A stretch of 60,852 bases of DNA. It comes from Candidatus Zambryskibacteria bacterium RIFCSPLOWO2_02_FULL_39_26 (GTDB taxonomy: Bacteria; Patescibacteriota; Minisyncoccia; Phycocordibacterales; DATDWN01). This document shows, piece by piece, positions 1-60,852 of the stretch (position 1 is the first letter of the stretch; every line of letters starts with the position of its first letter). The notes under the pieces were generated by a model that was not told the DNA's origin, searched no databases, and saw only the letters and a program-made list of their open reading frames with translations. Location of the stretch: the NCBI GenBank assembly GCA_001825395.1, contig MHWN01000025.1, positions 1-60,852 on the forward strand. Reading direction: 5' to 3'. A program made the translations under genes and the position numbers.

Positions 1-1
1 A

Positions 2-259
2 CACAAAAAAATAGTTGGTAAAATTTTGGATAGAACAAAATCAGAATCAGAAAATACTAAAAAGGAAAAACAGGAAGATCGGACGGGTGCAAGTATCCAA
101 AATAACACAACCGCAGAATCTTCTTATAGCACTACCAGCGTAAAATTTGAAAATAAAGCGGAAATAAAAGTTTTGGAATCTCAATCTTTGGATTTGGAAA
201 ATGAAATTGACAAAAAAACTCCCCTATTTAGAGATATAATAGAAAAATACAGTTTCTAA
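2..259 (+). CDS. C-terminal fragment of a hypothetical protein (frame open to the left window edge)
   Basis: The frame of ORF 26..259 stays open back to nt 2. K/E/S/T-rich tail with no recognisable motif. Confidence 0.3.
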   Translation, partial: HKKIVGKILDRTKSESENTKKEKQEDRTGASIQNNTTAESSYSTTSVKFENKAEIKVLESQSLDLENEIDKKTPLFRDIIEKYSF

Positions 260-271
260 TGCACTTTACTT

Positions 272-586
272 ATGTCCACCTTTAGAACAACAACCCACTT
301 ATCGGAAATTCTTGAAGAGTCGGAAAAACAGCCAGTGGTTATTTTCAAATATTCAAGCAAATGCGGAAGCAGTGCGCGCCTGAAAGAAAAACTGGAGAAA
401 AAAATAGCGGACAAAATTTTGTCATCACCCGTTTATCTTGTCACTGTCCAAACTGAAAGGGTTTTATCGAATAAAATAGCCGAGTGGTTTGGTATCAAAC
501 ATGAATCTCCTCAAATATTTGTGATTGGCAAGGGTAAAATAATGTATACCGCCCATCATCATGCCATAGATACAAAGATGATATAA
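272..586 (+). CDS. YtxJ-like thioredoxin-fold protein (DUF2847, monothiol)
   Basis: About 100 aa with KYSSKCGSS (single Cys in the Trx-like position) and a conserved HESPQ motif typical of YtxJ. Confidence 0.65.
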   Translation: MSTFRTTTHLSEILEESEKQPVVIFKYSSKCGSSARLKEKLEKKIADKILSSPVYLVTVQTERVLSNKIAEWFGIKHESPQIFVIGKGKIMYTAHHHAIDTKMI

Positions 587-593
587 TGGCTCG

Positions 594-1493
594 ATGACTA
601 ACCCTTTGTACAAAAAAGAAGCCACGAAAATGGCCGTCAAAATCGCATCTATTACCTTCATTCTGACTTCTTTTAGTTTTGATGGATATGTCTTTTGGTT
701 GTTGAGAGACGAGAATATGGCCTTGAAAAACGAGCTTACTGGATTGGAAAGTTTTGCAAGCCAAACACAGACAAATTTAAATAAAACAAGGGTTGAAAAA
801 ACTTTATTGGAAAACGCCCTGCAAGACGAGAAGCAAATTAACCTTTCTTTCCAAGACCAAATCCAGGGTATAATCGGCACGGTCAGCGTTTTGGAAAAAC
901 TAAGCAAGACAGATACCGAGCTTTTAAAGAAATATTCAAAGATTTATTTTTTGAATGAAAATTATATCCCGGAAAGATTGGTAGTCATTGACAAATCCTA
1001 TCTTCTTGAACAAAGCAGAAGTTTACTGATGCATGAAAAAGTTTGGCCTTACCTTAAAACTCTTTTGGATAATGCCCAAAATGAAGGAGTGACGATACAA
1101 ATAGCTTCGGCTTACAGGTCGTTTGGCGATCAGGCTGGAATTAAATCCGCCAACAAAGTGACTTATGGCGCGGGAACGGCCAACAAATTTTCGGCTGATC
1201 AAGGCTATTCTGAACACCAACTGGGAACAACTCTGGATTTCACCACTTCCAAAATTGGTGCGACCCTTAGCGGTTTTGACAAAACCGAAGCTTACACTTG
1301 GCTTTTAGGTAACGCTTATAAATATGGGTTTGTCATATCCTATCCAAAGGAAAACAAGTATTATATATTTGAATCGTGGCATTGGAGATTCGTCGGGGTG
1401 GTTTTAGCCACAAAAATTCACGACCAAAGCACTTACTTTTATGCTTTGGACCAACGCGATATAAACCAATACCTAGTCAATATTTTTGATTAA
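594..1493 (+). CDS. Peptidase M15B (VanY-like D-alanyl-D-alanine carboxypeptidase), membrane-anchored
   Basis: Motifs SAYRSF..Q, SEHQLGTTLD and ESWHWRFVG; N-terminal TM helix followed by a coiled coil. Confidence 0.85.
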   Translation: MTNPLYKKEATKMAVKIASITFILTSFSFDGYVFWLLRDENMALKNELTGLESFASQTQTNLNKTRVEKTLLENALQDEKQINLSFQDQIQGIIGTVSVLEKLSKTDTELLKKYSKIYFLNENYIPERLVVIDKSYLLEQSRSLLMHEKVWPYLKTLLDNAQNEGVTIQIASAYRSFGDQAGIKSANKVTYGAGTANKFSADQGYSEHQLGTTLDFTTSKIGATLSGFDKTEAYTWLLGNAYKYGFVISYPKENKYYIFESWHWRFVGVVLATKIHDQSTYFYALDQRDINQYLVNIFD

Positions 1494-1507
1494 AATCAAG
1501 ACTTAAA

Positions 1508-1717
1508 TTATATTTGTTGACCGCCGGACATACAATTTTTGCACCTATTTTTGTGCGTAAACACTTCATATAATGCCGCTAGCCCAACTAGGAGATATAC
1601 TATTACGGCTATTTGGCTACCGAGCATATCAACAACATTATAGCCTAGAGCATCTAAGCCCCAGTTAAGGCCTCCTATTATGAGGAGGATAAAGGTGATT
1701 GTGTGTAATGATTTCAT
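1508..1717 (-). CDS. DUF378 small membrane protein
   Basis: 69 aa with the IGGLNWGL motif and two TM helices. Confidence 0.75.
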   Translation of the reverse strand: MKSLHTITFILLIIGGLNWGLDALGYNVVDMLGSQIAVIVYLLVGLAALYEVFTHKNRCKNCMSGGQQI

Positions 1718-1807
1718 AAAATATTATAAACATTAATGATAAACCTTCATATTAATTATAATACCTGTATATAAAAAAGCACTACCTGCCTGTGTATTAC
1801 TTTTGGC

Positions 1808-2347
1808 TCAAACTCTGCTATTTATGTTGTGCTGGCTGAATATAACCCGACGGACTCTTTCCGGATTTCTAACTGTATTCATAAAAAAATCGTAATTATC
1901 TTCGCTGGCCGTCTGAACCCGAACATTGCCGAAATTGAGCAGGGTGGCGAAAAAACCCTTCACATCTATGGTCACATCCTGGATTTTATCAAAGCGCAGG
2001 TTGGAAACTCCTCTGTTGAAAATATGTCTTTGATCAATGGCGATAATGCGTTTTTCCGTAACATACCAAACATCCAAGTAATACTTCGTCCAATCGACAA
2101 AAAATGAAACCCAGAGAACTAATAGCCATAAAGTATAGATAAATAAAAACAAGGCAGATGAGTTGCCAGGTATGGATATGCTGGAGAGAAGTTGTGGCAT
2201 AAAAAATTCTATAAGGACAAACAGTACAAACGGCAAAAAAGCGGCGAGAAGAAGACCTAAAGCGTGGACAAAGAAAACAATCCAATGTTTTCTAACTTCC
2301 ATAATGACGTGCTCGTCGGAATCCAAATTTAAGGCTTTGTGTGTCAT
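1808..2347 (-). CDS. Bacterial PH-domain (bPH_2/YdbT-like) membrane protein
   Basis: Two TM helices followed by YVTEKRII...NLRFDKIQDV...FGNVRVQTA. Start placed at internal Met10 (MTHKALN). Confidence 0.7.
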   Translation of the reverse strand: MTHKALNLDSDEHVIMEVRKHWIVFFVHALGLLLAAFLPFVLFVLIEFFMPQLLSSISIPGNSSALFLFIYTLWLLVLWVSFFVDWTKYYLDVWYVTEKRIIAIDQRHIFNRGVSNLRFDKIQDVTIDVKGFFATLLNFGNVRVQTASEDNYDFFMNTVRNPERVRRVIFSQHNINSRV

Positions 2348-2404
2348 AGATAGAATCCACCTCAAAAATAACATTTATAAAATAGCACAAATCATGTGAC
2401 TATC

Positions 2405-2508
2405 CAAATAACAAAATTCCGGCCAAAAAAGGAGTTTCGTCAGTCGTTCGTATGTCACATACGCCTCCCTCCTCATCCTCTTTTTTTGCCTCGAAATTTT
2501 GTTATTTG
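2405..2508. repeat. Imperfect palindromic intergenic element
   Basis: TIR caaataacaaaatt (2405-2418) and aattttgttatttg (2495-2508), with partly self-complementary internal arms. Confidence 0.6.
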
Positions 2509-2535
2509 TATTAGTCATTATTTTTGAGTTGGATT

Positions 2536-2802
2536 CTAAAAATAAAATATTGCCAAACTGGAAATCATAAATAAGACAAGCGAAACTGAAATAAACAATG
2601 TCTCACCTACCAAAATACCGGGGCTTCTCATGCCGTAAGCTGACCAATGGTACATAAGAATGATTGACAGAATCAGATAAAATATAAAAAACAAAAGCAA
2701 AATAACAAAAAGGGCTGTTGGGTTGATAAAAAAGGACAACGAAATGGTCGGCAGAGAGAAAAGACTTCCGTCAAAAAGAGAATATGGTGCGTCGGTTGGC
2801 AT
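2536..2802 (-). CDS. Hypothetical small membrane protein
   Basis: 88-aa ORF with three hydrophobic helices and no recognisable motif. Confidence 0.4.
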   Translation of the reverse strand: MPTDAPYSLFDGSLFSLPTISLSFFINPTALFVILLLFFIFYLILSIILMYHWSAYGMRSPGILVGETLFISVSLVLFMISSLAIFYF

Positions 2803-2851
2803 GGTTAAATTATATCAGAAAAAGACCTGGAACCCCTCCCTTATCCACAAA

Positions 2852-3451
2852 TCACTCCTGGATTTCATTCCTTTTCCAATAATTTTTGACATACTTGTTA
2901 AGAATTTTATAGATAACAAACAATAGTACCAGACAAATGACCGTCAAACTAATGTAACCTAAATATCCGTCAATTTTTTGATAAGAGTTGCCAAGATAGT
3001 AGCCCAGAAGCATAAGAACAAATGTTTTTGGAAGAGCTCCGATTATGTTTAAAACAATAAACTCAAAATAGTTGACTTTGGCCACACCGGCAAAAATGTG
3101 AACCATCCAGCCGATGCCGTGCGAAATTTTGGCGATAAAAATAGTCTTGACTTTGTGTTTTCTAAAATGGTCCTCTAAAAATTTTTTACTGTTTTCGTTG
3201 TAGTCCCAACGGCTTATTCGCCTTTTAATCCAAACGGAGTTGCGCCAATACCTGCCGGCAAGATAGTATAATGTGCATCCGGTTATATCGGAAAGAACTA
3301 AAGTGATATAGGCAAAAAGAAAACTGAAAAAACCGAGATGAGCGAGAAAGCCGGAAATGATAGTAATGATCGGTCCTTCTATTACAGCAATTGGAAAAAC
3401 TACAAAATATTTATAATGGGCCAGTATAAAAAAAATATCATTTGAAAACAT
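2852..3451 (-). CDS. DedA/VTT-domain membrane protein
   Basis: IAVIEGPIITIISGFLA and LAGRYW motifs. Start placed at Met28 of the tracked ORF. Confidence 0.75.
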   Translation of the reverse strand: MFSNDIFFILAHYKYFVVFPIAVIEGPIITIISGFLAHLGFFSFLFAYITLVLSDITGCTLYYLAGRYWRNSVWIKRRISRWDYNENSKKFLEDHFRKHKVKTIFIAKISHGIGWMVHIFAGVAKVNYFEFIVLNIIGALPKTFVLMLLGYYLGNSYQKIDGYLGYISLTVICLVLLFVIYKILNKYVKNYWKRNEIQE

Positions 3452-3699
3452 AGTAATGTATTTAATATAATTTTGACAGAATTTTATTAAACTGTAAAGT
3501 TGGTGCAGGAGGCTATATGACCCCAGAAACAATTGGTAATCTGGTCATCAATTCTGTTGCAACTTTTTTTACCATTCTTGTGGCATTCACTTTACAAATT
3601 GAGCAAAATTTGCTTTCTCTGTTTGAATATAAATTGAGTTTTTAACAGACTCACTTTTGTTAATTAAATAGATCTTTTTAATTAAGTATCGAGTTAAAT

Positions 3700-3749
3700 A
3701 TCCTAACTTAGCATTAGTCTACGACCGTTTACTAATGCTAAGTTAGGAT
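3700..3749. promoter_or_regulatory. Perfect hairpin carrying TAGCATTAGT-N12-ACTAATGCTA, overlapping the stop codon of the PaaX-like gene
   Basis: atcctaacttagcattagt-ctacgaccgttt-actaatgctaagttaggat. Shares its inverted-repeat core with 4314..4351. Confidence 0.7.
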
Positions 3750-4306
3750 AAATTAAACCTATTAATTAAATGTTGTTCGTTATCTATTTTATCAGCTAGA
3801 ATAAAACGCACATATTTTCTAGCATCGTAAAATTCTACAATAAATTCAACTTCCTTATTGCAAGGATAGGGGCACACTAAAACTGATTTTTGAAGTTCAA
3901 CAAGTCCCAACTGGCGGAAATGGAAACGCAACGAATTGCGTAATTTTTTTAATCTTTCAGGAACATCAAACATCACTACTCGCCATTTTTTATCCCATTG
4001 GCGCGGTTTTTTGATTTTCATTTTATCAATATTGAACCGCAAAGCTTCCCGCTTACCGTTTTCGCTTAAAATCAAAGTCATTGTCCCGTCTTCATGATAT
4101 TCTTCTTTTACTAGACGAGAAGTGCGTAAGGAGCCAACCGCTCTATTTAATGCTTGACGGTTAATCTTTCCCCACTCTTTAGGTATTTGTTTTAGTATCT
4201 GTAAATGTTTCTTGGGTGACTTGGTCAAACTTAACGCGAGACCCGCGTACAATATTAAAAGTATTTTCTTTTTTAACTTTCCTATTCTTTGGTCGTTTTG
4301 TTTCAT
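3743..4306 (-). CDS. PaaX-like / Cas2-fold domain protein (putative DNA-binding regulator)
   Basis: N-terminal wHTH-like region. C-terminal WDKKWRVVMFDVPE..LR..LR..L..LG...LQKSV pattern shared by the PaaX C-terminal and Cas2-like folds. Confidence 0.6.
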   Translation of the reverse strand: MKQNDQRIGKLKKKILLILYAGLALSLTKSPKKHLQILKQIPKEWGKINRQALNRAVGSLRTSRLVKEEYHEDGTMTLILSENGKREALRFNIDKMKIKKPRQWDKKWRVVMFDVPERLKKLRNSLRFHFRQLGLVELQKSVLVCPYPCNKEVEFIVEFYDARKYVRFILADKIDNEQHLINRFNLS

Positions 4307-4313
4307 ATATCAA

Positions 4314-4351
4314 TTATAGCATTAGTATGCGATCGCACACTAATGCTATAA
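4314..4351. promoter_or_regulatory. Second copy of the TAGCATTAGT-N12-ACTAATGCTA palindrome, 8 nt upstream of the PaaX-like start
   Basis: ttatagcattagt-atgcgatcgcac-actaatgctataa. Lies in the divergent region shared with typA. Confidence 0.7.
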
Positions 4352-4610
4352 ATCTTCGGTTAAAAACAATTTAAATAAATTAAATAAACAGGTATAGTAT
4401 AGTCGAAAATGAAAACGAATTGCCGTGCATGATATTTTGATATTTTAACCTCTAAGTGTTACAGAGGTCATGATACATTGCCTCACGATATTGACTCTGT
4501 ACCAAAAATTTGCTTTAATGAAAGTGACAGACCCGGCCAACGGCCGGTTTTAAAGTCAGGACAAAGTAAGCCAAGCTCGGAGAATTTTAGACCTTGAATG
4601 ACTCTAAAAT

Positions 4611-6383
4611 ATGGAGATAAGAAATATAGCGATTATTGCGCATGTGGATCACGGCAAAACCACCCTAACCGACGCCCTAATGCGTCAAACTGGTATGGTG
4701 GCCGAGGGTGTAACCATGGATTCAAACGTTTTGGAACTTGAACGCGGCATTACCATATATGCCAAAAACACCTCCATTTACTACCCTTCAGCAAGTTCAG
4801 GGCGAGCCCGAACAAAGATTAACATTGTGGACACTCCCGGTCACTCGGATTTCGGCTCTGAAGTTGAACGGGTATTGCGTTCTATTGATTCCGTCCTGCT
4901 TTTAGTTGACGCTCAGGAAGGGCCAATGCCTCAAACCAGATTTGTTTTGAAAAAATCTCTTGAGCTTGGATTGAAACCGATCGTTATTATAAACAAAATT
5001 GACAAACTGGCAGCAAGACCTATGGAAGTTCACGAATTAGTTTTGGAATTATTTTTAGAGCTCGGAGCAAACGAGGAGCAGCTTGACTTCACTACTGTCT
5101 ATACCATCAGCCGAGAGGGCATTGCTAAAATGAAATTGACCGACCAAAGCTATGACCTCACTCCCCTTCTTGAAACCATTCTTTCAAAAGTCCCGCCAGC
5201 CAAAGCCGATGTCAATTTACCTGCCAGACTTCAATCCTTTAATTTGGCATACGATAATTTCCTCGGTAGACTGGCTATTTGCAGAGTTTACGAAGGAAAA
5301 TTAAAGATTGGCGATCCTGTTTTCCTAAAACAAAGAGACGGTAAGACTATCACCGGAAAACTAACAAAGATTTTCAGTTTTGAAGGGCTCAAACGAGTGG
5401 AAATTCCGGAAGCTATGGCCGGAGATATTGTCATGATTGCCGGATTGCCGGATGTCTATATCGGAGAAACCATTTGCAGTGACGAGAGTGCCCGGCTTTT
5501 GCCGTCCATAAACATTGACGAGCCGACCATCTCTTTGAATTTCATGGTCAACGACTCACCGTTTGCCGGCCGCGATGGAAAATTCGTCACTGGCAGACAA
5601 ATCCGAGAGAGATTGCAAAAAGAGCTTGAGATAAATGTCGGATTGAAAATTAACTGGAGCCAGAGTGATTTTTTTACGGTTTACGGTAGGGGAGAATTAC
5701 ACATTGCCATCCTTTTAGAAAATATGCGTCGTGAAGGTTATGAACTGCAGGTTTCCCAGCCTCAAGTTATAATAAAAGAAATAAACGGCTTCCAAATGGA
5801 ACCGTTTGAGGAAGTGACGGTGGATGTCTCTGATGAATTGGCAAGTTCAATAATTGCCAAACTGACAGAGAGAAAGGGAATTTTAATGAATGTCAAACAA
5901 GCTCACGGCCATCAAAGACTATTGTTTGAAATACCGACCCGAGGGCTTTTAGGATATCGGGGACAATTTATCATTGACACGAAAGGTAATGGCATTTTGT
6001 CATCCCGATTTATTGAATTTAGAAAGTATGTCGGCCATATAAAAAAAGGAAGCTACGGTTCAATGGTTTCAATGGCTAATGGCAAGGCTTTGGCTTTCGC
6101 CTTGGACAACCTACAGCAAAGAGGAACATTGTATATTGAGCCAGGAGTAGAAGTTTATGAAGGCATGGTCATAGGTAATGTTTCCAAAGGCGAAGACCTG
6201 ACCGTCAATCCGACAAAAGGCAAGCAACTGACAAATATGCGCGCCTCCGGATCGGACGATAGCGTTTATCTGGCCGCAACGATCAAACTGGATATTGAAA
6301 AAGCTATGGAAATAATGGCCGAAGACGAATATATTGAAATCACTCCAAAAGCGGTCAGACTGCGAAAGAAAATCGCAAAATGA
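4611..6383 (+). CDS. typA: Translational GTPase TypA/BipA
   Basis: AHVDHGKTT, DTPGH and NKID G-motifs; full-length BipA-like architecture of 590 aa. Confidence 0.95.
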   Translation: MEIRNIAIIAHVDHGKTTLTDALMRQTGMVAEGVTMDSNVLELERGITIYAKNTSIYYPSASSGRARTKINIVDTPGHSDFGSEVERVLRSIDSVLLLVDAQEGPMPQTRFVLKKSLELGLKPIVIINKIDKLAARPMEVHELVLELFLELGANEEQLDFTTVYTISREGIAKMKLTDQSYDLTPLLETILSKVPPAKADVNLPARLQSFNLAYDNFLGRLAICRVYEGKLKIGDPVFLKQRDGKTITGKLTKIFSFEGLKRVEIPEAMAGDIVMIAGLPDVYIGETICSDESARLLPSINIDEPTISLNFMVNDSPFAGRDGKFVTGRQIRERLQKELEINVGLKINWSQSDFFTVYGRGELHIAILLENMRREGYELQVSQPQVIIKEINGFQMEPFEEVTVDVSDELASSIIAKLTERKGILMNVKQAHGHQRLLFEIPTRGLLGYRGQFIIDTKGNGILSSRFIEFRKYVGHIKKGSYGSMVSMANGKALAFALDNLQQRGTLYIEPGVEVYEGMVIGNVSKGEDLTVNPTKGKQLTNMRASGSDDSVYLAATIKLDIEKAMEIMAEDEYIEITPKAVRLRKKIAK

Positions 6384-6384
6384 A

Positions 6385-7158
6385 CTACAGACAATTTTCA
6401 ATACCAAAATCTCCTACCTTGGTTCTCTTGATATGAAAAATAGTGGCAATTGTGCCGAAAATTTTGGCAATATCTTGAGCAAATTGACGAACATAAAAAC
6501 CGCTTGAAACTTCCATGGAAATGGTATCTATGATAAATTCCCTTTCCTGTTTGCGACCCAATACTTCTTTCCATTTTTCTATAATTTCCTTCTGCCTGAA
6601 ATCGCCCACCACTAAAGATATTTTGGAAATTATATCTTTTAACAACTCTTCACCGGAAACAGTCCGGCGAGAAATAAAACTGGCGTTAAATATTTCTACC
6701 TGGTGTTTAGGAATTTTAATTTTTCCAAGTTTTCCTTCTTTAGCCCACATAAAAAGCGGTTTGCCCGCCACGGCTTTTGAAGAATAGGCCGGATAGGACT
6801 GTTCAAAAATTCCCGACAGTTTTAACACTGTCAAGACCTCCGATTCTCCCGGGACATTTGGATTTCCTCCCCTTGATATTCCCAAAACATCCAAAGTGTC
6901 AGTTTCAATGCCCCACAGCAAATCGAAGGTGTAACATTTTGGCAAATTCAGATATTTATCTTTTTCCAAAATCTTTTCTCCCGACAAAACCAGAAGCAGA
7001 CCCTCGGCCAAAGGATCAAGCCGCCCGGCATAGGTTATGGGTTTTTCATTATACTCCCGGTTCTTGTTTTTAAATCTCAATAGAGCCTGGTTGGGAGTCT
7101 CGCCAAGCTCTTTATATACCAAATGTATAGTATTATCTCTTGGACTATTTTTTTCCAT
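6385..7158 (-). CDS. truB: tRNA pseudouridine(55) synthase TruB
   Basis: GRLDPLAEGLLLVL catalytic Asp motif. Start placed at Met12 (MEKNS) to avoid overlapping hisS. Confidence 0.85.
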   Translation of the reverse strand: MEKNSPRDNTIHLVYKELGETPNQALLRFKNKNREYNEKPITYAGRLDPLAEGLLLVLSGEKILEKDKYLNLPKCYTFDLLWGIETDTLDVLGISRGGNPNVPGESEVLTVLKLSGIFEQSYPAYSSKAVAGKPLFMWAKEGKLGKIKIPKHQVEIFNASFISRRTVSGEELLKDIISKISLVVGDFRQKEIIEKWKEVLGRKQEREFIIDTISMEVSSGFYVRQFAQDIAKIFGTIATIFHIKRTKVGDFGIENCL

Positions 7159-7180
7159 ATATTCTGATAGAATAACCCAT

Positions 7181-8155
7181 ATGTCTAACAAATCAAAACT
7201 CTCTACGGAAAGTTACAAAGGGGTCAGGGATTTCTACCCTGAGGATATGGCTATTCAAAACTATATTTTTGAAGTATGGCGCAAAACTGCCAAGAGTTTC
7301 GGTTATGTTGAATATGGTGCATCCATCTTAGAACCAGCCGAACTTTACAGAACAAAATCAAGCGAAGAAATAGTGAACGACCAAATGTTTACTTTTAAAG
7401 ATCGTGGCGACCGGGAGGTGGCTCTTCGTCCAGAAATGACTCCAACTTTGGCTCGCATGATAGCTGGAAAACGCAAATCTATTAAGTTCCCCTTGCGATG
7501 GTTTTCTATGCCAAATCTTTTTCGTTACGAAAAACCTCAAAGGGGCAGGAAGCGAGAGCACTGGCAGTTAAACTGTGACGTCTTAGGAATAGTTGGTATT
7601 GAAGCAGAAGTGGAAATTCTTTCCTTAGCTTGCTCTATTATGAAAGCTTTTGGAGCAAAAGATAAAGATTTTGAGATTAGAGTTAATGATCGGGGACTTT
7701 TTGAAGAGGTTTTTGAAAGAGTTGGTGGTGTGTCAAAAAGCACTAAAGAAATGGTTATTCGTCTTTTAGACAAACAAGAAAAAATCGATAATTTTAATGA
7801 AGAAATGATTAGACATTTAGGCCATGAAAAAAAGGAGTTATTTTTGGAATTACTAGAAAAAACAAAATCAACTAAAAGACTAGACGAGATAAAAGGTATT
7901 CTAATTTCAAAAGGAATATCAAATGTTGTCATAGACACAAAAATAGCACGAGGTTTTGATTACTACACAGGTATGGTTTTTGAAGTGTTTGACGCACACA
8001 AAGACAATAATCGTTCCCTTTTTGGCGGTGGTCGTTATGACAACTTACTTGAAATATTTGGCGTGGAACCTGTTCCAGCAGTCGGTTTTGGCATGGGAGA
8101 TGTAACTATTCGCGACTTTCTCGAAACACACAATTTGCAAACATGCGAAAAATAG
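7181..8155 (+). CDS. hisS: Histidyl-tRNA synthetase, catalytic core only (no C-terminal anticodon-binding domain)
   Basis: Motif 2 FRYEKPQRGRKREHWQ, RGFDYYTG, GGGRYD and motif 3 GFGMG. The ORF ends about 20 aa after motif 3. Start at internal Met (MSNKSK). Confidence 0.85.
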   Translation: MSNKSKLSTESYKGVRDFYPEDMAIQNYIFEVWRKTAKSFGYVEYGASILEPAELYRTKSSEEIVNDQMFTFKDRGDREVALRPEMTPTLARMIAGKRKSIKFPLRWFSMPNLFRYEKPQRGRKREHWQLNCDVLGIVGIEAEVEILSLACSIMKAFGAKDKDFEIRVNDRGLFEEVFERVGGVSKSTKEMVIRLLDKQEKIDNFNEEMIRHLGHEKKELFLELLEKTKSTKRLDEIKGILISKGISNVVIDTKIARGFDYYTGMVFEVFDAHKDNNRSLFGGGRYDNLLEIFGVEPVPAVGFGMGDVTIRDFLETHNLQTCEK

Positions 8156-8724
8156 TCTTTGATATTGAAACTAAAAATATCTTCCAGGATGTGGGGTCAA
8201 ATGATCCTGCTGATTTGGATATTTCTGTTGTGGGGCTGTACGACTACGAAACAAACACTTATCAAAGTTTCATTGAGGAAGAGTTTGAGAAAATGTGGCA
8301 GATTTTAGAGAAAGCTGACCTACTTATCACCTACAACGGCGATCATTTTGATATACCACTACTAAATAAATACTTTAAAAAAGCGGGGCGTGGAGACCTT
8401 TCTAAACTGCGCTCGCTAGATATCCTGAAAGAACTGCGAAACGCTTATGGTAGAAGGATGAAGCTGGACCAAGTAGCTGAAGGAACATTTGGAATAAACA
8501 AACAAGGAAATGGTTTAGAAGCTGTTAACTGGTGGCGAAACGGTGAGATTGAGAGAGTTCGAAAATATTGTTTGGAAGACGTAAAACTGACAAAAGATGT
8601 TTATGAATACGCCATGAAAAATAAAAAACTGATTTTCAAAGAAGGGCCTTTCACCAAAGAAATAAAATTAGAAACAAAACATTGGGAACCAGTGTCGGAA
8701 GTAAAAACTAAAAGTTTGTTTTAG
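8143..8724 (+). CDS. RNase H-fold 3-5 exonuclease (DEDD, YprB/PolB-exo-like)
   Basis: FDIET (ExoI), YNGDHFDIPLL (ExoII) and CLEDVKLTKDVY (ExoIII-like). Confidence 0.6.
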   Translation: MRKIVFDIETKNIFQDVGSNDPADLDISVVGLYDYETNTYQSFIEEEFEKMWQILEKADLLITYNGDHFDIPLLNKYFKKAGRGDLSKLRSLDILKELRNAYGRRMKLDQVAEGTFGINKQGNGLEAVNWWRNGEIERVRKYCLEDVKLTKDVYEYAMKNKKLIFKEGPFTKEIKLETKHWEPVSEVKTKSLF

Positions 8725-8728
8725 AATC

Positions 8729-8856
8729 AACAAAATCTCTTTCTCGTCTTTATTTTTTCTAGTAACAGAATAATTTTCTGCTGAAAATTTTCTTTCTGCT
8801 CACTTTTTCACAGGTTCCGCAGATACTAGAAAAAATAATAACTCGAATAGATTTTG
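8729..8856 (+). repeat. Stop-adjacent structured repeat, internally deleted copy (copy 3)
   Basis: Reverse complement matches both ends of 14669..14870 and 44508..44714 but lacks about 75 central nt. Begins 4 nt after the stop at 8724. Confidence 0.8.
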
Positions 8857-8874
8857 AAATATTTTTTGTATAAG

Positions 8875-8906
8875 AAAAAACGGCCAGTGGGGTTTCCACT
8901 AGCCGT
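8875..8906 (-). terminator. Rho-independent terminator of the GC-rich orphan gene
   Basis: Hairpin cggccagtgg/cactagccg followed by a T-run on the minus strand. Confidence 0.7.
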
Positions 8907-8921
8907 GTTGTACTCGCCGAA

Positions 8922-9518
8922 CTAGATTAGGGCGAGGATCTGATCGGCTTCCCGCCGTCGCGCGGCCAGGATTTGCCCCCGCCTCTCGGTCCCGCCCTGG
9001 ATCGTTTCCCGGGTCAGTCTTTTCTGGCGTGCAACCTCTTGGCGAACTTTGTCACGCTTCTCTTGCGCGACGTCGGCCTCCCACAACGCCTTACACATGG
9101 CGTTGTAGAGCGCCACACGCTGGGCGAAGGTGCCGCTGGTCTCCACCATCACGGCCTTCTCGAGTTCCGTCCGGCAGCTCTCGAGATGCTCCATGATGTC
9201 GGGATCGTAACCCTCCTCCTCGCGCCGGATGCCCAGTTCGCGGTTGAACTTGGCCTCGCGGATTTGGTCGCCTTCTATTTTGCGATCGACGACCGAGTGG
9301 CGCAGGAACGACCCGAGAATGTTCCGGCCAGCCTTCAAGGTCTCAATGCCGACTTTGATTGCATAGCCGTCCTCCCCTGAGTCAATGGCTCTGGCCATGG
9401 ACTGGAGACCCTCGGCGATGACCTCGCTCACTCTGAAGCCCTGAACGGACTTCATGACTTTGACGAGGTCAACAATCTGGGTCTTCACCGAGTCGAGTGT
9501 TGGGGTATTGTTTGCCAT
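8922..9518 (-). CDS. GC-rich orphan protein (all-helical, R/E-rich C-terminus)
   Basis: ORF is clearly GC-richer than its flanks. GGGAGA SD lies 7 nt before the ATG at 9518. Has its own terminator. No recognisable motif. Confidence 0.6.
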   Translation of the reverse strand: MANNTPTLDSVKTQIVDLVKVMKSVQGFRVSEVIAEGLQSMARAIDSGEDGYAIKVGIETLKAGRNILGSFLRHSVVDRKIEGDQIREAKFNRELGIRREEEGYDPDIMEHLESCRTELEKAVMVETSGTFAQRVALYNAMCKALWEADVAQEKRDKVRQEVARQKRLTRETIQGGTERRGQILAARRREADQILALI

Positions 9519-9626
9519 TGGCGTATCTCCCAAAAAACGAGTGACTGTTCCAAACAGAACGTCATGCCCTGTGTGGATTCTATTATTCATCATAACATAT
9601 TATGAAAATAAAGTCAAGATTTTTTG

Positions 9627-10529
9627 TCAAAAAAGTAGGAAAATGGCTATAGCTAGCCCTATTCTGTACCATATGAAAAGGTTCAGACTGTGGTTTTTGA
9701 GATATTTTATGAGAAAGTTGATGGACAAAAGACCAACCATAAAAGCTGTGATTGAACCCAGAAAAAGTGATAAGCCCAAATCTGTTGTAAGTAAATCCTG
9801 CCTAACTTCAAAAAGTTTTTTAAGACCTGTGCCTAAAAGAATGGGGACTGACAGCAAAAAACTGAGCCGTATTGTTTCTTCTTTTGTCAGCCCCGTAATA
9901 AGCCCTCCGGAAATTGTGGCACCTGAACGGGAAATACCGGGAACCAAAGCTAGACACTGAAAAAAGCCGATCACCACTCCCCTGCCAAGCGACAAAATTT
10001 TATCCTGTTTTGAAATTTTTTGAGCAAACCAAAATAAAATACTCCCAAGAATTAAAGCTAGAGCCACTAAATCCACATTTCTAAAAATTGTCTCCATGGT
10101 GCTTTCCAAAAATAAACCGAAAATAACAGCCGGAATGGTGCCGATAATTATTACCCAAAACAATGTTTCGTCTTTTTGAAGATTCGTTGAGTTCATATCT
10201 TTTTGGGAGACTTCACAGCTGGGTAGGCGAGACTGAGCAAAATCGCACCAGCGATTTATGCGTGCTCCAAAAAAGATATGTCGAGAAAGAATTTTCAAAA
10301 AAATAAAAAATATTTTTATTATGTCTCGCCAAAAATAAACCAGCACAGCCAAGGTGGTAGCAAACTGCAAAACAGCGTCAAAAGATAATCCGCTTATGTT
10401 ATTTTCACCCAAAAGTTGTCTGGCAATTATAAGATGCCCTGAAGATGATATCGGGATAAATTCCGTTGCTCCTTGGACCAACCCCAGTATGATTGCCACG
10501 AAATAATCCATAGTATATAATGCTACCAT
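9627..10529 (-). CDS. uppP: Undecaprenyl-diphosphate phosphatase UppP/BacA (carries an in-frame repeat insertion)
   Basis: GLVQGATEFIPISSSGH and PGISRSGATI motifs. 300 aa including the segment encoded by the repeat. Confidence 0.9.
   Translation of the reverse strand: MVALYTMDYFVAIILGLVQGATEFIPISSSGHLIIARQLLGENNISGLSFDAVLQFATTLAVLVYFWRDIIKIFFIFLKILSRHIFFGARINRWCDFAQSRLPSCEVSQKDMNSTNLQKDETLFWVIIIGTIPAVIFGLFLESTMETIFRNVDLVALALILGSILFWFAQKISKQDKILSLGRGVVIGFFQCLALVPGISRSGATISGGLITGLTKEETIRLSFLLSVPILLGTGLKKLFEVRQDLLTTDLGLSLFLGSITAFMVGLLSINFLIKYLKNHSLNLFIWYRIGLAIAIFLLF
10178..10296. repeat. GGAGACTTCGCAGG-type palindromic repeat inside the uppP coding sequence
   Basis: Core 10199..10275 aligns by eye at roughly 80 percent with 43360..43440. 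The reading frame is preserved (FFGARINRWCDFAQSRLPSCEVSQK). Confidence 0.75.
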
Positions 10530-10550
10530 ATTAGTATAATAAATTATTTA

Positions 10551-11237
10551 ATGTCCGAAAAATTATCTGTGCCGATAGCAATAGTAATAGCTGGAGGATT
10601 AATCGCAGGAGCTTTGTATTATTCAAATATCAAATCTTCCAAAGTGTCCGTTGCTCCTGTGGTAAACAACGAGAGCGCCAGTTTTATGAGACCGGTTTCT
10701 TCAAGTGACCACATTCTCGGAAATCCAAAGGCCGATGTGGTGATAGTTGAATACTCCGATACCGAATGTCCTTTTTGCAAGCAATTTCACGTAACATTAA
10801 AGCGAGTAATGGCCGAGTACGGAAATGCAGGAAAGGTAGCTTGGGTTTACAGACATTTCCCCATTGACAGTCTTCATTCAAAAGCCAGAAAGGAAGCCGA
10901 AGCCCTTGAATGTGCAAACGAACTAGGTGGACCTGAAAAGTTCTGGGAATATACCAATCTTTTGTACGAAATTACTCCTTCCAACAACAGCTTGGACCCG
11001 GCAGAACTTCCTAAAATAGCCAAAACGGTCGGACTTGATGATAAAGCTTTCAACACCTGTTTATCAAGCGGAAAATACAAAGACAAGGTTGAAGCGGACT
11101 ATCAGAACGCCGTCAAATCCGGTGGTCGCGGCACTCCTCATTCAATACTTGTTTCAAAAGACGGTCTGCAAACTGTTGTTCAAGGAGCCCAGCCTTATGA
11201 GAATCTCAAGCTGACAATAGACGCCATACTTAAGTAA
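10551..11237 (+). CDS. DsbA-family thiol:disulfide oxidoreductase, membrane-anchored
   Basis: N-terminal TM helix, CPFC active site and a thioredoxin-like DsbA layout. Confidence 0.85.
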   Translation: MSEKLSVPIAIVIAGGLIAGALYYSNIKSSKVSVAPVVNNESASFMRPVSSSDHILGNPKADVVIVEYSDTECPFCKQFHVTLKRVMAEYGNAGKVAWVYRHFPIDSLHSKARKEAEALECANELGGPEKFWEYTNLLYEITPSNNSLDPAELPKIAKTVGLDDKAFNTCLSSGKYKDKVEADYQNAVKSGGRGTPHSILVSKDGLQTVVQGAQPYENLKLTIDAILK

Positions 11238-11255
11238 ATCTTTTAGTTGAAATCT

Positions 11256-14213
11256 CTATTTCAACAGCTTTCTAAGCGAGCAGTATTCGCAATTTTTGTC
11301 TCTACAAGTTTTATCCCAAAAAGAAAGTGATTTTATTTCTTCAGCAAATTTAAGAATTATCTGTTTTAATTCCTTAATCTCGCTTTCCTTTATCTCAAAT
11401 TCCTCCTTATTGTATTTCCCGCTGGTATTCGGCTCTAAAAATTCTACCACTCCGGAAGTCATTTCCAAGTCATCGTTAAGTATAAGCAATAGTTTGTAAA
11501 AGACAAGTTGTCTTTTTATATCCCCCGTTCTCTCTTTGGTCTTGCCCTCTATGAAATTCCTGGTTTTTGGAGAGCCGGTTTTGTAATCGGTAACAATGGC
11601 TTTTTTAGGAGAAACAAATTCAACTTTATCCAATTTCCCGGAAAGAACAATACCTGATGATAGTTCTGCGCCTTTTATGGAAAACTCTGAAACGACGGGG
11701 TTATTGATTTTTGGATTGGCCCATAAAAGCCACCCGGAAAGAGCCTTCTCCCCTCTCTTCAGGGCTTCCTCAAACTCGCTCTGCCGAAGCACCCCAAGAA
11801 GGCCCAAGTGCCGTTTATAGGAAGACAGCAAGAATTTTTTATCTACTTCCCTGTCTTTCATGGCCTTCCATAAATCTTCTACAGCATTGTGCATGGCAAT
11901 GCCATAAATCTGGTGCTTTTCCGGAGCGGTCGGGATACGTAGTAAATTTCTGTAAAAATATTTCCAAGGGCAAGTTAGATAGTTGTTCAGTGCGGTAACC
12001 GACAGCGGATGGGAATTAAAAAGTTCGGTTACAAACTTACGATCTATTTCCCTACCACCGGTTTTTTGTCTTTCGGCATAAAGTTTTTTTGGATCAGATT
12101 TAAGGTTTTTTTCAAACTGTTGCGTTTTTAATTTTTCTTTTCTATCTTCTCTAATTTCCAAAATAAACGGTGATGGTAGTATTTCTTTCCCATTCTCATC
12201 AAATGAGGAGTATGTTATATAAGCTTCAAACTTGGCCCGAGTCATGGCCACATAAAAAAGCCTTCTCTCATCCTCCTCTGTTCCCGTATCCAACTTGGAA
12301 ACGGCGTTTCCAAGTGAGTAAATAGACGGTATAAGACGTAAGGCATCCCGGTCTGCTTTTGACCCAAACGACCTCTCACCAGCGTTAATTATAAAAACAT
12401 ACTCAAACTCAAGCCCTTTGGACCGATGGGTAGTCATCAGCCGAATAGCATCTTCTCTTATATTATGCTTTGGCTTTTTTATAAAAATTTTCCTTTTCTG
12501 TATTATGGAAATATATCGCATGAAGTCGGAAAATCCTGCCCCGCGCATATTAGCCGAAATTCTTTTACCTTCCTCAAAAAATTTCTCAATCCCAAGAAAA
12601 GCTTCCGCATCTCGAGATCTAATCATAGAATCCAAAAGTCCAGATTCTCGCAAAATTCTTTCCAAAAACTCTGTAAGATGGTCATTTTTGGAGTGTCTAA
12701 CCCATTCTTTTAACTTACCGAAAAGTTTTTTAATGGGAGGGATACCAGATTTTGACATCAAAACATATATGGACTGTCTTTTTCTTCCTGCCTCGTTTAT
12801 TAGACGGAACGCGTCCACTGGGTCAATATCAAACTCTTCAATATGTAAAACCGGTACCAGAAACTGATCATTTTCGAAATTCTCTATAGCCAAAAGAATG
12901 GCAAGTATTTTACGAACAAATCTTTCTCCTAAAAGATTTTCATCCGACTCAATAGAATATATGATACCGGATTTCTCCAACACTTCTGCTAACGGGAAAG
13001 CTTCTTTGTTGGAACGGTATAGGATAGTAATTTCTTTTGGAGAGACATTCTTTTTCAATAACTCTTTTATTTTTTCGGCAATAAAATACAATTCAACATT
13101 TTTATCCGTGAATTCTCCAACTTTAATGTTTGAAACTTTTTTCTTATCGCTTGAAATAAGTTGTCCACCGGGCGAAAGAAGCGAGTGAGCGGCATCCAAA
13201 ATATTTTGGCCGGACCGGTAGTTTATTCCAAGCCTGACCAGTTTGGCCTTCGGATAAAGTTTTTTAAAGTAGTTGAAATTCTCAATTGAAGCACCTTGAA
13301 AACGGAAAATGGCTTGTTTTTCGTCCCCAACAATGAAGATATTGGGGTTTTTGTGAAAATCGCCCATCATTTCCAAAATTTTGTTCTGGGCATTGTTGGT
13401 ATCCTGATGTTCGTCAACTAAAATATATTGGTGGTTTTCCTGAAGATTGAGTTTCAAATCAGGATATTTTTCAATACCCTGCAAGACTTCCATAATCATA
13501 TCGCTCCAGTCATATAAGCGTTTCTCGCCTAAAATCTTCTGATAAGCGGCGTAGACCATGGCCAGTTCCTTATTTTTTTCCAGTTGTCTTTCAAAATCTT
13601 TGTGTTCGCTTTTCATCTTGCCTTTGTGAGCGCCTTTCTCATGAATGAGATCATCTCTAGACTTAAAGCGCCTTTCTTCTTTAGCCAGAAGCTCTGTAAA
13701 TTTTTCAGGCGATATTCCTTCCCTTTTCAACTCCTCAATTTTTTTGTAAATATCGCGGATATAGTAAAACGGGTCACCCCAAGGTTTGAGAATCTGAAGC
13801 AACAATTTTTCTATGAGTCCTTCTAAGATATCCACACTTTCAACTTCTGTAATGTTGCTAGAACCAATGATTGTCGGGAAATATTCAGGGTAATCTTTTA
13901 TTATTTTGTTGCAAAAGCTATGGAAAGTCTCAATGTTTACCCGATAAGCCGAGGCCTCAATAAGACTTATGAGTCTCCGTCTCATATTGCCCGATGCGGC
14001 ATCGGTAAAAGTCAAAGCCAAAATATTTTCCGGTTTGGTGTCAGTTTTCTTTAAAATATTGGCAATGCGCAAAGTTAGAATCTCGGTCTTGCCCGTCCCC
14101 GGTCCAGCCACAACCAAAACTGGGCCCTCAATAGTATCAACTGCCTCCTTTTGTTCCTTGTTTAGAGCTTTATATCGCTCTTCAAACCCTTCGTCAAATT
14201 TAGTTCTAACCAT
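11256..14213 (-). CDS. UvrD/PcrA-type helicase fused to a C-terminal PD-(D/E)XK nuclease with Cys cluster (AddB/Cas4-like)
   Basis: GPGTGKT Walker A, DEHQDT, helicase motifs through TTHRSKGLEF. C-terminal TCPWKY...DYKTG...QLVFYKLL...CRDKNCEYC. Confidence 0.85.
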   Translation of the reverse strand: MVRTKFDEGFEERYKALNKEQKEAVDTIEGPVLVVAGPGTGKTEILTLRIANILKKTDTKPENILALTFTDAASGNMRRRLISLIEASAYRVNIETFHSFCNKIIKDYPEYFPTIIGSSNITEVESVDILEGLIEKLLLQILKPWGDPFYYIRDIYKKIEELKREGISPEKFTELLAKEERRFKSRDDLIHEKGAHKGKMKSEHKDFERQLEKNKELAMVYAAYQKILGEKRLYDWSDMIMEVLQGIEKYPDLKLNLQENHQYILVDEHQDTNNAQNKILEMMGDFHKNPNIFIVGDEKQAIFRFQGASIENFNYFKKLYPKAKLVRLGINYRSGQNILDAAHSLLSPGGQLISSDKKKVSNIKVGEFTDKNVELYFIAEKIKELLKKNVSPKEITILYRSNKEAFPLAEVLEKSGIIYSIESDENLLGERFVRKILAILLAIENFENDQFLVPVLHIEEFDIDPVDAFRLINEAGRKRQSIYVLMSKSGIPPIKKLFGKLKEWVRHSKNDHLTEFLERILRESGLLDSMIRSRDAEAFLGIEKFFEEGKRISANMRGAGFSDFMRYISIIQKRKIFIKKPKHNIREDAIRLMTTHRSKGLEFEYVFIINAGERSFGSKADRDALRLIPSIYSLGNAVSKLDTGTEEDERRLFYVAMTRAKFEAYITYSSFDENGKEILPSPFILEIREDRKEKLKTQQFEKNLKSDPKKLYAERQKTGGREIDRKFVTELFNSHPLSVTALNNYLTCPWKYFYRNLLRIPTAPEKHQIYGIAMHNAVEDLWKAMKDREVDKKFLLSSYKRHLGLLGVLRQSEFEEALKRGEKALSGWLLWANPKINNPVVSEFSIKGAELSSGIVLSGKLDKVEFVSPKKAIVTDYKTGSPKTRNFIEGKTKERTGDIKRQLVFYKLLLILNDDLEMTSGVVEFLEPNTSGKYNKEEFEIKESEIKELKQIILKFAEEIKSLSFWDKTCRDKNCEYCSLRKLLK

Positions 14214-14365
14214 AGCTATAGAATAACATAAACGAATAACCTGCTATAGAGGAAATTGGTAATGATGGGAGAGTGGCTAATTAGCTTATTACACATATGC
14301 GCGATAGCGTATATGTGTAAAAATAAAAAATAAAATAAAAAAACCCGCATGGTCAAGCGACTTGC

Positions 14366-14533
14366 TCAATCATGCGGGGTTGGAGTCTGTTCTACTTCAA
14401 CCGGATCTTCCACCCTATCGCCCACAAGTCGTTTGCAATCAGGACAGAAGAAATACTTTGTAGTCTTCCAAAAGAACACCCTCTTGCCACCACAGCTTGT
14501 GCAAACTTTCGGCTCATTCACGAGAACCTCCAT
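14366..14533 (-). CDS. Small zinc-ribbon protein (55 aa, below the ORF-track cutoff)
   Basis: My translation is MEVLVNEPKVCTSCGGKRVFFWKTTKYFFCPDCKRLVGDRVEDPVEVEQTPTPHD. Two CxxC pairs. The stop sits inside the terminator hairpin cccgcatg...catgcggg, which is followed by a T-run. Confidence 0.5.
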   Translation of the reverse strand: MEVLVNEPKVCTSCGGKRVFFWKTTKYFFCPDCKRLVGDRVEDPVEVEQTPTPHD

Positions 14534-14668
14534 TTAGATAGTATCATATGAAAAATTTTTTGTAACGAAAAGCCATTCTTGTCGAATCAAGTCTTTTGGA
14601 AGACCGCAGGTCGCAAGCATGATCAAGTCCTGTTCTTGACCAGTTGTGACCGAAATAAGGGTTATTGG

Positions 14669-14870
14669 TACAAATTTCGTTGAGTCATTATTTTTTCTAG
14701 TGTCTGCGGAGTGCGTGAAGCACGAGTGAGAAGTGATGTTATCACTTCGCAAGACCTTGAACATCTGTAATCAGATGTGAAAGGTGTACAGTTCCTGTAA
14801 GGAAGAAAGAAAATTTTGAGCACAAAATTATTCTGGTACTAGAAAAAATGATGATGAGAAAGAAATTTTG
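14669..14870 (-). repeat. Stop-adjacent structured repeat, full-length copy 1 (candidate ncRNA or MITE)
   Basis: Near-identical core to 44508..44714. Ends 10 nt from the rpoD stop. Closing stem plus four internal hairpins. Confidence 0.8.
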
Positions 14871-14880
14871 TAAATTAAAA

Positions 14881-16185
14881 CTAATAATAGTTGCGGAGTC
14901 TATTTATCTTGTCGTGCTGACGAATCTTTTCGTGAGCTTTGGCTTCAATCTGTCTGATACGTTCGCGAGTAACGCCAAACTCTTTGCCCACTTCTTCCAA
15001 GGTGTGAGTGATACCATCCACCAGTCCGTGGCGAAGTTCCAAAATCTTTCTTTCTTTTTCCGGCAAGTCGTTTAGAATTTCTTTGACTTGGTCAGAAATA
15101 ATTCTGCGGGCGGATTCTTGCTCTGGTGAGAGAATCTTTTCATCAGCCAAAAAATCTCCGAGTTTGCTTTTGCTTTCGTCGCCATCGTCTCCGATTGGAC
15201 TCTCCAAAGAAAGGGTGCTTTGATCGATTTTTTCTATTGTATAAACTTTGTCCACCGGCAGATTCATCTCTATGGCGATTTCTTCCGGCAGAGGATCCCG
15301 TCCCAAGTCTTGAGACAAACGCCTGACCACTTGTTTATATTTGGCGATGGTTTCAACCATGTGGACCGGCACGCGAATAGTTCGGGATTGGTCGGCTAAA
15401 GCCCGAGTGATGGCTTGACGAATCCACCAAGTGGCGTAGGTGGAAAATTTGTAACCTTTAGTCCAATCAAATTTATCAACCGCCTTGAAAAGTCCTAAGT
15501 TTCCCTCTTGGATTAAATCAAGCAAAGTCAAATCAGCGCTACGGTTGGCATATTTTTTGGCGATGGAAACAACCAGACGCAAGTTGGCTCTAGCCAGCAG
15601 ATTTTTGGCTTCCTCATCTCCGGCTTCAATTTTCCTAGCTAACTCTTTTTCTCGGTTTCCGGAAATTAAAGGGTATTGGCCGATTTCTTTCAAATACATT
15701 TGGATTGAATCGTAGGAAGATTCTCCGGCTCGTCCTCCGTAAGCGTACTTTTTCCCAATAAGATCATCGTGGGTAGTATTTAGTAGACCGCCGCCCTCCA
15801 AAATATCCACTCCGCTGACAGCCAATTTCTCATAAAGCTCATCTAAAAATATAATGTCCTCCTCTACGGTCGGAAATTCCTTCAAAATCTCGTCATACGT
15901 GACATACCCCCTTTCCTTGCCTTTGTGCAAAAGTTTTTTCATTCCTTCTGATTGCCTTTCGGATTTTTTGGTTGGAGCCGGAAGTTTAGACACGGTTTTG
16001 CCGGCACGCATAGCCAAAGAAGATTTGTTTTTCTTTTTACTTCTGATTTGAGGTACTTTAATCCGTTTTGATTTTTTTCCACCTCTTCTGCCAGTCGTCA
16101 AAGAGACCATTTTTTTCGGTTTCTTTTTCCTGGCTTTATATTTCTTATTCTTTTTTGACTTTGTTTTATGTTTTTTCATAAACAT
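14881..16185 (-). CDS. rpoD: RNA polymerase sigma-70 factor RpoD with a highly basic N-terminal extension
   Basis: Regions 1.2-4.2 are recognisable (YLKEIG, DLIQEGNLGL, TYATWWIRQAITRA, EVGKEFGVTRERIRQIE). The N-terminal ~90 aa are K/R-rich. Confidence 0.95.
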   Translation of the reverse strand: MFMKKHKTKSKKNKKYKARKKKPKKMVSLTTGRRGGKKSKRIKVPQIRSKKKNKSSLAMRAGKTVSKLPAPTKKSERQSEGMKKLLHKGKERGYVTYDEILKEFPTVEEDIIFLDELYEKLAVSGVDILEGGGLLNTTHDDLIGKKYAYGGRAGESSYDSIQMYLKEIGQYPLISGNREKELARKIEAGDEEAKNLLARANLRLVVSIAKKYANRSADLTLLDLIQEGNLGLFKAVDKFDWTKGYKFSTYATWWIRQAITRALADQSRTIRVPVHMVETIAKYKQVVRRLSQDLGRDPLPEEIAIEMNLPVDKVYTIEKIDQSTLSLESPIGDDGDESKSKLGDFLADEKILSPEQESARRIISDQVKEILNDLPEKERKILELRHGLVDGITHTLEEVGKEFGVTRERIRQIEAKAHEKIRQHDKINRLRNYY

Positions 16186-17884
16186 TTTTAATGGTGTTTA
16201 TTCTCTGTGAAATACGTTGGCATTCCTCCAAATATTTTAAAATCTCGCCACTGTTTTTGGTTTGCTCGGCCTTTTGAAGATTTATCATGGCAAGGGTAAA
16301 TTCTTTTTTTAGATATTCTTCTTCGAGCCCACGGAGTAATTCTTCCAAGTCAGACTCTAAATTAGTTTTGTCATTATAATATGCCTCGGTTTCAAATAAC
16401 AGCATGTCTTTTTCTTTCAAAAATGCGCTTTCAAGCTCCTCTAGTCTCTCACCTAAAATATCTCCAATTCTTTTCTCCAAACGTTCTATGTTTAAACCAG
16501 AAACCTTTTCTTTGCTTTCTCTCTGCCACAAGAGAACTCCGAAAACTCTCCTTTCTATGGCCTCGCTTCGTTTGCCTGGAGAAATACTGGCAGTTTTAGG
16601 AGTATAGACGGCCCGACTTGATTTAACTTTTTTCAAATCATCCCAAAGAGCCTCTTCCTTAATAAAAGTTTTTTGGGCAACGTTTTTTATAAAATGAGAT
16701 TGCTCTATAGTGCTTGGCAATATTGAGATGTAGGGCAGAACATTTCTTCTAATTTCCTCTCCGAGTTCCCTCGGAGGAAGATTGCCAAGAAGCAAGACAT
16801 CGGTGTAAAAATCTATGATGTGCTTTGAATTTTTCAAGATCTCGGTTAGTATTGGGACGTTTTTTTTGGCCAAGTCCGCCGGATCCTTACTTTCGGGCAT
16901 TTGAGCAATTTTCAGTTCCATACCCAGAGCAAGAGCAATGCCGGCGCTTCTGTCCGAGGCCCTGAAACCAGCCATATCTCCGTCGTAAGCCATAATAATG
17001 CGGTTTGAAAGACGTCGGAGTTTGACAAGGTGGTTTTCTGTAAGGGCCGTACCCGAAGAAGCCACTGTGTTTGTAATGCCTACTTGGTGGAGCATGACAA
17101 GGTCCATCTGACCCTCAACAAGAATTGAGTAATTTTTCAGTCGAATATCTTTTTTAGCCTTATCTAACCCAAATAAAATTTCTGATTTGTTAAACAGAGA
17201 TGTTTCTGGGCTGTTTAGATACTTTGGAGACTTGTCATCAGGAACTAAAATTCTTCCAGAAAAACCGACAACTCGCCCCGCAGAGTCATTTATCGGAAAC
17301 ATTATGCGACCGCGAAAAGTATCGTAGTATTTTTCCTTGGCATTTTCATTGTATTTTATAAGCCCAACTTGGAGCATATCTTGTGCACTAACACTTCTGG
17401 AAGATAGGTAGTCAAAAAGTTCTCGCCATTCAAGTGGCGAATAGCCGATCCGAAAATCTTCTATGGTTTCCTCTTTTACTCCTCGAGATTTGAGATAATT
17501 TTCAGCTTCTTTGTTTTCAGATAACTTTTTCGTGTAGAAAAAAACTGCTTGCTCCAAAATTGAATGAAGTTTTTGTTTTTCTGTCTTTTCTCCTTTATTG
17601 TATTGTCCCAACTCCACCCCCGCTCTGTCAGCTAAAACTTTAAGTGCTCCTATGAAATCTAATCCTTCAAACTCTTGAACGAAAGTAAAAATATCGCCCT
17701 TAGCATGGCAGCCAAAACAATAGTAATTGCCTCTATCCGGAGATACGAAAAAGGATGGCGTCTTCTCGTTATGAAAAGGACACTTACCTTTAAAATTACT
17801 CCCAGCTTTCTCCAGTTTTATGTATGAAGAGACAAGCGAGACAATGTCTATTTTTGATTTTATTTGATCTACAGATGAGGACAT
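16166..17884 (-). CDS. dnaG: DNA primase DnaG
   Basis: Zinc finger CPFHNEKTPSF..CFGC, a TOPRIM domain (EGQMD, DGDMAG). Overlaps rpoD by 20 nt. Confidence 0.95.
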   Translation of the reverse strand: MSSSVDQIKSKIDIVSLVSSYIKLEKAGSNFKGKCPFHNEKTPSFFVSPDRGNYYCFGCHAKGDIFTFVQEFEGLDFIGALKVLADRAGVELGQYNKGEKTEKQKLHSILEQAVFFYTKKLSENKEAENYLKSRGVKEETIEDFRIGYSPLEWRELFDYLSSRSVSAQDMLQVGLIKYNENAKEKYYDTFRGRIMFPINDSAGRVVGFSGRILVPDDKSPKYLNSPETSLFNKSEILFGLDKAKKDIRLKNYSILVEGQMDLVMLHQVGITNTVASSGTALTENHLVKLRRLSNRIIMAYDGDMAGFRASDRSAGIALALGMELKIAQMPESKDPADLAKKNVPILTEILKNSKHIIDFYTDVLLLGNLPPRELGEEIRRNVLPYISILPSTIEQSHFIKNVAQKTFIKEEALWDDLKKVKSSRAVYTPKTASISPGKRSEAIERRVFGVLLWQRESKEKVSGLNIERLEKRIGDILGERLEELESAFLKEKDMLLFETEAYYNDKTNLESDLEELLRGLEEEYLKKEFTLAMINLQKAEQTKNSGEILKYLEECQRISQRINTIKNVYEKT

Positions 17885-17887
17885 AGA

Positions 17888-18010
17888 TAAATTAAAATTA
17901 AAAAATCAAAATGAAAAATTACGATGTAAAATCAGAAATAATGGGATCCAAAATTTTAAATTTTGAATTGTCATTTTGATTTTTGACATTTGCATTTTTA
18001 ATTATATTTA
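17888..18010. repeat. AT-rich palindromic intergenic cassette, copy A
   Basis: Arms aaaaatcaaaatga... and ...attgtcattttgatttttgacatttgcatttttaattatat. Fills the whole gap between the rpoC stop (18008) and the dnaG start (17884). Confidence 0.8.
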
Positions 18011-21000
18011 CAAGAACCTGTTTCTGTCTTCGTATACTGCTGGTCTATTGGCTCTCATATCTTCAATCATTTTTGCCTTTTTGCTGTTTTTAAAACCGGT
18101 ACCTGCCGGAATAAGCCTTCCCAAAATAACGTTTTCCATAAGTCCTACCAATTCGTCTGCGTTCCCTCGAATAGCGCTTGAAATAAGCATTCTGGTTGTA
18201 TGTTGGAATGACGCTGCAGCAAGGAAACTCTTTCGTGAAAGCGAGACATCGGTAATACCCATAACAACCCCTTCCGATTTTGCCTCTTCCTTACCAAGTG
18301 CTTTTACTCTAGTATTTTCCTCTGCCAAGAAAGAAAGTTCAACTAAATCCCCTTCCAAAAAGATTGTATCTCCCGGATTTTTAATTTTCCTTCTGGAGAA
18401 CATTTGTCTCACAATTGTTTCAATGTGTTTTCGAGAGACAGTTTCTCCTTGAAGTTCATATGGTTTGTTAATCTCGTGGATAATATAGTCAATGGTTTTG
18501 TTTCTTCCAGCATATTTAAACAGTTCATCTATGTCTGCCGAACCATCTGTTATAATATCTCCCTTCTTGACCTCATCTCCGACTTTAACCAATATTGAAC
18601 GATTTAAAGAAATGGGATATTCAACCATCCCCTTTGATTTTGTTCTGTCCTCAAGATTCGGAGTGATTTTAATAATTTTTTCTTTATCATTTTGTATTAT
18701 CTCTGAAACAGTGCCCCCGACTCCACAGACAACAGCTGGATTTTTTGGTTTTCTTTTTTCAAACAATTCTTCAACTCGAGGAAGACCGGACACGATGTCC
18801 CCCGAGACAGAAGCCGTACCTCCGGCGTGGAATGTTCTCATTGTAAGCTGTGTGCCCGGCTCACCGATAGCTTGTCCTGCCACTGTTCCTACCGCCTCGC
18901 CAAGCTCAACAACTTTATTTTTTCCAAGATCAACTCCGTAGCATTTAACACAAATACCGTTTAAAGTCTTGCATGACAGTGGCGATCTGACACTGACGGA
19001 TGTTACTCCGGAAGTTTCAATGAGCTGTGCGTCCTTTTTATTAATAAGAGAATCTTTCTTAAACATCACCGCACCATCTGGGGCGATCACGTCGGCAGAC
19101 AGAAACCGGCCTTTGATGTGTTTGGCTATTGAAGTTTCGATTCCGGCAATGGCGTGCTTGTCAATAATCACTCCTTCCTTTGTGCCGCAATCATCTTCAG
19201 TAATAATCGTGTCTTGGGCCACAACGAACATTTTTCGAGTCAAGTATCCGGATTTGGCCGTGTTTAGGGCTGTGTCAGTAAGACCTTTTCTGGCTCCGTG
19301 AGTAGTGATGAAATACTCAAGTGGCGTCAGACCTTCCTTTGAACAAGAAATAATCGGGAATTCAATGGTTTCTCCGGCTGTATTAGTGATAAGCCCCTTC
19401 ATTCCGGCCATTTGAGTAATATTTGACATAGAACCTCTGGCTTTTGAAAAAACCATGTCGCTTACCGGTCCATTTTTGGGAAGGGTGGACGGCATCAGTT
19501 TTTCAAGTTCGGCTTTTGCTCCAAGCCAAACTTCCATGTTTTGTCGAAGTCTTTCCTCCTTTGAAATAAGGCCGGAGTTGAAATGGCTCATTATGGCATC
19601 GGCCTTTTTCTTGGCCACAGAAACGAGGTTTTTCTTGCCTTCTGGAATCAAGATATCATCCAAGCCCCAGGTAATACCCGAATGAGTGGCGTATCTAAAA
19701 CCGAAAGTTTTGATTTTATCAATAATTTTAGGAACATTTTCTATGCCATATTTTTCAATAAGATCGTCAACCAAACTTGAAATTCTGTCACGATTTATCT
19801 CGCTGTTTATGAACGGATAATCTCTCGGGAGAATGGAGTTAAAAAGAAGTCGGCCAACAGTCGTTTCAAAAATCTTGTCTTCAAATTGCTTGTATTTAAC
19901 TGAACTTGGAGGTAAAACTTTGATTTTAGCCCTAAACGAAACCGCTCCCAAGTCGTAAGAGGTTATAGCCGGATTAGGACTGGAGAAAAATTTTCCTTCG
20001 CCTTTTTCGCCGGGAATTTCTTTGGTCATCCAGTAGCAGCCCAAAACAATGTCCAGCATTTTAGCCGACACTGTTGGATCTCCGGAACCGGGCTTGAGAA
20101 TATTTTTATCCGAAGCCATTATTTCTCTGGCTTCAAGTTGGGCTTCATCGGAGAGTGGCACGTGAACGGCCATTTGGTCGCCGTCAAAATCTGCGTTGAA
20201 AGCCGAGCAGACAAGCGGATGTAGTTGGATGGCATTGCCTTCGATAAGTACCGGTTTGAAAGCCTGAATGCCAAGCCTGTGGAGAGTTGGGGCCCGATTT
20301 AGAAGAACAAATCTGTCGGAAATAACTTCTTCCAAAATTGCCCAAACTTCAGGAATGCCGTCTTCAATTAACTTAGAAGCTCCGCGAATGTTATAGGCCA
20401 ACTCTTTTTTTAGTAGATCTGAAATAACAAATGGTTTGAAAAGCTCCAAAACCATGTGTTTTGGAAGGCCACACTGATTCAAGTCAAGATCGGGACCAAC
20501 CACAATAACTGATCGTCCGGAGTAATCCACTCTTTTACCTAAAAGGTTTTGTCTGAAAATGCCTCGCTTACCCTTCAAGTTGTCTGCTAAAGATTTTAAG
20601 GGTCGCCTTTGGGATTGGTTGACTGCGCCAGAGGCTCCGCCGTGTCTTACTGTGTTGTCTATCAAAGCATCTACCGCTTCTTGAAGAATTCTTTTTTCGT
20701 TTCGCAAAATAACATCTGGAGCGTGAATTTCTTTCAATTTTTTCAATCGATTATTTCTGTTTATCACTCGCCTGTATAAGTCGTTGACATCGGAAGTGGC
20801 GTATCTCCCTCCATCAAGCGGAACCATCGGGCGAAGAGCTGGGGGTATGACTGGAATATGAGTCAGAAACATCCATTCAGGCCGAATGTTTGAATTTATC
20901 ATGGCTGAAACAACACCGATTCTTTTGTTTATCTTGCCAGTTTCCAGACTACTAGCCTCTTTTAGCTCTGCCCGAAGTTGTAATAATAACTTACTAAGAT

Positions 21001-21682
21001 CAATTTTTTTGAAAATATTATAGATTGCTTCAGCGCCGATATTGGCCTCAAACATAGTGCCGTACTTCATTCCAAAGTTGTAATATTCCACTTCATCCAA
21101 AACTCTACCTTCTTGGATAGATTCTATTTCTCGCTTGGCGTTAAGGAGCATTTCTTTCACCGCTTCTTTTGTCTTGTTGTCTTGAAGAGATTTGATTTTG
21201 GCTTTATATTCGGAATCCAAATCTTTCAGAAATTTAATGCGATCCTCTTCGGAAACTTTGGTAATAATATATCCAGCAAAATAAATGACCTTTTCCAAAT
21301 CAGCCGTTGGAATACCCAGAATCAGACCAATACGACTTGGCATGGATTTCAAAAACCATATATGAGAAACAACGGTAGCCAGTTCAATATGACCCATTCT
21401 CTCGCGACGAACTATGGAACGAGTTATTTCCACCCCACATTTTTCACAAACAATTCCCTTATATCTTATACCGCGATATTTTCCACAGTAACATTCGTAG
21501 TCTTTGTCGGGCCCGAAAATTTTTTCGTCAAAAAGGCCGTTTTTCTCCGACCTTTGAGTACGATAGTTTATGGTTTCAGGTTTTGTAACTTCACCAAATG
21601 ACCACTCTTTTATTCGTTCCGGTGAGGCTATTTTCAGAGCTATGGTTTCAATATTTGAATCTGGGGTTAGTCTTGTTCTCAT
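18008..21682 (-). CDS. rpoC: DNA-directed RNA polymerase subunit beta-prime
   Basis: NADFDGDQM catalytic motif, zinc-binding CxCGKY...C..C, 1224 aa. Confidence 0.98.
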
Positions 21683-21690
21683 GGTTTTGA

Positions 21691-24600
21691 TTAGTTTAAT
21701 TGGACTTTTTCCACTTTCATTTCTTTCGACCCTTTTTTTATTTGAACATCCAAGGCCAATCCTCGCAAATTGTTTAGCAAGACATTGAACGAAGCCGGGG
21801 TGTTTAACTGGGTTATCGGCAATCCCTTGACTATGGCGTCAAATGCCGCTGATCTTCCTATAATATCGTCTGACTTTATGGTAAGAATTTCTTGCAAGGT
21901 ATGAGCGGCGCCGTGTCCCAGAAGGGCCCAGACTTCCATTTCTCCAAACCTCTGACCTCCGTTTTGAGCTTTTCCTCCAAGTGGTTGCTGGGTAATGAGA
22001 GAGTACGGACCGATAGATCGCATGTGGATTTTATCTTCAACCATGTGGTGCAGTTTCATTATGTACATATAGCCTACGGCCACTTCTTGCTCAAAAACTT
22101 CTCCTGTCCGCCCGTCAAAAAGTTTCATTTTCCCTGATTCAGAAAATCCTGCCTTTTTTAATTCTTCCTTTATTTCCTCACCGGTAGCTCCAGCGAAGGG
22201 CGGCACGATGGCCTGGTAACCCAAAGTGTGAGCGGCAAGCCCTAAATGAAGTTCTAATATTTGCCCCAGATTCATTCGGCTTGGCACGCCAAGCGGAGTA
22301 AGAATAATGTCAATTGGTCTGCCGTCCGCCATATATGGCATATCTTCTTCGGGAAGAATTTTTGAAATAACTCCTTTATTCCCGTGTCTTCCGGCAAGTT
22401 TGTCTCCAACCGAAACGTTTCGAAGTTGAGCCACTTCAATATGAATTCTTTTTATAATGCCGGAATCCAGTTTATCTCCCTTCTCTCTTGAGAAAATTTG
22501 AACTTTTATAATCCGACCTCTTTTGCCTCCTTCCATTCTTTTTGACGTATCTTTGACATCATGGGCTTTTTCACCGAAGAGCGAGCGCAGTAGTCTTTCT
22601 TCCGGAGTAAGTTGGGTTTCGCCTTTTGGAGTAATTTTGCCGACCAAAATATCCCCCGGCCGGACTTCGGCCCCGACCAAAACAATGCCGTCTTCGGCCA
22701 AGTTTTTCAGTTTAACCTCGCCAACATTTGGAATATCACAAGTGGTAACTTCCGGCCCAAGTTTTGTATCACGAACATTAACAATAAACTCTTCTATGTG
22801 AATTGAAGTGAATTTGCTCTCTTTGACCACTCTTTCGGAAAGAATGATGGCATCTTCATAGTTGGATCCCGACCAAGACATAAAAGCCACTAGTATATTT
22901 TGGCCGGTAGCTGATTGACCACCTTTACTGGCGCTGGTATCAGCCAAGATAGAACCCTTTTTAACCTTGTCTCCGATATTAACAATCGGTCTTTGGTGAA
23001 ATACCGTAAAACCGTTGGTTCTAGAAAATTTTATAAGATTATATCCCGTTTCTTTTCCTTTGCTGTTTTTGACAGAAATTTTTATCCCGTCAGAATGTGT
23101 TACTACCCCGTCTTCCTTGGCAAAAACCAGCCTGCCCGTGTCTTTAAGGGCGTCCGCCTCCATGCCGGTGGCTACAAGCGGAACCTCTGGAATAATGCAA
23201 GGCGTGGCTTGCCTTTGCATGTTGGAAGCCATGAGAGCTCTGCTGGCCTCGTCATGATTTAGAAAAGGAATCATTGAAGTGGCTATTGAAAATGCTTGAT
23301 TGGTTGCCACATCAATGAAGTCAACTTTGTCGCGTGAGATGGTGCTAGGATTTCCTTCTATTCTAATTTCTACATCTTCCACCGTTATTTTTCCATCAGC
23401 GTCCACCGGGGTAGCAGCGTGAGCAATGGCATAACTTTCTTCTTCGGAGGCATTGAGATATTGAATCTCGCCGGTAACTTTTCCATTTTTCACTTTTGAG
23501 TAAGGAGTTTCAATCATGCCAAAACTGTTTATTCTGGCGTATATAGCCAGACGCAAGACCAAACCGATATTCGGGCCTTCTGGAGTGTGAATCGGACAAA
23601 GCCTGCCATAGTGGGAAGTGTGAACGTCCCGAACTTCAAAGCCGGCTCGCGTTCGGTTCAGTCCTCCCGGACCAAGAGCGGAAAGGGTGCGCAGATTTTC
23701 AATTTCGGCAAGAGGATTTTCCTGGGTCATAAATTGAGAAAGCTGATTAGTGGTGAAGAATTCTTTGATTCTGGCTTGAAGAGGCTTGGGTGAGATGAAT
23801 TGCACGGGAAGGGTAACGTCGGTATCAATGGTGGACATTCTATTTTGAATATTTCTCTTGATTTGGGCCATGCCAGTACGAATTTTTTGTTGGAAAAGTT
23901 CTCCGACGAAACGCACCCGCCTGGAGCCCAAATGGTCAATGTCGTCAGGCAAAGCCTGCGGAGTGTTATTGAGAAGGGTTATATTTGAAATAATGGTTAC
24001 AATATCATCGAGCGATATTGTCTTTCTTTTTAGTTCCACCCCTTCCAATTTTTTGTTAAAACGCTTGTTAAATCTATAGCGTCCGACGGGAGATAGATCG
24101 TAACGCTCCTCGTCAAATATGGAGGAGATGAATTCTCGGGCGTTTTCTGCCGTAGCCAAATCCCCATCCCGAAGTTTTTTGTGAATTTCTATAAAAGCTT
24201 CATCAATTGACTTGCCGTGATCTTTTAGAAGTGTTTTTTCTATTGAAGCCAAAGCAAATTTGTCGCCGGCAAAAAGTTTTTTTACGGCTTCGTCGTCTTT
24301 TGCCCCCAGAACACGGAGAAGAGTGGTAACCGCAAATTTTCTTTTTCTGTCTATTCTGACGAAAATGACGCCGTCCATATCCGATTCAATTTCAATCCAA
24401 GCTCCGCGGGATGGGATAATTTTGGCCCCAAAAAGCTGGCGGCCTCTGGTTTCAGAACAAGTAAAAAAGACTCCGTAAGAGCGGGCCAGTTGCGGAACTA
24501 TCACTCTTTCAATGCCGGAAATTATAAATGTTCCATGAGAGGTCATTAGCGGAAAATCAGCCATAAAGATTTCCTGCTCTTTTTCTGTTCCTAGTATGTG

Positions 24601-24891
24601 ATTTTTTAACTTCACTTTGACCTTAAGTGGGGCTTCATAAGAAAGTTTATTATCTTTGGCATAGTATTCATCATACTTGGCCTCAGCCAATTCAAAACCG
24701 GTAAAGTCTAGTGTAAACTTTTTTTCTGAATAATCTTTTATTGAGGAAAACTCATCAAAGACTTCTTTGAGACCCTTTTCAATAAGCCATTTGAAAGAAT
24801 CGAGTTGCGGCTCAACAAAATTCGGAGTCGGAACCAGTGGTCGCTTAAAGCGACTAAAAAACTTCTGTGGCTTGTCAACAGTTGTATGCAT
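21691..24891 (-). CDS. rpoB: DNA-directed RNA polymerase subunit beta
   Basis: Conserved RpoB blocks (GRHGNKGV, FGEMEVWAL), 1066 aa, immediately upstream of rpoC. Confidence 0.98.
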   Translation of the reverse strand: MHTTVDKPQKFFSRFKRPLVPTPNFVEPQLDSFKWLIEKGLKEVFDEFSSIKDYSEKKFTLDFTGFELAEAKYDEYYAKDNKLSYEAPLKVKVKLKNHILGTEKEQEIFMADFPLMTSHGTFIISGIERVIVPQLARSYGVFFTCSETRGRQLFGAKIIPSRGAWIEIESDMDGVIFVRIDRKRKFAVTTLLRVLGAKDDEAVKKLFAGDKFALASIEKTLLKDHGKSIDEAFIEIHKKLRDGDLATAENAREFISSIFDEERYDLSPVGRYRFNKRFNKKLEGVELKRKTISLDDIVTIISNITLLNNTPQALPDDIDHLGSRRVRFVGELFQQKIRTGMAQIKRNIQNRMSTIDTDVTLPVQFISPKPLQARIKEFFTTNQLSQFMTQENPLAEIENLRTLSALGPGGLNRTRAGFEVRDVHTSHYGRLCPIHTPEGPNIGLVLRLAIYARINSFGMIETPYSKVKNGKVTGEIQYLNASEEESYAIAHAATPVDADGKITVEDVEIRIEGNPSTISRDKVDFIDVATNQAFSIATSMIPFLNHDEASRALMASNMQRQATPCIIPEVPLVATGMEADALKDTGRLVFAKEDGVVTHSDGIKISVKNSKGKETGYNLIKFSRTNGFTVFHQRPIVNIGDKVKKGSILADTSASKGGQSATGQNILVAFMSWSGSNYEDAIILSERVVKESKFTSIHIEEFIVNVRDTKLGPEVTTCDIPNVGEVKLKNLAEDGIVLVGAEVRPGDILVGKITPKGETQLTPEERLLRSLFGEKAHDVKDTSKRMEGGKRGRIIKVQIFSREKGDKLDSGIIKRIHIEVAQLRNVSVGDKLAGRHGNKGVISKILPEEDMPYMADGRPIDIILTPLGVPSRMNLGQILELHLGLAAHTLGYQAIVPPFAGATGEEIKEELKKAGFSESGKMKLFDGRTGEVFEQEVAVGYMYIMKLHHMVEDKIHMRSIGPYSLITQQPLGGKAQNGGQRFGEMEVWALLGHGAAHTLQEILTIKSDDIIGRSAAFDAIVKGLPITQLNTPASFNVLLNNLRGLALDVQIKKGSKEMKVEKVQLN

Positions 24892-24927
24892 AGATAAAAA
24901 AGTTTGTACTTAACCCTTAATAAAAAT

Positions 24928-25068
24928 AAATCCGCACACTAATTCTGTCATCATTCTGTTTTTCTGAAATATTCTCATCAATTATCTTAACATTCCTATG
25001 ATAATCTTTTTCTTTTGATTTCGTAAACCGGAATATAAAAACAATGACAGAATTAGTGTGCGGATAAA
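24928..25068. repeat. MITE-like element with 22-bp perfect terminal inverted repeats, copy 1
   Basis: atccgcacactaattctgtcat (24930-24951) and atgacagaattagtgtgcggat (25044-25065). The same TIR family occurs at 57806..57950. Confidence 0.8.
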
Positions 25069-25285
25069 CACAAACAAAAGTAAGCCCCTCCCCTTTTTCA
25101 GGGCTTACTTTTTAAGCTTAATTTGTTAACGATTTAAAAACAAAATAGTGGAACCAGTTAACCGTGTAATTCCATCACTTCTTACCAAAACTCAATCATG
25201 TGAAGTAGGTGAAGTATAAGTCAAGTAGGTATAGCTTGTCAACCACAATGTCAATTAACTTATCCACATCTTAATAAGACTATAT

Positions 25286-25540
25286 TTATAGCCCTTTAAT
25301 ATCAAAAACCTTTATCTTGGAAGATGCTCCTCTGACCAATCTGATTTCGGAAAGGGGTACAGAAAAATGTTTTGCCAGGATTTTTAGAATGGCCTCATTG
25401 GCTTTTCCTTGAGTCGGCGGCTCTTTGACTGACACGGCAAAATACTCTTTTTCTTGCTCTCCCCTTTCCAAAAGTCTAAGTGGAGGTGGAATTACCTTAT
25501 TTTCTCTGGCGCCAGCTTTGACTTTAACAAATATCATCAT
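25286..25540 (-). CDS. DUF167 (YggU-like) protein
   Basis: VSVKEPPTQGKANEAILKILAKHF...RLVRGASSKIKVFDI. Confidence 0.8.
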   Translation of the reverse strand: MMIFVKVKAGARENKVIPPPLRLLERGEQEKEYFAVSVKEPPTQGKANEAILKILAKHFSVPLSEIRLVRGASSKIKVFDIKGL

Positions 25541-25603
25541 AAGTTATTTAACTGCTTTATTATACCCTTCCTTTTTTAAAATTTCCATTTTTCTAAAGCC
25601 ATT

Positions 25604-26137
25604 TTATTTATTTTCCAAAACAAACCGATGTAATTTTTTTGACCAAACAGGACCGCTATAATCTATACCCACCCTCGGTGTTTTGGTTATTTTCAGTTTG
25701 TTTTTTACTTTTCGGTTATTCCAATCTTCAACCCACAGTCCGACTTTCTTTCCCAGTATTTTCCCATTGAGTTTTCTGTCTATTTTAAGACTTTTAGTCA
25801 CTCTTCCGGGACCATGAAAACCGTCTGCGCCGCGGATCAAAACTGCAGAAGGACGACCCTTCTTGCCACAAACTATATTGAGCATCCAGTGCATGCCGTA
25901 GGTAAAGTAAACATATATGGTTCCCGGTTCGCCAAACATCGGAGTATTCCTCTCGGTTTTTCCATGCCTGGCGTGAGAAGCTCTATCTTTCGAATCTCCG
26001 TAACTTTCCGTTTCTGTGATTTTATAAAACTTTTTTATCCCTTTAATCTCCCTTACCAAATACTTTCCAATAAGATCGCGCGCCACAACCACCGGATTCC
26101 TGTCAAAAAAACTCCGCTTTAAAAATTGTCTTGCCAT
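25604..26137 (-). CDS. mpg: DNA-3-methyladenine glycosylase (Mpg/AAG family)
   Basis: FFDRNPVVVARDLIGKYLV, ITETESY and YFTYGMHWMLNIV. Confidence 0.9.
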   Translation of the reverse strand: MARQFLKRSFFDRNPVVVARDLIGKYLVREIKGIKKFYKITETESYGDSKDRASHARHGKTERNTPMFGEPGTIYVYFTYGMHWMLNIVCGKKGRPSAVLIRGADGFHGPGRVTKSLKIDRKLNGKILGKKVGLWVEDWNNRKVKNKLKITKTPRVGIDYSGPVWSKKLHRFVLENK

Positions 26138-26719
26138 TTAGTATTTTCGGATGACGCCACGAACAATGGCGGCCACCTTTAGATCGTATTGCGGATAAAT
26201 TGGTGAGTAATTCCTATTAGCCGCTTTTAGGTAAATCAGGTTGCCTTTCTTTTTGAAATATTTCATGGTCCAACCGCCATCCACCTCGGCAATGACAATG
26301 TCGCCATCTTTCGGATCACCCCGTCTTTCGGCCAAAACCAAATCCCCTTCTCTTATGCCCTCGTCTATCATTGAATCGCCCTTCACTTCCAAAAGATAAG
26401 TCGGACTTTTCTTATCTCCGAGCATATATTCGTCCAGACTCAAAAACTTGGAATTATCCTCCTCAACAGAAGTTGGTATTCCGGCCTCAACCAGCCCCAA
26501 GAGTGGAACCTGACCGAAAATTTTCATCGGAGTCAGCCGGCCATTTGAATCCTTGTCAATTATCTCGTCATCAACCATTTTGTTTATTAGTTTGTAAACG
26601 GCGTTTTTGGATTTGAATCCAACAAGGGTCATGATTTCCTTGTATCCGGGCATCCGTCTGTTTTTGCGATAAAAATCCAGAATTTTGTTTTTATATTTTG
26701 TATATTTTTCATCGTACAT
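26138..26719 (-). CDS. lexA: LexA repressor (S24 peptidase)
   Basis: N-terminal wHTH, VKGDSMIDEGI (Ser) and YLKAANRNY (Lys) catalytic dyad regions. Confidence 0.9.
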   Translation of the reverse strand: MYDEKYTKYKNKILDFYRKNRRMPGYKEIMTLVGFKSKNAVYKLINKMVDDEIIDKDSNGRLTPMKIFGQVPLLGLVEAGIPTSVEEDNSKFLSLDEYMLGDKKSPTYLLEVKGDSMIDEGIREGDLVLAERRGDPKDGDIVIAEVDGGWTMKYFKKKGNLIYLKAANRNYSPIYPQYDLKVAAIVRGVIRKY

Positions 26720-26724
26720 AAATT

Positions 26725-26916
26725 TTAAGTTATGAAACTAAATGAACGACTGAACCAACCGGAGTTTTGCCTCATTCTGCGAATGGAAGAGAGGATGTAT
26801 TTGTGTCTTCTAGCTTCCCTTGCGTATGAAAAACCCCGAACAATTTTTTGATCAATGATTTCGTTTAATAAAATCAACTCTCTTTTTAAGGCTTTTTCTA
26901 AATTTTGTTTTGTCAT
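26725..26916 (-). CDS. Hypothetical small helical protein, likely co-transcribed upstream of lexA
   Basis: 63-aa ORF ending 5 nt before the lexA start. No recognisable motif. Confidence 0.4.
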   Translation of the reverse strand: MTKQNLEKALKRELILLNEIIDQKIVRGFSYAREARRHKYILSSIRRMRQNSGWFSRSFSFIT

Positions 26917-26970
26917 ATATTTTTAAATTAAACCCAATAATTTGTACTTTTTTGTATACAAATATTATAA

Positions 26971-26986
26971 GTGAACCACAGTTCAC
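26971..26986. promoter_or_regulatory. Candidate LexA (SOS) box GTGAAC-N4-GTTCAC
   Basis: Perfect palindrome containing the GAAC-N4-GTTC core of the Gram-positive Cheo box. Lies in the divergent region between the lexA operon and thrS. Confidence 0.5.
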
Positions 26987-27066
26987 CAGTCAATATCCTG
27001 CCTGTGGATAAGTCCAGCACATCTCCCTTATATAGCAAAATTAAGGAAAAGTGATATGCTATACAA

Positions 27067-28326
27067 ATGGAAAAAGCAAATGAAAATGACAACGACCTAA
27101 GTAAAAACGACCATAGAGTTATAGGCAAGGAGCTGGGACTTTTCACCTTCTCTGACGTAGTCGGTAAGGGCCTGCCCCTCTACACCGACAAGGGCGCTAC
27201 TATAAGACGCGAGCTTGAGAGATTTATTGTGGATGAGGAAATCAGACGCGGTTACAAGCACGTTTCCACTCCCGATCTTGCCAAATTGGATTTGTACAAA
27301 AAATCCGGCCACTACCCTTACTACAAAGACACCATGTACGCGCCGATTGTTATTGACGATGAGGAGTTTATGCTCCGACCGATGACTTGCCCTCATCACT
27401 ACGAACTTTACCTTTCCAAGCCACACTCTTACAGAGAACTGCCGATGCGCATAGCCGAGCTAGCCAAGCTCTACAGATATGAAGCTTCGGGGAATTTGGC
27501 TGGACTTGTACGTGTCAGATCATTCTGTCTGGCTGATGCTCATATAATATGTGCAACGAACGAACAAGCTGGGGGAGAAATTCTTAAAGCTTTGGATCTT
27601 ATCACTTACGTTGCGGAAATCTTTGGTCTCAAGAAAGACGAGGACTTTTGGTACAGACTCTCAAAAGGAGACCGCGCTGACACAAAAAAATATCACAAAG
27701 ATGACAAGGCATGGGATGATGCGGAAGAACTTTTGCGAAAAGTTCTCAAGAGCCAGAAAGTAAAATTTACCGAGGCAGACAACGAAGCAACTTTCTATGG
27801 ACCAAAAATAGATGTTCAAATGAAAGATGTCCGGGGCCAGGAAAATACGGCCTTCACCGTCCAGTATGATTTTATCGCTCCAACTCGTTTTGAACTCTCC
27901 TACACTGACAAAGACGGTGCCGTTAAGCTTTGTAAAGCGATCATCCACCGTTCATCCATCGGAGCTATTGAAAGAATCATGGCCTTTCTTATTGAACACT
28001 ACGGAGGTGCTTTTCCTCTCTGGCTTTCCCCTATTCAAGTAAAAGCTATTCCTGTTCGTACAAATCATAATGAATATGCCGAAAAAATTCACAAAATGTT
28101 AATTGAGAACGGGATCCGTTCTGAAATTGCTCTGGAAGATGAAAACCTTGGCACAAAAGTACGCGACGCTAAAAATGACAAAATTCCGTATTGGATAGTA
28201 TTGGGCGATAAGGAAATGGAAAGTGGTAAAGTAACACTGGAATCTCGAGACCAAGGTCAATTCGGCCAAATATCAGTTGAAAAATTATTAGAAAAATTAA
28301 AAGTGGAAATCAAAAACAAATCTTAA
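27067..28326 (+). CDS. thrS: Threonyl-tRNA synthetase, catalytic and anticodon-binding domains only (no TGS or editing domains)
   Basis: Begins about 15 aa before DHRVIGKELGLF, the start of the class II core. 419 aa. Motifs 2 and 3 and the C-terminal ABD are present. Confidence 0.9.
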   Translation: MEKANENDNDLSKNDHRVIGKELGLFTFSDVVGKGLPLYTDKGATIRRELERFIVDEEIRRGYKHVSTPDLAKLDLYKKSGHYPYYKDTMYAPIVIDDEEFMLRPMTCPHHYELYLSKPHSYRELPMRIAELAKLYRYEASGNLAGLVRVRSFCLADAHIICATNEQAGGEILKALDLITYVAEIFGLKKDEDFWYRLSKGDRADTKKYHKDDKAWDDAEELLRKVLKSQKVKFTEADNEATFYGPKIDVQMKDVRGQENTAFTVQYDFIAPTRFELSYTDKDGAVKLCKAIIHRSSIGAIERIMAFLIEHYGGAFPLWLSPIQVKAIPVRTNHNEYAEKIHKMLIENGIRSEIALEDENLGTKVRDAKNDKIPYWIVLGDKEMESGKVTLESRDQGQFGQISVEKLLEKLKVEIKNKS

Positions 28327-28329
28327 CTA

Positions 28330-28370
28330 AAAAGTATTCTCATATTCTTGAGAATATGAGAATACTTTTT
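28330..28370 (+). terminator. thrS terminator
   Basis: Near-perfect palindrome aaaagtattctcatattc...gaatatgagaatactttt followed by a T-run. Confidence 0.75.
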
Positions 28371-28378
28371 AAAAACTT

Positions 28379-28753
28379 ATGAATACACACAAAAAATTAT
28401 ATAGAAGTAATGCAAATAAAGTCTTCGCTGGAGTAATCGGGGGAATTGGCGAGTATTTTGATGTTGATCCAACCATACTTCGACTTGTTTATGTTTTGAT
28501 AACGGTCATGACCGGTTTTTTGCCGGCTTTGGTTGCATACATCATCGCCTATTTTATAGTACCGGAAAAACCCCGCTACTTTAGTGATGCAACTTATTCA
28601 GAGAGACCAAAAGAAACCCCTAATCCTTCGAATGGGCAAGTAAAAAAACCAGAACCCAAAAAAGAAGAAGTAAAAAAGGAAGAACCTAAGAAAGAAGAAA
28701 TCAAAACTGAAGAGAAAGTAGAGGAAGTTAAAACAGAAAAATTAGATATATAA
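28379..28753 (+). CDS. PspC-domain membrane protein with a K/E-rich tail
   Basis: LYRSNANKVFAGVIGGIGEYFDVDPTILRL, then a TM helix and KKEE repeats. Confidence 0.85.
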   Translation: MNTHKKLYRSNANKVFAGVIGGIGEYFDVDPTILRLVYVLITVMTGFLPALVAYIIAYFIVPEKPRYFSDATYSERPKETPNPSNGQVKKPEPKKEEVKKEEPKKEEIKTEEKVEEVKTEKLDI

Positions 28754-28798
28754 TAAGTAAAATGCCCAGGACAGAATCCCGGGCATTAAGCCAGATCA

Positions 28799-29041
28799 TT
28801 ATCTTTTTCTGGCTATTGTTGCTGACCTCTCGACTAACAAGAAAAGGGCTAGAATTATCAAGAAGCCGCCGGCAAGCGTCATGGTCCCGCCCAAAAGTAT
28901 TTGAAACTTTTTAGGAAGACCAGTAACCATCATATCTCTAAAAAGCAACTGGTCTGCCGCTAACAGCAGTACAACAGCCATGAGAATATATACGACAATT
29001 GCTATTACCGCTTTGATACTGTTTTTCAATTTGACCTCCAT
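28799..29041 (-). CDS. Hypothetical small membrane protein
   Basis: 80 aa with two hydrophobic helices. Confidence 0.4.
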   Translation of the reverse strand: MEVKLKNSIKAVIAIVVYILMAVVLLLAADQLLFRDMMVTGLPKKFQILLGGTMTLAGGFLIILALFLLVERSATIARKR

Positions 29042-29092
29042 TCTTAATATACACTAAAAAATATTTATTGCAAATTAAAGAGAGTCTGGAAA

Positions 29093-31213
29093 TTATATAT
29101 CTAGATTTGCTTTTGTGGCATTAGATTGAATAAATGATTTTCTAGCTGGCACATCTGTACCCATTAAAACATCGAAAACCTTATCAGCAACAACCGCATC
29201 TCCAATTTCAACTTGTTTTAGAATTCGTCTAGCTGGATCCATAGTCGTCTCCCAAAGTTCATCGGAGTTCATTTCACCTAATCCTTTATATCTTTGAATC
29301 GAGATTTTTGTGCTTTTTCCTTTTGTTTGTGATTTATTATCATCCCTATCCAAGACTGTCGTAGCTTTCGCCTCCTGTTCGTTGCCTTCGGCCTTTTCAT
29401 TTTCATCTGTGCCACTCTCTTGCACATCTTGTATTTCCTCAACTTCTTCCTTACCAACAATTTTAACTTTTTCATCATCAGAATAAGCGTAGAAAACTTC
29501 CTTTCCTTTCTTTATTTTATAAAGCGGTGGTTGAGCAATGTAAATAAATCCTCCATCTATAAGTGGTCGAAAAAATCTGTAAAGCAAAGTCAGTATCAAA
29601 GTTCTTATGTGCGCTCCGTCCACATCGGCATCTGTTGCAATTATTATTTTGTGATATCGCAATTTAGAAATATCAAATGTGTCTCCTATGGCAGTGCCAA
29701 AAGCAATGACAAGATTTTTAATCTGTTCCGATTCAAGCATTCTATCTAAACGCGCTCTCTCAATGTTTAAAATTTTACCGCGCAAAGGCAAAATAGCTTG
29801 TGTTCGTCTATCTCGCCCCGTTTTAGCCGTCCCTCCGGCAGAATCTCCCTCCACAATAAACAACTCTGAATCCTCGGCGGACTTACTCTGACAGTCTGCA
29901 AGCTTGCCAGGAAGGGTCATCCCCTCTAGTGCTCCTTTTCGCAGAACGGAGTCTTTAGCCGCCTTGGCCGCTTTTCTGGCCTTCAAGGCCAAAACTACCT
30001 TGTTTATAATAGCTCGCGCATCGTCAGGGTTCTCTTCCAAAAAGTAGGTAAAGGCCTCGGAAAAAACAGTATTGATTGTGCTTTGGGCCTCCACAGTGCC
30101 AAGTTTTGATTTAGTCTGACCTTCAAACTGGACCTCACGGAGTTTAATTGAAATAACAGCGGTTAAACCTTCCAAGACATCCTCTCCGGTAAAATTGTCT
30201 TCTGATTCTTTGATTAAATTATTTTTTCGTCCGTAGGTGTTAAGTGTTCTGGTTAGAGCAGTTTTAAAACCAGTAACGTGCGTTCCTCCCTCCGAGTTGA
30301 AAATATTGTTGGCGAAAGGCAGAAGTCGACAGGAAATGTCATCAATATATTGCAGAGAAACTTCCACCGATTCATACTCGTTTATTTTTTTCTCCACATA
30401 GAAAATATTTTTGTGAATCGGTTTTTGGTCGCTGTTGTAAAATTTAACAAGTGATAATAATCCTCCCTCAAAATAAAAAGACATAGAAGGAATTTCCAGC
30501 CCGAGCTCTGCGATTTTGAAAACTTCGTTTTCTTGTATCTTGCTTGTAAATTTACTTGCGTCGTTTACGGTAATGCGAAGTCCTTTGACCAGATAGGCTT
30601 GTTGGCGAAGATGATCAACAATCTTATCAAAATTAAATTCTATGATTGGGAAAATGGCCGGGTCCGGTTCAAAGACCACGATTGTTCCAGAAAGTTTGGT
30701 ACTGCCGATTTTTTTTACTGCAGCTTTTCTTTTTCCCTTGGAATATTCCTGAACGTAAACACCTCCTTCTTTGTGAACCGTCACTTTGCAGTAAATTGAC
30801 AACGCGTTTACAACAGACGCTCCCACCCCGTGAAGTCCTCCGGAAACCTTATAGCCAGTTCCTTCCCCACCAAACTTTCCTCCAGCGTGAAGCGTGGTCA
30901 TAATAGTTTCAAGGGCGGAAACCTTTGTTTGCTTATGAATATCAACCGGTACCCCTCGGCCGTTGTCAGTAATTCTCACCCGATTTTCTGGAAGTAGAGT
31001 CACCTCAATATCGTTTGCAAAACCGCCCATCGCCTCATCGCGAGAGTTGTCAAAAATTTCCGTAACTAGATGATGGAGTCCATCTGGACCGGTTGTACCA
31101 ATGTACATCCCGGGTCGCTTTCTAACCGGTTCTAGTCCTTCTAGGACCTGAATCGCATCCGCTCCGTATGTGCCATTTTTAGGGGCTTTTTTCGCTTCTT
31201 TTTCCTTCGACAT
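29093..31213 (-). CDS. gyrB: DNA gyrase subunit B (with an acidic insertion near the C-terminus)
   Basis: GHKL ATPase motifs, TOPRIM EGDSAGG and PLRGKILN. An insertion of about 50 aa, EEVEEIQDVQESGTDENEK..., precedes the QRYKGLGEM tail. Confidence 0.97.
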   Translation of the reverse strand: MSKEKEAKKAPKNGTYGADAIQVLEGLEPVRKRPGMYIGTTGPDGLHHLVTEIFDNSRDEAMGGFANDIEVTLLPENRVRITDNGRGVPVDIHKQTKVSALETIMTTLHAGGKFGGEGTGYKVSGGLHGVGASVVNALSIYCKVTVHKEGGVYVQEYSKGKRKAAVKKIGSTKLSGTIVVFEPDPAIFPIIEFNFDKIVDHLRQQAYLVKGLRITVNDASKFTSKIQENEVFKIAELGLEIPSMSFYFEGGLLSLVKFYNSDQKPIHKNIFYVEKKINEYESVEVSLQYIDDISCRLLPFANNIFNSEGGTHVTGFKTALTRTLNTYGRKNNLIKESEDNFTGEDVLEGLTAVISIKLREVQFEGQTKSKLGTVEAQSTINTVFSEAFTYFLEENPDDARAIINKVVLALKARKAAKAAKDSVLRKGALEGMTLPGKLADCQSKSAEDSELFIVEGDSAGGTAKTGRDRRTQAILPLRGKILNIERARLDRMLESEQIKNLVIAFGTAIGDTFDISKLRYHKIIIATDADVDGAHIRTLILTLLYRFFRPLIDGGFIYIAQPPLYKIKKGKEVFYAYSDDEKVKIVGKEEVEEIQDVQESGTDENEKAEGNEQEAKATTVLDRDDNKSQTKGKSTKISIQRYKGLGEMNSDELWETTMDPARRILKQVEIGDAVVADKVFDVLMGTDVPARKSFIQSNATKANLDI

Positions 31214-31360
31214 TCTGTGTTTATTTAGGATATAATTATAGCAAATCTAACCCTATAAAACAAGTGATTTGGGGACTATTTTAGGCCTATTTTAAAACAT
31301 ATTTTTGTGATTTAGTTGTCTTTATTTGACATTATGCTAGACTTTGTTTATGAACAAAAG

Positions 31361-31485
31361 TTTACAGCAAACAACAAGTAAGTTTTTCTTTTTCAGCCAA
31401 GAAACTAGAAGGCCGATCTTTGCGCTGTAAAAATCTCCACAACTTACAACTCAAACACCAGTCTTCTAAGGCTGGTGTTTTTGTT
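31361..31485 (+). ncRNA. Candidate small RNA or leader between a sigma70-like promoter and a terminator
   Basis: TTGACA (31326-31331), 17-nt spacer, TATGAA (31349-31354). Hairpin acaccag...ctggtgt plus T-run at 31454-31485. Boundaries are inferred. Confidence 0.3.
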
Positions 31486-31520
31486 CTTTGGATAGTTTAT
31501 TGAAACCTGAAGGGAGATGA

Positions 31521-31760
31521 GTGGTGAAAAGAATAATGAGACTAGGATCACATAGACATGTTCACCGATATGGTGGGAGGAAACATTCCGCTTTCAAATG
31601 TATTCGCTGTGAACAGTCAGTGACTCGTGACGCCAACCAGCTCTCTTCAATGAAATGCAGAGGTTGGGGGCCATGGAGATGCGAGTGTGGTTCTGGGAAT
31701 GGAGCGTTTCCTCCAAAAATCACATCTAGACATTATCGGGTAAAAGTTCGAGTGGGTTAA
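31521..31760 (+). CDS. Small basic Cys-rich (zinc-binding?) protein with a GTG start
   Basis: AGGGAG SD 4-7 nt upstream. CxxC and CRGWGPWRCEC motifs. Terminator hairpin at about 31770-31806. Confidence 0.5.
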   Translation: MVKRIMRLGSHRHVHRYGGRKHSAFKCIRCEQSVTRDANQLSSMKCRGWGPWRCECGSGNGAFPPKITSRHYRVKVRVG

Positions 31761-31871
31761 TCCCCCACAAACAAGCAACGCCCGAAAGGGAAAGTTGCTC
31801 GTTTTTATTAGAAATAATCAGATTAATAGGGTTTACTTTTTATCAATTTTTAACTAGACTATTGAAATATC

Positions 31872-33014
31872 ATGAGAGTTATATATATAGTATCAAAAAC
31901 CGAAGAAAAGCAGTTACTAAAAAATCTGGAGAAAAGAAAAGATACAGAGGCTTCCAGAATCAGGCATTATTTGGGCATACCGGATTTGTCACGCACAGCT
32001 GGTAGTCCCATAGCAGAGGTGGTAGAGAAAGTTTTGTCTCTACCTGATTTTAAGGATTTGGATATCATAGAAGTACCAGAGGTGGTGCCCACTGATATGA
32101 GTTTTGATCTGTTCGACTTCCCTGTAGACCATCCCACACGCTCAAAATCTGATACATATTATGTGGACGACAAACATATTCTACGCACTCATACAACTGT
32201 GATGTGGTACTACTATTTGCAATTACCGGAAATTAAAGAACGGATGTCTAGAGGTGAACCAGTTGGATGTTTTTCGTATGGCAAGGTTTACAGAAAAGAT
32301 GAAATTGATAGAAGTCATATGAACGTCTTTCACCAGATTGATGGTTGGTATTTAGCGCCTAAAGATAAGCAAATAATTGGCAAAGAGGAACTCCGAGAAG
32401 CTATTTTAGGTATAGCTAGAGCAGTATTTGGTGATAATATAAAAACTAAAATTTTCGACGATACGTTCCCTTTTACTGATCCATCACTCCAGATGGAGAT
32501 AGAAAAAAATGGCAGATGGTTGGAGGTTTTAGGAAGCGGTGTGGTAAAGGCAAGTGTTTTGGAGAAATTTGGCGTTGATTCTACAAAATGGAACGGTTGG
32601 GCATTCGGTCCTGGAATTGAGCGATTAGCCATGGTTTCTATGGAGCTTCCTGACATCCGGCTTCTTTGGTCAAACGACCCTCGTGTAAAAAAACAACTGA
32701 AACTTGGTCAGAAATTCATTGAAGTTTCAAAATTTCCACCAGTTGTTCGCGATATTTCTTTTGTTGTTAATAATTCATTTATCCCAAATGATTATTTTGA
32801 TCTGGTGAGGGATATTGGTGGAGATTTGGTGGAAGAAGTGGTATTGTTAGACAAATACAAAAACACCGAGAAATTCGGTAAAGATAATACGAGCTATGCC
32901 TACCGCATCACTTACCGCTCACTAGACAGGACTTTGATTGGAGAAGAAGTTGACGCGGTTCACAAAAAATTGGAATCCGAAACTGAAAAAATATTTAAAG
33001 CTAAAATAAGATAA
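31872..33014 (+). CDS. pheS: Monomeric (mitochondrial FARS2-type) phenylalanyl-tRNA synthetase: alpha catalytic core fused to an FDX-ACB domain
   Basis: DHPTRSKSDTYY, ILRTHTT, FHQIDG, GWAFGPGIERLAM, then C-terminal SKFPPVVRDISF...DYFDLVRDIGGDLVEEV...YAYRITYRSLDRTL, which closely resembles my recollection of the human FARS2 C-terminus. Confidence 0.85.
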   Translation: MRVIYIVSKTEEKQLLKNLEKRKDTEASRIRHYLGIPDLSRTAGSPIAEVVEKVLSLPDFKDLDIIEVPEVVPTDMSFDLFDFPVDHPTRSKSDTYYVDDKHILRTHTTVMWYYYLQLPEIKERMSRGEPVGCFSYGKVYRKDEIDRSHMNVFHQIDGWYLAPKDKQIIGKEELREAILGIARAVFGDNIKTKIFDDTFPFTDPSLQMEIEKNGRWLEVLGSGVVKASVLEKFGVDSTKWNGWAFGPGIERLAMVSMELPDIRLLWSNDPRVKKQLKLGQKFIEVSKFPPVVRDISFVVNNSFIPNDYFDLVRDIGGDLVEEVVLLDKYKNTEKFGKDNTSYAYRITYRSLDRTLIGEEVDAVHKKLESETEKIFKAKIR

Positions 33015-33018
33015 TCCC

Positions 33019-34263
33019 ATGCCGGATATAAGTAATTTAATCACATATTTTTTCCTGTTCCTCTCGCTAAACTTTGAGATATTCATTCTTATTACTTATT
33101 TTGAAAATAGAGAAAAAATCGAAAAGGAAGAAAAATGGGCAATGATTAAACCCAAAAACTACCCATCGGTTACGATCATTATCCCCTGCTGGAATGAGGA
33201 AACAACGGTTTCTCAAACAGTTCACTCGCTTCTAAACTTGGATTATCCGCAAAACAAACTGAAAATAATGATAGTGGACGATGGATCCAAAGACAAGACT
33301 TGGTTCGTAATCCAAAAATTCAAAAACCACCCGCAGGTAGAGCTTCATAAAAAAGAAAATGGAGGAAAATATACTGCTTTAAACTATGGCCTCTCCAAAT
33401 TAACTTCTGACTTGGTCGGTTGTCTTGATGCCGACTCCTACGTCCACAAAGACGCCCTCCGGCAAATCGTCACATATTTTCAGGACAAAGAAATCATGGC
33501 TGTAGCCCCCTCCATCAAGCTATGGCAACCAAAAACCTTTCTCCAGCTTCTTCAAAAAGTTGAGTACGGTTTCGGAGTATTCACCAGAAAAATGTACCAC
33601 TATATGCAAGCAATTTACATCACTCCCGGACCATTTTCCATTTTCAGGCGCGAAGTTTTCCAAAATTTGGGACCTTACAGACACGCTCACAACACGGAAG
33701 ATATTGAGATTGCTTTGCGCATGCAAAAAAACGGCTACAAAATCGCCCACGCCCACAAAGCCATAGTTTATACTGTCCCCCCAAAAACCGTTCCAAAACT
33801 TTTGCGCCAAAGAGTGCGATGGTCGTACGGTTTTATCAAAAACGCCACAGATTATCGGGATATGATTTTTAGAAAAAAATACGGCAATGTCGGAATGATT
33901 ATCCTGCCAATGGCTTGCCTGTCGCTTTTATCGGTTTTGTTTGTTTCAATATCTTTTATTGTTAATTTTTTGTACAATATTTTTGTTTGGTTGGTAAAAG
34001 TCGGCACAGTCGGTCTGAATTTTAATCTTTCATTTAACTTTGATTGGTTTTATTTAAACACCGAACTTTTGGTTTTAATCGGAATTATCGTTACTCTAGG
34101 CTCAACAATAATGATTCTTATGTCTAAAAAAATGTCGGAGGGAAAATTGGATATTGGAATGGATTTGGTGTACTATTTGGGCCTCTATATGTTTATCGCC
34201 CCGATTTGGATGGGCAGAGCAGTGTTTAACGCCATCTTTTCGGTCAAAACACCTTGGAGATAA
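33019..34263 (+). CDS. Family 2 glycosyltransferase (processive, membrane-embedded; QxxRW type)
   Basis: VTIIIPCWNEE, DDGSKD, LDADS and QRVRWSYG, plus C-terminal TM helices. Confidence 0.85.
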   Translation: MPDISNLITYFFLFLSLNFEIFILITYFENREKIEKEEKWAMIKPKNYPSVTIIIPCWNEETTVSQTVHSLLNLDYPQNKLKIMIVDDGSKDKTWFVIQKFKNHPQVELHKKENGGKYTALNYGLSKLTSDLVGCLDADSYVHKDALRQIVTYFQDKEIMAVAPSIKLWQPKTFLQLLQKVEYGFGVFTRKMYHYMQAIYITPGPFSIFRREVFQNLGPYRHAHNTEDIEIALRMQKNGYKIAHAHKAIVYTVPPKTVPKLLRQRVRWSYGFIKNATDYRDMIFRKKYGNVGMIILPMACLSLLSVLFVSISFIVNFLYNIFVWLVKVGTVGLNFNLSFNFDWFYLNTELLVLIGIIVTLGSTIMILMSKKMSEGKLDIGMDLVYYLGLYMFIAPIWMGRAVFNAIFSVKTPWR

Positions 34264-34269
34264 CCCGCC

Positions 34270-34953
34270 ATGCAAAACTCAAATGGAATAAATTGGAAAA
34301 AATACTTTTTTTCTTTTGTTATAACGGCTGTCATTTTTTTCACCGCAATTCTCATCAGCAACTATTTTTCGCAGAAAAAAACGGAGGATATAAGAAACAT
34401 TCAGGACAAAATCGCCATTGACATACTTTCCTCTGAAACCCAATTTGCCCTGCTTGAAGAATCATCGTGTAACGACGTTGGAGCAGGAACACTTTCTACA
34501 GAACTTAGTGAACTGGAAAACAAATTGACATACACTGAAAATCAGCGCGGTTTTGATGACCCGGAGGTGCAGATTTTGAAAAAGTACTATTTCTTGCTTG
34601 AAATCAAGGATTATCTTTTGATGAATAAAATAAGCGAGAAGTGCAAAAAAACTCCTCTTTCCGTCGTATATTTCTATTCCAATGATAAAAGGTGCACGGA
34701 ATGTGAAAAAGAAGGTTTTGTCCTAACTCGCCTAAGAGAGCTGTACCCGGAACTGCGGGTATATTCATTTGATTATGACGCAGACCTGTCGGCAGTTAAA
34801 ACCTTCATCAGAATAAATAATATTGAAGACCGACTGCCAGCAATTATTATCAAAAGCAAAACCTATTACGGTTTTCGAGATATTGAAGATTTGGAAAAAG
34901 CTGTGCCGGAATTAACTAAACTTAAAATCGCAACTAGCACACCTTTAAATTAG
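34270..34953 (+). CDS. Hypothetical membrane-anchored protein with a CTEC motif (possible thioredoxin-like fold)
   Basis: N-terminal TM helix and a CxxC at CTECEKEG. No firm family assignment. Confidence 0.4.
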   Translation: MQNSNGINWKKYFFSFVITAVIFFTAILISNYFSQKKTEDIRNIQDKIAIDILSSETQFALLEESSCNDVGAGTLSTELSELENKLTYTENQRGFDDPEVQILKKYYFLLEIKDYLLMNKISEKCKKTPLSVVYFYSNDKRCTECEKEGFVLTRLRELYPELRVYSFDYDADLSAVKTFIRINNIEDRLPAIIIKSKTYYGFRDIEDLEKAVPELTKLKIATSTPLN

Positions 34954-35372
34954 AGATTTTTAATATACTTATTCATCCTCCACTTTCTACCCTTTCCCTT
35001 ATTAAGGTTTTTAAAAAAAGGAGTCAAAGCATGACAGTTTGGACAAAGTAATCTTAGATTTTTTTCTTTATTATTTTCAGCATTACCATCAATATGGTCA
35101 ATTTCTAGTGGCACACTTTTTGTAACAGGATGTTTTTTATTCCAACTACACTCAGAACATTTGTTTTTATATTTTTCAATCAAATATTTTCTTAGGTGGG
35201 TAGAAATATTTCTTGCATTTATCCCAATATTCCCATGAACTAAACCTCTTTTCCATAATGTTAACCATTTCTTGTGCTGATGATTAAGTTGGCATCTATT
35301 TGAACAATATTTTATCTTATGACGAAGAACCATAGTGACTCCACAATTAATACAATTTCTTATTTTCTTCAT
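34950..35372 (-). CDS. Free-standing HNH endonuclease
   Basis: EIDHIDGNAENN...NLRLLCPNCH, plus N-terminal CxxC pairs. Confidence 0.85.
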   Translation of the reverse strand: MKKIRNCINCGVTMVLRHKIKYCSNRCQLNHQHKKWLTLWKRGLVHGNIGINARNISTHLRKYLIEKYKNKCSECSWNKKHPVTKSVPLEIDHIDGNAENNKEKNLRLLCPNCHALTPFFKNLNKGKGRKWRMNKYIKNL

Positions 35373-35487
35373 TACTTAAGTATACCACAAACAATACTAT
35401 GCCGTGGTATACCTAAATATCTGATCTTTTACCCTTGAGAAAAATACTAAAAGGTGTTAAATTGATTGAGGTCTAATTTAAAAATTT

Positions 35488-35563
35488 GCCACCTTAGCTC
35501 AGTTGGTAGAGCACCGATTTTGTAAATCGGATCGCGTCAGTTCGAATCTGACAGGTGGCTCCA
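35488..35563 (+). tRNA. tRNA-Thr (anticodon UGU), CCA encoded
   Basis: Hand-folded cloverleaf: acceptor gccacct/aggtggc, anticodon stem ccgat/atcgg, loop ttTGTaa, T-arm gtcag-ttcgaat-ctgac. Confidence 0.9.
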
Positions 35564-35591
35564 GAATTAGACTTTCCGGTGATTTGGCCGC

Positions 35592-35972
35592 TTAAAATTT
35601 TGTCTCCTCAACTCTAGACTCCTCATGGGAGAGTCTTTCCAGAAAAAAGGATATGGAACCGTTGTTTCGGAGAACTCTCCTGCCCCGGAAACTGTTTCCA
35701 GCACTGTAATATCTCTTTGAAACATAATCTTTGGCCTTGACCAAAAGCTCATATAAATATGATGGAAGAAATTCAAAAATGAAAATGTGGACGATTTTCT
35801 TCAAGTGGTTATACCGAGAAACAAGGCGTTCCAGAATTGTATGGATTTTCCCGTCGCCTCTCTCAAAAATGTTGGCAATAAAATGTATCCTTTTGATTTT
35901 TATTTCAAAAGCCTTATAAAATAATAGCCCAAATAAAACCGCAAGAGAAATAATAAATAGTATGGTCATCAT
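35592..35972 (-). CDS. Hypothetical protein with an N-terminal TM helix
   Basis: 126-aa ORF with no recognisable motif. Confidence 0.35.
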   Translation of the reverse strand: MMTILFIISLAVLFGLLFYKAFEIKIKRIHFIANIFERGDGKIHTILERLVSRYNHLKKIVHIFIFEFLPSYLYELLVKAKDYVSKRYYSAGNSFRGRRVLRNNGSISFFLERLSHEESRVEETKF

Positions 35973-35985
35973 ATAATTAAAAAGA

Positions 35986-36480
35986 TTAAGAGATACTGAA
36001 ACGGATGAAACGAGATAATTCTATTTTTTCGCCAAATTTTTGAACTGCACTTTGTATTAGATTGTTAATAGTGACCTCCGGATTTTTAATAAAAGACTGA
36101 CTAAGCAAAACTCCTTCTCCTGCTTCCCCCGCTCCAGGATCTTCAGCCTTTAGATGTGTGGGATTAGTAGCTGAAACCTGCATTGCGATATCGCGAGCTA
36201 AAGTTTGAAACTCTTCGTTTTTGGCAACGAAGTCAGTCTCGCATAACAATTCTACCATAGCCCCGACATTGCCGGTATTGTGTATGTAAGAAGCAATAAC
36301 ACCGGCTCCAAACGTCCTATCGCCCTTCTTTAGGGCTATTTCAGCACTTTTTGAGGCAAGGATAGCCACAGCCTTATCCACATCCCCCCCTGCCTCTTCG
36401 AGTGCTTTTTTACATTGCATCACAGAAACACCCGTTTTGTCACGCAAATGCTTTACAAGCTCGGTTGTAATTTCAGTCAT
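35986..36480 (-). CDS. tsf: Elongation factor Ts (short form)
   Basis: UBA-like N-terminus LVKHLRDKTGVSVMQCKKALEEAGGDVDKAV. Lies downstream of rpsB. Confidence 0.9.
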   Translation of the reverse strand: MTEITTELVKHLRDKTGVSVMQCKKALEEAGGDVDKAVAILASKSAEIALKKGDRTFGAGVIASYIHNTGNVGAMVELLCETDFVAKNEEFQTLARDIAMQVSATNPTHLKAEDPGAGEAGEGVLLSQSFIKNPEVTINNLIQSAVQKFGEKIELSRFIRFSIS

Positions 36481-36495
36481 AGAACTATAATTATA

Positions 36496-37221
36496 CTACA
36501 CTGTTGCTGGCTTTTTCAATTGACCTGCTTTATAACTTTCAGCTATTTTTTGGAGGAAAAATTCTATACTTGTGCGAGATGCATCGTTGCCAGGAATTGG
36601 AAACTCCACTTCATTTAAGTTGTTGTCTGTTCCACAAAGTGCAATGACAGAAATTCCCATTTTCCGCGCTTCTTTAACCGCAATGGATTCTTTTTTGGCA
36701 TCAACTACAAAAATTGCCGCCGGTAGATTTTTCATCGGTGATATGCCGAAGAAAAAAACTCGAAGCCTGTCTATTTCACGGTCAATTAAAAGTCTCTCTT
36801 TCTTAGTGTACTTTGCAAGTTCCCCTTTTTCCTTTTGCGATATCCAAGACTCCATTTTCTCTACTCGTTTTCGGATTTCAGGAAAGTTGGTCAAAGTCCC
36901 GCCGATAAATCGTCCGGCCACGTACGGCATATTTATTTTTTCGGCTGTTTTGGTTATGGCAGATATTGCCTCGTTTTTACCACTAACAAAAAGTATTTGT
37001 GCGTTTCGGGAACCAAGGGACTCCACAAACTCAAGGGCTGTGTTTAGTGAATCTTTTGTTTTTTCCAGATCAAATATTTCTATCTTGTTTTTAACTCCAA
37101 AAATAAATGGTTTTGCACTTGGATGTCTGCGAGATTTTACGAAACCAAAGTGTGCCCCAGCAGTAAAAAGAGCCTCAACTTGAGTATTTCCTGCATTAGA
37201 AGTATTAGTTGTTTTTGACAT
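36496..37221 (-). CDS. rpsB: 30S ribosomal protein S2
   Basis: AGAHFGF..RR..P...PFIFG..N.I.I.DL.KT pattern and the conserved rpsB-tsf order. Confidence 0.95.
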   Translation of the reverse strand: MSKTTNTSNAGNTQVEALFTAGAHFGFVKSRRHPSAKPFIFGVKNKIEIFDLEKTKDSLNTALEFVESLGSRNAQILFVSGKNEAISAITKTAEKINMPYVAGRFIGGTLTNFPEIRKRVEKMESWISQKEKGELAKYTKKERLLIDREIDRLRVFFFGISPMKNLPAAIFVVDAKKESIAVKEARKMGISVIALCGTDNNLNEVEFPIPGNDASRTSIEFFLQKIAESYKAGQLKKPATV

Positions 37222-37264
37222 ATGTGAAGGTTAGTCTAGCAGAAATAGGTAAGCTGTGCAACTT

Positions 37265-37390
37265 AACAAAATCTCTTTCTTACAATATCTCTCAAGGAGA
37301 CACGGATAAATTTCTGCTGAAATTTTCCTTGAGTTCGCTCCGTCGAGCCTCACTAGTCTCCTTTCAAGATATTGTTCGACGAGATTTTTT
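37265..37390. repeat. Palindromic repeat sharing the ATAAATTTCTGCTGAAATTTT core and CAAAATCTC/GAGATTTT ends
   Basis: acaatatctctcaaggagac...gtctcctttcaagatattgt. The core matches 43400-43420 in reverse orientation. Confidence 0.65.
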
Positions 37391-37434
37391 AAGTGCCATT
37401 GTTTTAATTTATAACAATATACTGTAACAGATCA

Positions 37435-37472
37435 AATTCCTTATCTTACGATATATCGTAAGATAAGGAATT
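37435..37472. promoter_or_regulatory. 38-bp perfect palindrome aattccttatcttacgata|tatcgtaagataaggaatt
   Basis: Read directly from the sequence. The centre CTTACGATATATCGTAAG resembles the palindromes that flank the TrpR-like gene. Confidence 0.7.
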
Positions 37473-37576
37473 CTGTATTTTGTAACACTTTGATTTTTAA
37501 AATCAAAAAAACCACAACTAGTGTGGTTCGGTGGAGAGGAAACCTCTCCACCTTGTGCGCCTCGCCATCGAGGACT

Positions 37577-37900
37577 TTACTTCTTGTACATGTTGTGTAT
37601 CGCGCGATCGGAGACCTCGTTGAGAAGATCGTCCGACTGATCAGCTGGTTTCCATCTTCTTGAGATTGGAAAAGTCGTCTCACCTTCGATCGGCATGTTC
37701 AGCTTCTCGCTGAAGAGTTTCGCGACGTCGTGACGATTGTCTTCCGTGACGATCGCGAGGATGCTGGGATCATCGAACTTGAGTGCCTGCACATGCACTT
37801 CCATTCGAACGTCTGATGCATCACCGATGTCGTGAATCCGAATGACCTTCTTGGTTTTGTCCGACATGCTTTCCGTCTGATAAATCATGTGCCAACGCAT
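37577..37900 (-). CDS. GC-rich orphan protein (107 aa)
   Basis: GGAGG SD 7 nt before the ATG. Tandem terminator hairpins at about 37500-37560. GC-richer than the flanks. Confidence 0.6.
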   Translation of the reverse strand: MRWHMIYQTESMSDKTKKVIRIHDIGDASDVRMEVHVQALKFDDPSILAIVTEDNRHDVAKLFSEKLNMPIEGETTFPISRRWKPADQSDDLLNEVSDRAIHNMYKK

Positions 37901-38060
37901 TGAAGTACCTCCTGTGAATGAACTTTTAGCTCCCTTATTACCTATACATTATAAACCCTTTTATCTATTCTGTCAAGTCTAAAACCGACATCAAAAAAGC
38001 CTTTAAAATAAGGGGTATTTGGGATTAAGTTCAGTTGGTCGAAATCATAATTTTTCAGAG

Positions 38061-38229
38061 ACTTCGCAGGCGATTTAGAAAACAACGACGAAGATAAAGT
38101 AAGCCCGAAGCACTGTTTGAGCACTGGTATTCCAGGCGAGTTTGCGAGAGGGCTACGTATCGAGAAGATTGTTTTCTTAGAGAGCCGAGGTAAGCAAAAC
38201 TCACCAGAGTTTATGCGGTCTCTGAAAAG
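38061..38229. repeat. GGAGACTTCGCAGG-type repeat interrupted by a nested palindromic element
   Basis: Ends tttttcagagacttcgcaggcg and tttatgcggtctctgaaaag match the family. The inner segment, about 38086-38180, has its own inverted ends. Confidence 0.6.
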
Positions 38230-38246
38230 TTATGGTTGAGAAAATT

Positions 38247-39224
38247 TTACTCAACTTCTTCTACTGGTTCACCATTAAAATTCGCCATTGCTTCTAGGAT
38301 TGGTCCGATCCCACCCTCAAGAATTCTCTCAATGTTGTGCCAAGACTCCTTGATACGGTGGTCAGTGATGCGGTCTTGGAGAATGTTGTAGGTGCGAATT
38401 TTCTCCGACCGATCGGCTGTTCCGATTTGGGATTTTCTATCAGCTGAATGTTTTGAATCCTCCTCTGCATCTTTCTTGGCTTGAAGTTTTGCAATCAAAA
38501 TACTCATAGCCATTTCTTTGTTTTTAAGCTGACTTCTCTGCGCAGTAGAACGAACATCTATGCCTGTTGGTTTGTGAATTATTCGGACAGCAGTTTCAAC
38601 TTTGTTAACGTTTTGCCCGCCCGCACCTCCCGAACGAGATGTTTCTATTTCCAAATCACTTGGCTTAATTTCTATGTTTGTTTTCTTTCTGACAGGCAAA
38701 ACCGCGACTGTGGCGGTAGAAGTATGCACACGTCCAATCTTCTCCGTGGCTGGAACTCTCTGAATTCGATGGACACCTGTTTCAAATCTTAAATTTTTGT
38801 AAACATCTTTGCCCCGTATTTCAAACGAAGCTTCTTTGTAACCTCCCGCACTGCTTCGCGACTCATCCACCACCGCAACTCCCCAACCTTTGTTTTTTGC
38901 ATAAGTGGTGTACATATGAGCAAGTTCCTCGGCAAAAAGTGAGGCCTCCTCTCCCCCAGCACCAGCCCTGACTTCCAAAATTATTTCGTTTGTCCCGAGC
39001 CCGTCGAAGGATTCCTTTTCCTCACTGACTACAATCTCTTCCATCTGTTTCATTACCTCCTCCTTTTGCATCCGCAAGTCTTCTAGTTCCGAATGCGCCA
39101 AATCCCGTAGCGTCGGGTCGCTTTCTATCATTTTTAACGTCTCTCCTTCTTCTCGTTCCAGTTTTTGATAACTTTGAGCGAGGTAGGAGGTTTTTTGGTT
39201 TTGTAAAAATTTTTCTAAGTCCAT
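38247..39224 (-). CDS. prfA: Peptide chain release factor 1
   Basis: RVPATE (PxT) tripeptide motif, [12 protein letters not shown] (GGQ). Confidence 0.9.
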
Positions 39225-39228
39225 TATA

Positions 39229-39348
39229 GTAAATGTAAAATTTAAAAATCAAAGTGTAAAATGACAGATTAAAATTAAAAATTTAATTCATAATTTTACA
39301 CCTTACATTGTCATTTTGATTTTTGATGTTTACATTTTTAATTATATA
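39229..39348. repeat. AT-rich palindromic intergenic cassette, copy B
   Basis: Right arm acattgtcattttgatttttgatgtttacatttttaattatata. Starts 5 nt upstream of the prfA ATG. Confidence 0.75.
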
Positions 39349-39397
39349 ACTAAAAAATACAGCCGTATATTAACTGCAACGACGCAGATGGGATTAG

Positions 39398-39667
39398 TTA
39401 TTTACCTTTTTTAGCTTTGGCAACAGCTTGTCTAGCTCGGAACTTCTCCGCTCTACCAGCAGTATCTAGTGACTTTTCATTACCAGTATAGAAAGGATGT
39501 GAAGCGCTTGAAATTTCAAGTCGAAAAACTGGATAGTCTTTCTTATCTTCTTTTGCTTTAGCAGTCTCTTTTGTTTGAGCAGTAGACGCGATAATAAACT
39601 CGGCACCGTTAGAGTTGTCTACGAAAAGCACTGGTCTATAGTTTTGTGGATGTATTTCCTTTTTCAT
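39398..39667 (-). CDS. rpmE: 50S ribosomal protein L31 (type B, no CxxC)
   Basis: MKKEIHPQNY...HPFYTG. Confidence 0.9.
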   Translation of the reverse strand: MKKEIHPQNYRPVLFVDNSNGAEFIIASTAQTKETAKAKEDKKDYPVFRLEISSASHPFYTGNEKSLDTAGRAEKFRARQAVAKAKKGK

Positions 39668-39741
39668 ATTACGAATTATACGAATTTGATCGAATTTACG
39701 AACGGGCTCACTGTATCAAAATAGTATTATTTTTGCAAGAT

Positions 39742-40731
39742 TTAATTTTCACCCAAAATCTCTAGAAACTTCATCGCGTCTATGGAAATGTCCCAGATTC
39801 TTACGGTCAAATGCAGATGAGGATTTAGGGTGTAACCAGAATCTCCACTAAGTGCAATAATATCTCCCTTCTCTACCTTTTGTTCCAAAGTCACATTTAT
39901 TTTTGAGAGATGCATATAAACAGTCTGGAGTCCGGCGCCATGATCAATTATGACTGTACTGCCATAATTACGGAGACTACTTGCAAATTTCACTACACCG
40001 CGATTCATAGCATATACAGGAGTTCCCATGTCGGCTTTTAGGTCCGTACCTTTGTGAGGCATGGTGGTGGATTTACCGATAAGTCTTGTATACCCATAAT
40101 CGTCTGTCACAACGAGAGGTCCTTTTAAGGGCGAGCCAAATTTTTCGGTCCAGAGTTTTTTCCAGACAACGGGAAGGGCGTTAATAATCTTACCCTCTAG
40201 GGCAAGAGTAGAGACGAGCTCTTTCTCGCTCTCGTTTGTGTTCCCGCCGAGCTTGTCGGGAATATCAAAAGGTTTTCGGACTATTTGACGCTCTACTATG
40301 ACGAGATTTTCTTTTATTTGCCTGCCATCATTGAAGGTCAAAATAATAGGATATGTGTCGGGAACGGCACGCAACTCTACACCGAGAAGCGCTGACACCT
40401 GACCTTCGTGAAGAAATATAAATAACGGACGATCATCAAACGTAAAAGACTTTACATCTCTCGTGGTTGTCGCTCCTTCTGCTGTTATAAGTGCGGGATC
40501 ACCTTGGCGGACCATTTTCGGAGTAATAGTTAGGTAAGGTTTTGCTCTAGATTGGGTTTTGACTGGGGTTGTTGTCTCAAGAACTCCTTTATTCTCCTCG
40601 TTAAGGTTCCCGTTTGAATTGCCCATGACAAACCAAAATGCCGCCCCCAACAGGCCGAACAAAAACAGAAGGGCGGTCATCCAAAAAACTTTTTTATTTT
40701 TATATTTTTTTTGAGAAATAAGATATGTCAT
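39742..40731 (-). CDS. M23 family metallopeptidase (LytM-like), membrane-anchored
   Basis: HKGTDLKA..GTPVYA and GDSGYTLNPHLHL. Confidence 0.85.
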   Translation of the reverse strand: MTYLISQKKYKNKKVFWMTALLFLFGLLGAAFWFVMGNSNGNLNEENKGVLETTTPVKTQSRAKPYLTITPKMVRQGDPALITAEGATTTRDVKSFTFDDRPLFIFLHEGQVSALLGVELRAVPDTYPIILTFNDGRQIKENLVIVERQIVRKPFDIPDKLGGNTNESEKELVSTLALEGKIINALPVVWKKLWTEKFGSPLKGPLVVTDDYGYTRLIGKSTTMPHKGTDLKADMGTPVYAMNRGVVKFASSLRNYGSTVIIDHGAGLQTVYMHLSKINVTLEQKVEKGDIIALSGDSGYTLNPHLHLTVRIWDISIDAMKFLEILGEN

Positions 40732-40736
40732 AGTTT

Positions 40737-41921
40737 CTAAATTACCCTGTCAATTACAGCAACCGGCATCGGCTCTTTTTTTGCCCCCTTAATTTTTTGT
40801 ATGAATGGGTGCTCAATAAATCTGTAAGTTATTGCCGAAATAATAATAAGAAGAATAGCGGCTAAAAAGACAACAAGCCAATACGCCCATGGACTAAGAG
40901 ATGTTATGGGATATAAGCGATTTACACCATGCAGGACAAAATATAATATTATCCCATGTAACAAATAAATACTATAGCTAATAGTACTCAAAAATTTAGC
41001 TGCAGGAATTTTTAAAAGTCCGAAGAGATTGTTGCCATACACAAAACATAGAAAGACTAACATGCTGATGGCATATTGTGGATAGGAATAGGGTTTATAT
41101 TGAATAAGATAGACAGTTATTAAGCCAAGAAGAGGCAAAACTCCCGACCAAGGATATTTTTTAAATAAAGCTACGGTCGGATGATAATGGACAATGTAAG
41201 CGGCCAGTATCCCGAATAAAAATATGGCCCAGTATCCTCTGTCTGGTAATAAAAGAAATACGATTAAAACCCCGACTGAAACAACTTTGCCTAATTTATT
41301 CTTATACAAAAGAGCTATAAGAGGCAGGATAAGGTAGAAGGCCCATTCGTAGCGCAAAGTCCAATGTATGCCTGCATTAATAGGAATAATGTAATATCCA
41401 TTAAAGCTCACAATTGTTTTAAGCCCGAGAGTAAGCCAGTAAAAAATATCCCGGAAAAGTGCGCCTATTGAACTGACCTCAAAACCAGTATTAAAGAGAG
41501 CAACAAGTCCGACTATAAATCCGGCAAAAAGATATAAAGGAGCAAGCCGGAGTAGTCGGCTTTTATATAAACGAAACATTTCGGCACCGGGAGAATTTGC
41601 AAGTAGTTTGCCCCAGTAAAGAAAACTGGTAGTTATAAAAAATAAAATAACCGCTTCGCCACCTAAAAACCTGTAAAACCTGGCATCTGTAATTACCCAA
41701 ACGCCAGTTTGAAAAAACTCATAGTTTTGTACCGCGTGCTGAAAAAGTACGCCCATTGCAAGAAATCCTCGAAGACCATCGAGAGCCTCAAAGCGCTCAC
41801 TCTGCTCCGCTTCAACTATTTTACGAAAGAATTTTATTTTTTTAGCAAGAAAGGTGGCTAGAAAAATTATGGGAAGCATCACCGCGAAGTACCACCAAAT
41901 GCTCGTGAATTGCTGTTCCAT
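40737..41921 (-). CDS. Acyltransferase family 3 membrane protein
   Basis: ALDGLRGFLA..V...H N-terminal motif and about 10 TM helices. Confidence 0.8.
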   Translation of the reverse strand: MEQQFTSIWWYFAVMLPIIFLATFLAKKIKFFRKIVEAEQSERFEALDGLRGFLAMGVLFQHAVQNYEFFQTGVWVITDARFYRFLGGEAVILFFITTSFLYWGKLLANSPGAEMFRLYKSRLLRLAPLYLFAGFIVGLVALFNTGFEVSSIGALFRDIFYWLTLGLKTIVSFNGYYIIPINAGIHWTLRYEWAFYLILPLIALLYKNKLGKVVSVGVLIVFLLLPDRGYWAIFLFGILAAYIVHYHPTVALFKKYPWSGVLPLLGLITVYLIQYKPYSYPQYAISMLVFLCFVYGNNLFGLLKIPAAKFLSTISYSIYLLHGIILYFVLHGVNRLYPITSLSPWAYWLVVFLAAILLIIISAITYRFIEHPFIQKIKGAKKEPMPVAVIDRVI

Positions 41922-41928
41922 CTCGTTA

Positions 41929-43293
41929 TTAGAAGTTTAAAGGATCAATCATGTTAGTCTGGATGTCTTGGGCAATTTTCATGACACTGTCGCCGTAAAA
42001 AGCGTTGGGTGGCCGACGAGTGGACGAGCAGGACGAGCCGGAGTAATACTTGCAAGCGGCGTTGCGTTCGGCCGTATAAGAGCCCAAAACTGCCCCCAAA
42101 TCTTGTATGTAAATAGCCGTGGCTATGAATGCATGTTCCGGATTCCATGGGTCTGCTGAGTCAGCAAGAATCCCCAACATATTGCCAATTTTATTTTTAA
42201 ATAATTCCCAAGTTGAAGGTATAAATTGCGACGGCCCCATCCCCCCTCCGAACCCCCGACCAGAATAATATTTGGCTGAAGGTGGACAAGAAACCGGCGT
42301 GGTTTTCCAATCAAAGCCTAAGCGACTAGTGATGTCTTTGAATGGCACCGTGTCCCGCGGCGCCTTCATCACTTGCTCAAAAACCGTTCCGGTATTTTTA
42401 CCAACTCCGTCACCCGAATCAAGACTTGATAAAATACACGAGCCGACATTTTTACCCAAATTGCTTTCTTGAGTGAGAATGGCTAGAAGAAAAGCCGGCC
42501 GAGTTCCGGTTTTTGCTGCCGCCACTTGGGCGTAACGAAAGGCGTCGCCGAAAGGAATGGCCGCGCTGTCTCGGAGATTGAAAAGGGCCGCTCGTATTTG
42601 GGCCGCTCTCTTTTGTCTTTCAGCTAAAACTTCTTCATAGGTTTTTTCTTTAGTTTTATTAACAGTAATCAGGTACTGTTTTTCTTTTTCATTTTTTTCT
42701 ACCTGTTTTTTCCCCGCCTCAACTGCCATTTTTGTGTCTATCTCTTTTGTCTTGGCTTTATCCAATGCTTCTTTTTCTTTTTGAGTTAGGTCTTTGGTCG
42801 CTCTTATTTCTTCAAATAAATCTTGAAGGGATCTTTTTATGGCATTAAACGACTGGACATCTTCAAAAAAATCGGAAAGATTTTGGTTGCCTAAAACAAC
42901 CTCCACCAAAGAAGATTCGTTAATCTCGTTTGTTTTGCGGATAAGTTGGGCCAAGGACTCATGACCTTTTTCAATCCTAGCTTCAAGTTCTCCGATTCTG
43001 ACGATTTTAATATTGATGTCTTTGCCAAGCTGGGCGATATTTATATTTCTCTGTTTTATCAGAGCTTGAGCTTGTTTTATTTTGGCGTTCAAAACAGCCG
43101 CTTCTTGTTGAAGTGATTTGGTATCGGCTTTGGTACTATCGAGTATGGCCTGCCACTCGGCTATGTCCTTTTCTGTCTGTGCCAGTTCGGCTCGCCAGAT
43201 GGCTTCCTGTTCAACATCTGATATGGCCAGGACAGTGGCGGTATTTAAGGTAAAAAACCCGATTACAAACAATAAAAATAACCATTTCCGCAT
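41929..43293 (-). CDS. Lytic transglycosylase (SLT_2/MltB-like) with a long N-terminal coiled coil
   Basis: LAILTQESNLG (catalytic Glu) and GGGMGPSQFIPSTW. Start placed at MRKWLFLLF. Confidence 0.75.
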   Translation of the reverse strand: MRKWLFLLFVIGFFTLNTATVLAISDVEQEAIWRAELAQTEKDIAEWQAILDSTKADTKSLQQEAAVLNAKIKQAQALIKQRNINIAQLGKDINIKIVRIGELEARIEKGHESLAQLIRKTNEINESSLVEVVLGNQNLSDFFEDVQSFNAIKRSLQDLFEEIRATKDLTQKEKEALDKAKTKEIDTKMAVEAGKKQVEKNEKEKQYLITVNKTKEKTYEEVLAERQKRAAQIRAALFNLRDSAAIPFGDAFRYAQVAAAKTGTRPAFLLAILTQESNLGKNVGSCILSSLDSGDGVGKNTGTVFEQVMKAPRDTVPFKDITSRLGFDWKTTPVSCPPSAKYYSGRGFGGGMGPSQFIPSTWELFKNKIGNMLGILADSADPWNPEHAFIATAIYIQDLGAVLGSYTAERNAACKYYSGSSCSSTRRPPNAFYGDSVMKIAQDIQTNMIDPLNF

Positions 43294-43342
43294 AAGTTTA
43301 TTATACCAAATATGACGAAGGAGTGACAATAAAATTACAACA

Positions 43343-43458
43343 AAGTCTTGTCGTGGTCATGTATATTTTGGAGACTTCGCAGGCGGGTAGCCGAGAGAGA
43401 GCAAAATTTCAGCAGAAATTTATGCGCGCTCCAAAATATATGTGACGAGACAAGACTC
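43343..43458. repeat. GGAGACTTCGCAGG-type palindromic repeat
   Basis: Long arms aagtcttgtcgtggtcatgtatattttggag and ctccaaaatatatgtgacgagacaagactc. Ends 2 nt from the rplY stop. Confidence 0.75.
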
Positions 43459-43459
43459 G

Positions 43460-44137
43460 TTATTTTGCTGGTTTTGCTTCCTTTTTTGGTTCAGGAGCGG
43501 GAGCCTCTGGAGCTACTCCTTCCTCCTCTTTCTTGCCTTTCTTCTCAACTTCAATAGCTGAAAGATCAACTGGGACCTCTTCCACTTCCTCTTCTTTTGG
43601 TTTGGCGCCAGAAGCTACCACTTCTGTAGGTAGTTCAATAAGAGTTACACCATCGGGCATTATAAGATCACCTGCCAAAATTTTACTATCAAAATCAACT
43701 AGGGCTGAAATATCTACTGTAATATCGTGAGGAATATGTTGTGGGTCAGCAGAAATTTTAATTTCATGGAGAGCCTTGACCACACTTCCACCTAAATCTT
43801 TTGCCACAAGAGCTACCCCAACGAAAACCAAAGGCACATCAAGTTCAATTTTCTTTCCTTTTTCAAACACATAGAAGTCAGCGTGGCAAGGAATATCTGT
43901 CACTGGATCAAGGTCAACAGCTTTTATCAAAGTATCCACGGAGTCCTTTGGAGTTTTTATTGTCACTACTGAAGACTCGCCGGCTTTGTGCCACGCTTTT
44001 ATAAATTCTTTAAGAGAAATGGAGACAGGTGTGGACTCCGTTTTCTTGCCGTAAAAAACAGCAGGTATTTTACCTTCTTTTCGAAGTGTTTCTAGACCTA
44101 TTGCTTTATCTCGTGCTTCCGCTTCCAAAATTAACAT
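43460..44137 (-). CDS. rplY: 50S ribosomal protein L25/Ctc with an acidic/lysine-rich tail
   Basis: LRKEGKIPAVFYGKK. Start placed at MLILEAEAR; earlier Met codons are possible. Confidence 0.85.
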   Translation of the reverse strand: MLILEAEARDKAIGLETLRKEGKIPAVFYGKKTESTPVSISLKEFIKAWHKAGESSVVTIKTPKDSVDTLIKAVDLDPVTDIPCHADFYVFEKGKKIELDVPLVFVGVALVAKDLGGSVVKALHEIKISADPQHIPHDITVDISALVDFDSKILAGDLIMPDGVTLIELPTEVVASGAKPKEEEVEEVPVDLSAIEVEKKGKKEEEGVAPEAPAPEPKKEAKPAK

Positions 44138-44343
44138 CCAGGTAGTAGAAAATGACATTGCCCTAAGAGCAGAATGTTGTTTCAATATTATATGTTTTTA
44201 ATTTCGACTTTATCATTTTTTCAAACCAGTAGATTGTTCAGATGTCATTTTCACTACTGGATAGTCCTGTAGTGAGCTACGCTCTACTACTGGGACATTC
44301 CGCTAGTATATAGAAAAGAGAGAGAAAAATCAACTACTGTAAG

Positions 44344-44465
44344 AAAAATCTCTTCCTCGGCACAACCTTTTTAGGGCACGCATAAAATCAGGACTTGATT
44401 TTTGCTCGCTCTCGGCTTGTCAGCCTGCGAGAGTCCCTAAAAAGATTATGCGCTCGACGAGATTT
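44344..44465. repeat. GGAGACTTCGCAGG-type palindromic repeat (opposite orientation)
   Basis: tttttagggcacgcataaaatcagg...cagcctgcgagagtccctaaaaag aligns with the reverse complement of 43343..43458. Confidence 0.7.
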
Positions 44466-44507
44466 ATAGTGGAAAATAGCCATTAAAATAAGAGTTATGG
44501 TGCCACT

Positions 44508-44714
44508 AACAAAATCTTGTTGAGTCATTATTTTTTCTAGTATCTACGGAACCTGTGAAAAGGTGAGTGAGAAGTTGTGTTACAACTTTGCAAGACCTTG
44601 AACATCTGTAATCAGATGTGAAAGGTGTACAGTTCCTGTAAGGAAGAAAGAAAATTTTGAGCACAAAATTATTCTGTTACTAGAAAAAATAATGGCGAAA
44701 AAGAGATTTTGTGT
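44508..44714 (-). repeat. Stop-adjacent structured repeat, full-length copy 2
   Basis: A run of about 110 nt, from gcaagaccttgaacatctg to ctagaaaaaat, is nearly identical to copy 1 (one difference seen). Ends 2 nt from the fba stop. Confidence 0.8.
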
Positions 44715-44716
44715 CG

Positions 44717-45589
44717 CTAAAGATTATTGAAAAATTTAAGTTTTGAAGTTACTACATCCTGCACCGCTTTGACTCCGGGTTTTAAAAACTTATACGGAGC
44801 AACTTCTTCTGGATCCTCCTGGAGAGATTTTTTGACTGCGTCTCTGTAAGCCACACGAATTTCTGTATTTATATGAACGATGGAGATTCCGTTTGCGATG
44901 GCTTTCTTGAAATCATCTTCGGAATTTCCCGATCCACCGTGCAAAACAAGTGGGATGCCAACCGCACTACTTATTTGTTTTACCTTTTCAATATTTAGTT
45001 TTGGATCAACGCCACTGCGAAGCACGCCGTGAAAGTTCCCCACTGCTGGCGCGAGCATGTCCACCCCGGTCAGTTCCACAAACTCTTTGGCTTTTGCTGG
45101 GTCAGTCAGCGATTTTTCTGAAAGATCCACTCCTTCCGGAATTGCATCCAAAATCTTTGACGATGTTCCAATAAAACCGAGCTCCCCTTCTACTAAAACC
45201 TCTCGCCCACAATTTCGAGCATACTTCACACACTGTTTTGCAATTTTAATATTTTCTTCAAAAGAAAGTTTTGCTCCGTCAAAAATTACAGAATCAAAAC
45301 CAGCATCTATAGCTTCTTTCACCCTATCAAATGAGTAAGTGTGGTCTGCGTTTAGGAAAATCGGGTACTGAAACTCTTCTCGGATACTTTTGACCAGTGC
45401 CACAACTTGCCTCACTCCTACAAAATCCCTCTCTCCCTCTGAAACCCCGATAATTACTGGTACGTTAAGTGACTGCGCCGCTTTGAAAATCCCCCACAAA
45501 GACTCCACATTAGAAATATTGAAATGCCCAATAGCCACTTTTCTCTCTCGAGCTTCAGCTATACATTCTCTCAACGTTTTCATCTTCAT
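44717..45589 (-). CDS. fba: Class II fructose-bisphosphate aldolase
   Basis: HFNISN, LNADH, LVLHGGSG and HINTE motifs. Confidence 0.9.
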   Translation of the reverse strand: MKMKTLRECIAEARERKVAIGHFNISNVESLWGIFKAAQSLNVPVIIGVSEGERDFVGVRQVVALVKSIREEFQYPIFLNADHTYSFDRVKEAIDAGFDSVIFDGAKLSFEENIKIAKQCVKYARNCGREVLVEGELGFIGTSSKILDAIPEGVDLSEKSLTDPAKAKEFVELTGVDMLAPAVGNFHGVLRSGVDPKLNIEKVKQISSAVGIPLVLHGGSGNSEDDFKKAIANGISIVHINTEIRVAYRDAVKKSLQEDPEEVAPYKFLKPGVKAVQDVVTSKLKFFNNL

Positions 45590-45670
45590 AATTATACCAT
45601 AAAAAGAAATCCAACTAGTAATCCTAATGGCTGTTAGTAATTTTAATATCCATTTATATAATCCATAAAT

Positions 45671-45702
45671 AGTTAACCTTACAGTATACTGTAAGGTTAA
45701 CT
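45671..45702. promoter_or_regulatory. 32-bp perfect palindrome agttaaccttacagta|tactgtaaggttaact
   Basis: Overlaps the stop of the TrpR-like gene and lies about 80 nt upstream of the fba start. Confidence 0.75.
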
Positions 45703-46139
45703 TAAGAGGTTTTTAGTATTTTTCTGTGGTACTTTCTATCAATATCATCTAGCCAAGACAATCTCTTCTTCCCGAGTTTTTTTGAAACACCGTCACGAAC
45801 CATCTGCTCAAAAATATTCCATATACTTCTGGAATTATTTTTTAGAATATTTGAAATATATGGATATTTTCCTATTTCGTATTTTAAGGAAATTTTGTTT
45901 ATTGTTGTTGGGCTTAACAATAATACTTCCGCTATATAAGCATCTGAAACTCCTTCATATAACATACAAATTACAGCTAGTCTTTTTGCAAACATAACTT
46001 TTTCTGTGTCTGTTAATAATTCTCGAAGAAAGATGTCGCTCTTCCTAGCAGTGCCAGCCGTATCAAAAACTGATATTAATTGATCGTATATTTTTTCAAA
46101 ATATTTATCATCTAGTTTTTTGCTTGAGATATGTGGCAT
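45702..46139 (-). CDS. TrpR-related YerC/YecD-family DNA-binding protein
   Basis: LLTDTEKVMFAKRLAVICMLYEGVSDAYIAEVLLLSPTTINKIS (HTH). Confidence 0.7.
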   Translation of the reverse strand: MPHISSKKLDDKYFEKIYDQLISVFDTAGTARKSDIFLRELLTDTEKVMFAKRLAVICMLYEGVSDAYIAEVLLLSPTTINKISLKYEIGKYPYISNILKNNSRSIWNIFEQMVRDGVSKKLGKKRLSWLDDIDRKYHRKILKTS

Positions 46140-46158
46140 ATTTTTTATTTCGATTACA

Positions 46159-46190
46159 ACTTAACCTTACAGTATACTGTAAGATTAAGT
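46159..46190. promoter_or_regulatory. Second copy of the palindrome (one mismatch), in the divergent region between the TrpR-like gene and the PfkB kinase
   Basis: acttaaccttacagtatactgtaagattaagt. Confidence 0.75.
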
Positions 46191-46239
46191 TTATTGTATA
46201 AAATAACAACAAAAGTGTAAAGTTTGTTATAATGTTAAG

Positions 46240-47232
46240 ATGAAGAAAATAGATATACTTTCGATTGGTGACTTGGTGATTGACGCTTTTATTAAACTGG
46301 AAGATGCTACTATTAATTGCGATATTGATAAACAAAACTGCAAATTGTGTGTGAGCTTTGGGGACAAAGTTCCATATGAATCAGTTGAGGTTTGTACTGC
46401 TGTAGGAAATGGGCCGAATGCTTCTGTTTCAGCCGCCAGACTCGGACTTTCTTCGGCTCTTTTTTCTTACGTTGGAGAAGATGCTAACGGTAAAGATTGT
46501 TTGAAAGAATTGCAAAAAAACAGAGTGGACACGCGCTATGTCCACATGGAGACGGGAAAGAAAACCAACTACCACTATGTCCTTTGGTACGATGTGGACC
46601 GCACCATACTTATAAAACACGAGGAATTTTCATATAATTTGGGGGAAATTGACAAACCAAAGTGGATTTATTTGAGTTCTTTAAGTCAGCACTCGGTCGG
46701 TTTTCATAAACATATAGAAAATTATTTGGAAAAAAATCCCGAGGTTAAACTGGCTTTCCAACCCGGAACTTTTCAAATAAAAATGGGGATTAAGGCTTTA
46801 AGTAAAATTTATAAAAATACCGAAATATTTTTTTGCAATGTGGAGGAGGCACAGAGAATTTTGAATATTGCCTCCCGCGACTTGCCGACACTACTTAAGT
46901 CAGTAGCCAAACTTGGCCCGAAAATTGTAGTGATAACAGATGGATTCGCCGGCGCCTACGCTTATGATTCAAAAAGTAATTCTTCCTGGCTTATTCCGAT
47001 TTATCCGCACACGCCGTTTGAGCGGACGGGAGCGGGAGATGCTTTTTCTTCCACCATCGTGACCGCTTTGGCTTTAGGCAAGTCTCTGGAAGAAGCCCTT
47101 TTATGGGGACCGGTTAATTCAATGTCTGTGGTACTACAAGTCGGCGCTCAAAAAGGGCTCCTGTCACGCGAGAAATTGGAAGAACACCTCAAAAAAGCTC
47201 CGAGGAGTTTTAAATTAGAAAAATTAAACTAG
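46240..47232 (+). CDS. PfkB-family carbohydrate kinase
   Basis: Ribokinase-like fold with C-terminal TGAGDAFSS. Confidence 0.85.
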   Translation: MKKIDILSIGDLVIDAFIKLEDATINCDIDKQNCKLCVSFGDKVPYESVEVCTAVGNGPNASVSAARLGLSSALFSYVGEDANGKDCLKELQKNRVDTRYVHMETGKKTNYHYVLWYDVDRTILIKHEEFSYNLGEIDKPKWIYLSSLSQHSVGFHKHIENYLEKNPEVKLAFQPGTFQIKMGIKALSKIYKNTEIFFCNVEEAQRILNIASRDLPTLLKSVAKLGPKIVVITDGFAGAYAYDSKSNSSWLIPIYPHTPFERTGAGDAFSSTIVTALALGKSLEEALLWGPVNSMSVVLQVGAQKGLLSREKLEEHLKKAPRSFKLEKLN

Positions 47233-48227
47233 GACTTGCGCTCAATCACTCTTTTGCAGGCTTTGAGAATATGACTTTCGCCCATTCCGTAATGTTCCAA
47301 AAGTTCTTCCGGTCTGCCCGACTGGCCGAATTTGTCTTGGATACCGATAAATTCAATCGGTACCGGGAAATTTTGGGACAAAACTTCAGCAACCGCTCCG
47401 CCGAGACCGCCGATGATTTGATGTTCCTCAACTGTAACAATTGTGCCTGTAGTTTTTGCAAGACTGACTAACGCTTCTACATCAATTGGTTTTATCGTAG
47501 CGACATTTAAAACTTTAGCAGATATATTTTCAGCTTTCAAAGTTTCGGCCACTTTTAAAGCTTTGTACAAAAGAGCCCCGGTAGCCACAATACCAACATC
47601 AGTTTTTTCTTTTTCCTCGCCGTAATATAGTTGTGCTTTTCCTACTTCAAAAGGCGTATCGTCTGTTGTAATTACCGGCGTGGCTTCCCGTGCCAAGCGG
47701 ATGTAGGTCGGTTTTCCAAGACCTGCCGCGGCAACTGTGGCTTTGCGAGCTTCTATGGCGTCGCATGGTGAAATGACAATCATGTTTGGGATAACGCGGG
47801 CTAAAGCAATGTCTTCAATAGCCTGATGGGTCCCACCGTCAGCACCGACGGAAACTCCGGCATGCGACCCAGCGATTATGACCGGTCTATCATTGTAGCA
47901 AATGGTTGTGCGAATTTGTTCCCAATTACGACCAGGAGAAAACATGGCGTAACTTGAAATATACGGGATTTTGCCCATGGCGGCCATGCCACTTGCTACA
48001 GAAGCCATGTTTTGTTCCGCTACCCCCATTTCCACAAACCGTTCCGGAAATTTATCGCGGAAAAGATTCATGGTTGTTGAAACAGTCAAATCGGAGCACA
48101 GCCCAACTACTTGCGGATTTTTTTCTCCGGCAATGACTAAACCATCGCCAAAACCTTTGCGGATTGGAATTTCTTCCACTTTTTTATCAAATAATTTCGG
48201 ATTTAATTTTTGGGATTGATTTATCAT
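47229..48227 (-). CDS. tkt: Transketolase, C-terminal (pyrimidine-binding and C-terminal) subunit
   Basis: RKGFGDGL, FVEMGVAEQNM and EDIALAR. Start placed at MINQSQ, outside the repeat. Confidence 0.9.
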   Translation of the reverse strand: MINQSQKLNPKLFDKKVEEIPIRKGFGDGLVIAGEKNPQVVGLCSDLTVSTTMNLFRDKFPERFVEMGVAEQNMASVASGMAAMGKIPYISSYAMFSPGRNWEQIRTTICYNDRPVIIAGSHAGVSVGADGGTHQAIEDIALARVIPNMIVISPCDAIEARKATVAAAGLGKPTYIRLAREATPVITTDDTPFEVGKAQLYYGEEKEKTDVGIVATGALLYKALKVAETLKAENISAKVLNVATIKPIDVEALVSLAKTTGTIVTVEEHQIIGGLGGAVAEVLSQNFPVPIEFIGIQDKFGQSGRPEELLEHYGMGESHILKACKRVIERKS

Positions 48228-48253
48228 GTTATTAAATTTCGTTGAATCGTATT

Positions 48254-48370
48254 TTTTCCGAAGCATCCGCAGGTCTCTAGCATGGTTCTGTCAAGGCACC
48301 CCTTCTTGACAGATAGAGACCGAGGACTAGAACAAACTTTTCGCTGGAAAAGTTTGTGTCTTCGGAAAAG
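48254..48370. repeat. Palindromic repeat separating the two transketolase subunit genes
   Basis: ttttccgaagc...gtcttcggaaaa outer stem; inner hairpins ctgtcaag...cttgacag and caaacttttc...gaaaagtttg. Confidence 0.65.
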
Positions 48371-48394
48371 ATATGATAAAAAAGAAATTTTTTA

Positions 48395-49303
48395 TTATTC
48401 ATGTTCGCCTTTTATTTGTCCACCTAGTGTACGCAAGTCGTGAAGCGCGATTTTAACCTGCTCCTCCTTTGCCGGCTCGCCCGCCATATCCTTTATGCCC
48501 GGCGGATCTCCGTGCCACTTATAGTCCCCTTCCATGAAGGAAACGCCCTTGCCGGGAATAGTTCTGGCAATAACAATCGACGGTCCGTCAAAAACTGCTT
48601 GAGCCCGTCCAACCGCTTCAACAATAGCCGAGAAATTGTGTCCGTCTATTTCCTCCACGTGCCAGCCGAAGCTTTCAAACTTGTGGGTCAGCGGCTCAAG
48701 AGGCATGACATCTTCCGTGTAGCCGTCTATTTGGATATTATTGCGGTCTAAAATGACTATCAGTTTTCCGAGTCTCTCCTTGCCTGCCAAAAGTATGGCT
48801 TCCCAGCTCTGGCCTTCATCAAGTTCTCCATCGCTCATCAGACAATAAAAAAATCTGTCAGATGTTTTGCCGCGATCCATTCTGTCGGCGATGGCCATTC
48901 CCACCGCTTGCGACAGACCAGAGCCTAGGGGCCCGGAACTGTTTTCAAGCATCGGCAAATATTCTCTATGAGGATGACCTTGGAGACGAGTGCCAAACTT
49001 TCGCAAAGTCAAAAGCTCTTTAACGGGAAAATAACCGGCGTGGGCCATGGTGGCGTAAAGGACTGGATTAATATGGCCGTTGGAAAGAATCAATCTGTCT
49101 CTTCCCTCCCAAAATGGGTCTTTTGGATTATGTTTTAGAATGTAAAAATAAAGAGTAGTAAAAACATCGGCCATGCCAAGTGGACCAGCCGAGTGACCGG
49201 AGCCGGCGGAAACAAGCATCTCTATTATAGAAACTCGTATGTCACGAGCTTTTTCTTCAAGAAATTTTATTTTTTCGTCTGTCAGGTTGCGCATAAACAC
49301 CAT
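48395..49303 (-). CDS. tkt: Transketolase, N-terminal (TPP-binding) subunit
   Basis: GSGHSAGPLG, LSNGH and SDGELDEGQSWEA. Start could instead be Met4. Confidence 0.9.
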   Translation of the reverse strand: MVFMRNLTDEKIKFLEEKARDIRVSIIEMLVSAGSGHSAGPLGMADVFTTLYFYILKHNPKDPFWEGRDRLILSNGHINPVLYATMAHAGYFPVKELLTLRKFGTRLQGHPHREYLPMLENSSGPLGSGLSQAVGMAIADRMDRGKTSDRFFYCLMSDGELDEGQSWEAILLAGKERLGKLIVILDRNNIQIDGYTEDVMPLEPLTHKFESFGWHVEEIDGHNFSAIVEAVGRAQAVFDGPSIVIARTIPGKGVSFMEGDYKWHGDPPGIKDMAGEPAKEEQVKIALHDLRTLGGQIKGEHE

Positions 49304-49981
49304 TTATTTACCAATTGACTTAAAATATTTATAAACTTCTTTTGGATTATCCGCATCCAGTATCTCCGAGCCAGAAATAAGCTTATTGGCCCCGGCAGAA
49401 ACCAGCGTTTCTACAGTATCGGTATTAACGCCTATATCAATGGCAATTGTACGCTCCGGATAGAGTTTTCGCAAAGATTTTATGAGTTCCACCGCTTTGA
49501 AATCAAGCTCCATGCCGTGTTTACCAAGATGATCGTTGCCCATAACTTGGATAAAATCAACTTGTGTAATTAAAGGTGTAATAAGATCAATATTTGTGGA
49601 CGGTTTGATGGCGACACCCAAGGAAACCGAAGCCAACCTGCAGGTACCCACAACTTTTTGAAAGTGATTAGTCGATTCTATGTGGACAACCAGAGCCACG
49701 ACCCCGGTTTTAATCCAATCCGCCACAACATCTTCCGGGTTGCGAACCATGAGATGTATTTCAAAATCAACTTTATCCCACTCTGGCCAGCCTTCTTCTC
49801 CTTTTTTTAATTTCTCAAAAAAATCTTGGTCTCTGCCGTTGTACGGCCAGGTTTTTATAGGTGTGAAAAGCCCGTCAGAAATATCTATTTGCACAAGTTC
49901 GGCAAAACCGGATACTTTTTTTATTTCTTCTGTCAGTTGCCTTCTTGTCTGTGGAATTATGGCCGGAACTACTTTAGTCAT
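49304..49981 (-). CDS. rpe: Ribulose-phosphate 3-epimerase-like (TIM barrel)
   Basis: PAIIP, DISDG, HLMV, HIES and DIGVN pattern. The first 8 tracked codons lie in the repeat, so the start is moved to MTKVVP. Confidence 0.75.
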   Translation of the reverse strand: MTKVVPAIIPQTRRQLTEEIKKVSGFAELVQIDISDGLFTPIKTWPYNGRDQDFFEKLKKGEEGWPEWDKVDFEIHLMVRNPEDVVADWIKTGVVALVVHIESTNHFQKVVGTCRLASVSLGVAIKPSTNIDLITPLITQVDFIQVMGNDHLGKHGMELDFKAVELIKSLRKLYPERTIAIDIGVNTDTVETLVSAGANKLISGSEILDADNPKEVYKYFKSIGK

Positions 49982-49983
49982 AG

Positions 49984-50100
49984 TAATTAAAAATGTAAAA
50001 ATCAAAATGAAAAATTACAATTCAAAATGAAAAGATAGGATTTAAAAATTTTGTATTTTACATTGTCATTTTTCATTTTGATTTTTAATATTTACATTTA
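49984..50100. repeat. AT-rich palindromic intergenic cassette, copy C
   Basis: taattaaaaatgtaaaaatcaaaatga...cattgtcatttttcattttgatttttaatatttacattta. Fills the gap from the rpiB stop to the rpe start. Confidence 0.75.
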
Positions 50101-50544
50101 ACTATATTGTTCTATTTTCTTAATTCTTCTCACATGCCGTTCGTCACCGGAAAACTTTACATGAAGAAAAAGATCTACTGCTCGTTTGGCTTCATCTTTT
50201 GTCAAAAAATCTGAACCGAGAGAAATCATATTGGCATCATCGTGTTCTCTTGAAAGAGTAATCATATGTTTTGAACCGCCATAAAAAACTGCGCATCTAA
50301 CATTTTGGAAACGATTGGAAACTATCGCCTCCCCCTGACCGTTACGGCCTATAACAATACCAATTACATTTTTTTCTTTAGAAATATGATCAGCAACAAT
50401 GGACACATAATCAGGGTAATCATCATCGTGGACATATTCTTTCGGACCGCAATCAATGATTTCATGATTATTCTGAAGTAAATAGGATATCAAATCCTTT
50501 TTCATTTCAAATCCGGCATGGTCACTCCCAATATATATTTTCAT
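50098..50544 (-). CDS. rpiB: Ribose-5-phosphate isomerase B
   Basis: IYIGSDHAGFEMK, GIVIGRNGQGEAI and NVRCAV. Confidence 0.9.
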   Translation of the reverse strand: MKIYIGSDHAGFEMKKDLISYLLQNNHEIIDCGPKEYVHDDDYPDYVSIVADHISKEKNVIGIVIGRNGQGEAIVSNRFQNVRCAVFYGGSKHMITLSREHDDANMISLGSDFLTKDEAKRAVDLFLHVKFSGDERHVRRIKKIEQYS

Positions 50545-50587
50545 TAATTGTATTATATCAAGAACTTCACTAAATTATAAGTTTATA

Positions 50588-51568
50588 TTAGTAATTCGAA
50601 ATTCCTATACTTTTCTGTAATTTATATGTGTTTCCATGACCCAATAATCCTCTGTAGGAATTTATAGTTTCTGGTCTTGGATACCATTTCATATTTTTGA
50701 CTACTTTTCTTTTTGTAGTTGTTCTAATAACTCGGTGATGAGGAAAATGAATCCAGCCAAGAAAATCTACCCCAAAAGCGTAAGTTTGTATAAAAACTTT
50801 GTCAGGATGGAGAGAGAGGTGAAGTTTATCTTTTAAGAAAAACTCAATCTTTAACAGAAGACTTTCCAAATAACTTTTATCTTCTGAAAGAACTATGAAG
50901 TCGTCGGCATACCGAATATAATACTTTACTCGAAGTTCCTCCTTCATATACATATCAAATTCGTGCATATAAATATTGACTAATAATTGAGAAGTGAGAT
51001 TGCCGAGTGGTAAACCGATACCAATATCAGTTGTATGAAAACTTTTTACAACTTGACCAATTAGCCATTTGATTTCTCGATCTTCAATATGGCATTCGAG
51101 AATTTTCATGAGAACTTCCTGGTCAACCGAAGCAAAGAATTTCCGTATATCGCATTTCAATGCGTAGCATATTTTTGTATGATTTTTTGAGACTTTTCCT
51201 GCAAATAATTTAAACCTGTCCAGCGCCCTATGTGTTCCTTTATCTTTTCGGCAAGAATACGAGTCAAAAATAAATCGCTCATTAAAATACTGGTACAATT
51301 CTTTGTATATCAAGTGATGGATAACTCTGTCTCGGACGAGAGCTTTGTGAATATTTCTCGGCTTTGGATCGGACAGGTTAAAAGCCGAGTACCCACTGTG
51401 TTTGTATGTTCTACTTTGAAGTTCTCTGTAGAGAAGCGTCAAATTATCAGCAAGCTGTAACTGAAAAGTAACAACATCTTTTTTCTTTCGTTTACCACGA
51501 ATAAAATTCTCCCATGTTGCCAAAAGATTTTCTATGGTTATGATGTCTGTATATTTAGGAATAAACAT
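50588..51568 (-). CDS. DGR-type reverse transcriptase
   Basis: RT motifs 1-7, IRYADDFIVL (YxDD) and GLPLGNLTSQLLVN, the (I/L)GxxxSQ signature of DGR RTs. 326 aa with no maturase or endonuclease domain. Confidence 0.9.
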   Translation of the reverse strand: MFIPKYTDIITIENLLATWENFIRGKRKKKDVVTFQLQLADNLTLLYRELQSRTYKHSGYSAFNLSDPKPRNIHKALVRDRVIHHLIYKELYQYFNERFIFDSYSCRKDKGTHRALDRFKLFAGKVSKNHTKICYALKCDIRKFFASVDQEVLMKILECHIEDREIKWLIGQVVKSFHTTDIGIGLPLGNLTSQLLVNIYMHEFDMYMKEELRVKYYIRYADDFIVLSEDKSYLESLLLKIEFFLKDKLHLSLHPDKVFIQTYAFGVDFLGWIHFPHHRVIRTTTKRKVVKNMKWYPRPETINSYRGLLGHGNTYKLQKSIGISNY

Positions 51569-51614
51569 AAAAAACTATAGCATGAGAAATTACACCACAA
51601 ATAATTCAGTTAAG

Positions 51615-51625
51615 CCCCCCCCCCC
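51615..51625. repeat. Homopolymeric C11 tract in the RT/avd divergent region
   Basis: Counted directly as gCCCCCCCCCCCg. Lies 21 nt upstream of the avd GTG. Confidence 0.9.
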
Positions 51626-51646
51626 GCACAGACCCCGCTTGTATTA

Positions 51647-51976
51647 GTGCGTGCGAAACAAGCATACCAGATTTGGCACCAATATCTCTCAAACCTTAAA
51701 CGTCCGGATCGTGATACTATTGGAATTAAAATTGACGACATATTTCTCTCGTTACTTGAATTCATTTTCCGTGCCTGTTTTGCTTATGACAAATTTGAAA
51801 AACTTTCTATGTTGTCCCAAGCTATCGCAAAGAATGATCTGATTAAATTCTTCTTACAAATTAGCTGGGAGCAAAAAATTCTTGATCACAAGCAATACGG
51901 GTCTCTCATTCTTCTGTTTGATGAAGTCGGTCGACAACTTTACGGTTGGAAAAAAGATACTCAAGAAAAGCTTTAA
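51647..51976 (+). CDS. avd: Avd-like four-helix-bundle accessory protein (opposite strand to RT, TR and VR)
   Basis: About 109 aa and all-helical. C-terminal KQYGSLILLFDEVGRQLYGWKK resembles the Avd / 23S-IVS-protein family ending (..EIG+MLGGW.K). GTG start. Confidence 0.7.
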   Translation: MRAKQAYQIWHQYLSNLKRPDRDTIGIKIDDIFLSLLEFIFRACFAYDKFEKLSMLSQAIAKNDLIKFFLQISWEQKILDHKQYGSLILLFDEVGRQLYGWKKDTQEKL

Positions 51977-51983
51977 TACCAAA

Positions 51984-52013
51984 CTCTCCCTCCCTACTAG
52001 CAGGGAGGGAGAG
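51984..52013. other. 12-bp-stem hairpin ctctccctccct-actagc-agggagggagag between the avd stop and the TR 3-prime end
   Basis: Read directly from the sequence. Lies 8 nt after the avd stop and 5-13 nt from the TR end. Confidence 0.8.
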
Positions 52014-52018
52014 AAACA

Positions 52019-52155
52019 AACCAGTGGCAGAAGCACAGGAGGCAGTTGTTGTCGTTCCAGTCACCCTCCCAGTTGCCGAGGTTGAACTTGAAGTCGCCAG
52101 CCGAGTCCCGGTACACGTCCGGTACCTTGTGGTAGTCGCCGCTGAACCAAAGTGC
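52019..52155 (-). repeat. DGR template repeat (TR); core 52027..52155 plus an IMH*-like 3-prime extension
   Basis: 129-nt core aligned to the VR. Every mismatch is a T on the plus strand, which is an A on the transcribed sense strand. Confidence 0.9.
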
Positions 52156-52458
52156 AATGTACATCATACTGTCCGGATCTCCACCGAAAGTAGCACCGGC
52201 CACCTTCTGAATTTTATGCCGAGCCTTTGTTCGAATATGTATGCTCGATAGTATGATGCACCGACTTATTTGTTTTTTTCGCAAGAGGCAGTTCTCATTC
52301 GCAAAGCTAAGCTAAAAAATACTATTGACTATTGCCCGACAAACCCTGACTGATTTCTCTTACGAGATATCGGTAGTATGAAACCGTAGCCGCATACCTA
52401 ATCGAATATCCAAAGATAGTATACATAAAATTTCAAAATAAAAAATAGTTGGAAATGG

Positions 52459-52480
52459 CCCCTACTTGCGTAGGGGCCAG
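52459..52480 (-). terminator. Terminator of the DGR target gene (GC stem with a GCAA loop on the minus strand)
   Basis: ggcccctac-ttgc-gtaggggcc followed by a T-run on the minus strand. Confidence 0.75.
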
Positions 52481-52523
52481 AGAGGAACGAAGGATCAAAG
52501 AATCGAAGAAGATGCCTAAGCGA

Positions 52524-53249
52524 CTAAGTGCCAGAGGTCTGGGGCAAGTCGCAGAAGCACAGGAGGCAGTCGTTGTCGCTCCAGCCACCCTCCCAGTAGC
52601 CGAGGTCGAACCTGAAGCCGCCAGCCGAGTCCCGGTACACGCCCGGCACCTTGCGGTAGTCGCCGCCGAACCAAAGTGCGACCTTCTCGTCGAAGGAAAC
52701 TGACCATTTGCCTTTCGGCAAGTTGTCCTTACCCTGTTCGTACGCCAGACTTGCACCTTGCGCACCGACCAGAACTGCTCTTTCGGAACGGAGCTTTGTC
52801 AGGCACTCGTCCGACGTCACAGTCTTCTTGATGCCGAAGACCTTGACCGCGAACTTTCGGCCGGGCGTGAGTTGCGTCGTCGCCTTGACGTAGTTCGCGT
52901 CGGTGATGTTCGGATTGTAGTAATAGAACTCCGACTTGTGCGCCGCGGCGAACGTGTCGAGGCGAGTGGCGTGGTCGTAACCTTCGGGAATCGTGACTTC
53001 GAAGGTGGTCAGAAGCTCGAACTTCTCGGGCTTCGGTTTCGGTGGTGTGACAATCGCCGTTTTCAATTCGGTGATCACCACTCCATCACTAACCTGCTTG
53101 ATAGTAGTGTTCACTCCAGCAGGGTCTACCCCTCCGGAAATGAAACGGTTCACAAGTTCCGGCAACCGAGTTCCGAAAAACAACTCATGCTCTTCCACTG
53201 TCGGCTTTCTCTTGCCGATACCGTCTGCGACAACATAGCTGGTCGTCAT
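52524..53249 (-). CDS. DGR target (variable) protein, 241 aa, GC-rich
   Basis: AAGGAG SD 8 nt upstream. The VR encodes ALWFGGDYRKVPGVYRDSAGGFRFDLGYWEGGWSDNDCLLCFC near the C-terminus. No obvious signal peptide. Confidence 0.85.
   Translation of the reverse strand: MTTSYVVADGIGKRKPTVEEHELFFGTRLPELVNRFISGGVDPAGVNTTIKQVSDGVVITELKTAIVTPPKPKPEKFELLTTFEVTIPEGYDHATRLDTFAAAHKSEFYYYNPNITDANYVKATTQLTPGRKFAVKVFGIKKTVTSDECLTKLRSERAVLVGAQGASLAYEQGKDNLPKGKWSVSFDEKVALWFGGDYRKVPGVYRDSAGGFRFDLGYWEGGWSDNDCLLCFCDLPQTSGT
52543..52679 (-). repeat. DGR variable repeat (VR); core 52551..52679 plus an IMH-like 3-prime segment
   Basis: See TR. The A-free identical block CTGCCTCCTGTGCTTCTGC sits at the 3-prime end. 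Confidence 0.9.
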
Positions 53250-53296
53250 GTGACAGTCTCCTTTTTTCCTGGTTTCTGCCAGGTCAGTCTATTGAG

Positions 53297-53326
53297 ATTA
53301 TATCATACCCAGCTCACAAAAGTCAA
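53297..53326 (-). promoter_or_regulatory. Near-consensus sigma70 promoter for the target gene: TTGACT-N18-(TGA)TATAAT
   Basis: The minus strand reads ttgacttttgtgagctgggtatgatataat, about 45 nt upstream of the ATG. Confidence 0.55.
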
Positions 53327-53430
53327 TAGCTGAAAAAAATGGCTAGAAACAAGGACTTTTAGTCACAAATAGTTGGTATGGTTCAAAAACTTTCCAATTT
53401 GAGACAATGTCGCGTATAAAATTTAAAAAC

Positions 53431-53480
53431 TACTCCATACGTTACAATGTTGCTATAGCAACATTGTAACGTATGGAGTA
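53431..53480. repeat. 50-bp perfect palindrome
   Basis: tactccatacgttacaatgttgcta|tagcaacattgtaacgtatggagta, lying between the gap stop and the DGR target promoter. Confidence 0.85.
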
Positions 53481-53662
53481 TAAATTTTCATTTTTTGTAA
53501 CTTTCTAAGATATATATACATCCATCAACTGATACATCATGCCATTCTCGACCTTCAGATATTACTTTATTATAGGCTGCGACTCGTTCCTTACAATACT
53601 TTATATCTTTTTCTATGCCACTGTTTGTTACATTTTTATTTATGAAAAAAAATGCAAATCAA

Positions 53663-54691
53663 TTATAAAAAACTTGCGGTTTTGACGACATGCTCCACAA
53701 GCGAGTATGTATAGCCCATCTCGTTGTCATACCAAGCCATCACTTTGACCAAATTCCCTCCGACAACACGGGTAAGCGAAAGATCGGCGATGGAAGCGAA
53801 CTTGCTTCCAATAATATCTGATGAGACTATCGGGTCTTCGGTAACAGAAAATACTTTATTCCAATGGTCATCCTGCGCCGCTTTTTTCAAAATATCATTT
53901 ATTTCTTCAACTGAAGTTGGACGACTTGAAATAAAAGTGATATCGGCGATTGAACCGGCAACAACCGGCACTCTCATGGCCAGACCGTCAAACTTGCCGG
54001 CAAGAGAGGTGATGGCTTTGGTCACCGCTTCGGCTGAACCGGTTTTAGTTGGCACTATGTTTTGGGCAGCCGCTCTTCCCTCTTTAAAATCTTTGGCGTT
54101 CATGCTGTCCACCACGCTTTGACTGGCAGTGTAACCATGAACGGTATCTAGAATGGCTTTTTCAATTCCGACGGTTTGGCGCAAAATTTCCAAAACAGGA
54201 CTTCCGGCATTTGTGGTGCAGGATGCATTCGATGTCACAACTTTTTCTTTTAACAAATCGCAATTCACTCCAATAAGTATCGTACCTTCATCCGCGGCAG
54301 ATGCTTCTCCATGAGCCGGCGCGGTAATAACAACCTTTTTTGCTCCAGCTGTTATATGGGCTCGGGCTTTTTCATATGAGGTGAAAAATCCGGTTGACTC
54401 AACCACCACATCAATATCCAAATCTTTCCAAGGCAAATTGGCCGGATCTTTTTCCGACAAGAACTTCACCTCTTTTCCATCAACCTCCATACTTTTTTTG
54501 TCTCCTGCCATTTTTATTCGAAACCCGCTCGGACCATAAACTGTGTCGTATTTGAGTAAGTAGGCAATGTTTTCTAAATCGCCAAGATCATTTATAGCCA
54601 CAACATCAATATCTTTTCTTTCTTGAGCAATTTTGAAAAAAGCTCGCCCAATTCGCCCACCGCCGTTAATAGCAACTTTTATTTTCTTCAT
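53663..54691 (-). CDS. gap: Type I glyceraldehyde-3-phosphate dehydrogenase
   Basis: INGGGRIGR, SNASCTTN active site and WYDNEMGY. Confidence 0.95.
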   Translation of the reverse strand: MKKIKVAINGGGRIGRAFFKIAQERKDIDVVAINDLGDLENIAYLLKYDTVYGPSGFRIKMAGDKKSMEVDGKEVKFLSEKDPANLPWKDLDIDVVVESTGFFTSYEKARAHITAGAKKVVITAPAHGEASAADEGTILIGVNCDLLKEKVVTSNASCTTNAGSPVLEILRQTVGIEKAILDTVHGYTASQSVVDSMNAKDFKEGRAAAQNIVPTKTGSAEAVTKAITSLAGKFDGLAMRVPVVAGSIADITFISSRPTSVEEINDILKKAAQDDHWNKVFSVTEDPIVSSDIIGSKFASIADLSLTRVVGGNLVKVMAWYDNEMGYTYSLVEHVVKTASFL

Positions 54692-54784
54692 ATTTTAAAT
54701 TAAAGAATTATAGTTTGATTATACCAAACAATAACAAAAAACACACCGTTAGCGTGTTAATTGTCAACCTTAATAGAGTTTGTT

Positions 54785-57136
54785 TTAAGCCTTAACTTGG
54801 GCGTCAATAGCCACAAAGTCCACCTCACACACCCCACCAATACAAGCCAACTCCTTGGCTCCATTCGTCTCATCACTCTTTTCATAGAGCAATAATTTTG
54901 AAAAATCAATGTGATTTAAGGCCTTAGTGCGTTTCTCATATTCTTCCTTGGTAATTTCTTCATAAGGGGCTAGTTGGTAAATATGGTCGTTTCGCGGCAA
55001 GAAAGACAGTCCTCCGATAATGTCCCAGTTTTTATAAACAAAATCAGCCACGGCAATCCACTCATCATCTCCGACATAAATAGTGGATGACGGATTATGT
55101 TCTGTGAAGTTAACTTTCAGTCGTTTCCATTCATGAAGCAATTCCAAAGCGGTGACATCTTTGTTGACCATCGCTCCTTCCGGCGCCTTACATGGAAATT
55201 CCAAAACCATTTTTGATGCGCTGGCGGTTGAATAGCCCACTTCAGGTTTGACCGTCACGCCCTGATCTTGAGCTAATTTCAAAAGCGGGTCATTTACCGA
55301 AATTCTGACACGGCGAATAAAGTAATGCGAGTACCATGTGTGCATTCCGGAACCAACGCCTAAAAGTTGCCCAGAGTTGCCGTGCGGCTTGACGCAAGTT
55401 ATGGCCGTAGATTCCTTTGAGCCAAATCGTTTGGCATATTTTTTATTTGTTTTGATGGCCTCGGCCCGAAGAATTTGTAAATTTCTGTCATCCCTAACAA
55501 TTTTATTGTCATAATAACCGGTGATGGAAACTCCAAGAAGCTGTTCTTTTTGACAATTTTTTTTCCACTCTTTTGAAAGATATTCAAAATTAGTTAAGGT
55601 AGCCTGATATGTTCCCAAAAGGGTGGCTAAACGCATTTTTGATTTGAGAGTTTCCATCGTATCGTGAGGACGAACGACAATAGAAGTAAGATTGCAAAAT
55701 TGTTTTGATTGAAGATAAATCTCTCCGCACGGATTCATCCCCGGTTGTTTAGCTTTCCTTAAATATTCCCATCGGCGTTTTGGAACTTGGGTTTCTAAAC
55801 CGGCCCGATTGAAAATTCCTCTTTCACCGGCATGCGAAGTAACCAGAGCGGTCCATTCCTGCAAAAATTCTTCGGCGGTCGGCTTGTTTTCATAGACAGC
55901 AGAATTGTTGGCCATGGAACGCTGACCTTCGGTTTGCCAAAAAGCCCCTTTTTTGGCATCGCGCATTTCAGTATCGTCAAAAGCCGAAAGAGAAATGAGA
56001 GCTGAACGGCGCGTCCCGCCAGCATCCACGATAAGTCCGATCTGACAGATAATATCATGTAGATCAAGGGTGGAAAGCCGTCGCCCTTGCTTGGCTAAAA
56101 TCTTTCTTTTGGTAAATTGAAGCAAATCCTGGAGTGGAGCTGGTCCCGAAGCCCGACCGCCCATTGTTTGAAGTTTTGAACCGACTGGGCGAATCAGTGA
56201 ATAGTCAATTTCAACATCCAATCCTTTTTCCCAGGCCTGACAGGCAGAGACAAACGATTCGCACCAACCGACTTTACTGTCAGGAATTTTTATTTTGGGT
56301 GCAAATTTTCCGGTTTGTTTTTGAATTTGAGGAAACTTTCCGACATTTTCCGGTTCAACAGAAAATCCACAACCGGCGCCGCACATAGAAACATACATGA
56401 TTTCGGAAAGATCTCGCCATGATATTGGCGCCACGTATGCGCAGTTATATGCACAAACATTGGTTTGTCGAGCGGCCCTTCCTGATGACCAGAGAAGCCT
56501 CATTGACGGGCAAACTTCCTGATTTAAAATTGCAACTTTGATTTCAGCATATTCAGTTGAAGTTAATTTCGTCCCCATGTTCTCTTTCATGTAATCCATG
56601 AAGCGATCAATTGCTTCAATCCATGTTTCTCTGCGTCCAAGTTCGTTTCGCCATCTTGAATAAAATTGATAGAAAATAAATTCCTGATATGGGGTTTTAA
56701 AATATTTACTGCTTTCGGCAATTTTTATTTTCACCTCCTTTGGAATCATTTCGTTTTGTTGGCGAACTCTTGTGCGTTCAGCTCGATAAAGAATGTAGGC
56801 TTTGGAAGTGTTCACATATTCGGATAAAATCAACTCTTTTTCAACAGAGTCTTGGATTCCTTCAACAGTTGGAACGAAAGTGGAATATTTTTTAGAGATT
56901 CTAATGAGATCAGCCAAAACTTTGTTGGCTATGAGAGAAGCTTCATACTCTGATCCTTCATTGGCCGCCCTCATGGCCTTCCAAATGGCATTTATAATTT
57001 TTTTTATGTCAAAAAGAGTAATTTCACCAGTTCGTTTCTGAATACTTTTTATCATTAGTGGATTTTCGGAATTTGCAACAGAAGTCGTTTCGACTTTTTT
57101 TTGTGATTTTCGCGATTTTTTGATGAACTTCGGCAT
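54785..57136 (-). CDS. nrdJ: Class II (adenosylcobalamin-dependent) ribonucleotide reductase with an N-terminal ATP-cone
   Basis: ATP-cone-like IQKRTGEITLFDIKKI. RTPR-like blocks YSRWRNELGRRETW, NPCGEI and a C-terminal CIGGVC pair. Confidence 0.8.
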   Translation of the reverse strand: MPKFIKKSRKSQKKVETTSVANSENPLMIKSIQKRTGEITLFDIKKIINAIWKAMRAANEGSEYEASLIANKVLADLIRISKKYSTFVPTVEGIQDSVEKELILSEYVNTSKAYILYRAERTRVRQQNEMIPKEVKIKIAESSKYFKTPYQEFIFYQFYSRWRNELGRRETWIEAIDRFMDYMKENMGTKLTSTEYAEIKVAILNQEVCPSMRLLWSSGRAARQTNVCAYNCAYVAPISWRDLSEIMYVSMCGAGCGFSVEPENVGKFPQIQKQTGKFAPKIKIPDSKVGWCESFVSACQAWEKGLDVEIDYSLIRPVGSKLQTMGGRASGPAPLQDLLQFTKRKILAKQGRRLSTLDLHDIICQIGLIVDAGGTRRSALISLSAFDDTEMRDAKKGAFWQTEGQRSMANNSAVYENKPTAEEFLQEWTALVTSHAGERGIFNRAGLETQVPKRRWEYLRKAKQPGMNPCGEIYLQSKQFCNLTSIVVRPHDTMETLKSKMRLATLLGTYQATLTNFEYLSKEWKKNCQKEQLLGVSITGYYDNKIVRDDRNLQILRAEAIKTNKKYAKRFGSKESTAITCVKPHGNSGQLLGVGSGMHTWYSHYFIRRVRISVNDPLLKLAQDQGVTVKPEVGYSTASASKMVLEFPCKAPEGAMVNKDVTALELLHEWKRLKVNFTEHNPSSTIYVGDDEWIAVADFVYKNWDIIGGLSFLPRNDHIYQLAPYEEITKEEYEKRTKALNHIDFSKLLLYEKSDETNGAKELACIGGVCEVDFVAIDAQVKA

Positions 57137-57321
57137 GATTTTGTCTAAAAATTAAACTTTTTTCTAATAAAAACAAAAAAATTAAAACTTCCTATTTCGT
57201 ATGTTAATTGTACTCCAACCACTAACAAAAAACCTGTGGATAACCATTTAAAAAAAATCAAGTAATGAAAAACTTTTTATGTAAAGGAGAGTATTTGAAA
57301 AATCTTATCTCTTATACCTTT

Positions 57322-57783
57322 TTAGTCGGATTTTTTCCAGAATTTTGTCTTATCTCCAATTTGAATTCCGAGTTTTTGGACCTGACCAGCCGAAATTTCC
57401 AAAACATACAAAGAATTGGACTCCGGAGTAAAAATTTTTGGATAAGTTTGAGGAGAAACTGATTTTTCAACGTGAATAATTTTGAAATTTTGGTCAAACC
57501 AGATTATATCTATCGGAAAAAGCATATCTTTCATCCAAAAACCATATTTATCCGGTTTTTGGAAAACAAAAAGCATTCCCTGATCTTCATCAAGCGACAT
57601 TCTGCCTGACAAACCTTTGCTTAAAAGATAGTTAGTGTCAACCACATCTACTTCAAATACTCTTCCAGCCAAAATTACTTCAGATTTATAAGTTTTGGTG
57701 GAAAAAAAGGCAATTATACCGACAAAAATCAGAATGGAAACAAAAATCCAGATAAATCTTTTGACTAGCCTGTGGTGGAACAT
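57322..57783 (-). CDS. DUF192 protein, membrane-anchored
   Basis: GLSGRMSLDEDQGMLFVF and FWMKDMLFPIDIIWFD. Start moved to MFHHRL because the upstream codons lie in the TIR element. Confidence 0.8.
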   Translation of the reverse strand: MFHHRLVKRFIWIFVSILIFVGIIAFFSTKTYKSEVILAGRVFEVDVVDTNYLLSKGLSGRMSLDEDQGMLFVFQKPDKYGFWMKDMLFPIDIIWFDQNFKIIHVEKSVSPQTYPKIFTPESNSLYVLEISAGQVQKLGIQIGDKTKFWKKSD

Positions 57784-57805
57784 ATATATAATTGTATCAC
57801 GAGAT

Positions 57806-57950
57806 TTATTCATCCGCACACTAAGTCTGCCATCGTCCTGCTTTTTCAGAAAAGAAAAACCCATTATTTATTACATCTACAATATTTACGTTAAAGATAA
57901 ATATGATAACAGAACATAAAAAGCAATGGCGGACTTAGTGTGTGAATAAA
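57806..57950. repeat. MITE-like element with terminal inverted repeats, copy 2
   Basis: tttattcatccgcacactaagtctgccat and atggcggacttagtgtgtgaataaa. Same TIR family as 24928..25068. Confidence 0.8.
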
Positions 57951-57954
57951 CAGC

Positions 57955-57984
57955 AAAAAATCCGCTTTTTTTGCGGATTTTTTG
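57955..57984. terminator. Bidirectional terminator hairpin
   Basis: aaaaaatccgc-ttttttt-gcggatttttt, downstream of the RRM gene. Confidence 0.75.
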
Positions 57985-58016
57985 TTTATTTGGAAAATTA
58001 ATCTTTAATGATTAAA

Positions 58017-58328
58017 TTACCATGTGCGACCTCCTCGGTCACCACCCCGGTTGAAACCTCCTTCTCTTGGAGCTCTTGGTTCCATTGGACGAGCTTCATT
58101 TACTGTAAGCTTTCGTCCATCAAGTTCCTGGCCATTCCATTTTGCAATTGCTTTTTCGGCATCTGCATCGTTAGCCATTTCGACGAAACCGAATCCTTTT
58201 GATCGGCCTGTCATCTTGTCCATAATAATAGTAGCAGAAACAACTTCTCCTACTTGTGCGAAAGCGTCCCTTAGTCCACCATCATTGGTAGTATAAGAAA
58301 TACCTCCAACATATAACTTCTTTGCCAT
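58017..58328 (-). CDS. RRM-type RNA-binding protein with an RGG tail
   Basis: RNP2 LYVGGISY, RNP1 KGFGFVEM and a C-terminal GGFNRGGDRGGR. Confidence 0.9.
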   Translation of the reverse strand: MAKKLYVGGISYTTNDGGLRDAFAQVGEVVSATIIMDKMTGRSKGFGFVEMANDADAEKAIAKWNGQELDGRKLTVNEARPMEPRAPREGGFNRGGDRGGRTW

Positions 58329-58501
58329 TATTTTTGAGAATTTATTAAACTCTCTACCTAGTCTTTATTTTAAAACTGTAAGGCGACTAGCTCTCTCATT
58401 TTTCAAAGCTTGCGCCACGAAAACCTACGAGATACTTACATTAACATCAGTATACTCTATATGAATAAATAAGTCAACTTCTTTAATTTAATTAAACTTC
58501 T

Positions 58502-58591
58502 TGGCGGAAGAGGTGAGATTTGAACTCACGATGGATTTTACCCCATGCCGGTTTTCGAAACCGGTGCATTAAACCACTCTGCCACTCTTCC
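58502..58591 (-). tRNA. tRNA-Ser (anticodon CGA), long variable arm, CCA encoded
   Basis: The minus strand reads ggaagagtggcagagtggtttaatgcaccggtttCGAaaaccgg...gttcaaatctcacctcttccgcca. Confidence 0.88.
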
Positions 58592-58635
58592 AGGATTTCA
58601 ATATATCACAAACTCGTATATTATTGTCTTTGAAT

Positions 58636-58706
58636 GCGGGCATGGTTCAGTGGTAGAACGTGGCCTTCCCAAGGCTAAAACAGGGTTTCGATTACCCTTG
58701 CCCGCA
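58636..58706 (+). tRNA. tRNA-Gly (anticodon CCC), CCA not encoded
   Basis: gcgggca tg gttcagtggtagaac g tggcc ttCCCaa ggcta aaac agggtttcgattaccct tgcccgc a. Confidence 0.88.
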
Positions 58707-58708
58707 CA

Positions 58709-59824
58709 TTATTCCAAAACTTTTGTTTCAAGCGTTGGTAAAACTGCTGAACGAATTATATTGAATCGTAGACGCCCTATGACTTGTCCGCCTTCCGTTA
58801 AAACATTTACTCGCCATTTACCTGAAGAGAGATTGTTTTTTATTGAAAATGTTCTGAACCCGCCGTCTCTTCCGCCAAAGACTGGCAGAGAAATTTTATC
58901 AAAATCTTCCCAACTATTTACATTTGGATTGAAATATTGCCACTCATGAATAATAGTAAGATTCAAACCTGTCGGAGAAAAAATAGCGCTGTATATATAA
59001 ACTGAACTCTCCCCATAAACATGAAAGTTTGTGTATATCTTAAAATAAGATTTCCAACCAATATTTTCATACTGTCCAATATAACCTTGTTCGTTTCTCT
59101 CAATTAAATGATAAACACCAGAATCTTTCAAAGATATTGGGATCGGCGGAATAAGATTGGCAAAATAAAAAATATTTATGGCCAAATATATGCCAAGTAT
59201 GGAGAAAGAAACCATTTTGTTATGTTTGTAAAATTTTTCCCCGCTAAAGTTAGCAAAGATGTGGAGATACCCAAGCATTATGGCAAGACTCAAAAACCCG
59301 GCCAAAACAAATACGCCTCCGCCCATTCGGCGTATTACCACTGGCACAAGATATATGAGAAAAGAAAATAGCGATAAGAAAAAAAGAGACAGCTGAAAAG
59401 TTGCTCGGACATAATGCCGCTTCAGTGATTCATTGGCCCAGAAAGCCAAACCGAGAAGGAGAATGAAGGGCCAGCTGGATGATAACTCGGCACTGCGAAA
59501 ATAAAAAACAAGAAAAACCGATAACAGTCCTCCAAAAAAGAATTGCAAAATGTTCACCAGCCAAAAGTGAGTTTTTTCCGGATTAGTTTCATCTCCTGGT
59601 TCATTTTCTATGGAGTGAACGAGGATGATACAAACACCAACCACAATAATGTGGCCAAGAATCCATAAATTCTCCCAGAACATATCCACCCTTTTCAAAG
59701 TCAAAGCGTCAAAAACGAATCCGCCGATAAGAGAGAGGGAGGAGATCGGCCGCTCAAACTTTCCATACCAAGTAGTCACTTTTTTTGGATTTATCCTGCT
59801 CTTGATTTTGCTAAGTATTGCCAT
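58709..59824 (-). CDS. Multi-pass membrane protein with a C-terminal soluble domain (possibly DUF2914-like)
   Basis: About 7 TM helices followed by a beta-rich domain of about 110 aa. Family assignment is tentative. Confidence 0.45.
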   Translation of the reverse strand: MAILSKIKSRINPKKVTTWYGKFERPISSLSLIGGFVFDALTLKRVDMFWENLWILGHIIVVGVCIILVHSIENEPGDETNPEKTHFWLVNILQFFFGGLLSVFLVFYFRSAELSSSWPFILLLGLAFWANESLKRHYVRATFQLSLFFLSLFSFLIYLVPVVIRRMGGGVFVLAGFLSLAIMLGYLHIFANFSGEKFYKHNKMVSFSILGIYLAINIFYFANLIPPIPISLKDSGVYHLIERNEQGYIGQYENIGWKSYFKIYTNFHVYGESSVYIYSAIFSPTGLNLTIIHEWQYFNPNVNSWEDFDKISLPVFGGRDGGFRTFSIKNNLSSGKWRVNVLTEGGQVIGRLRFNIIRSAVLPTLETKVLE

Positions 59825-59830
59825 AAGATT

Positions 59831-60757
59831 TTATATTCCACACAATTCTTTCACCGCCTTGATATCGTTTGAAGTCAATTTTTCGTTGTAACCGTTGTTT
59901 AATCTGTACATTATGGCTTTCGGATCTTCCAAGTGCTCCAATCCCAAGGCGTGTCCAAACTCATGGGCCAAGACTCTGACAAGTTTGCTTTTATTTTCAA
60001 ATTGATAAATATAAATCTCCTGTCCATCCGGACCAGTCTTGTAAAGGCCTTCGTCAAATTCCTCTCCAAGATTTTGGCCAATGGTGTTATATTTTTTAAC
60101 ATCCAAATTCAAGCTACTGGCCAAATTATTCAAACTTTTAACCATCGTGTTAAGTTCCACTACCTTGTTATTTAAACTGTTTTGTAAAACGTTTAACTCG
60201 CTGGCTTCTTGGTTTAAATAATTTTTTTCTACGTTCAAGCGAGTATATGTTTCTTTATTGGCTTTGCCAGTTCTGTTTATTTTGGAAACTTCCGTTTCAT
60301 AAGCATTTTTACGAGTCTCAAAAGCCGAGACTCTTGATTCAAATAAAACTTTGGCTTTTTCATAATCTGCATTTAACGACTCATACTGTAACTTCAGTGA
60401 ATCGTAATAGCTTTTTGTATTTTCCACCGAGGTACCCAAGTTTTTCAAATTGACGGTTGCTTCCTGACGAATATCGTAAATTAAATTTATTTTAAGATTT
60501 CCCGTATCTTTGTACTCAAACAAATTTTTACCAACCGGTTTCTCCCAAATATCTTCTGCACTTTTGACGACCGAAAGAAAATCGGCTTTTGATATGCCGA
60601 ATCGAGTATCAAATGTGCCAATACTGTAACTGATTGCCGTTTTGCATGGAAAATAATTTGCAAGCGTCTGCGACCAGACGTTTCGCAAAGTATCCCTGTA
60701 AATAAAACCGGCTGTTATAATTGCTATTAAAAAAATAATGTTCCAAAATTTATTCAT
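59831..60757 (-). CDS. Matrixin-type (M10) zinc metalloprotease with an N-terminal TM helix and coiled coil
   Basis: HEFGHALGLEH and an IMY Met-turn. Start moved to MNKFWNIIF because the upstream codons are the tRNA-Ser gene. Confidence 0.85.
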   Translation of the reverse strand: MNKFWNIIFLIAIITAGFIYRDTLRNVWSQTLANYFPCKTAISYSIGTFDTRFGISKADFLSVVKSAEDIWEKPVGKNLFEYKDTGNLKINLIYDIRQEATVNLKNLGTSVENTKSYYDSLKLQYESLNADYEKAKVLFESRVSAFETRKNAYETEVSKINRTGKANKETYTRLNVEKNYLNQEASELNVLQNSLNNKVVELNTMVKSLNNLASSLNLDVKKYNTIGQNLGEEFDEGLYKTGPDGQEIYIYQFENKSKLVRVLAHEFGHALGLEHLEDPKAIMYRLNNGYNEKLTSNDIKAVKELCGI

Positions 60758-60842
60758 GGCGGAAGGGACAGGAGTCGAACCTGCAAGAGCTTTCGCTCGC
60801 TCGCTTTCCAAGCGAGTACCTTACCATTCGGTACACCCTTCC
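60757..60842 (-). tRNA. tRNA-Ser (anticodon GGA), long variable arm, CCA encoded
   Basis: The minus strand reads ggaagggtgtaccgaatggtaaggtactcgcttGGAaagcgag...caggttcgactcctgtcccttccgcca. Confidence 0.88.
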
Positions 60843-60852
60843 ATTTAATTTT

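What the first reader, a model, noticed from the sequence alone, without database searches (positions are those of the whole stretch)
31872..33014. Mitochondrial-type monomeric PheRS in a bacterium, with no adjacent pheT
The single 380-aa ORF joins the class II alpha catalytic core to a C-terminal FDX-ACB anticodon-binding domain. From memory of human FARS2, the C-terminus (SKFPPVVRDISF...DYFDLVRDIGGDLVEEV...YAYRITYRSLDRTL) is strikingly similar to SKYPAVINDISF...DFYDLVRTIGGDLVEKV...HCYRITYRHMERTL. Canonical bacterial PheRS is an (alpha-beta)2 enzyme with pheT next to pheS. Here the next gene is a glycosyltransferase. A monomeric enzyme would also lack the beta-subunit editing site.
Basis: partly seen in the sequence, partly recalled or inferred. 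Interest (0 to 1): 0.6.

Follow-up and report, generated by a model that had tools for sequence, protein, structure and literature searches.

The report
Single-chain PheRS replaces bacterial pheST
A tiny groundwater bacterium charges tRNA-Phe with a one-piece, mitochondria-like enzyme that sits where its close relatives keep the usual two-gene enzyme and that has no proofreading domain.

Summary
ORF 31872-33014 (+), 380 aa, joins a class II PheRS catalytic core (PF01409) to a C-terminal FDX-ACB domain (PF03147). Its closest solved relative, by sequence and by predicted fold (TM 0.78-0.79), is human mitochondrial PheRS.

The 611-kb Patescibacteria genome (92.6% complete) has no pheT, no second pheS, and no B3_4 or B5 domain. 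In four congeners, a pheT-pheS operon lies between the same gyrB and GT2 genes where the window carries the single-chain gene. The breakpoints fall at the two flanking start codons. Enzyme type is interleaved on a flanking-gene tree, and tRNA-Phe does not change with it.

In a phylum-wide draw, 30 of 400 other genomes carry the single-chain form. None of them has a PheT over the curated cut-off; 323 of the other 370 do.

On a tree, the bacterial single-chain proteins are sister to the eukaryote plus presumed giant-virus clade, not nested in it. Nesting of that clade inside the bacterial one is not rejected (p-AU 0.095).

The gene is very probably the organism's only PheRS and has no editing domain. 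Monomeric state and activity are inferred. No description of a bacterial enzyme of this kind turned up in ten full-text searches.

The parts
31872..33014 (+). Single-chain PheRS gene, 380 aa (P0001)
   Evidence: ORF list and translation. Pfam PF01409 plus PF03147. AlphaFold2 model with pLDDT 94.7 and pTM 0.90. Best fold matches are human mitochondrial PheRS at TM 0.78-0.79.
31872..32006 (+). N-terminal extension (aa 1-45), predicted as a short strand and two helices. It is shared by the bacterial single-chain forms aligned and is unlike eukaryotic presequences.
   Evidence: Secondary structure of the model and the alignment. Function not tested.
32007..32696 (+). Class II PheRS catalytic core (aa 46-275)
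   Evidence: PF01409, E 2.6e-50. It is the only PF01409 match of this strength in the genome.
32280..32345 (+). Motif 2 region GKVYRKDEIDRSHMNVFHQIDG (aa 137-158). R141, D143, D146, H149, F153, H154 and Q155 are invariant in 54 sequences.
   Evidence: Invariant columns of alignment A3. The motif name is recalled from class II aaRS literature.
32466..32486 (+). FPFTDPS (aa 199-205), the recalled Phe-pocket segment. T202 aligns with E. coli PheS T251.
   Evidence: Alignment with E. coli PheS taken from NC_000913.3. The role of T251 is recalled.
32595..32636 (+). Motif 3 region GWAFGPGIERLAMV (aa 242-255). A244 aligns with E. coli PheS A294.
   Evidence: The role of A294 is recalled.
32727..33011 (+). 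FDX-ACB anticodon-binding domain (aa 286-380), homologous to the C-terminal domain of PheT
   Evidence: PF03147, E 4.1e-21. Matches TIGR00472 pheT positions 693-798.
31271..33037 (.). Swapped cassette: the stretch with no DNA similarity to canonical congener G005, which carries pheT-pheS plus about 1.3 kb in its place
   Evidence: blastn of window 27000-36500 against G005. Homology covers 29093-31270 and 33038-34926 only. Contigs of four other runs bridge both junctions.
29093..31213 (-). gyrB, the conserved left flank of the swap locus
   Evidence: 81-87% protein identity to the flank in both single-chain and canonical congeners.
33019..34263 (+). Family 2 glycosyltransferase, the conserved right flank. 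It starts 4 bp after the PheRS stop codon.
   Evidence: Pfam PF13641/PF00535. 66-75% identical orthologues lie next to the single-chain gene or next to pheS in congeners.
31521..31760 (+). 79-aa basic, Cys-rich ORF inside the cassette, bracketed by terminator-like hairpins. Unknown whether it is real.
   Evidence: ORF list. One terminator-like site at 31453-31480. No homologue in the congeners' loci at E 1e-5.

Best explanation
The gene encodes the organism's only phenylalanyl-tRNA synthetase. It is a single polypeptide in which the class II PheRS catalytic core activates phenylalanine and transfers it to tRNA-Phe, while the fused C-terminal FDX-ACB domain reads the GAA anticodon, as in mitochondrial PheRS. 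It took the place of the canonical pheS-pheT operon at the same chromosomal site, between gyrB and a glycosyltransferase gene. The likely route was homologous recombination in those conserved flanks with DNA from another Patescibacteria lineage. Such swaps have occurred several times within the genus. The enzyme has no B3/B4 editing domain, so Phe/Tyr fidelity must rest on the synthetic site alone. Shown here: architecture, fold, conserved catalytic and specificity positions, absence of pheS/pheT and editing domains, same-locus replacement, mutual exclusivity across genomes, and an unchanged tRNA-Phe. Inferred: aminoacylation activity, monomeric state, the closed-to-open domain swing on tRNA binding, the recombination route, and the lack of editing activity.
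For: Architecture and fold.

Sole PheRS: TIGR00472, PF03483 and PF03484 find no PheT, B3_4 or B5 in the 92.6%-complete genome. The only other PF01409 hit is LysRS. The pheS proteins of three congeners hit only this gene, and their pheT proteins hit nothing.

Same locus: in G002, G005, G010 and G015 the order is ThrRS/(PspC)/gyrB(-)/pheT(-)/pheS(-)/GT2(+)/orf227. In the window, and in 9 single-chain congeners plus G039 of another family, it is gyrB(-)/single-chain(+)/GT2(+). DNA similarity stops within about 20-60 bp of the gyrB start codon. It resumes 3 bp before the GT2 start codon (G008/G002) or 19 bp after it (window/G005).

Exclusivity: among 41 relatives, 18 have the single-chain form and none of these has a PheT core hit; 20 have PheT. 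In the phylum draw, 0 of 31 single-chain genomes have a PheT over the cut-off, against 323 of 370 others.

tRNA-Phe: 25 genes show no difference by enzyme type, and some are identical across types.

Active site: E. coli T251 and A294 align with T202 and A244, and motif 2 and 3 residues are invariant.

Assembly: contigs from four runs in four other studies bridge both junctions.
Against: No biochemical or expression data are available: no RNA run is listed for this stretch. The genome is 7.4% incomplete. The protein scores under the curated cut-offs of every NCBIfam PheRS model: pheS_mito 237.9 against 258.35, and pheS 144 against 237.45. In one Oligoflexia and three Gracilibacteria/Peribacteria genomes the same kind of protein coexists with a pheT over the cut-off, and in three of the four with a canonical pheS as well. 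So members of the family can be accessory paralogues. Three relatives (G016, G019, G036; 86-98% complete) show neither enzyme type with my queries, so the queries can miss things.
Confidence: 0.88

Rival explanations
1. The protein is catalytically a PheRS but does not work alone. It may act as a homodimer, like most class II synthetases, or together with a tRNA-binding helper made from another gene, such as the 145-aa tRNA_bind protein on contig C20.
For: In three other Patescibacteria families, 16 of 16 single-chain genes examined have a stand-alone PheT-B2-like tRNA-binding ORF directly upstream. The window's genome encodes a free tRNA_bind protein resembling the MetRS C-terminus.
Against: The window's lineage has no B2-like ORF within the flanks examined. 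Free tRNA_bind ORFs occur in relatives with either enzyme type, so they are not specific to the single-chain form. Human and yeast mitochondrial PheRS are described as monomers (PMC9976931, passages seen).
Confidence: 0.2
2. The gene is an accessory PheS-like paralogue with another job (as NCBI supposes for the 'mystery ligase' SrmL). On this reading the real pheS-pheT lies in the unassembled 7% of the genome.
For: The protein coexists with canonical pheT in four genomes outside this lineage. Its score for the SrmL model is nearly equal to its score for the mitochondrial model (237.4 against 237.9 bits).
Against: The site where congeners keep pheT-pheS is fully assembled here and holds this gene instead. 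None of 31 single-chain genomes in the phylum draw has a PheT over the cut-off, and many of them are 98-100% complete. The SrmL cut-off of 300 bits is not reached. A true SrmL (396 bits), in which Pfam sees no FDX-ACB, occurs alongside the single-chain gene in G018.
Confidence: 0.04
3. The gene is a recent capture of a eukaryotic FARS2-like or giant-virus gene by a bacterium, or it reflects eukaryotic or viral contamination of the bin.
For: The best solved and curated matches are mitochondrial. Presequence-less homologues occur on viral contigs.
Against: The bacterial sequences form their own clade (100/98), separate from the eukaryote plus presumed-virus clade (99/97). The gene lies in a 60.9-kb contig collinear with congeners, and its GC is 0.384 against 0.398 for the window. 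Thousands of Patescibacteria homologues exist.
Confidence: 0.02

Closest known systems
Mitochondrial PheRS (human FARS2, yeast Msf1; NCBIfam TIGR00469)
   Same: One chain with a PheRS alpha-type core fused to an FDX-ACB domain and no editing domain. The predicted fold superposes on the closed form of the human enzyme over both domains (TM 0.78-0.79, 32-33% identity). The specificity positions aligned with E. coli T251 and A294 are kept.
   Different: It is encoded in a bacterial chromosome and has no presequence. It lacks the insertion after motif 2 seen in the eukaryotic forms aligned, and it has its own N-terminal extension and a longer loop before motif 2. It belongs to a separate bacterial clade and scores below the curated cut-off.
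Canonical bacterial (alpha-beta)2 PheRS, pheS-pheT (TIGR00468/TIGR00472)
   Same: The same catalytic-core family, and the same anticodon-binding domain as the PheT C-terminus. It serves the same tRNA-Phe and sits at the same chromosomal site as pheT-pheS in congeners.
   Different: One gene of 380 aa replaces two genes of about 250 and 640 aa. B1-B7 are absent, including the B3/B4 editing module. The core is only 25-28% identical to the congeners' PheS.
SrmL, 'PheS-related mystery ligase' (NCBIfam NF051887)
   Same: A single-chain PheS-like bacterial protein of similar length. The model aligns over residues 61-368 of the window protein.
   Different: The window protein scores 237 against a cut-off of 300. 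The true SrmL found in G018 scores 396, shows no Pfam FDX-ACB domain, and coexists with a single-chain PheRS. It passed the cut-off in 1 of 41 relatives.
Displacement of plastid pheS/syfB by monomer-type PheRS in diatoms and cryptophytes (PMC4494062, passages seen)
   Same: A single-chain PheRS repeatedly takes over from a heterotetrameric bacterial-type enzyme, and the beta-subunit gene is then lost.
   Different: There the process works by retargeting a nuclear-encoded mitochondrial enzyme into an organelle. Here it is a swap of genes at one locus in free bacterial genomes.
Presequence-less single-chain PheRS on IMG/VR viral contigs (presumed giant viruses)
   Same: The same two-domain architecture, about 340-370 aa. 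These pass the TIGR00469 cut-off.
   Different: They group with eukaryotes, not with the bacterial clade, and are 34-37% identical to the window protein.

Membership tests
Mitochondrial-type single-chain PheRS (TIGR00469 pheS_mito; FARS2/Msf1) | Class II PheRS alpha-type catalytic core | tested here: met
   PF01409 at residues 46-275, E 2.6e-50
Mitochondrial-type single-chain PheRS (TIGR00469 pheS_mito; FARS2/Msf1) | FDX-ACB anticodon-binding domain fused to the C-terminus of the same chain | tested here: met
   PF03147 at residues 286-380, E 4.1e-21
Mitochondrial-type single-chain PheRS (TIGR00469 pheS_mito; FARS2/Msf1) | Score over the curated equivalog cut-off (258.35 bits) | tested here: not met
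   237.9 bits. A 61%-identical relative, P0122, passes with 264.3.
Mitochondrial-type single-chain PheRS (TIGR00469 pheS_mito; FARS2/Msf1) | Two-domain fold like solved human mitochondrial PheRS | tested here: met
   Foldseek TM 0.78-0.79 and E 2e-35 to 5mgv/3cmq/5mgh. Canonical alpha chains match the core only, at TM about 0.54.
Mitochondrial-type single-chain PheRS (TIGR00469 pheS_mito; FARS2/Msf1) | Branches within the eukaryotic mitochondrial clade | tested here: not met
   It lies in a bacterial sister clade with 100/98 support.
Mitochondrial-type single-chain PheRS (TIGR00469 pheS_mito; FARS2/Msf1) | Works without a beta subunit in its genetic system | tested here: met
   No PheT, B3_4 or B5 in the genome. 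pheT-pheS is replaced at its own locus.
Mitochondrial-type single-chain PheRS (TIGR00469 pheS_mito; FARS2/Msf1) | Monomeric quaternary structure | not testable with these tools
   Needs SEC-MALS or native mass spectrometry on purified protein.
Mitochondrial-type single-chain PheRS (TIGR00469 pheS_mito; FARS2/Msf1) | Charges tRNA-Phe with phenylalanine | not testable with these tools
   Inferred from conserved motifs and specificity positions and from the absence of any other PheRS.
Canonical bacterial PheRS alpha subunit (TIGR00468 pheS) | Score over the curated cut-off (237.45 bits) | tested here: not met
   144 bits
Canonical bacterial PheRS alpha subunit (TIGR00468 pheS) | Partner PheT beta subunit encoded in the genome | tested here: not met
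SrmL, PheS-related mystery ligase (NF051887) | Score over the curated cut-off (300 bits) | tested here: not met
   237.4 bits. The true member in G018 scores 396.3.
SrmL, PheS-related mystery ligase (NF051887) | Extra paralogue present beside a housekeeping PheRS | tested here: not met
   Here it is the only PheRS-like gene. In G018, SrmL coexists with a single-chain PheRS.

The most novel reading that the evidence does not exclude
The alpha-core/FDX-ACB fusion that defines mitochondrial PheRS arose in bacteria, not in eukaryotes, and the eukaryotic (and giant-virus) enzyme descends from a Patescibacteria-like single-chain PheRS. The two-gene arrangement found in three families, a stand-alone PheT-B2 ORF followed by the single-chain gene, is collinear with pheT if a PheS core replaced B3-B7. 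It could be a relic of the event that created the fusion. The evidence does not exclude this. The bacterial and eukaryotic clades are sisters, and nesting the eukaryotic clade inside the bacterial one is not rejected (p-AU 0.095). The bacterial forms mostly keep the canonical length before motif 3 (16 of 19) whereas only 2 of 25 eukaryotic or viral forms do. Against it: B2-linked forms lie only in a crown clade, not at the base of the bacterial clade. In genus g276 the B2 ORF looks like a recombination flank shared with pheT rather than an ancient relic.
Probability: 0.2. Interest if true: 0.9.

Novelty: new variant of a known kind. Interest (0 to 1): 0.72.

Why it matters
As I recall the textbooks, PheRS is a heterotetramer in all bacteria and a monomer only in organelles. 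Three consequences follow from what is seen here.

1. A sizeable minority of Patescibacteria (30 of 400 sampled genomes) appear to rely on a one-gene PheRS without an editing domain. The two enzyme types behave almost like alternative alleles of one locus among species of one genus. That gives a natural experiment on whether PheRS proofreading is dispensable in bacteria.

2. A bacterial sister clade to mitochondrial PheRS makes the unresolved origin of that enzyme testable with real sequences.

3. Annotation pipelines currently call most of these proteins 'hypothetical'. Genome-completeness and metabolic surveys may therefore score these organisms as lacking PheRS.

Tried and rejected
- **Scan of named genomes:** the first scan failed because alignment A1 was too divergent. 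A tighter alignment, A2, worked, but its peptide patterns excluded the Paceibacteria-type motif. That scan therefore says nothing about how common the window's subgroup is.
- **Complex prediction:** run on the G370 single-chain PheRS with its upstream B2-like ORF. It gave 'no answer' (score 0.02), which counts neither for nor against binding.
- **The look-up of sequencing runs:** no RNA holder is listed, so nothing can be said about expression.
- **Rfam scan of the 658-bp upstream region:** only a chance-level match (E 0.68). The promoter-like count was no higher than in shuffles.
- **Two-residue indel before motif 3:** suggestive but homoplastic, so it is given little weight. Counts with the canonical length: outgroup 11 of 11, bacterial 16 of 19, presumed viral 0 of 10, eukaryotic 2 of 15.
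- **Co-variation of tRNA-Phe identity elements with enzyme type:** looked for in 25 genes and not found.
- **Literature:** ten searches found no paper on a bacterial single-chain or monomeric PheRS, and nothing on SrmL. The library holds only CC-licensed PMC papers and bioRxiv, and supplements were closed, so an earlier mention elsewhere cannot be excluded.
- **Hypotheses considered and rejected:** SrmL membership, recent capture from a eukaryote or virus, and an assembly chimera.
Full report
**Observation**

The ORF lies at 31872-33014 on the + strand, starts with ATG and encodes 380 aa. The opposite strand is full of stops. Pfam finds the class II PheRS core (PF01409, residues 46-275, E 2.6e-50) followed by the ferredoxin-fold anticodon-binding domain (PF03147, residues 286-380, E 4.1e-21).

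Among solved structures, the six best sequence matches are all human mitochondrial PheRS (E 7.5e-60 to 1.1e-58). Bacterial alpha chains follow from E 5e-37. PheT chains match only the last 90-100 residues.

**The rest of the genome**

The window is contig C25 of a 611,437-bp, 28-contig assembly rated 92.63% complete and 0.1% contaminated. Source names for the closest proteins and the ESM Atlas both place it in Patescibacteria (Paceibacteria/Minisyncoccota).

- The pheT model (TIGR00472) hits only this protein's own FDX-ACB domain and a 145-aa tRNA_bind ORF on C20 that resembles the MetRS C-terminus.
- PF01409 hits only this gene and, weakly, a 483-aa ORF that reads as LysRS.
- The editing-module domain B3_4 and the B5 domain give no hit at E 0.01, although both ring in all 14 control genomes.
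- D-Tyr-tRNA deacylase is not found either.
- The actual PheS proteins of three congeners hit only this gene (25-28% identity), and their PheT proteins hit nothing at E 1e-3.
- There is one tRNA-Phe(GAA) gene, on contig C5.

**Relatives**

In a draw of 40 relatives plus G000, 18 genomes carry the single-chain form over essentially its full length. These are G000, 14 of 24 congeners at 60-64% identity, and 3 of 16 genomes from other families of the order at 46-57%. One further congener has only an N-terminal fragment.

None of the 18 has a PheT core match. Their pheT hits are their own FDX-ACB domain and small tRNA_bind ORFs. Twenty genomes (7 congeners and 13 others) have an adjacent short pheS (233-251 aa where extracted) and a pheT (612-655 aa, model positions about 157-798, so without the N-terminal B1-B2). 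Three genomes (G016, G019, G036; 86, 91 and 98% complete) showed neither type. I did not resolve these.

**Phylum-wide draw**

The draw covered 400 other genomes, all at least 85% complete. Thirty have the single-chain form: 28 full length, one cut at a contig end and one partial.

With the pheT model at E <= 1e-27, 17 of the 31 single-chain genomes (G000 included) have no match. The other 14 have matches of 1e-27 to 6e-45. I looked at all 14, plus G287. In every case the match is a 130-177-aa ORF covering only PheT positions about 34-164, plus the genome's own FDX-ACB.

So 0 of 31 single-chain genomes have a PheT over the curated cut-off, against 323 of the other 370. Of those 370, 369 have some match at E <= 1e-27. 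I did not inspect which part of PheT the 46 sub-cut-off ones match. G160 (87% complete) has neither type. Four genera (g1, g20, g276, g295) contain both types.

**Replacement at the same locus**

In the window the gene order is ThrRS, PspC, gyrB(-), single-chain PheRS(+), GT2(+), orf227(+)..., orf126(-), Tsf(-), RpsB(-). Among the single-chain relatives' loci, GT2 flanks the gene in 10 and gyrB in 8. G018's locus has neither neighbour.

In four canonical congeners (G002, G005, G010, G015) the same flanking genes are present and collinear. Between gyrB(-) and GT2(+), however, lie pheT(-) and pheS(-).

- **G008 against G002.** At the DNA level, similarity (77-84%) runs through gyrB to about 20 bp short of its start codon, vanishes, and resumes 3 bp before the GT2 start codon. 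The intervening segment is 1.9 kb in G008 and 3.65 kb in G002.
- **Window against G005.** The non-homologous segment in the window is 31271-33037.

On a tree of the flanking GT2 protein (14 congeners), the four canonical genomes need four changes of state, and the well-supported branches alone force at least three. G008 (single-chain) and G002 (canonical) are sisters with 100/99 support. The swap has therefore happened repeatedly within the genus. The tree cannot give the direction of each event.

Contigs from four runs in four studies, none flagged as a possible source of this assembly, bridge the gyrB-to-cassette junction. Contigs from three of them bridge the PheRS-to-GT2 junction. Most show 0-1 differences. 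The arrangement is not an assembly artefact.

**Substrate**

tRNA-Phe genes from 25 genomes (14 single-chain, 9 canonical, 2 of unknown type) all have G1-C72, A73 and a GAA anticodon, and show no difference that tracks enzyme type. G008 and G013 (single-chain) have the same sequence as G002 and G006 (canonical). G000's gene differs at two positions from that of canonical G005.

This fits the broad tRNA-Phe tolerance and small identity set reported for mitochondrial PheRS (PMC9976931, passages seen). It would make such a swap easy.

**Structure and active site**

An AlphaFold2 model built from a 54-sequence alignment has mean pLDDT 94.7 and pTM 0.90. Foldseek against the PDB ranks six human mitochondrial PheRS entries first (TM 0.78-0.79, rmsd about 3 Å over about 390 columns). 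The tRNA-bound 'open' form 3tup scores TM 0.58, and canonical alpha chains about 0.54, matching the core only. The model thus resembles the closed state.

E. coli PheS T251 and A294 are the positions I recall as setting amino-acid specificity. They align with T202 and A244, and the same residues are kept in all ten other sequences aligned except one canonical CPR PheS, which has V at the first position. Twenty-eight columns are invariant over the 54 sequences, including the motif 2 arginine R141 and the FHQ triplet.

**The wider family**

The word-indexed search found 6822 proteins. The best 120 all have both domains, are 365-486 aa long and 67-98% identical, and where named come from Paceibacteria-type MAGs. 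NCBI mostly calls them 'hypothetical protein', and JGI calls them 'PheRS alpha chain'. The exhaustive search of 50%-identity representatives gives 237 clusters at E <= 1e-30. Four kinds can be told apart.

1. **Patescibacteria forms.** These include the window's protein.
2. **Deeper bacterial branches.** These comprise an Oligoflexia MAG protein (44% identity), three unnamed proteins, and three Gracilibacteria/Peribacteria genes that are open only under code 25.
3. **Presequence-less proteins of 340-370 aa.** Their relatives lie on 43 IMG/VR viral contigs, six of them named GVMAG and one 1.47 Mb long. I infer a giant-virus origin for this group and did not check each protein.
4. **Eukaryotic mitochondrial enzymes.** Named examples come from a locust, a fission yeast and a choanoflagellate.

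**Phylogeny**

A 55-row maximum-likelihood tree was rooted with 11 canonical PheS sequences: E. coli, five Clostridia MAGs, one Myxococcales MAG and four Patescibacteria. It unites all single-chain forms (100/100). It splits them into a bacterial clade (19 rows, 100/98) and a eukaryote plus presumed-virus clade (25 rows, 99/97). The bootstrap had not fully settled, and the outgroup lacks the C-terminal domain.

An AU test of one alternative did not reject it. That alternative places the eukaryote plus virus clade with the Gracilibacteria-type group, and so nested among the bacteria (delta lnL 26.8, p 0.095). The group was chosen after seeing the tree.

Within the bacterial clade, family labels are scrambled, which indicates lateral transfer among Patescibacteria.

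**A caution from other lineages**

The Oligoflexia MAG (3.4 Mb) and the three Gracilibacteria/Peribacteria genomes all have a pheT over the cut-off. Three of the four also have a canonical pheS beside their single-chain gene; in G441 only pheT was seen. In those lineages the protein is an additional paralogue. One route consistent with this is coexistence first and loss of pheST later. In the window's genus, though, the evidence is for direct swapping at one locus.

**SrmL**

The window protein scores 237.4 bits on NCBI's 'PheS-related mystery ligase SrmL' model, whose cut-off is 300. A true SrmL (396 bits, 371 aa, no Pfam FDX-ACB) is present in congener G018 in addition to its single-chain PheRS. 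It passed the cut-off in 1 of 41 relatives. The window protein is not SrmL.

**Side finding: a B2 remnant**

In families f49, f109 and f103, 16 of 16 single-chain genes examined are preceded on the same strand by an ORF of about 120-185 aa. For the 14 pairs measured, the gap is 5-99 bp in 13 and 331 bp in one. The ORF is a PF01588 tRNA-binding domain that most resembles the N-terminal B2 part of PheT and YtpR.

In genus g276, canonical G347 has MTase, full-length pheT (767 aa) and gyrB. Its congener G370 has MTase, B2-ORF, single-chain PheRS and gyrB. The B2-ORF aligns with the 5' part of pheT at 72.7% nucleotide identity, about the level of the flanking gyrB (74%). There the single-chain gene occupies the place of the B3-B8 part of pheT, and the B2 part persists as its own gene.

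No such ORF lies in the flanks I examined in the window's lineage, in eight other families, or in the Oligoflexia MAG. The Gracilibacteria loci have too little upstream sequence to tell.

**Mechanism, and what is shown against what is inferred**

Shown:
- The architecture and a confident fold.
- Conserved catalytic and specificity positions.
- No other PheRS genes and no editing domain in the assembly.
- Positional replacement of pheT-pheS, repeated within the genus.
- Mutual exclusivity across 31 genomes in the phylum draw.
- An unchanged tRNA-Phe.

Inferred:
- The protein charges tRNA-Phe.
- It is monomeric.
- It opens on tRNA binding like the human mitochondrial enzyme.
- It has no proofreading.
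- The swaps occur by homologous recombination in gyrB and GT2.

**Literature**

Ten full-text searches found nothing on a bacterial single-chain PheRS.

- PMC5370408 (passages seen) notes that many CPR PheRS beta subunits lack B2.
- PMC4494062 (passages seen) documents repeated displacement of the plastid heterotetrameric PheRS by the monomer type in algae. It sampled 13 prokaryotes and, in the passages I saw, reports no bacterial monomer type.
- Statements about editing by the beta subunit and about the fidelity of mitochondrial PheRS rest on my own recall.

The searchable library is partial and supplements were closed.

**Verdict**

The enzyme is a bacterial variant of the mitochondrial-type single-chain PheRS. 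It serves as the only PheRS of this organism and was installed at the pheST locus.

Noticed in passing
L148:1465-1869 (G370) and the equivalent ORFs in L179-L191, L207, L215: A stand-alone PheT-B2-like tRNA-binding ORF (PF01588) lies directly upstream of the single-chain PheRS in 16 of 16 genomes examined from families f49, f109 and f103. In genus g276 it aligns with the 5' part of a congener's full-length pheT at 72.7% nucleotide identity.
   Followed up: yes
window 27067-28326 (+): The ThrRS is only 419 aa. Pfam sees just the class II core and the anticodon-binding domain, with no N-terminal TGS or editing domain. tRNA_SAD occurs once elsewhere in the genome (C8, a 548-aa frame). This organism may lack editing in more than one synthetase.
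   Followed up: partly
L146:1135-2250 (-) (G018 contig C3): A true SrmL 'PheS-related mystery ligase' (396 bits, 371 aa, no Pfam FDX-ACB) sits in a congener that also has the single-chain PheRS. It is the only one among 41 relatives. That genome is rated 4% contaminated.
   Followed up: partly
L063 (Oligoflexia MAG); L064-L066 (Peribacteria/Gracilibacteria MAGs): Single-chain PheRS-like genes here coexist with a pheT over the cut-off. The Gracilibacteria genes are open only with TGA read as a sense codon (table 25).
   Followed up: partly
L019-L061 (IMG/VR contigs): 43 viral contigs (six named GVMAG; up to 1.47 Mb) encode presequence-less single-chain PheRS of about 340-370 aa. These group with eukaryotic mitochondrial enzymes.
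   Followed up: partly
L015-L018, L200-L203: Canonical PheRS in the window's order is itself reduced. PheS is 233-251 aa, which I read as lacking the long N-terminal arm. PheT is 612-655 aa and matches the model from about position 157, so it lacks B1-B2.
   Followed up: partly
L201:4177-6006 (-) (G005 pheT): The pheT of G005 has one in-frame stop in my translation (flagged as 1 TAG). G005 is the canonical congener whose tRNA-Phe is closest to the window's. I cannot tell whether this is a sequencing error or gene decay.
   Followed up: no
G016, G019, G036 (relatives; 86, 91 and 98% complete): Neither the single-chain form nor pheS/pheT was detected with my queries. They may carry a more divergent PheRS.
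   Followed up: no
window 31521-31760 (+): A 79-aa basic, Cys-rich ORF lies in the 658-bp gap between gyrB and the PheRS gene, inside the swapped cassette. It has no homologue in the congeners' loci.
   Followed up: partly
window 34950-35372 (-): A 140-aa ORF next to tRNA-Thr carries what I recall as an HNH-nuclease-like motif (DHIDGN ... CPNCH). It has no counterpart in the congeners' otherwise collinear loci, so it may be a small mobile insertion.
   Followed up: no
L204 (G347 contig C32): In this canonical genome pheT is not preceded by pheS; a methyltransferase-like ORF lies upstream. pheS and pheT may be unlinked in that family, though the contig is only 5.8 kb.
   Followed up: no

Follow-up and report, generated by a model that had tools for sequence, protein, structure and literature searches.

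Diversity-generating retroelements (DGRs) of the candidate phyla radiation (CPR, Patescibacteria) were reportedly first surveyed by Paul et al. in 2017. A DGR is recognised by a non-coding template repeat (TR) near a reverse transcriptase gene and a variable repeat (VR), mostly at the 3′-end of a target gene, with TR/VR mismatches at TR adenines; typical companions are an accessory variability determinant (Avd), an IMH in VR versus an IMH* in TR that gives transfer its direction, a GC-rich inverted repeat downstream of VR, and a C-type lectin or Ig-like fold that displays VR. The reverse transcriptases (RTs) of DGRs carry an [I/L/V]GxxxSQ motif where group II RTs have QGxxxSP, together with the catalytic YxDD. 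The architecture termed B3, TR-(avd)-RT with a reversed avd gene, makes up 90% of the DGRs in the CPR (Wu et al. 2018, PMC5758913), and DGR clade 2 is restricted to Patescibacteria and almost entirely cellular (Roux et al. 2021, PMC8144416). The mechanistic prototype is the phage-borne element of the Bordetella phage BPP-1, with the order mtd-avd-TR-brt.

Here, we analysed a stretch of 60,852 nucleotides (the window) from a Rifle-aquifer Zambryskibacteria chromosome, for which a complete chromosomal DGR had been predicted from the bare sequence. Every testable hallmark is present, namely the RT motif, an Avd homologue, a TR/VR pair and chromosomal neighbours, and we put the probability that the element represents a true, complete chromosomal DGR of Candidatus Zambryskibacteria, of the type dominant in the CPR, at about 95%. 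The host is identified by an exact protein match. The claim of completeness stands; the original prediction had overlooked the avd gene on the plus strand (51647-51976).

The order of the cassette and its reversed avd gene are those of B3 (PMC5758913), and we observed no architectural difference from CPR DGRs. Common to both are the cellular chromosomal site, the groundwater Patescibacteria host, the adenine-specific mismatches and a target without a recognisable Pfam or transmembrane domain; some CPR cassettes lie amid ribosomal protein genes, as do some relatives of the window element. Host range and similarity suggest that the element belongs to clade 2, and the accession of the locus (GenBank MHWT01000014, proteins OHB09510/OHB09512) was not found in the searched supplements of Roux et al. 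2021 (PMC8144416). The RT-Avd pair is likewise shared with BPP-1. In contrast to the phage-borne prototype, however, the window element is cellular, and its avd gene is located on the opposite strand, between TR and RT.

Components and chromosomal setting of the cassette

The element combines a DGR-clade RT with a 129-nt TR, a VR within a 241-aa target and an Avd homologue encoded on the opposite strand. The arrangement is target/VR, TR, (avd), RT, with TR on the same strand as the RT gene and 459 nt upstream of its start. All three ORFs are intact, and neither a second TR/VR copy nor a remote target was found in the window. The cassette lies between gapA and rpiB in a housekeeping neighbourhood of the chromosome that comprises rpiB, rpe, tkt, gapA, RNR, rpoB/C, gyrB, dnaG and rpoD. 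In the 27 window ORFs scanned, no domain of a phage, an integrase or a transposase was detected, in line with the predicted setting among pentose-phosphate and glycolysis genes without phage genes.

The RT gene (50588..51568, minus strand) encodes a protein of 326 aa that matches Pfam RVT_1 with 73 bits and contains the sequences GLPLGNLTSQ and RYADD, and thereby both motifs named beforehand, LGNLTSQ and YADD. A PDB search revealed the BPP-1 bRT (8ub7) as the closest solved structure (131.8 bits, E 3.8e-37), whereas the top-scoring group II intron RT reached 59 bits and the retron-type chains 57 bits; among solved structures, the protein is thus nearest to a DGR RT and not to the RTs of group II introns or retrons. 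The alignment retains the bRT residues K29, F66, R74, I76, G182 and Q187, and the residues by which bRT contacts the template and the incoming dNTP are conserved. More than 8000 RT homologues were found; the best 120 are 67-99% identical, and those with a named source derive nearly all from Patescibacteria. Group II intron RT/maturases constitute a sister RT lineage that shares the RVT_1 homology over fingers and palm. In contrast to these, the window RT with its 326 aa and its LGNLTSQ motif is devoid of maturase and endonuclease domains.

The NCBIfam output lists an Avd family but no DGR RT family. The best RT match in it, the group II intron RT/maturase model TIGR04416, remained sub-threshold (127 bits, cut-off 300) and was followed by Drt3a and retron models, with a further sub-threshold score of 74 against a cut-off of 200; the models for retron St85, Drt2, Drt3a and Drt5 all scored far under their cut-offs. 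Searching Rfam with the region 50000-54000 at E values up to 1 yielded no DGR, group II intron or retron RNA, and the only matches were chance microRNA-type hits on a 50-bp palindrome (53431-53480). A group II intron was rejected because the search returned no intron RNA and the RT, which scores below the cut-off, ends after the thumb. Likewise, a retron or defence RT (DRT, Abi) was dismissed in view of the far sub-threshold models, the lack of a retron RNA and the housekeeping neighbours.

The accessory gene avd (51647..51976, plus strand, opposite to TR, RT and target) encodes 109 aa. The protein matches Pfam PF22296 bAvd with 43.0 bits (cut-off 40), and reaches 37 bits with the NCBIfam model DivGenRetAVD, which is under the cut-off of 80. 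The position and orientation of avd are kept in all complete related cassettes, with 56-76% identity. The 78-nt divergent intergenic region between avd and the RT gene harbors a C11 tract (51615..51625; G11 on the RT-sense strand), the sole G/C homopolymer of at least 8 nt in the window. At the corresponding site, 14 related cassettes have G6-G11 and locus L014 has (TG)13, and no tract is present in L017. The length of the poly-G is equal across five assemblies of the window strain; the only near-identical second strain (L056) is uninformative on tract length because its contig starts inside the tract.

The target gene (52524..53249, minus strand) encodes the variable protein of 241 aa, composed of a helical N-terminal part and a 170-aa C-terminal domain that bears VR. 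Its relatives comprise 111 homologues and 1349 cluster representatives. The window protein has no match in Pfam or NCBIfam, a PDB profile search was also empty, none of 75 members of the family contains a Pfam domain, and a Pfam scan of six longer members revealed no informative extra domain. The AF2 model of the target domain has a pLDDT of 96. Foldseek searches with the full-length model against PDB and BFVD and with the domain model against PDB returned nothing at E <=0.001, and no known DGR variable protein was matched in the fold searches; unlike the target of BPP-1, the protein is not Mtd-like. The only fold recurring in the top matches is the C-type lectin-like one, and these matches are weak (E >=0.016, TM 0.35-0.48). 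Since no fold match reached E <=0.001, the target is only a candidate C-type lectin. A putative sigma-70-like promoter (TTGACT, 18 nt, TGATATAAT; 53297..53326, minus strand), recognised by consensus match only, is located 48 nt upstream of the ATG, with 11/12 consensus positions and an extended -10. The G+C content of the target gene is ~20% above that of the RT gene. It also exceeds that of the neighbours by ~20 points, and this contrast is conserved with the cassette among hosts of 37-47% G+C.

Adenine-specific divergence of TR and VR

TR comprises a 129-nt core on the minus strand (52027..52155), with the repeat extending to 52023, and VR (52551..52679, minus strand) spans target codons 191-233, which are the last 43 structured ones of the protein and lie, as predicted, close to the end of the ORF. 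A computed gapless alignment at an offset of 524 agrees base for base with the pair proposed originally and contains 11 mismatches, all of which correspond to a plus-strand T in TR, that is, an A on the minus coding strand; ten are A>G and one is A>T. An independent repeat search returned the same pair with slightly wider limits (52023-52155 and 52547-52679; 133 nt, 91% identical). The core contains exactly 27 adenines, where roughly 27 had been estimated, and the chance that 11 random positions would all fall on A is P = 4.9e-9. Codon positions 1 or 2 hold 25 of these adenines. Ten of the 11 changes are non-synonymous (S>G, H>R, D>G three times, K>R, N>D twice, N>Y and N>S) and one is silent, precisely as listed from the sequence beforehand. 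The preference for A>G (10/11) is stronger than in some relatives, and the same bias is seen in loci L018, L026 and L029. BPP-1 shares this divergence of TR and VR at adenines, which belong in both elements mainly to AAC and GAC codons.

The earlier description of the divergence as strictly adenine-specific holds inside the 129-nt core, where the computed alignment shows no non-adenine mismatch. However, it does not extend one position further, as the first position beyond the core at each end (52026 and 52156) shows a non-adenine difference. These two differences mark where the repeat ends on either side. At the 3′-end, an A-free block of 19 nt (CTGCCTCCTGTGCTTCTGC) is identical in TR (52027-52045) and VR (52551-52569) and is followed by GCGACTTG in VR versus GCCACTGG in TR, again in agreement with the arrangement seen originally. 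In 16 cassettes, the base following ...TTCTGC is G in 16/16 VRs and A, C, T or G in the TRs. This base may mark how far information is transferred on the 3′ side, in the manner of an IMH/IMH* boundary. The 3′ homology block of BPP-1 is A-free and GC-rich as well.

RNA structures and repeat elements flanking TR and VR

Directly 5′ of TR, RNAalifold and the covariance model R1 indicate a conserved structured RNA (52159..52275, minus strand). It is predicted to form a three-way junction of P1 (52250-52261 with 52159-52170), P2 (52243-52247 with 52220-52224) and P3 (52186-52207), preceded in its 5′ part by a leader that provides one strand of the helix P0 (52264-52275), all on the minus strand. 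For 15 cassettes, RNAalifold predicts 30 pairs, 18 of which show compensatory changes, and 97.5% of the cells pair, compared with 84% in shuffles (0/500 reach the observed value) and 27-48% in slid controls. R1 yields one match per cassette with 63-163 bits, including seven metagenome loci left out of model building; the window cassette scores 148.6 bits, with the covarying elements fully preserved.

On the other side of TR, the 3′ linker CACTGGTTTGTTT (52014..52026, minus strand) comprises an IMH*-like edge and the 3′ strand of the long-range helix P0, in which it pairs with the leader at 52264-52275 in both the MFE and the centroid folds. In 15 cassettes, 82.8% of the P0 cells pair versus 29-52% in slid controls, and five pairs show compensatory change. 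By comparison across cassettes, these conserved RNA structures are well supported. A further pairing noticed by eye, between the start of P3 (CAGAGG) and the 3′-end of TR (CCTCTG), spans 5-7 nt in an inconstant register and is likely due to chance.

The TR core is followed after 13 nt by a terminator-like inverted repeat (51984..52013, minus strand) that forms a hairpin of 13 pairs with a tetraloop and precedes a weak T-run. A hairpin is found at the same site in 16/16 cassettes, with 7-15 bp, commonly 9 bp, and differing sequence. It corresponds to the class of stem-loops just downstream of TR that has been surveyed and described as Avd-binding (Handa et al., bioRxiv 10.1101/2023.10.23.563531), and is a candidate for an Avd-binding stem-loop and/or the terminator of the TR RNA. 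A consensus scan of the VR-TR spacer revealed no promoter for the TR RNA. BPP-1 likewise has a stem-loop directly after TR and a GC hairpin downstream of VR. However, the large conserved RNA structure of the window cassette lies upstream of TR, whereas BPP-1 has a 140-nt Spacer downstream of it. Because avd is reversed and lies between TR and RT, such a 140-nt Spacer after TR would be impossible without an antisense run into avd.

Downstream of VR, 68 nt past the repeat, we observed the GC-rich hairpin GGCCCCTAC-GCAA-GTAGGGGCC (52457..52478, minus strand), a candidate for the terminator of the target gene and/or a DGR target-site hairpin. An equivalent GC hairpin with a T-run follows VR in most related loci. 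Moreover, an array of CTTNG pentamers in an 8-nt register (52488..52528, minus strand) is located directly after VR, and its first unit includes the stop codon. The three matches to CTTNGNNNCTTNG in the window are all within this array. In 34 VR flanks we counted 113 CTTNG copies versus 19.6 +/- 4.1 in shuffles, with a spacing of exactly 8 nt in 40/82 cases, and TR flanks contain 0.24 copies per flank. No such array was found described for BPP-1. The RNA domain 5′ of TR, for which Rfam contains no matching family, and likewise P0, the CTTNG array and the avd/RT tract are absent from Rfam and were not found in the literature searched.

Related cassettes, activity and alternative explanations

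The order target-TR-(avd)-RT is identical in ~18/34 genome loci and in five metagenome loci. In 16 homologous cassettes, nearly every TR/VR mismatch falls on a TR adenine (for example 16/16, 11/11, 21/21, 20/20, 15/15 and 10/10); the changes include A>T and A>C, and the direction is always from TR-A to VR-N. A natural variant is provided by L002, whose VR differs from that of the window at 14 positions in 62 nt. Twelve of these are TR-adenine sites, A>C and A>T are included, and all 14 lie within the 3′ two-thirds of VR. Outside the VR stretch, only 10 differences were found in 781 aligned nt.

By homology with BPP-1, the TR region would be transcribed as a non-coding RNA, and the RT-Avd complex would bind flanking RNA elements and reverse-transcribe TR, misincorporating opposite adenines. 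The cDNA would then replace VR, starting at the A-free, GC-rich 3′ block and ending at a variable 5′ crossover. In this way, as many as 27 adenines could be recoded, of which 25 occupy codon positions 1 or 2, and a ligand-binding surface of the target would be diversified while the scaffold and TR stay constant. The RNA-protein interactions and the priming in cis are, accordingly with their origin in BPP-1, proposed by analogy.

If the 3′-end of the gene had simply been duplicated in part, had diverged by strand-biased transitions and lay by chance beside a group II-like, retron or defence RT, this would account for the ten changes of one transition type among 11, and would fit the identity of the best sub-threshold NCBIfam matches, first a group II RT/maturase and then Drt3a and retron models. 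However, these matches fall far short of their cut-offs, the RT is twice as similar to the DGR RT of BPP-1 as to group II and retron RTs, the Rfam search gave neither a group II intron nor a retron RNA, the cassette contains an Avd gene, and 16 homologous cassettes repeat the adenine pattern in one direction and with A>T and A>C. We therefore regard a duplication of this kind as hardly credible. Very improbable, if slightly less so, is that the element belongs to a phage, a prophage or another mobile element, as in BPP-1. Homologous cassettes are found at differing genomic sites, between gapA and rpiB in the window, at rplB/rpsS in L003 and L013, and in L001 with the target beside efp and an HTH_38 gene, and the cassette has therefore moved; the high G+C content of the target could be taken as a further sign of mobility. 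Yet the G+C contrast is maintained in the cassettes of different hosts and does not indicate recent import, domains of phages, integrases or transposases were absent from the window ORFs scanned, the cassette is flanked by core genes on contigs of 93-118 kb, and the Patescibacteria clade is almost entirely cellular (Roux et al., PMC8144416).

A more serious alternative, which we nevertheless consider unlikely, is that the architecture is intact but the cassette silent or a near-relic, so that the differences between VR and TR reflect past events only. Five independent assemblies agree in the whole consensus cassette including VR, and the exact target protein is listed in 37 blocks of the collection and was read on 24 contigs. 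Given this identity, diversification in the strain is rare, switched off or purged. Moreover, the consensus scan recognised no TR promoter, and decayed relatives occur: the RT is truncated in L025, L028, L033 and L036, and many targets stand alone. On the other hand, the three ORFs are intact and the covarying RNA is fully preserved, minority variants are invisible in consensus assemblies, and the VR of L002 is changed at TR-adenine sites in its 3′ part only, as after recent homing.

As a DGR, the element is of a kind already known, a further copy of the commonest, previously catalogued CPR cassette in a group known to be DGR-rich, and it originates from the same aquifer dataset in which such elements were described; the finding is correct but ordinary. 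Its value is that of a clean reference example, with a perfect TR/VR pair, intact genes and an unambiguous chromosomal setting.

The non-coding parts lead to a more tentative proposal, which we consider possible but doubtful: in the Patescibacteria DGR clade, the cis-acting RNA may be "permuted" relative to BPP-1, with the primer strand supplied from the 5′ side, and the CTTNG array and the poly-G tract may be control elements not described so far. Between TR and the antisense avd lie just a short linker and a single stem-loop, and P0 would bring the invariant leader AAGUCGG next to the first templated base, the place of the priming strand in BPP-1. The target site could be marked by the 8-nt-periodic CTTNG array that follows each VR, and slipped-strand switching at the length-variable poly-G/(TG)n tract that separates avd from RT could make mutagenesis phase-variable. 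If functional, the non-coding parts of this cassette would show how DGRs with a reversed avd gene prime their cDNA, recognise their target and are switched on.

The retroelement cassette and its adenine-restricted repeats

Alignment at a fixed offset of 524 nucleotides yielded exactly 11 mismatches between the template repeat (TR, 52027-52155) and the variable repeat (VR, 52551-52679), and all 11 are located at a plus-strand T of the TR, corresponding to A on the coding (minus) strand of the target ORF. From TR to VR, A has changed to G ten times and to T once. The 129-nt TR comprises 27 adenines, 25 of them at codon positions 1 or 2, and 11 randomly chosen positions would all be adenines with a probability of 4.9e-9. 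The computed alignment revealed no non-adenine mismatch inside the 129-nt core, in agreement with the adenine-only divergence claimed in the original prediction, whose amino acid consequences were likewise correct in every entry. The core boundaries are natural, because the first flanking position on each side (52026 and 52156) is a non-adenine difference; an independent repeat finder delineated 52023-52155 and 52547-52679 (133 nt, 91% identical), four bases longer than the core. Within the window, we observed no second copy of the TR, the reverse transcriptase (RT) gene, avd or the target. A 95-codon ORF (51997-52284, minus strand) crosses the TR in the VR reading frame, most likely as a by-product of the TR copying coding sequence and not as a gene.

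In all 16 cassettes compared, ...TTCTGC is followed by G in the VR, whereas the TRs have A, C, T or G at this position. Judged from this sequence comparison, the base change would mark where information transfer ends on the 3′-side, consistent with a boundary between the IMH and IMH* elements that set its direction.

The RT is encoded by a 326-aa ORF on the minus strand (50588-51568), which contains the motifs GLPLGNLTSQ and RYADD and matches Pfam RVT_1. Among all solved structures, its top match is the RT of the Bordetella phage BPP-1 diversity-generating retroelement (DGR; 8ub7, 131.8 bits, E 3.8e-37), whereas group II intron and retron-type RT structures reached at most 59 bits. Moreover, none of the NCBIfam models for group II, retron or DRT RTs came near its cut-off, and the BPP-1 RT residues K29, F66, R74, I76, G182 and Q187, which are described as contacting the template base as well as the incoming nucleotide, are conserved in the alignment of the two proteins. 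The predicted affiliation with DGR RTs, and not with group II or retron RTs, thus held in the structure-database match. The RT, TR, VR and target had been recognized correctly in the original prediction; it overlooked the avd gene (51647-51976, plus strand), a 109-aa ORF above the Pfam bAvd threshold that lies between the TR and the RT gene and is transcribed divergently from the latter.

The VR is carried by a 241-aa target ORF (52524-53249, minus strand) without sequence matches in Pfam, NCBIfam or PDB. A strong sigma-70-like promoter is predicted by consensus match upstream of the target (53326-53297, minus strand); the consensus scan recognized no promoter for the TR RNA. AlphaFold modeled the full-length target with a pLDDT of 87.5 and residues 72-241 with a pLDDT of 96.0 and a pTM of 0.90, placing the VR on the last four beta-strands. 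Foldseek searches of the target models against PDB and BFVD returned nothing at E 0.001 or better and no known DGR variable protein. The sole recurring fold among the top matches was C-type-lectin-like (CD23, mincle, NKR-P1 and viral C-type lectins, and also EgtB; TM 0.35-0.48). A possible C-type-lectin-like fold of the target would agree with the view of Roux et al. 2021 (PMC8144416) that CPR clade 2 targets, which lack recognizable domains, may represent new C-type-lectin variants.

Structured RNA around the template repeat

On the minus strand, a hairpin (51984-52013) followed by a T-run is located 13 nt past the TR core. A hairpin occupies the same position in 16 of 16 cassettes, with stems of 7-15 bp, most often 9 bp, and differing sequences. 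Handa et al. (bioRxiv 10.1101/2023.10.23.563531) described Avd-binding stem-loops directly 3′ of the TR in 207 of 278 Avd-containing DGRs, CPR among the taxa, likewise most commonly 9 bp in length.

Immediately 5′ of the TR, the minus strand encodes a structured RNA (52159-52275) consisting of a leader and a three-way junction of approximately 105 nt with conserved single strands, which is formed by the stems P1 (52250-52261/52159-52170), P2 (52243-52247/52220-52224) and P3 (52186-52207). RNAalifold predicted 30 pairs, 18 of which show compensatory changes, and 97.5% of cells pair, in contrast to 84% in shuffled alignments (none of 500 reached the observed value), while slid controls gave 27-48%. 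The covariance model trained on 15 cassettes yielded a single match in every cassette of this RT clade with 63-163 bits (148.6 in the window), including seven metagenome loci outside the training set; in addition to the window, the domain is found in the related loci L003, L013-L037, L044-L049 and L052. By this covariation, the 5′-domain is a strongly covarying structured RNA. Rfam holds no family at this position, and we found no description of the domain in the literature searched.

Moreover, minimum free energy and centroid folds indicate a long-range helix, P0, between the leader (52264-52275) and the linker just 3′ of the TR (52014-52026, minus strand). P0 cells are paired in 82.8% as compared with 29-52% in slid controls, and five pairs show compensatory change, most clearly in the related loci L030, L019/L027 and L017; P0 is thus moderately supported by covariation. 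As judged from the folds and covariation, P0 closes the TR into a loop and sets the invariant AAGUCGG beside the TR 3′-end. We hypothesize from this model that the leader could supply the primer strand via P0.

In BPP-1, the comparable functional RNA is located downstream of the TR, whereas the conserved structure in the window cassette lies upstream. There is no room downstream for a BPP-1-like 140-nt Spacer, because avd follows in antisense directly after the hairpin. The survey by Handa et al. (bioRxiv 10.1101/2023.10.23.563531) covered only 40 nt upstream of the TR and would therefore have missed the 5′-domain.

Related cassettes, genomic location and further non-coding features

More than 8000 RT homologs were obtained; the best-scoring 120 are 67-99% identical to the window RT, and nearly all of those with a named source are Patescibacteria. 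The target family comprises 111 close homologs and, when clustered at 50% identity, 1349 representatives. Among 34 genome loci with a target homolog, approximately 18 share the window's arrangement of target(+), TR(+), avd(-), RT(+), and the others are lone targets or have truncated RTs. The same target-TR-avd-RT order is present in five metagenome loci found via the RT, and two further ones, L047 and L048, are avd-less variants within this clade. In these two loci (about 1360-2953 and 2377-3969), the 5′-RNA domain precedes a TR that extends into the RT start-codon region, and 10 of 10 TR/VR mismatches are at adenines. The cassette of L003, a Minisyncoccia genome, is 71% identical to that of the window at the nucleotide level across the whole 2.7 kb. 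Mismatches of the relatives likewise fall almost exclusively on TR adenines (e.g., 17/18, 16/16, 11/11, 21/21, 20/20, 15/15 and 10/10), A>T and A>C included, and L018, L026 and L029 share the A>G excess of the window. In four related loci (L014, L030, L037 and L046) one TR serves two target genes or VRs, and in L014 and L046 the RT gene is followed by the second target.

The target protein is identical to OHB09512.1/OHB12526.1 and the RT to OHB09510.1/OHB12528.1 from Candidatus Zambryskibacteria MAGs, and Rifle groundwater assemblies contain the locus again, on contigs of 93-118 kb. The source dataset of the window is reportedly the one in which CPR DGRs of this kind were first surveyed. The cassette is flanked by RNR and gapA on one side and by rpiB, rpe and a split transketolase gene on the other, nearly all on the same strand, with fba, L25, S2, prfA, gyrB, rpoB, rpoC, dnaG and rpoD at greater distance. 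In line with the predicted chromosomal location free of phage genes, none of the 27 window ORFs scanned contains a phage, integrase or transposase domain. Between the gapA stop codon and the target promoter we observed a perfect 50-bp palindrome (53431-53480; 25+25, no loop), which was scored as a bidirectional terminator-like site and within which the related contig L002 begins; Rfam microRNA matches at this site are spurious and produced by the palindrome.

In relatives, the surroundings differ: L003/L013 (6001-8767) carry the whole cassette and a YafQ-like toxin gene between rplB and rpsS, L005/L006 (6001-6774) a lone target between adk and map, and L001 (2381-3115) a target 98% identical to that of the window, with the same VR, beside efp and an HTH_38 gene in differing flanks. 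These differing housekeeping locations indicate that the cassette or target is mobile. L003 also contains an intergenic repeat family of approximately 110 nt, the copies of which (3924-4036, 9289-9424, 11048-11159, 12178-12284 and 12507-12622) are 75-86% identical and scattered between ribosomal protein genes. The G+C content of the target gene and TR (52023-53249) is 54-59%, about 20 percentage points above that of the RT and avd genes (50588-51976; 34-37%), with about 40% in the surrounding genome. The split is repeated in distant hosts, namely in L003 (54.5% vs 33%, host 37%) and in the lone target of L005 (53.6%, host 47%) and hence represents a stable cassette property, not a sign of recent transfer.

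Downstream of the VR, at and after the target stop codon, an array of CTTNG pentamers in an 8-nt register (52488-52528, minus strand) is followed by a GC hairpin (52457-52478, minus strand). The flanks of 34 VRs, those of lone targets included, contain 113 copies of CTTNG as opposed to 19.6 +/- 4.1 in shuffled sequences (about six-fold); 40 of 82 spacings measure exactly 8 nt, and TR flanks hardly contain the motif. The avd/RT intergenic region contains a C11/G11 tract (51615-51625), and no other long G/C homopolymer is present in the window. Among 17 cassettes including that of the window, the same spot in relatives carries G6-G11 in 14, (TG)13 in one and no tract in L017. From sequence alone, such poly-G/(TG)n tracts may constitute a slipped-strand switch on DGR expression; the C11 length did not vary among five assemblies of the window strain. 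L056, a related contig, breaks inside the poly-G tract.

Activity, proposed mechanism and place among known DGRs

The natural variant L002 (JGI sample 3300009285) shows 14 differences from the window inside a 62-nt stretch of the VR, 12 of them at TR-adenine sites (A>C, A>T and A>G), as opposed to only 10 in the rest of the alignment (781 nt); the four 5′-most VR substitutions are common to both. This pattern would be expected if a later homing event had replaced the 3′-part of the VR only. The identity of the cassette, including the VR, in five independent assemblies, which as consensus sequences are blind to minority alleles, and the exact target protein read on 24 contigs argue against high activity.

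The window contains the parts of a DGR, an adenine-restricted divergence and a conserved RNA structure framing the TR. By analogy with BPP-1, the mechanistic prototype, the TR would be transcribed together with its flanks, and RT-Avd would bind to these RNA flanks, Avd probably at the stem-loop that follows the TR. Synthesis of cDNA would begin near the TR 3′-end with misincorporation opposite adenines and would halt at the helix abutting the TR 5′-end, where P1 ends 3 nt before the TR, resembling a cPRT-stop. Replacement of the VR by the cDNA would then start at the A-free 3′-block and run up to a variable crossover on the 5′-side.

The cassette order corresponds to architecture B3, i.e., TR-(avd)-RT, of Wu et al. 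2018 (PMC5758913), who also reported CPR DGRs interspersed among genes for ribosomal proteins, as seen for the L003/L013 cassettes between rplB and rpsS. Given this order and the description of DGR clade 2 as cellular, aquatic and Patescibacteria-restricted (Roux et al. 2021, PMC8144416), the element is correctly identified and of a fully described kind. Taken together, a DGR of this kind is already known, and the leads beyond its identification lie in the non-coding features, namely the hairpin, the 5′-RNA domain, P0, the transfer boundary, the CTTNG array and the poly-G tract.
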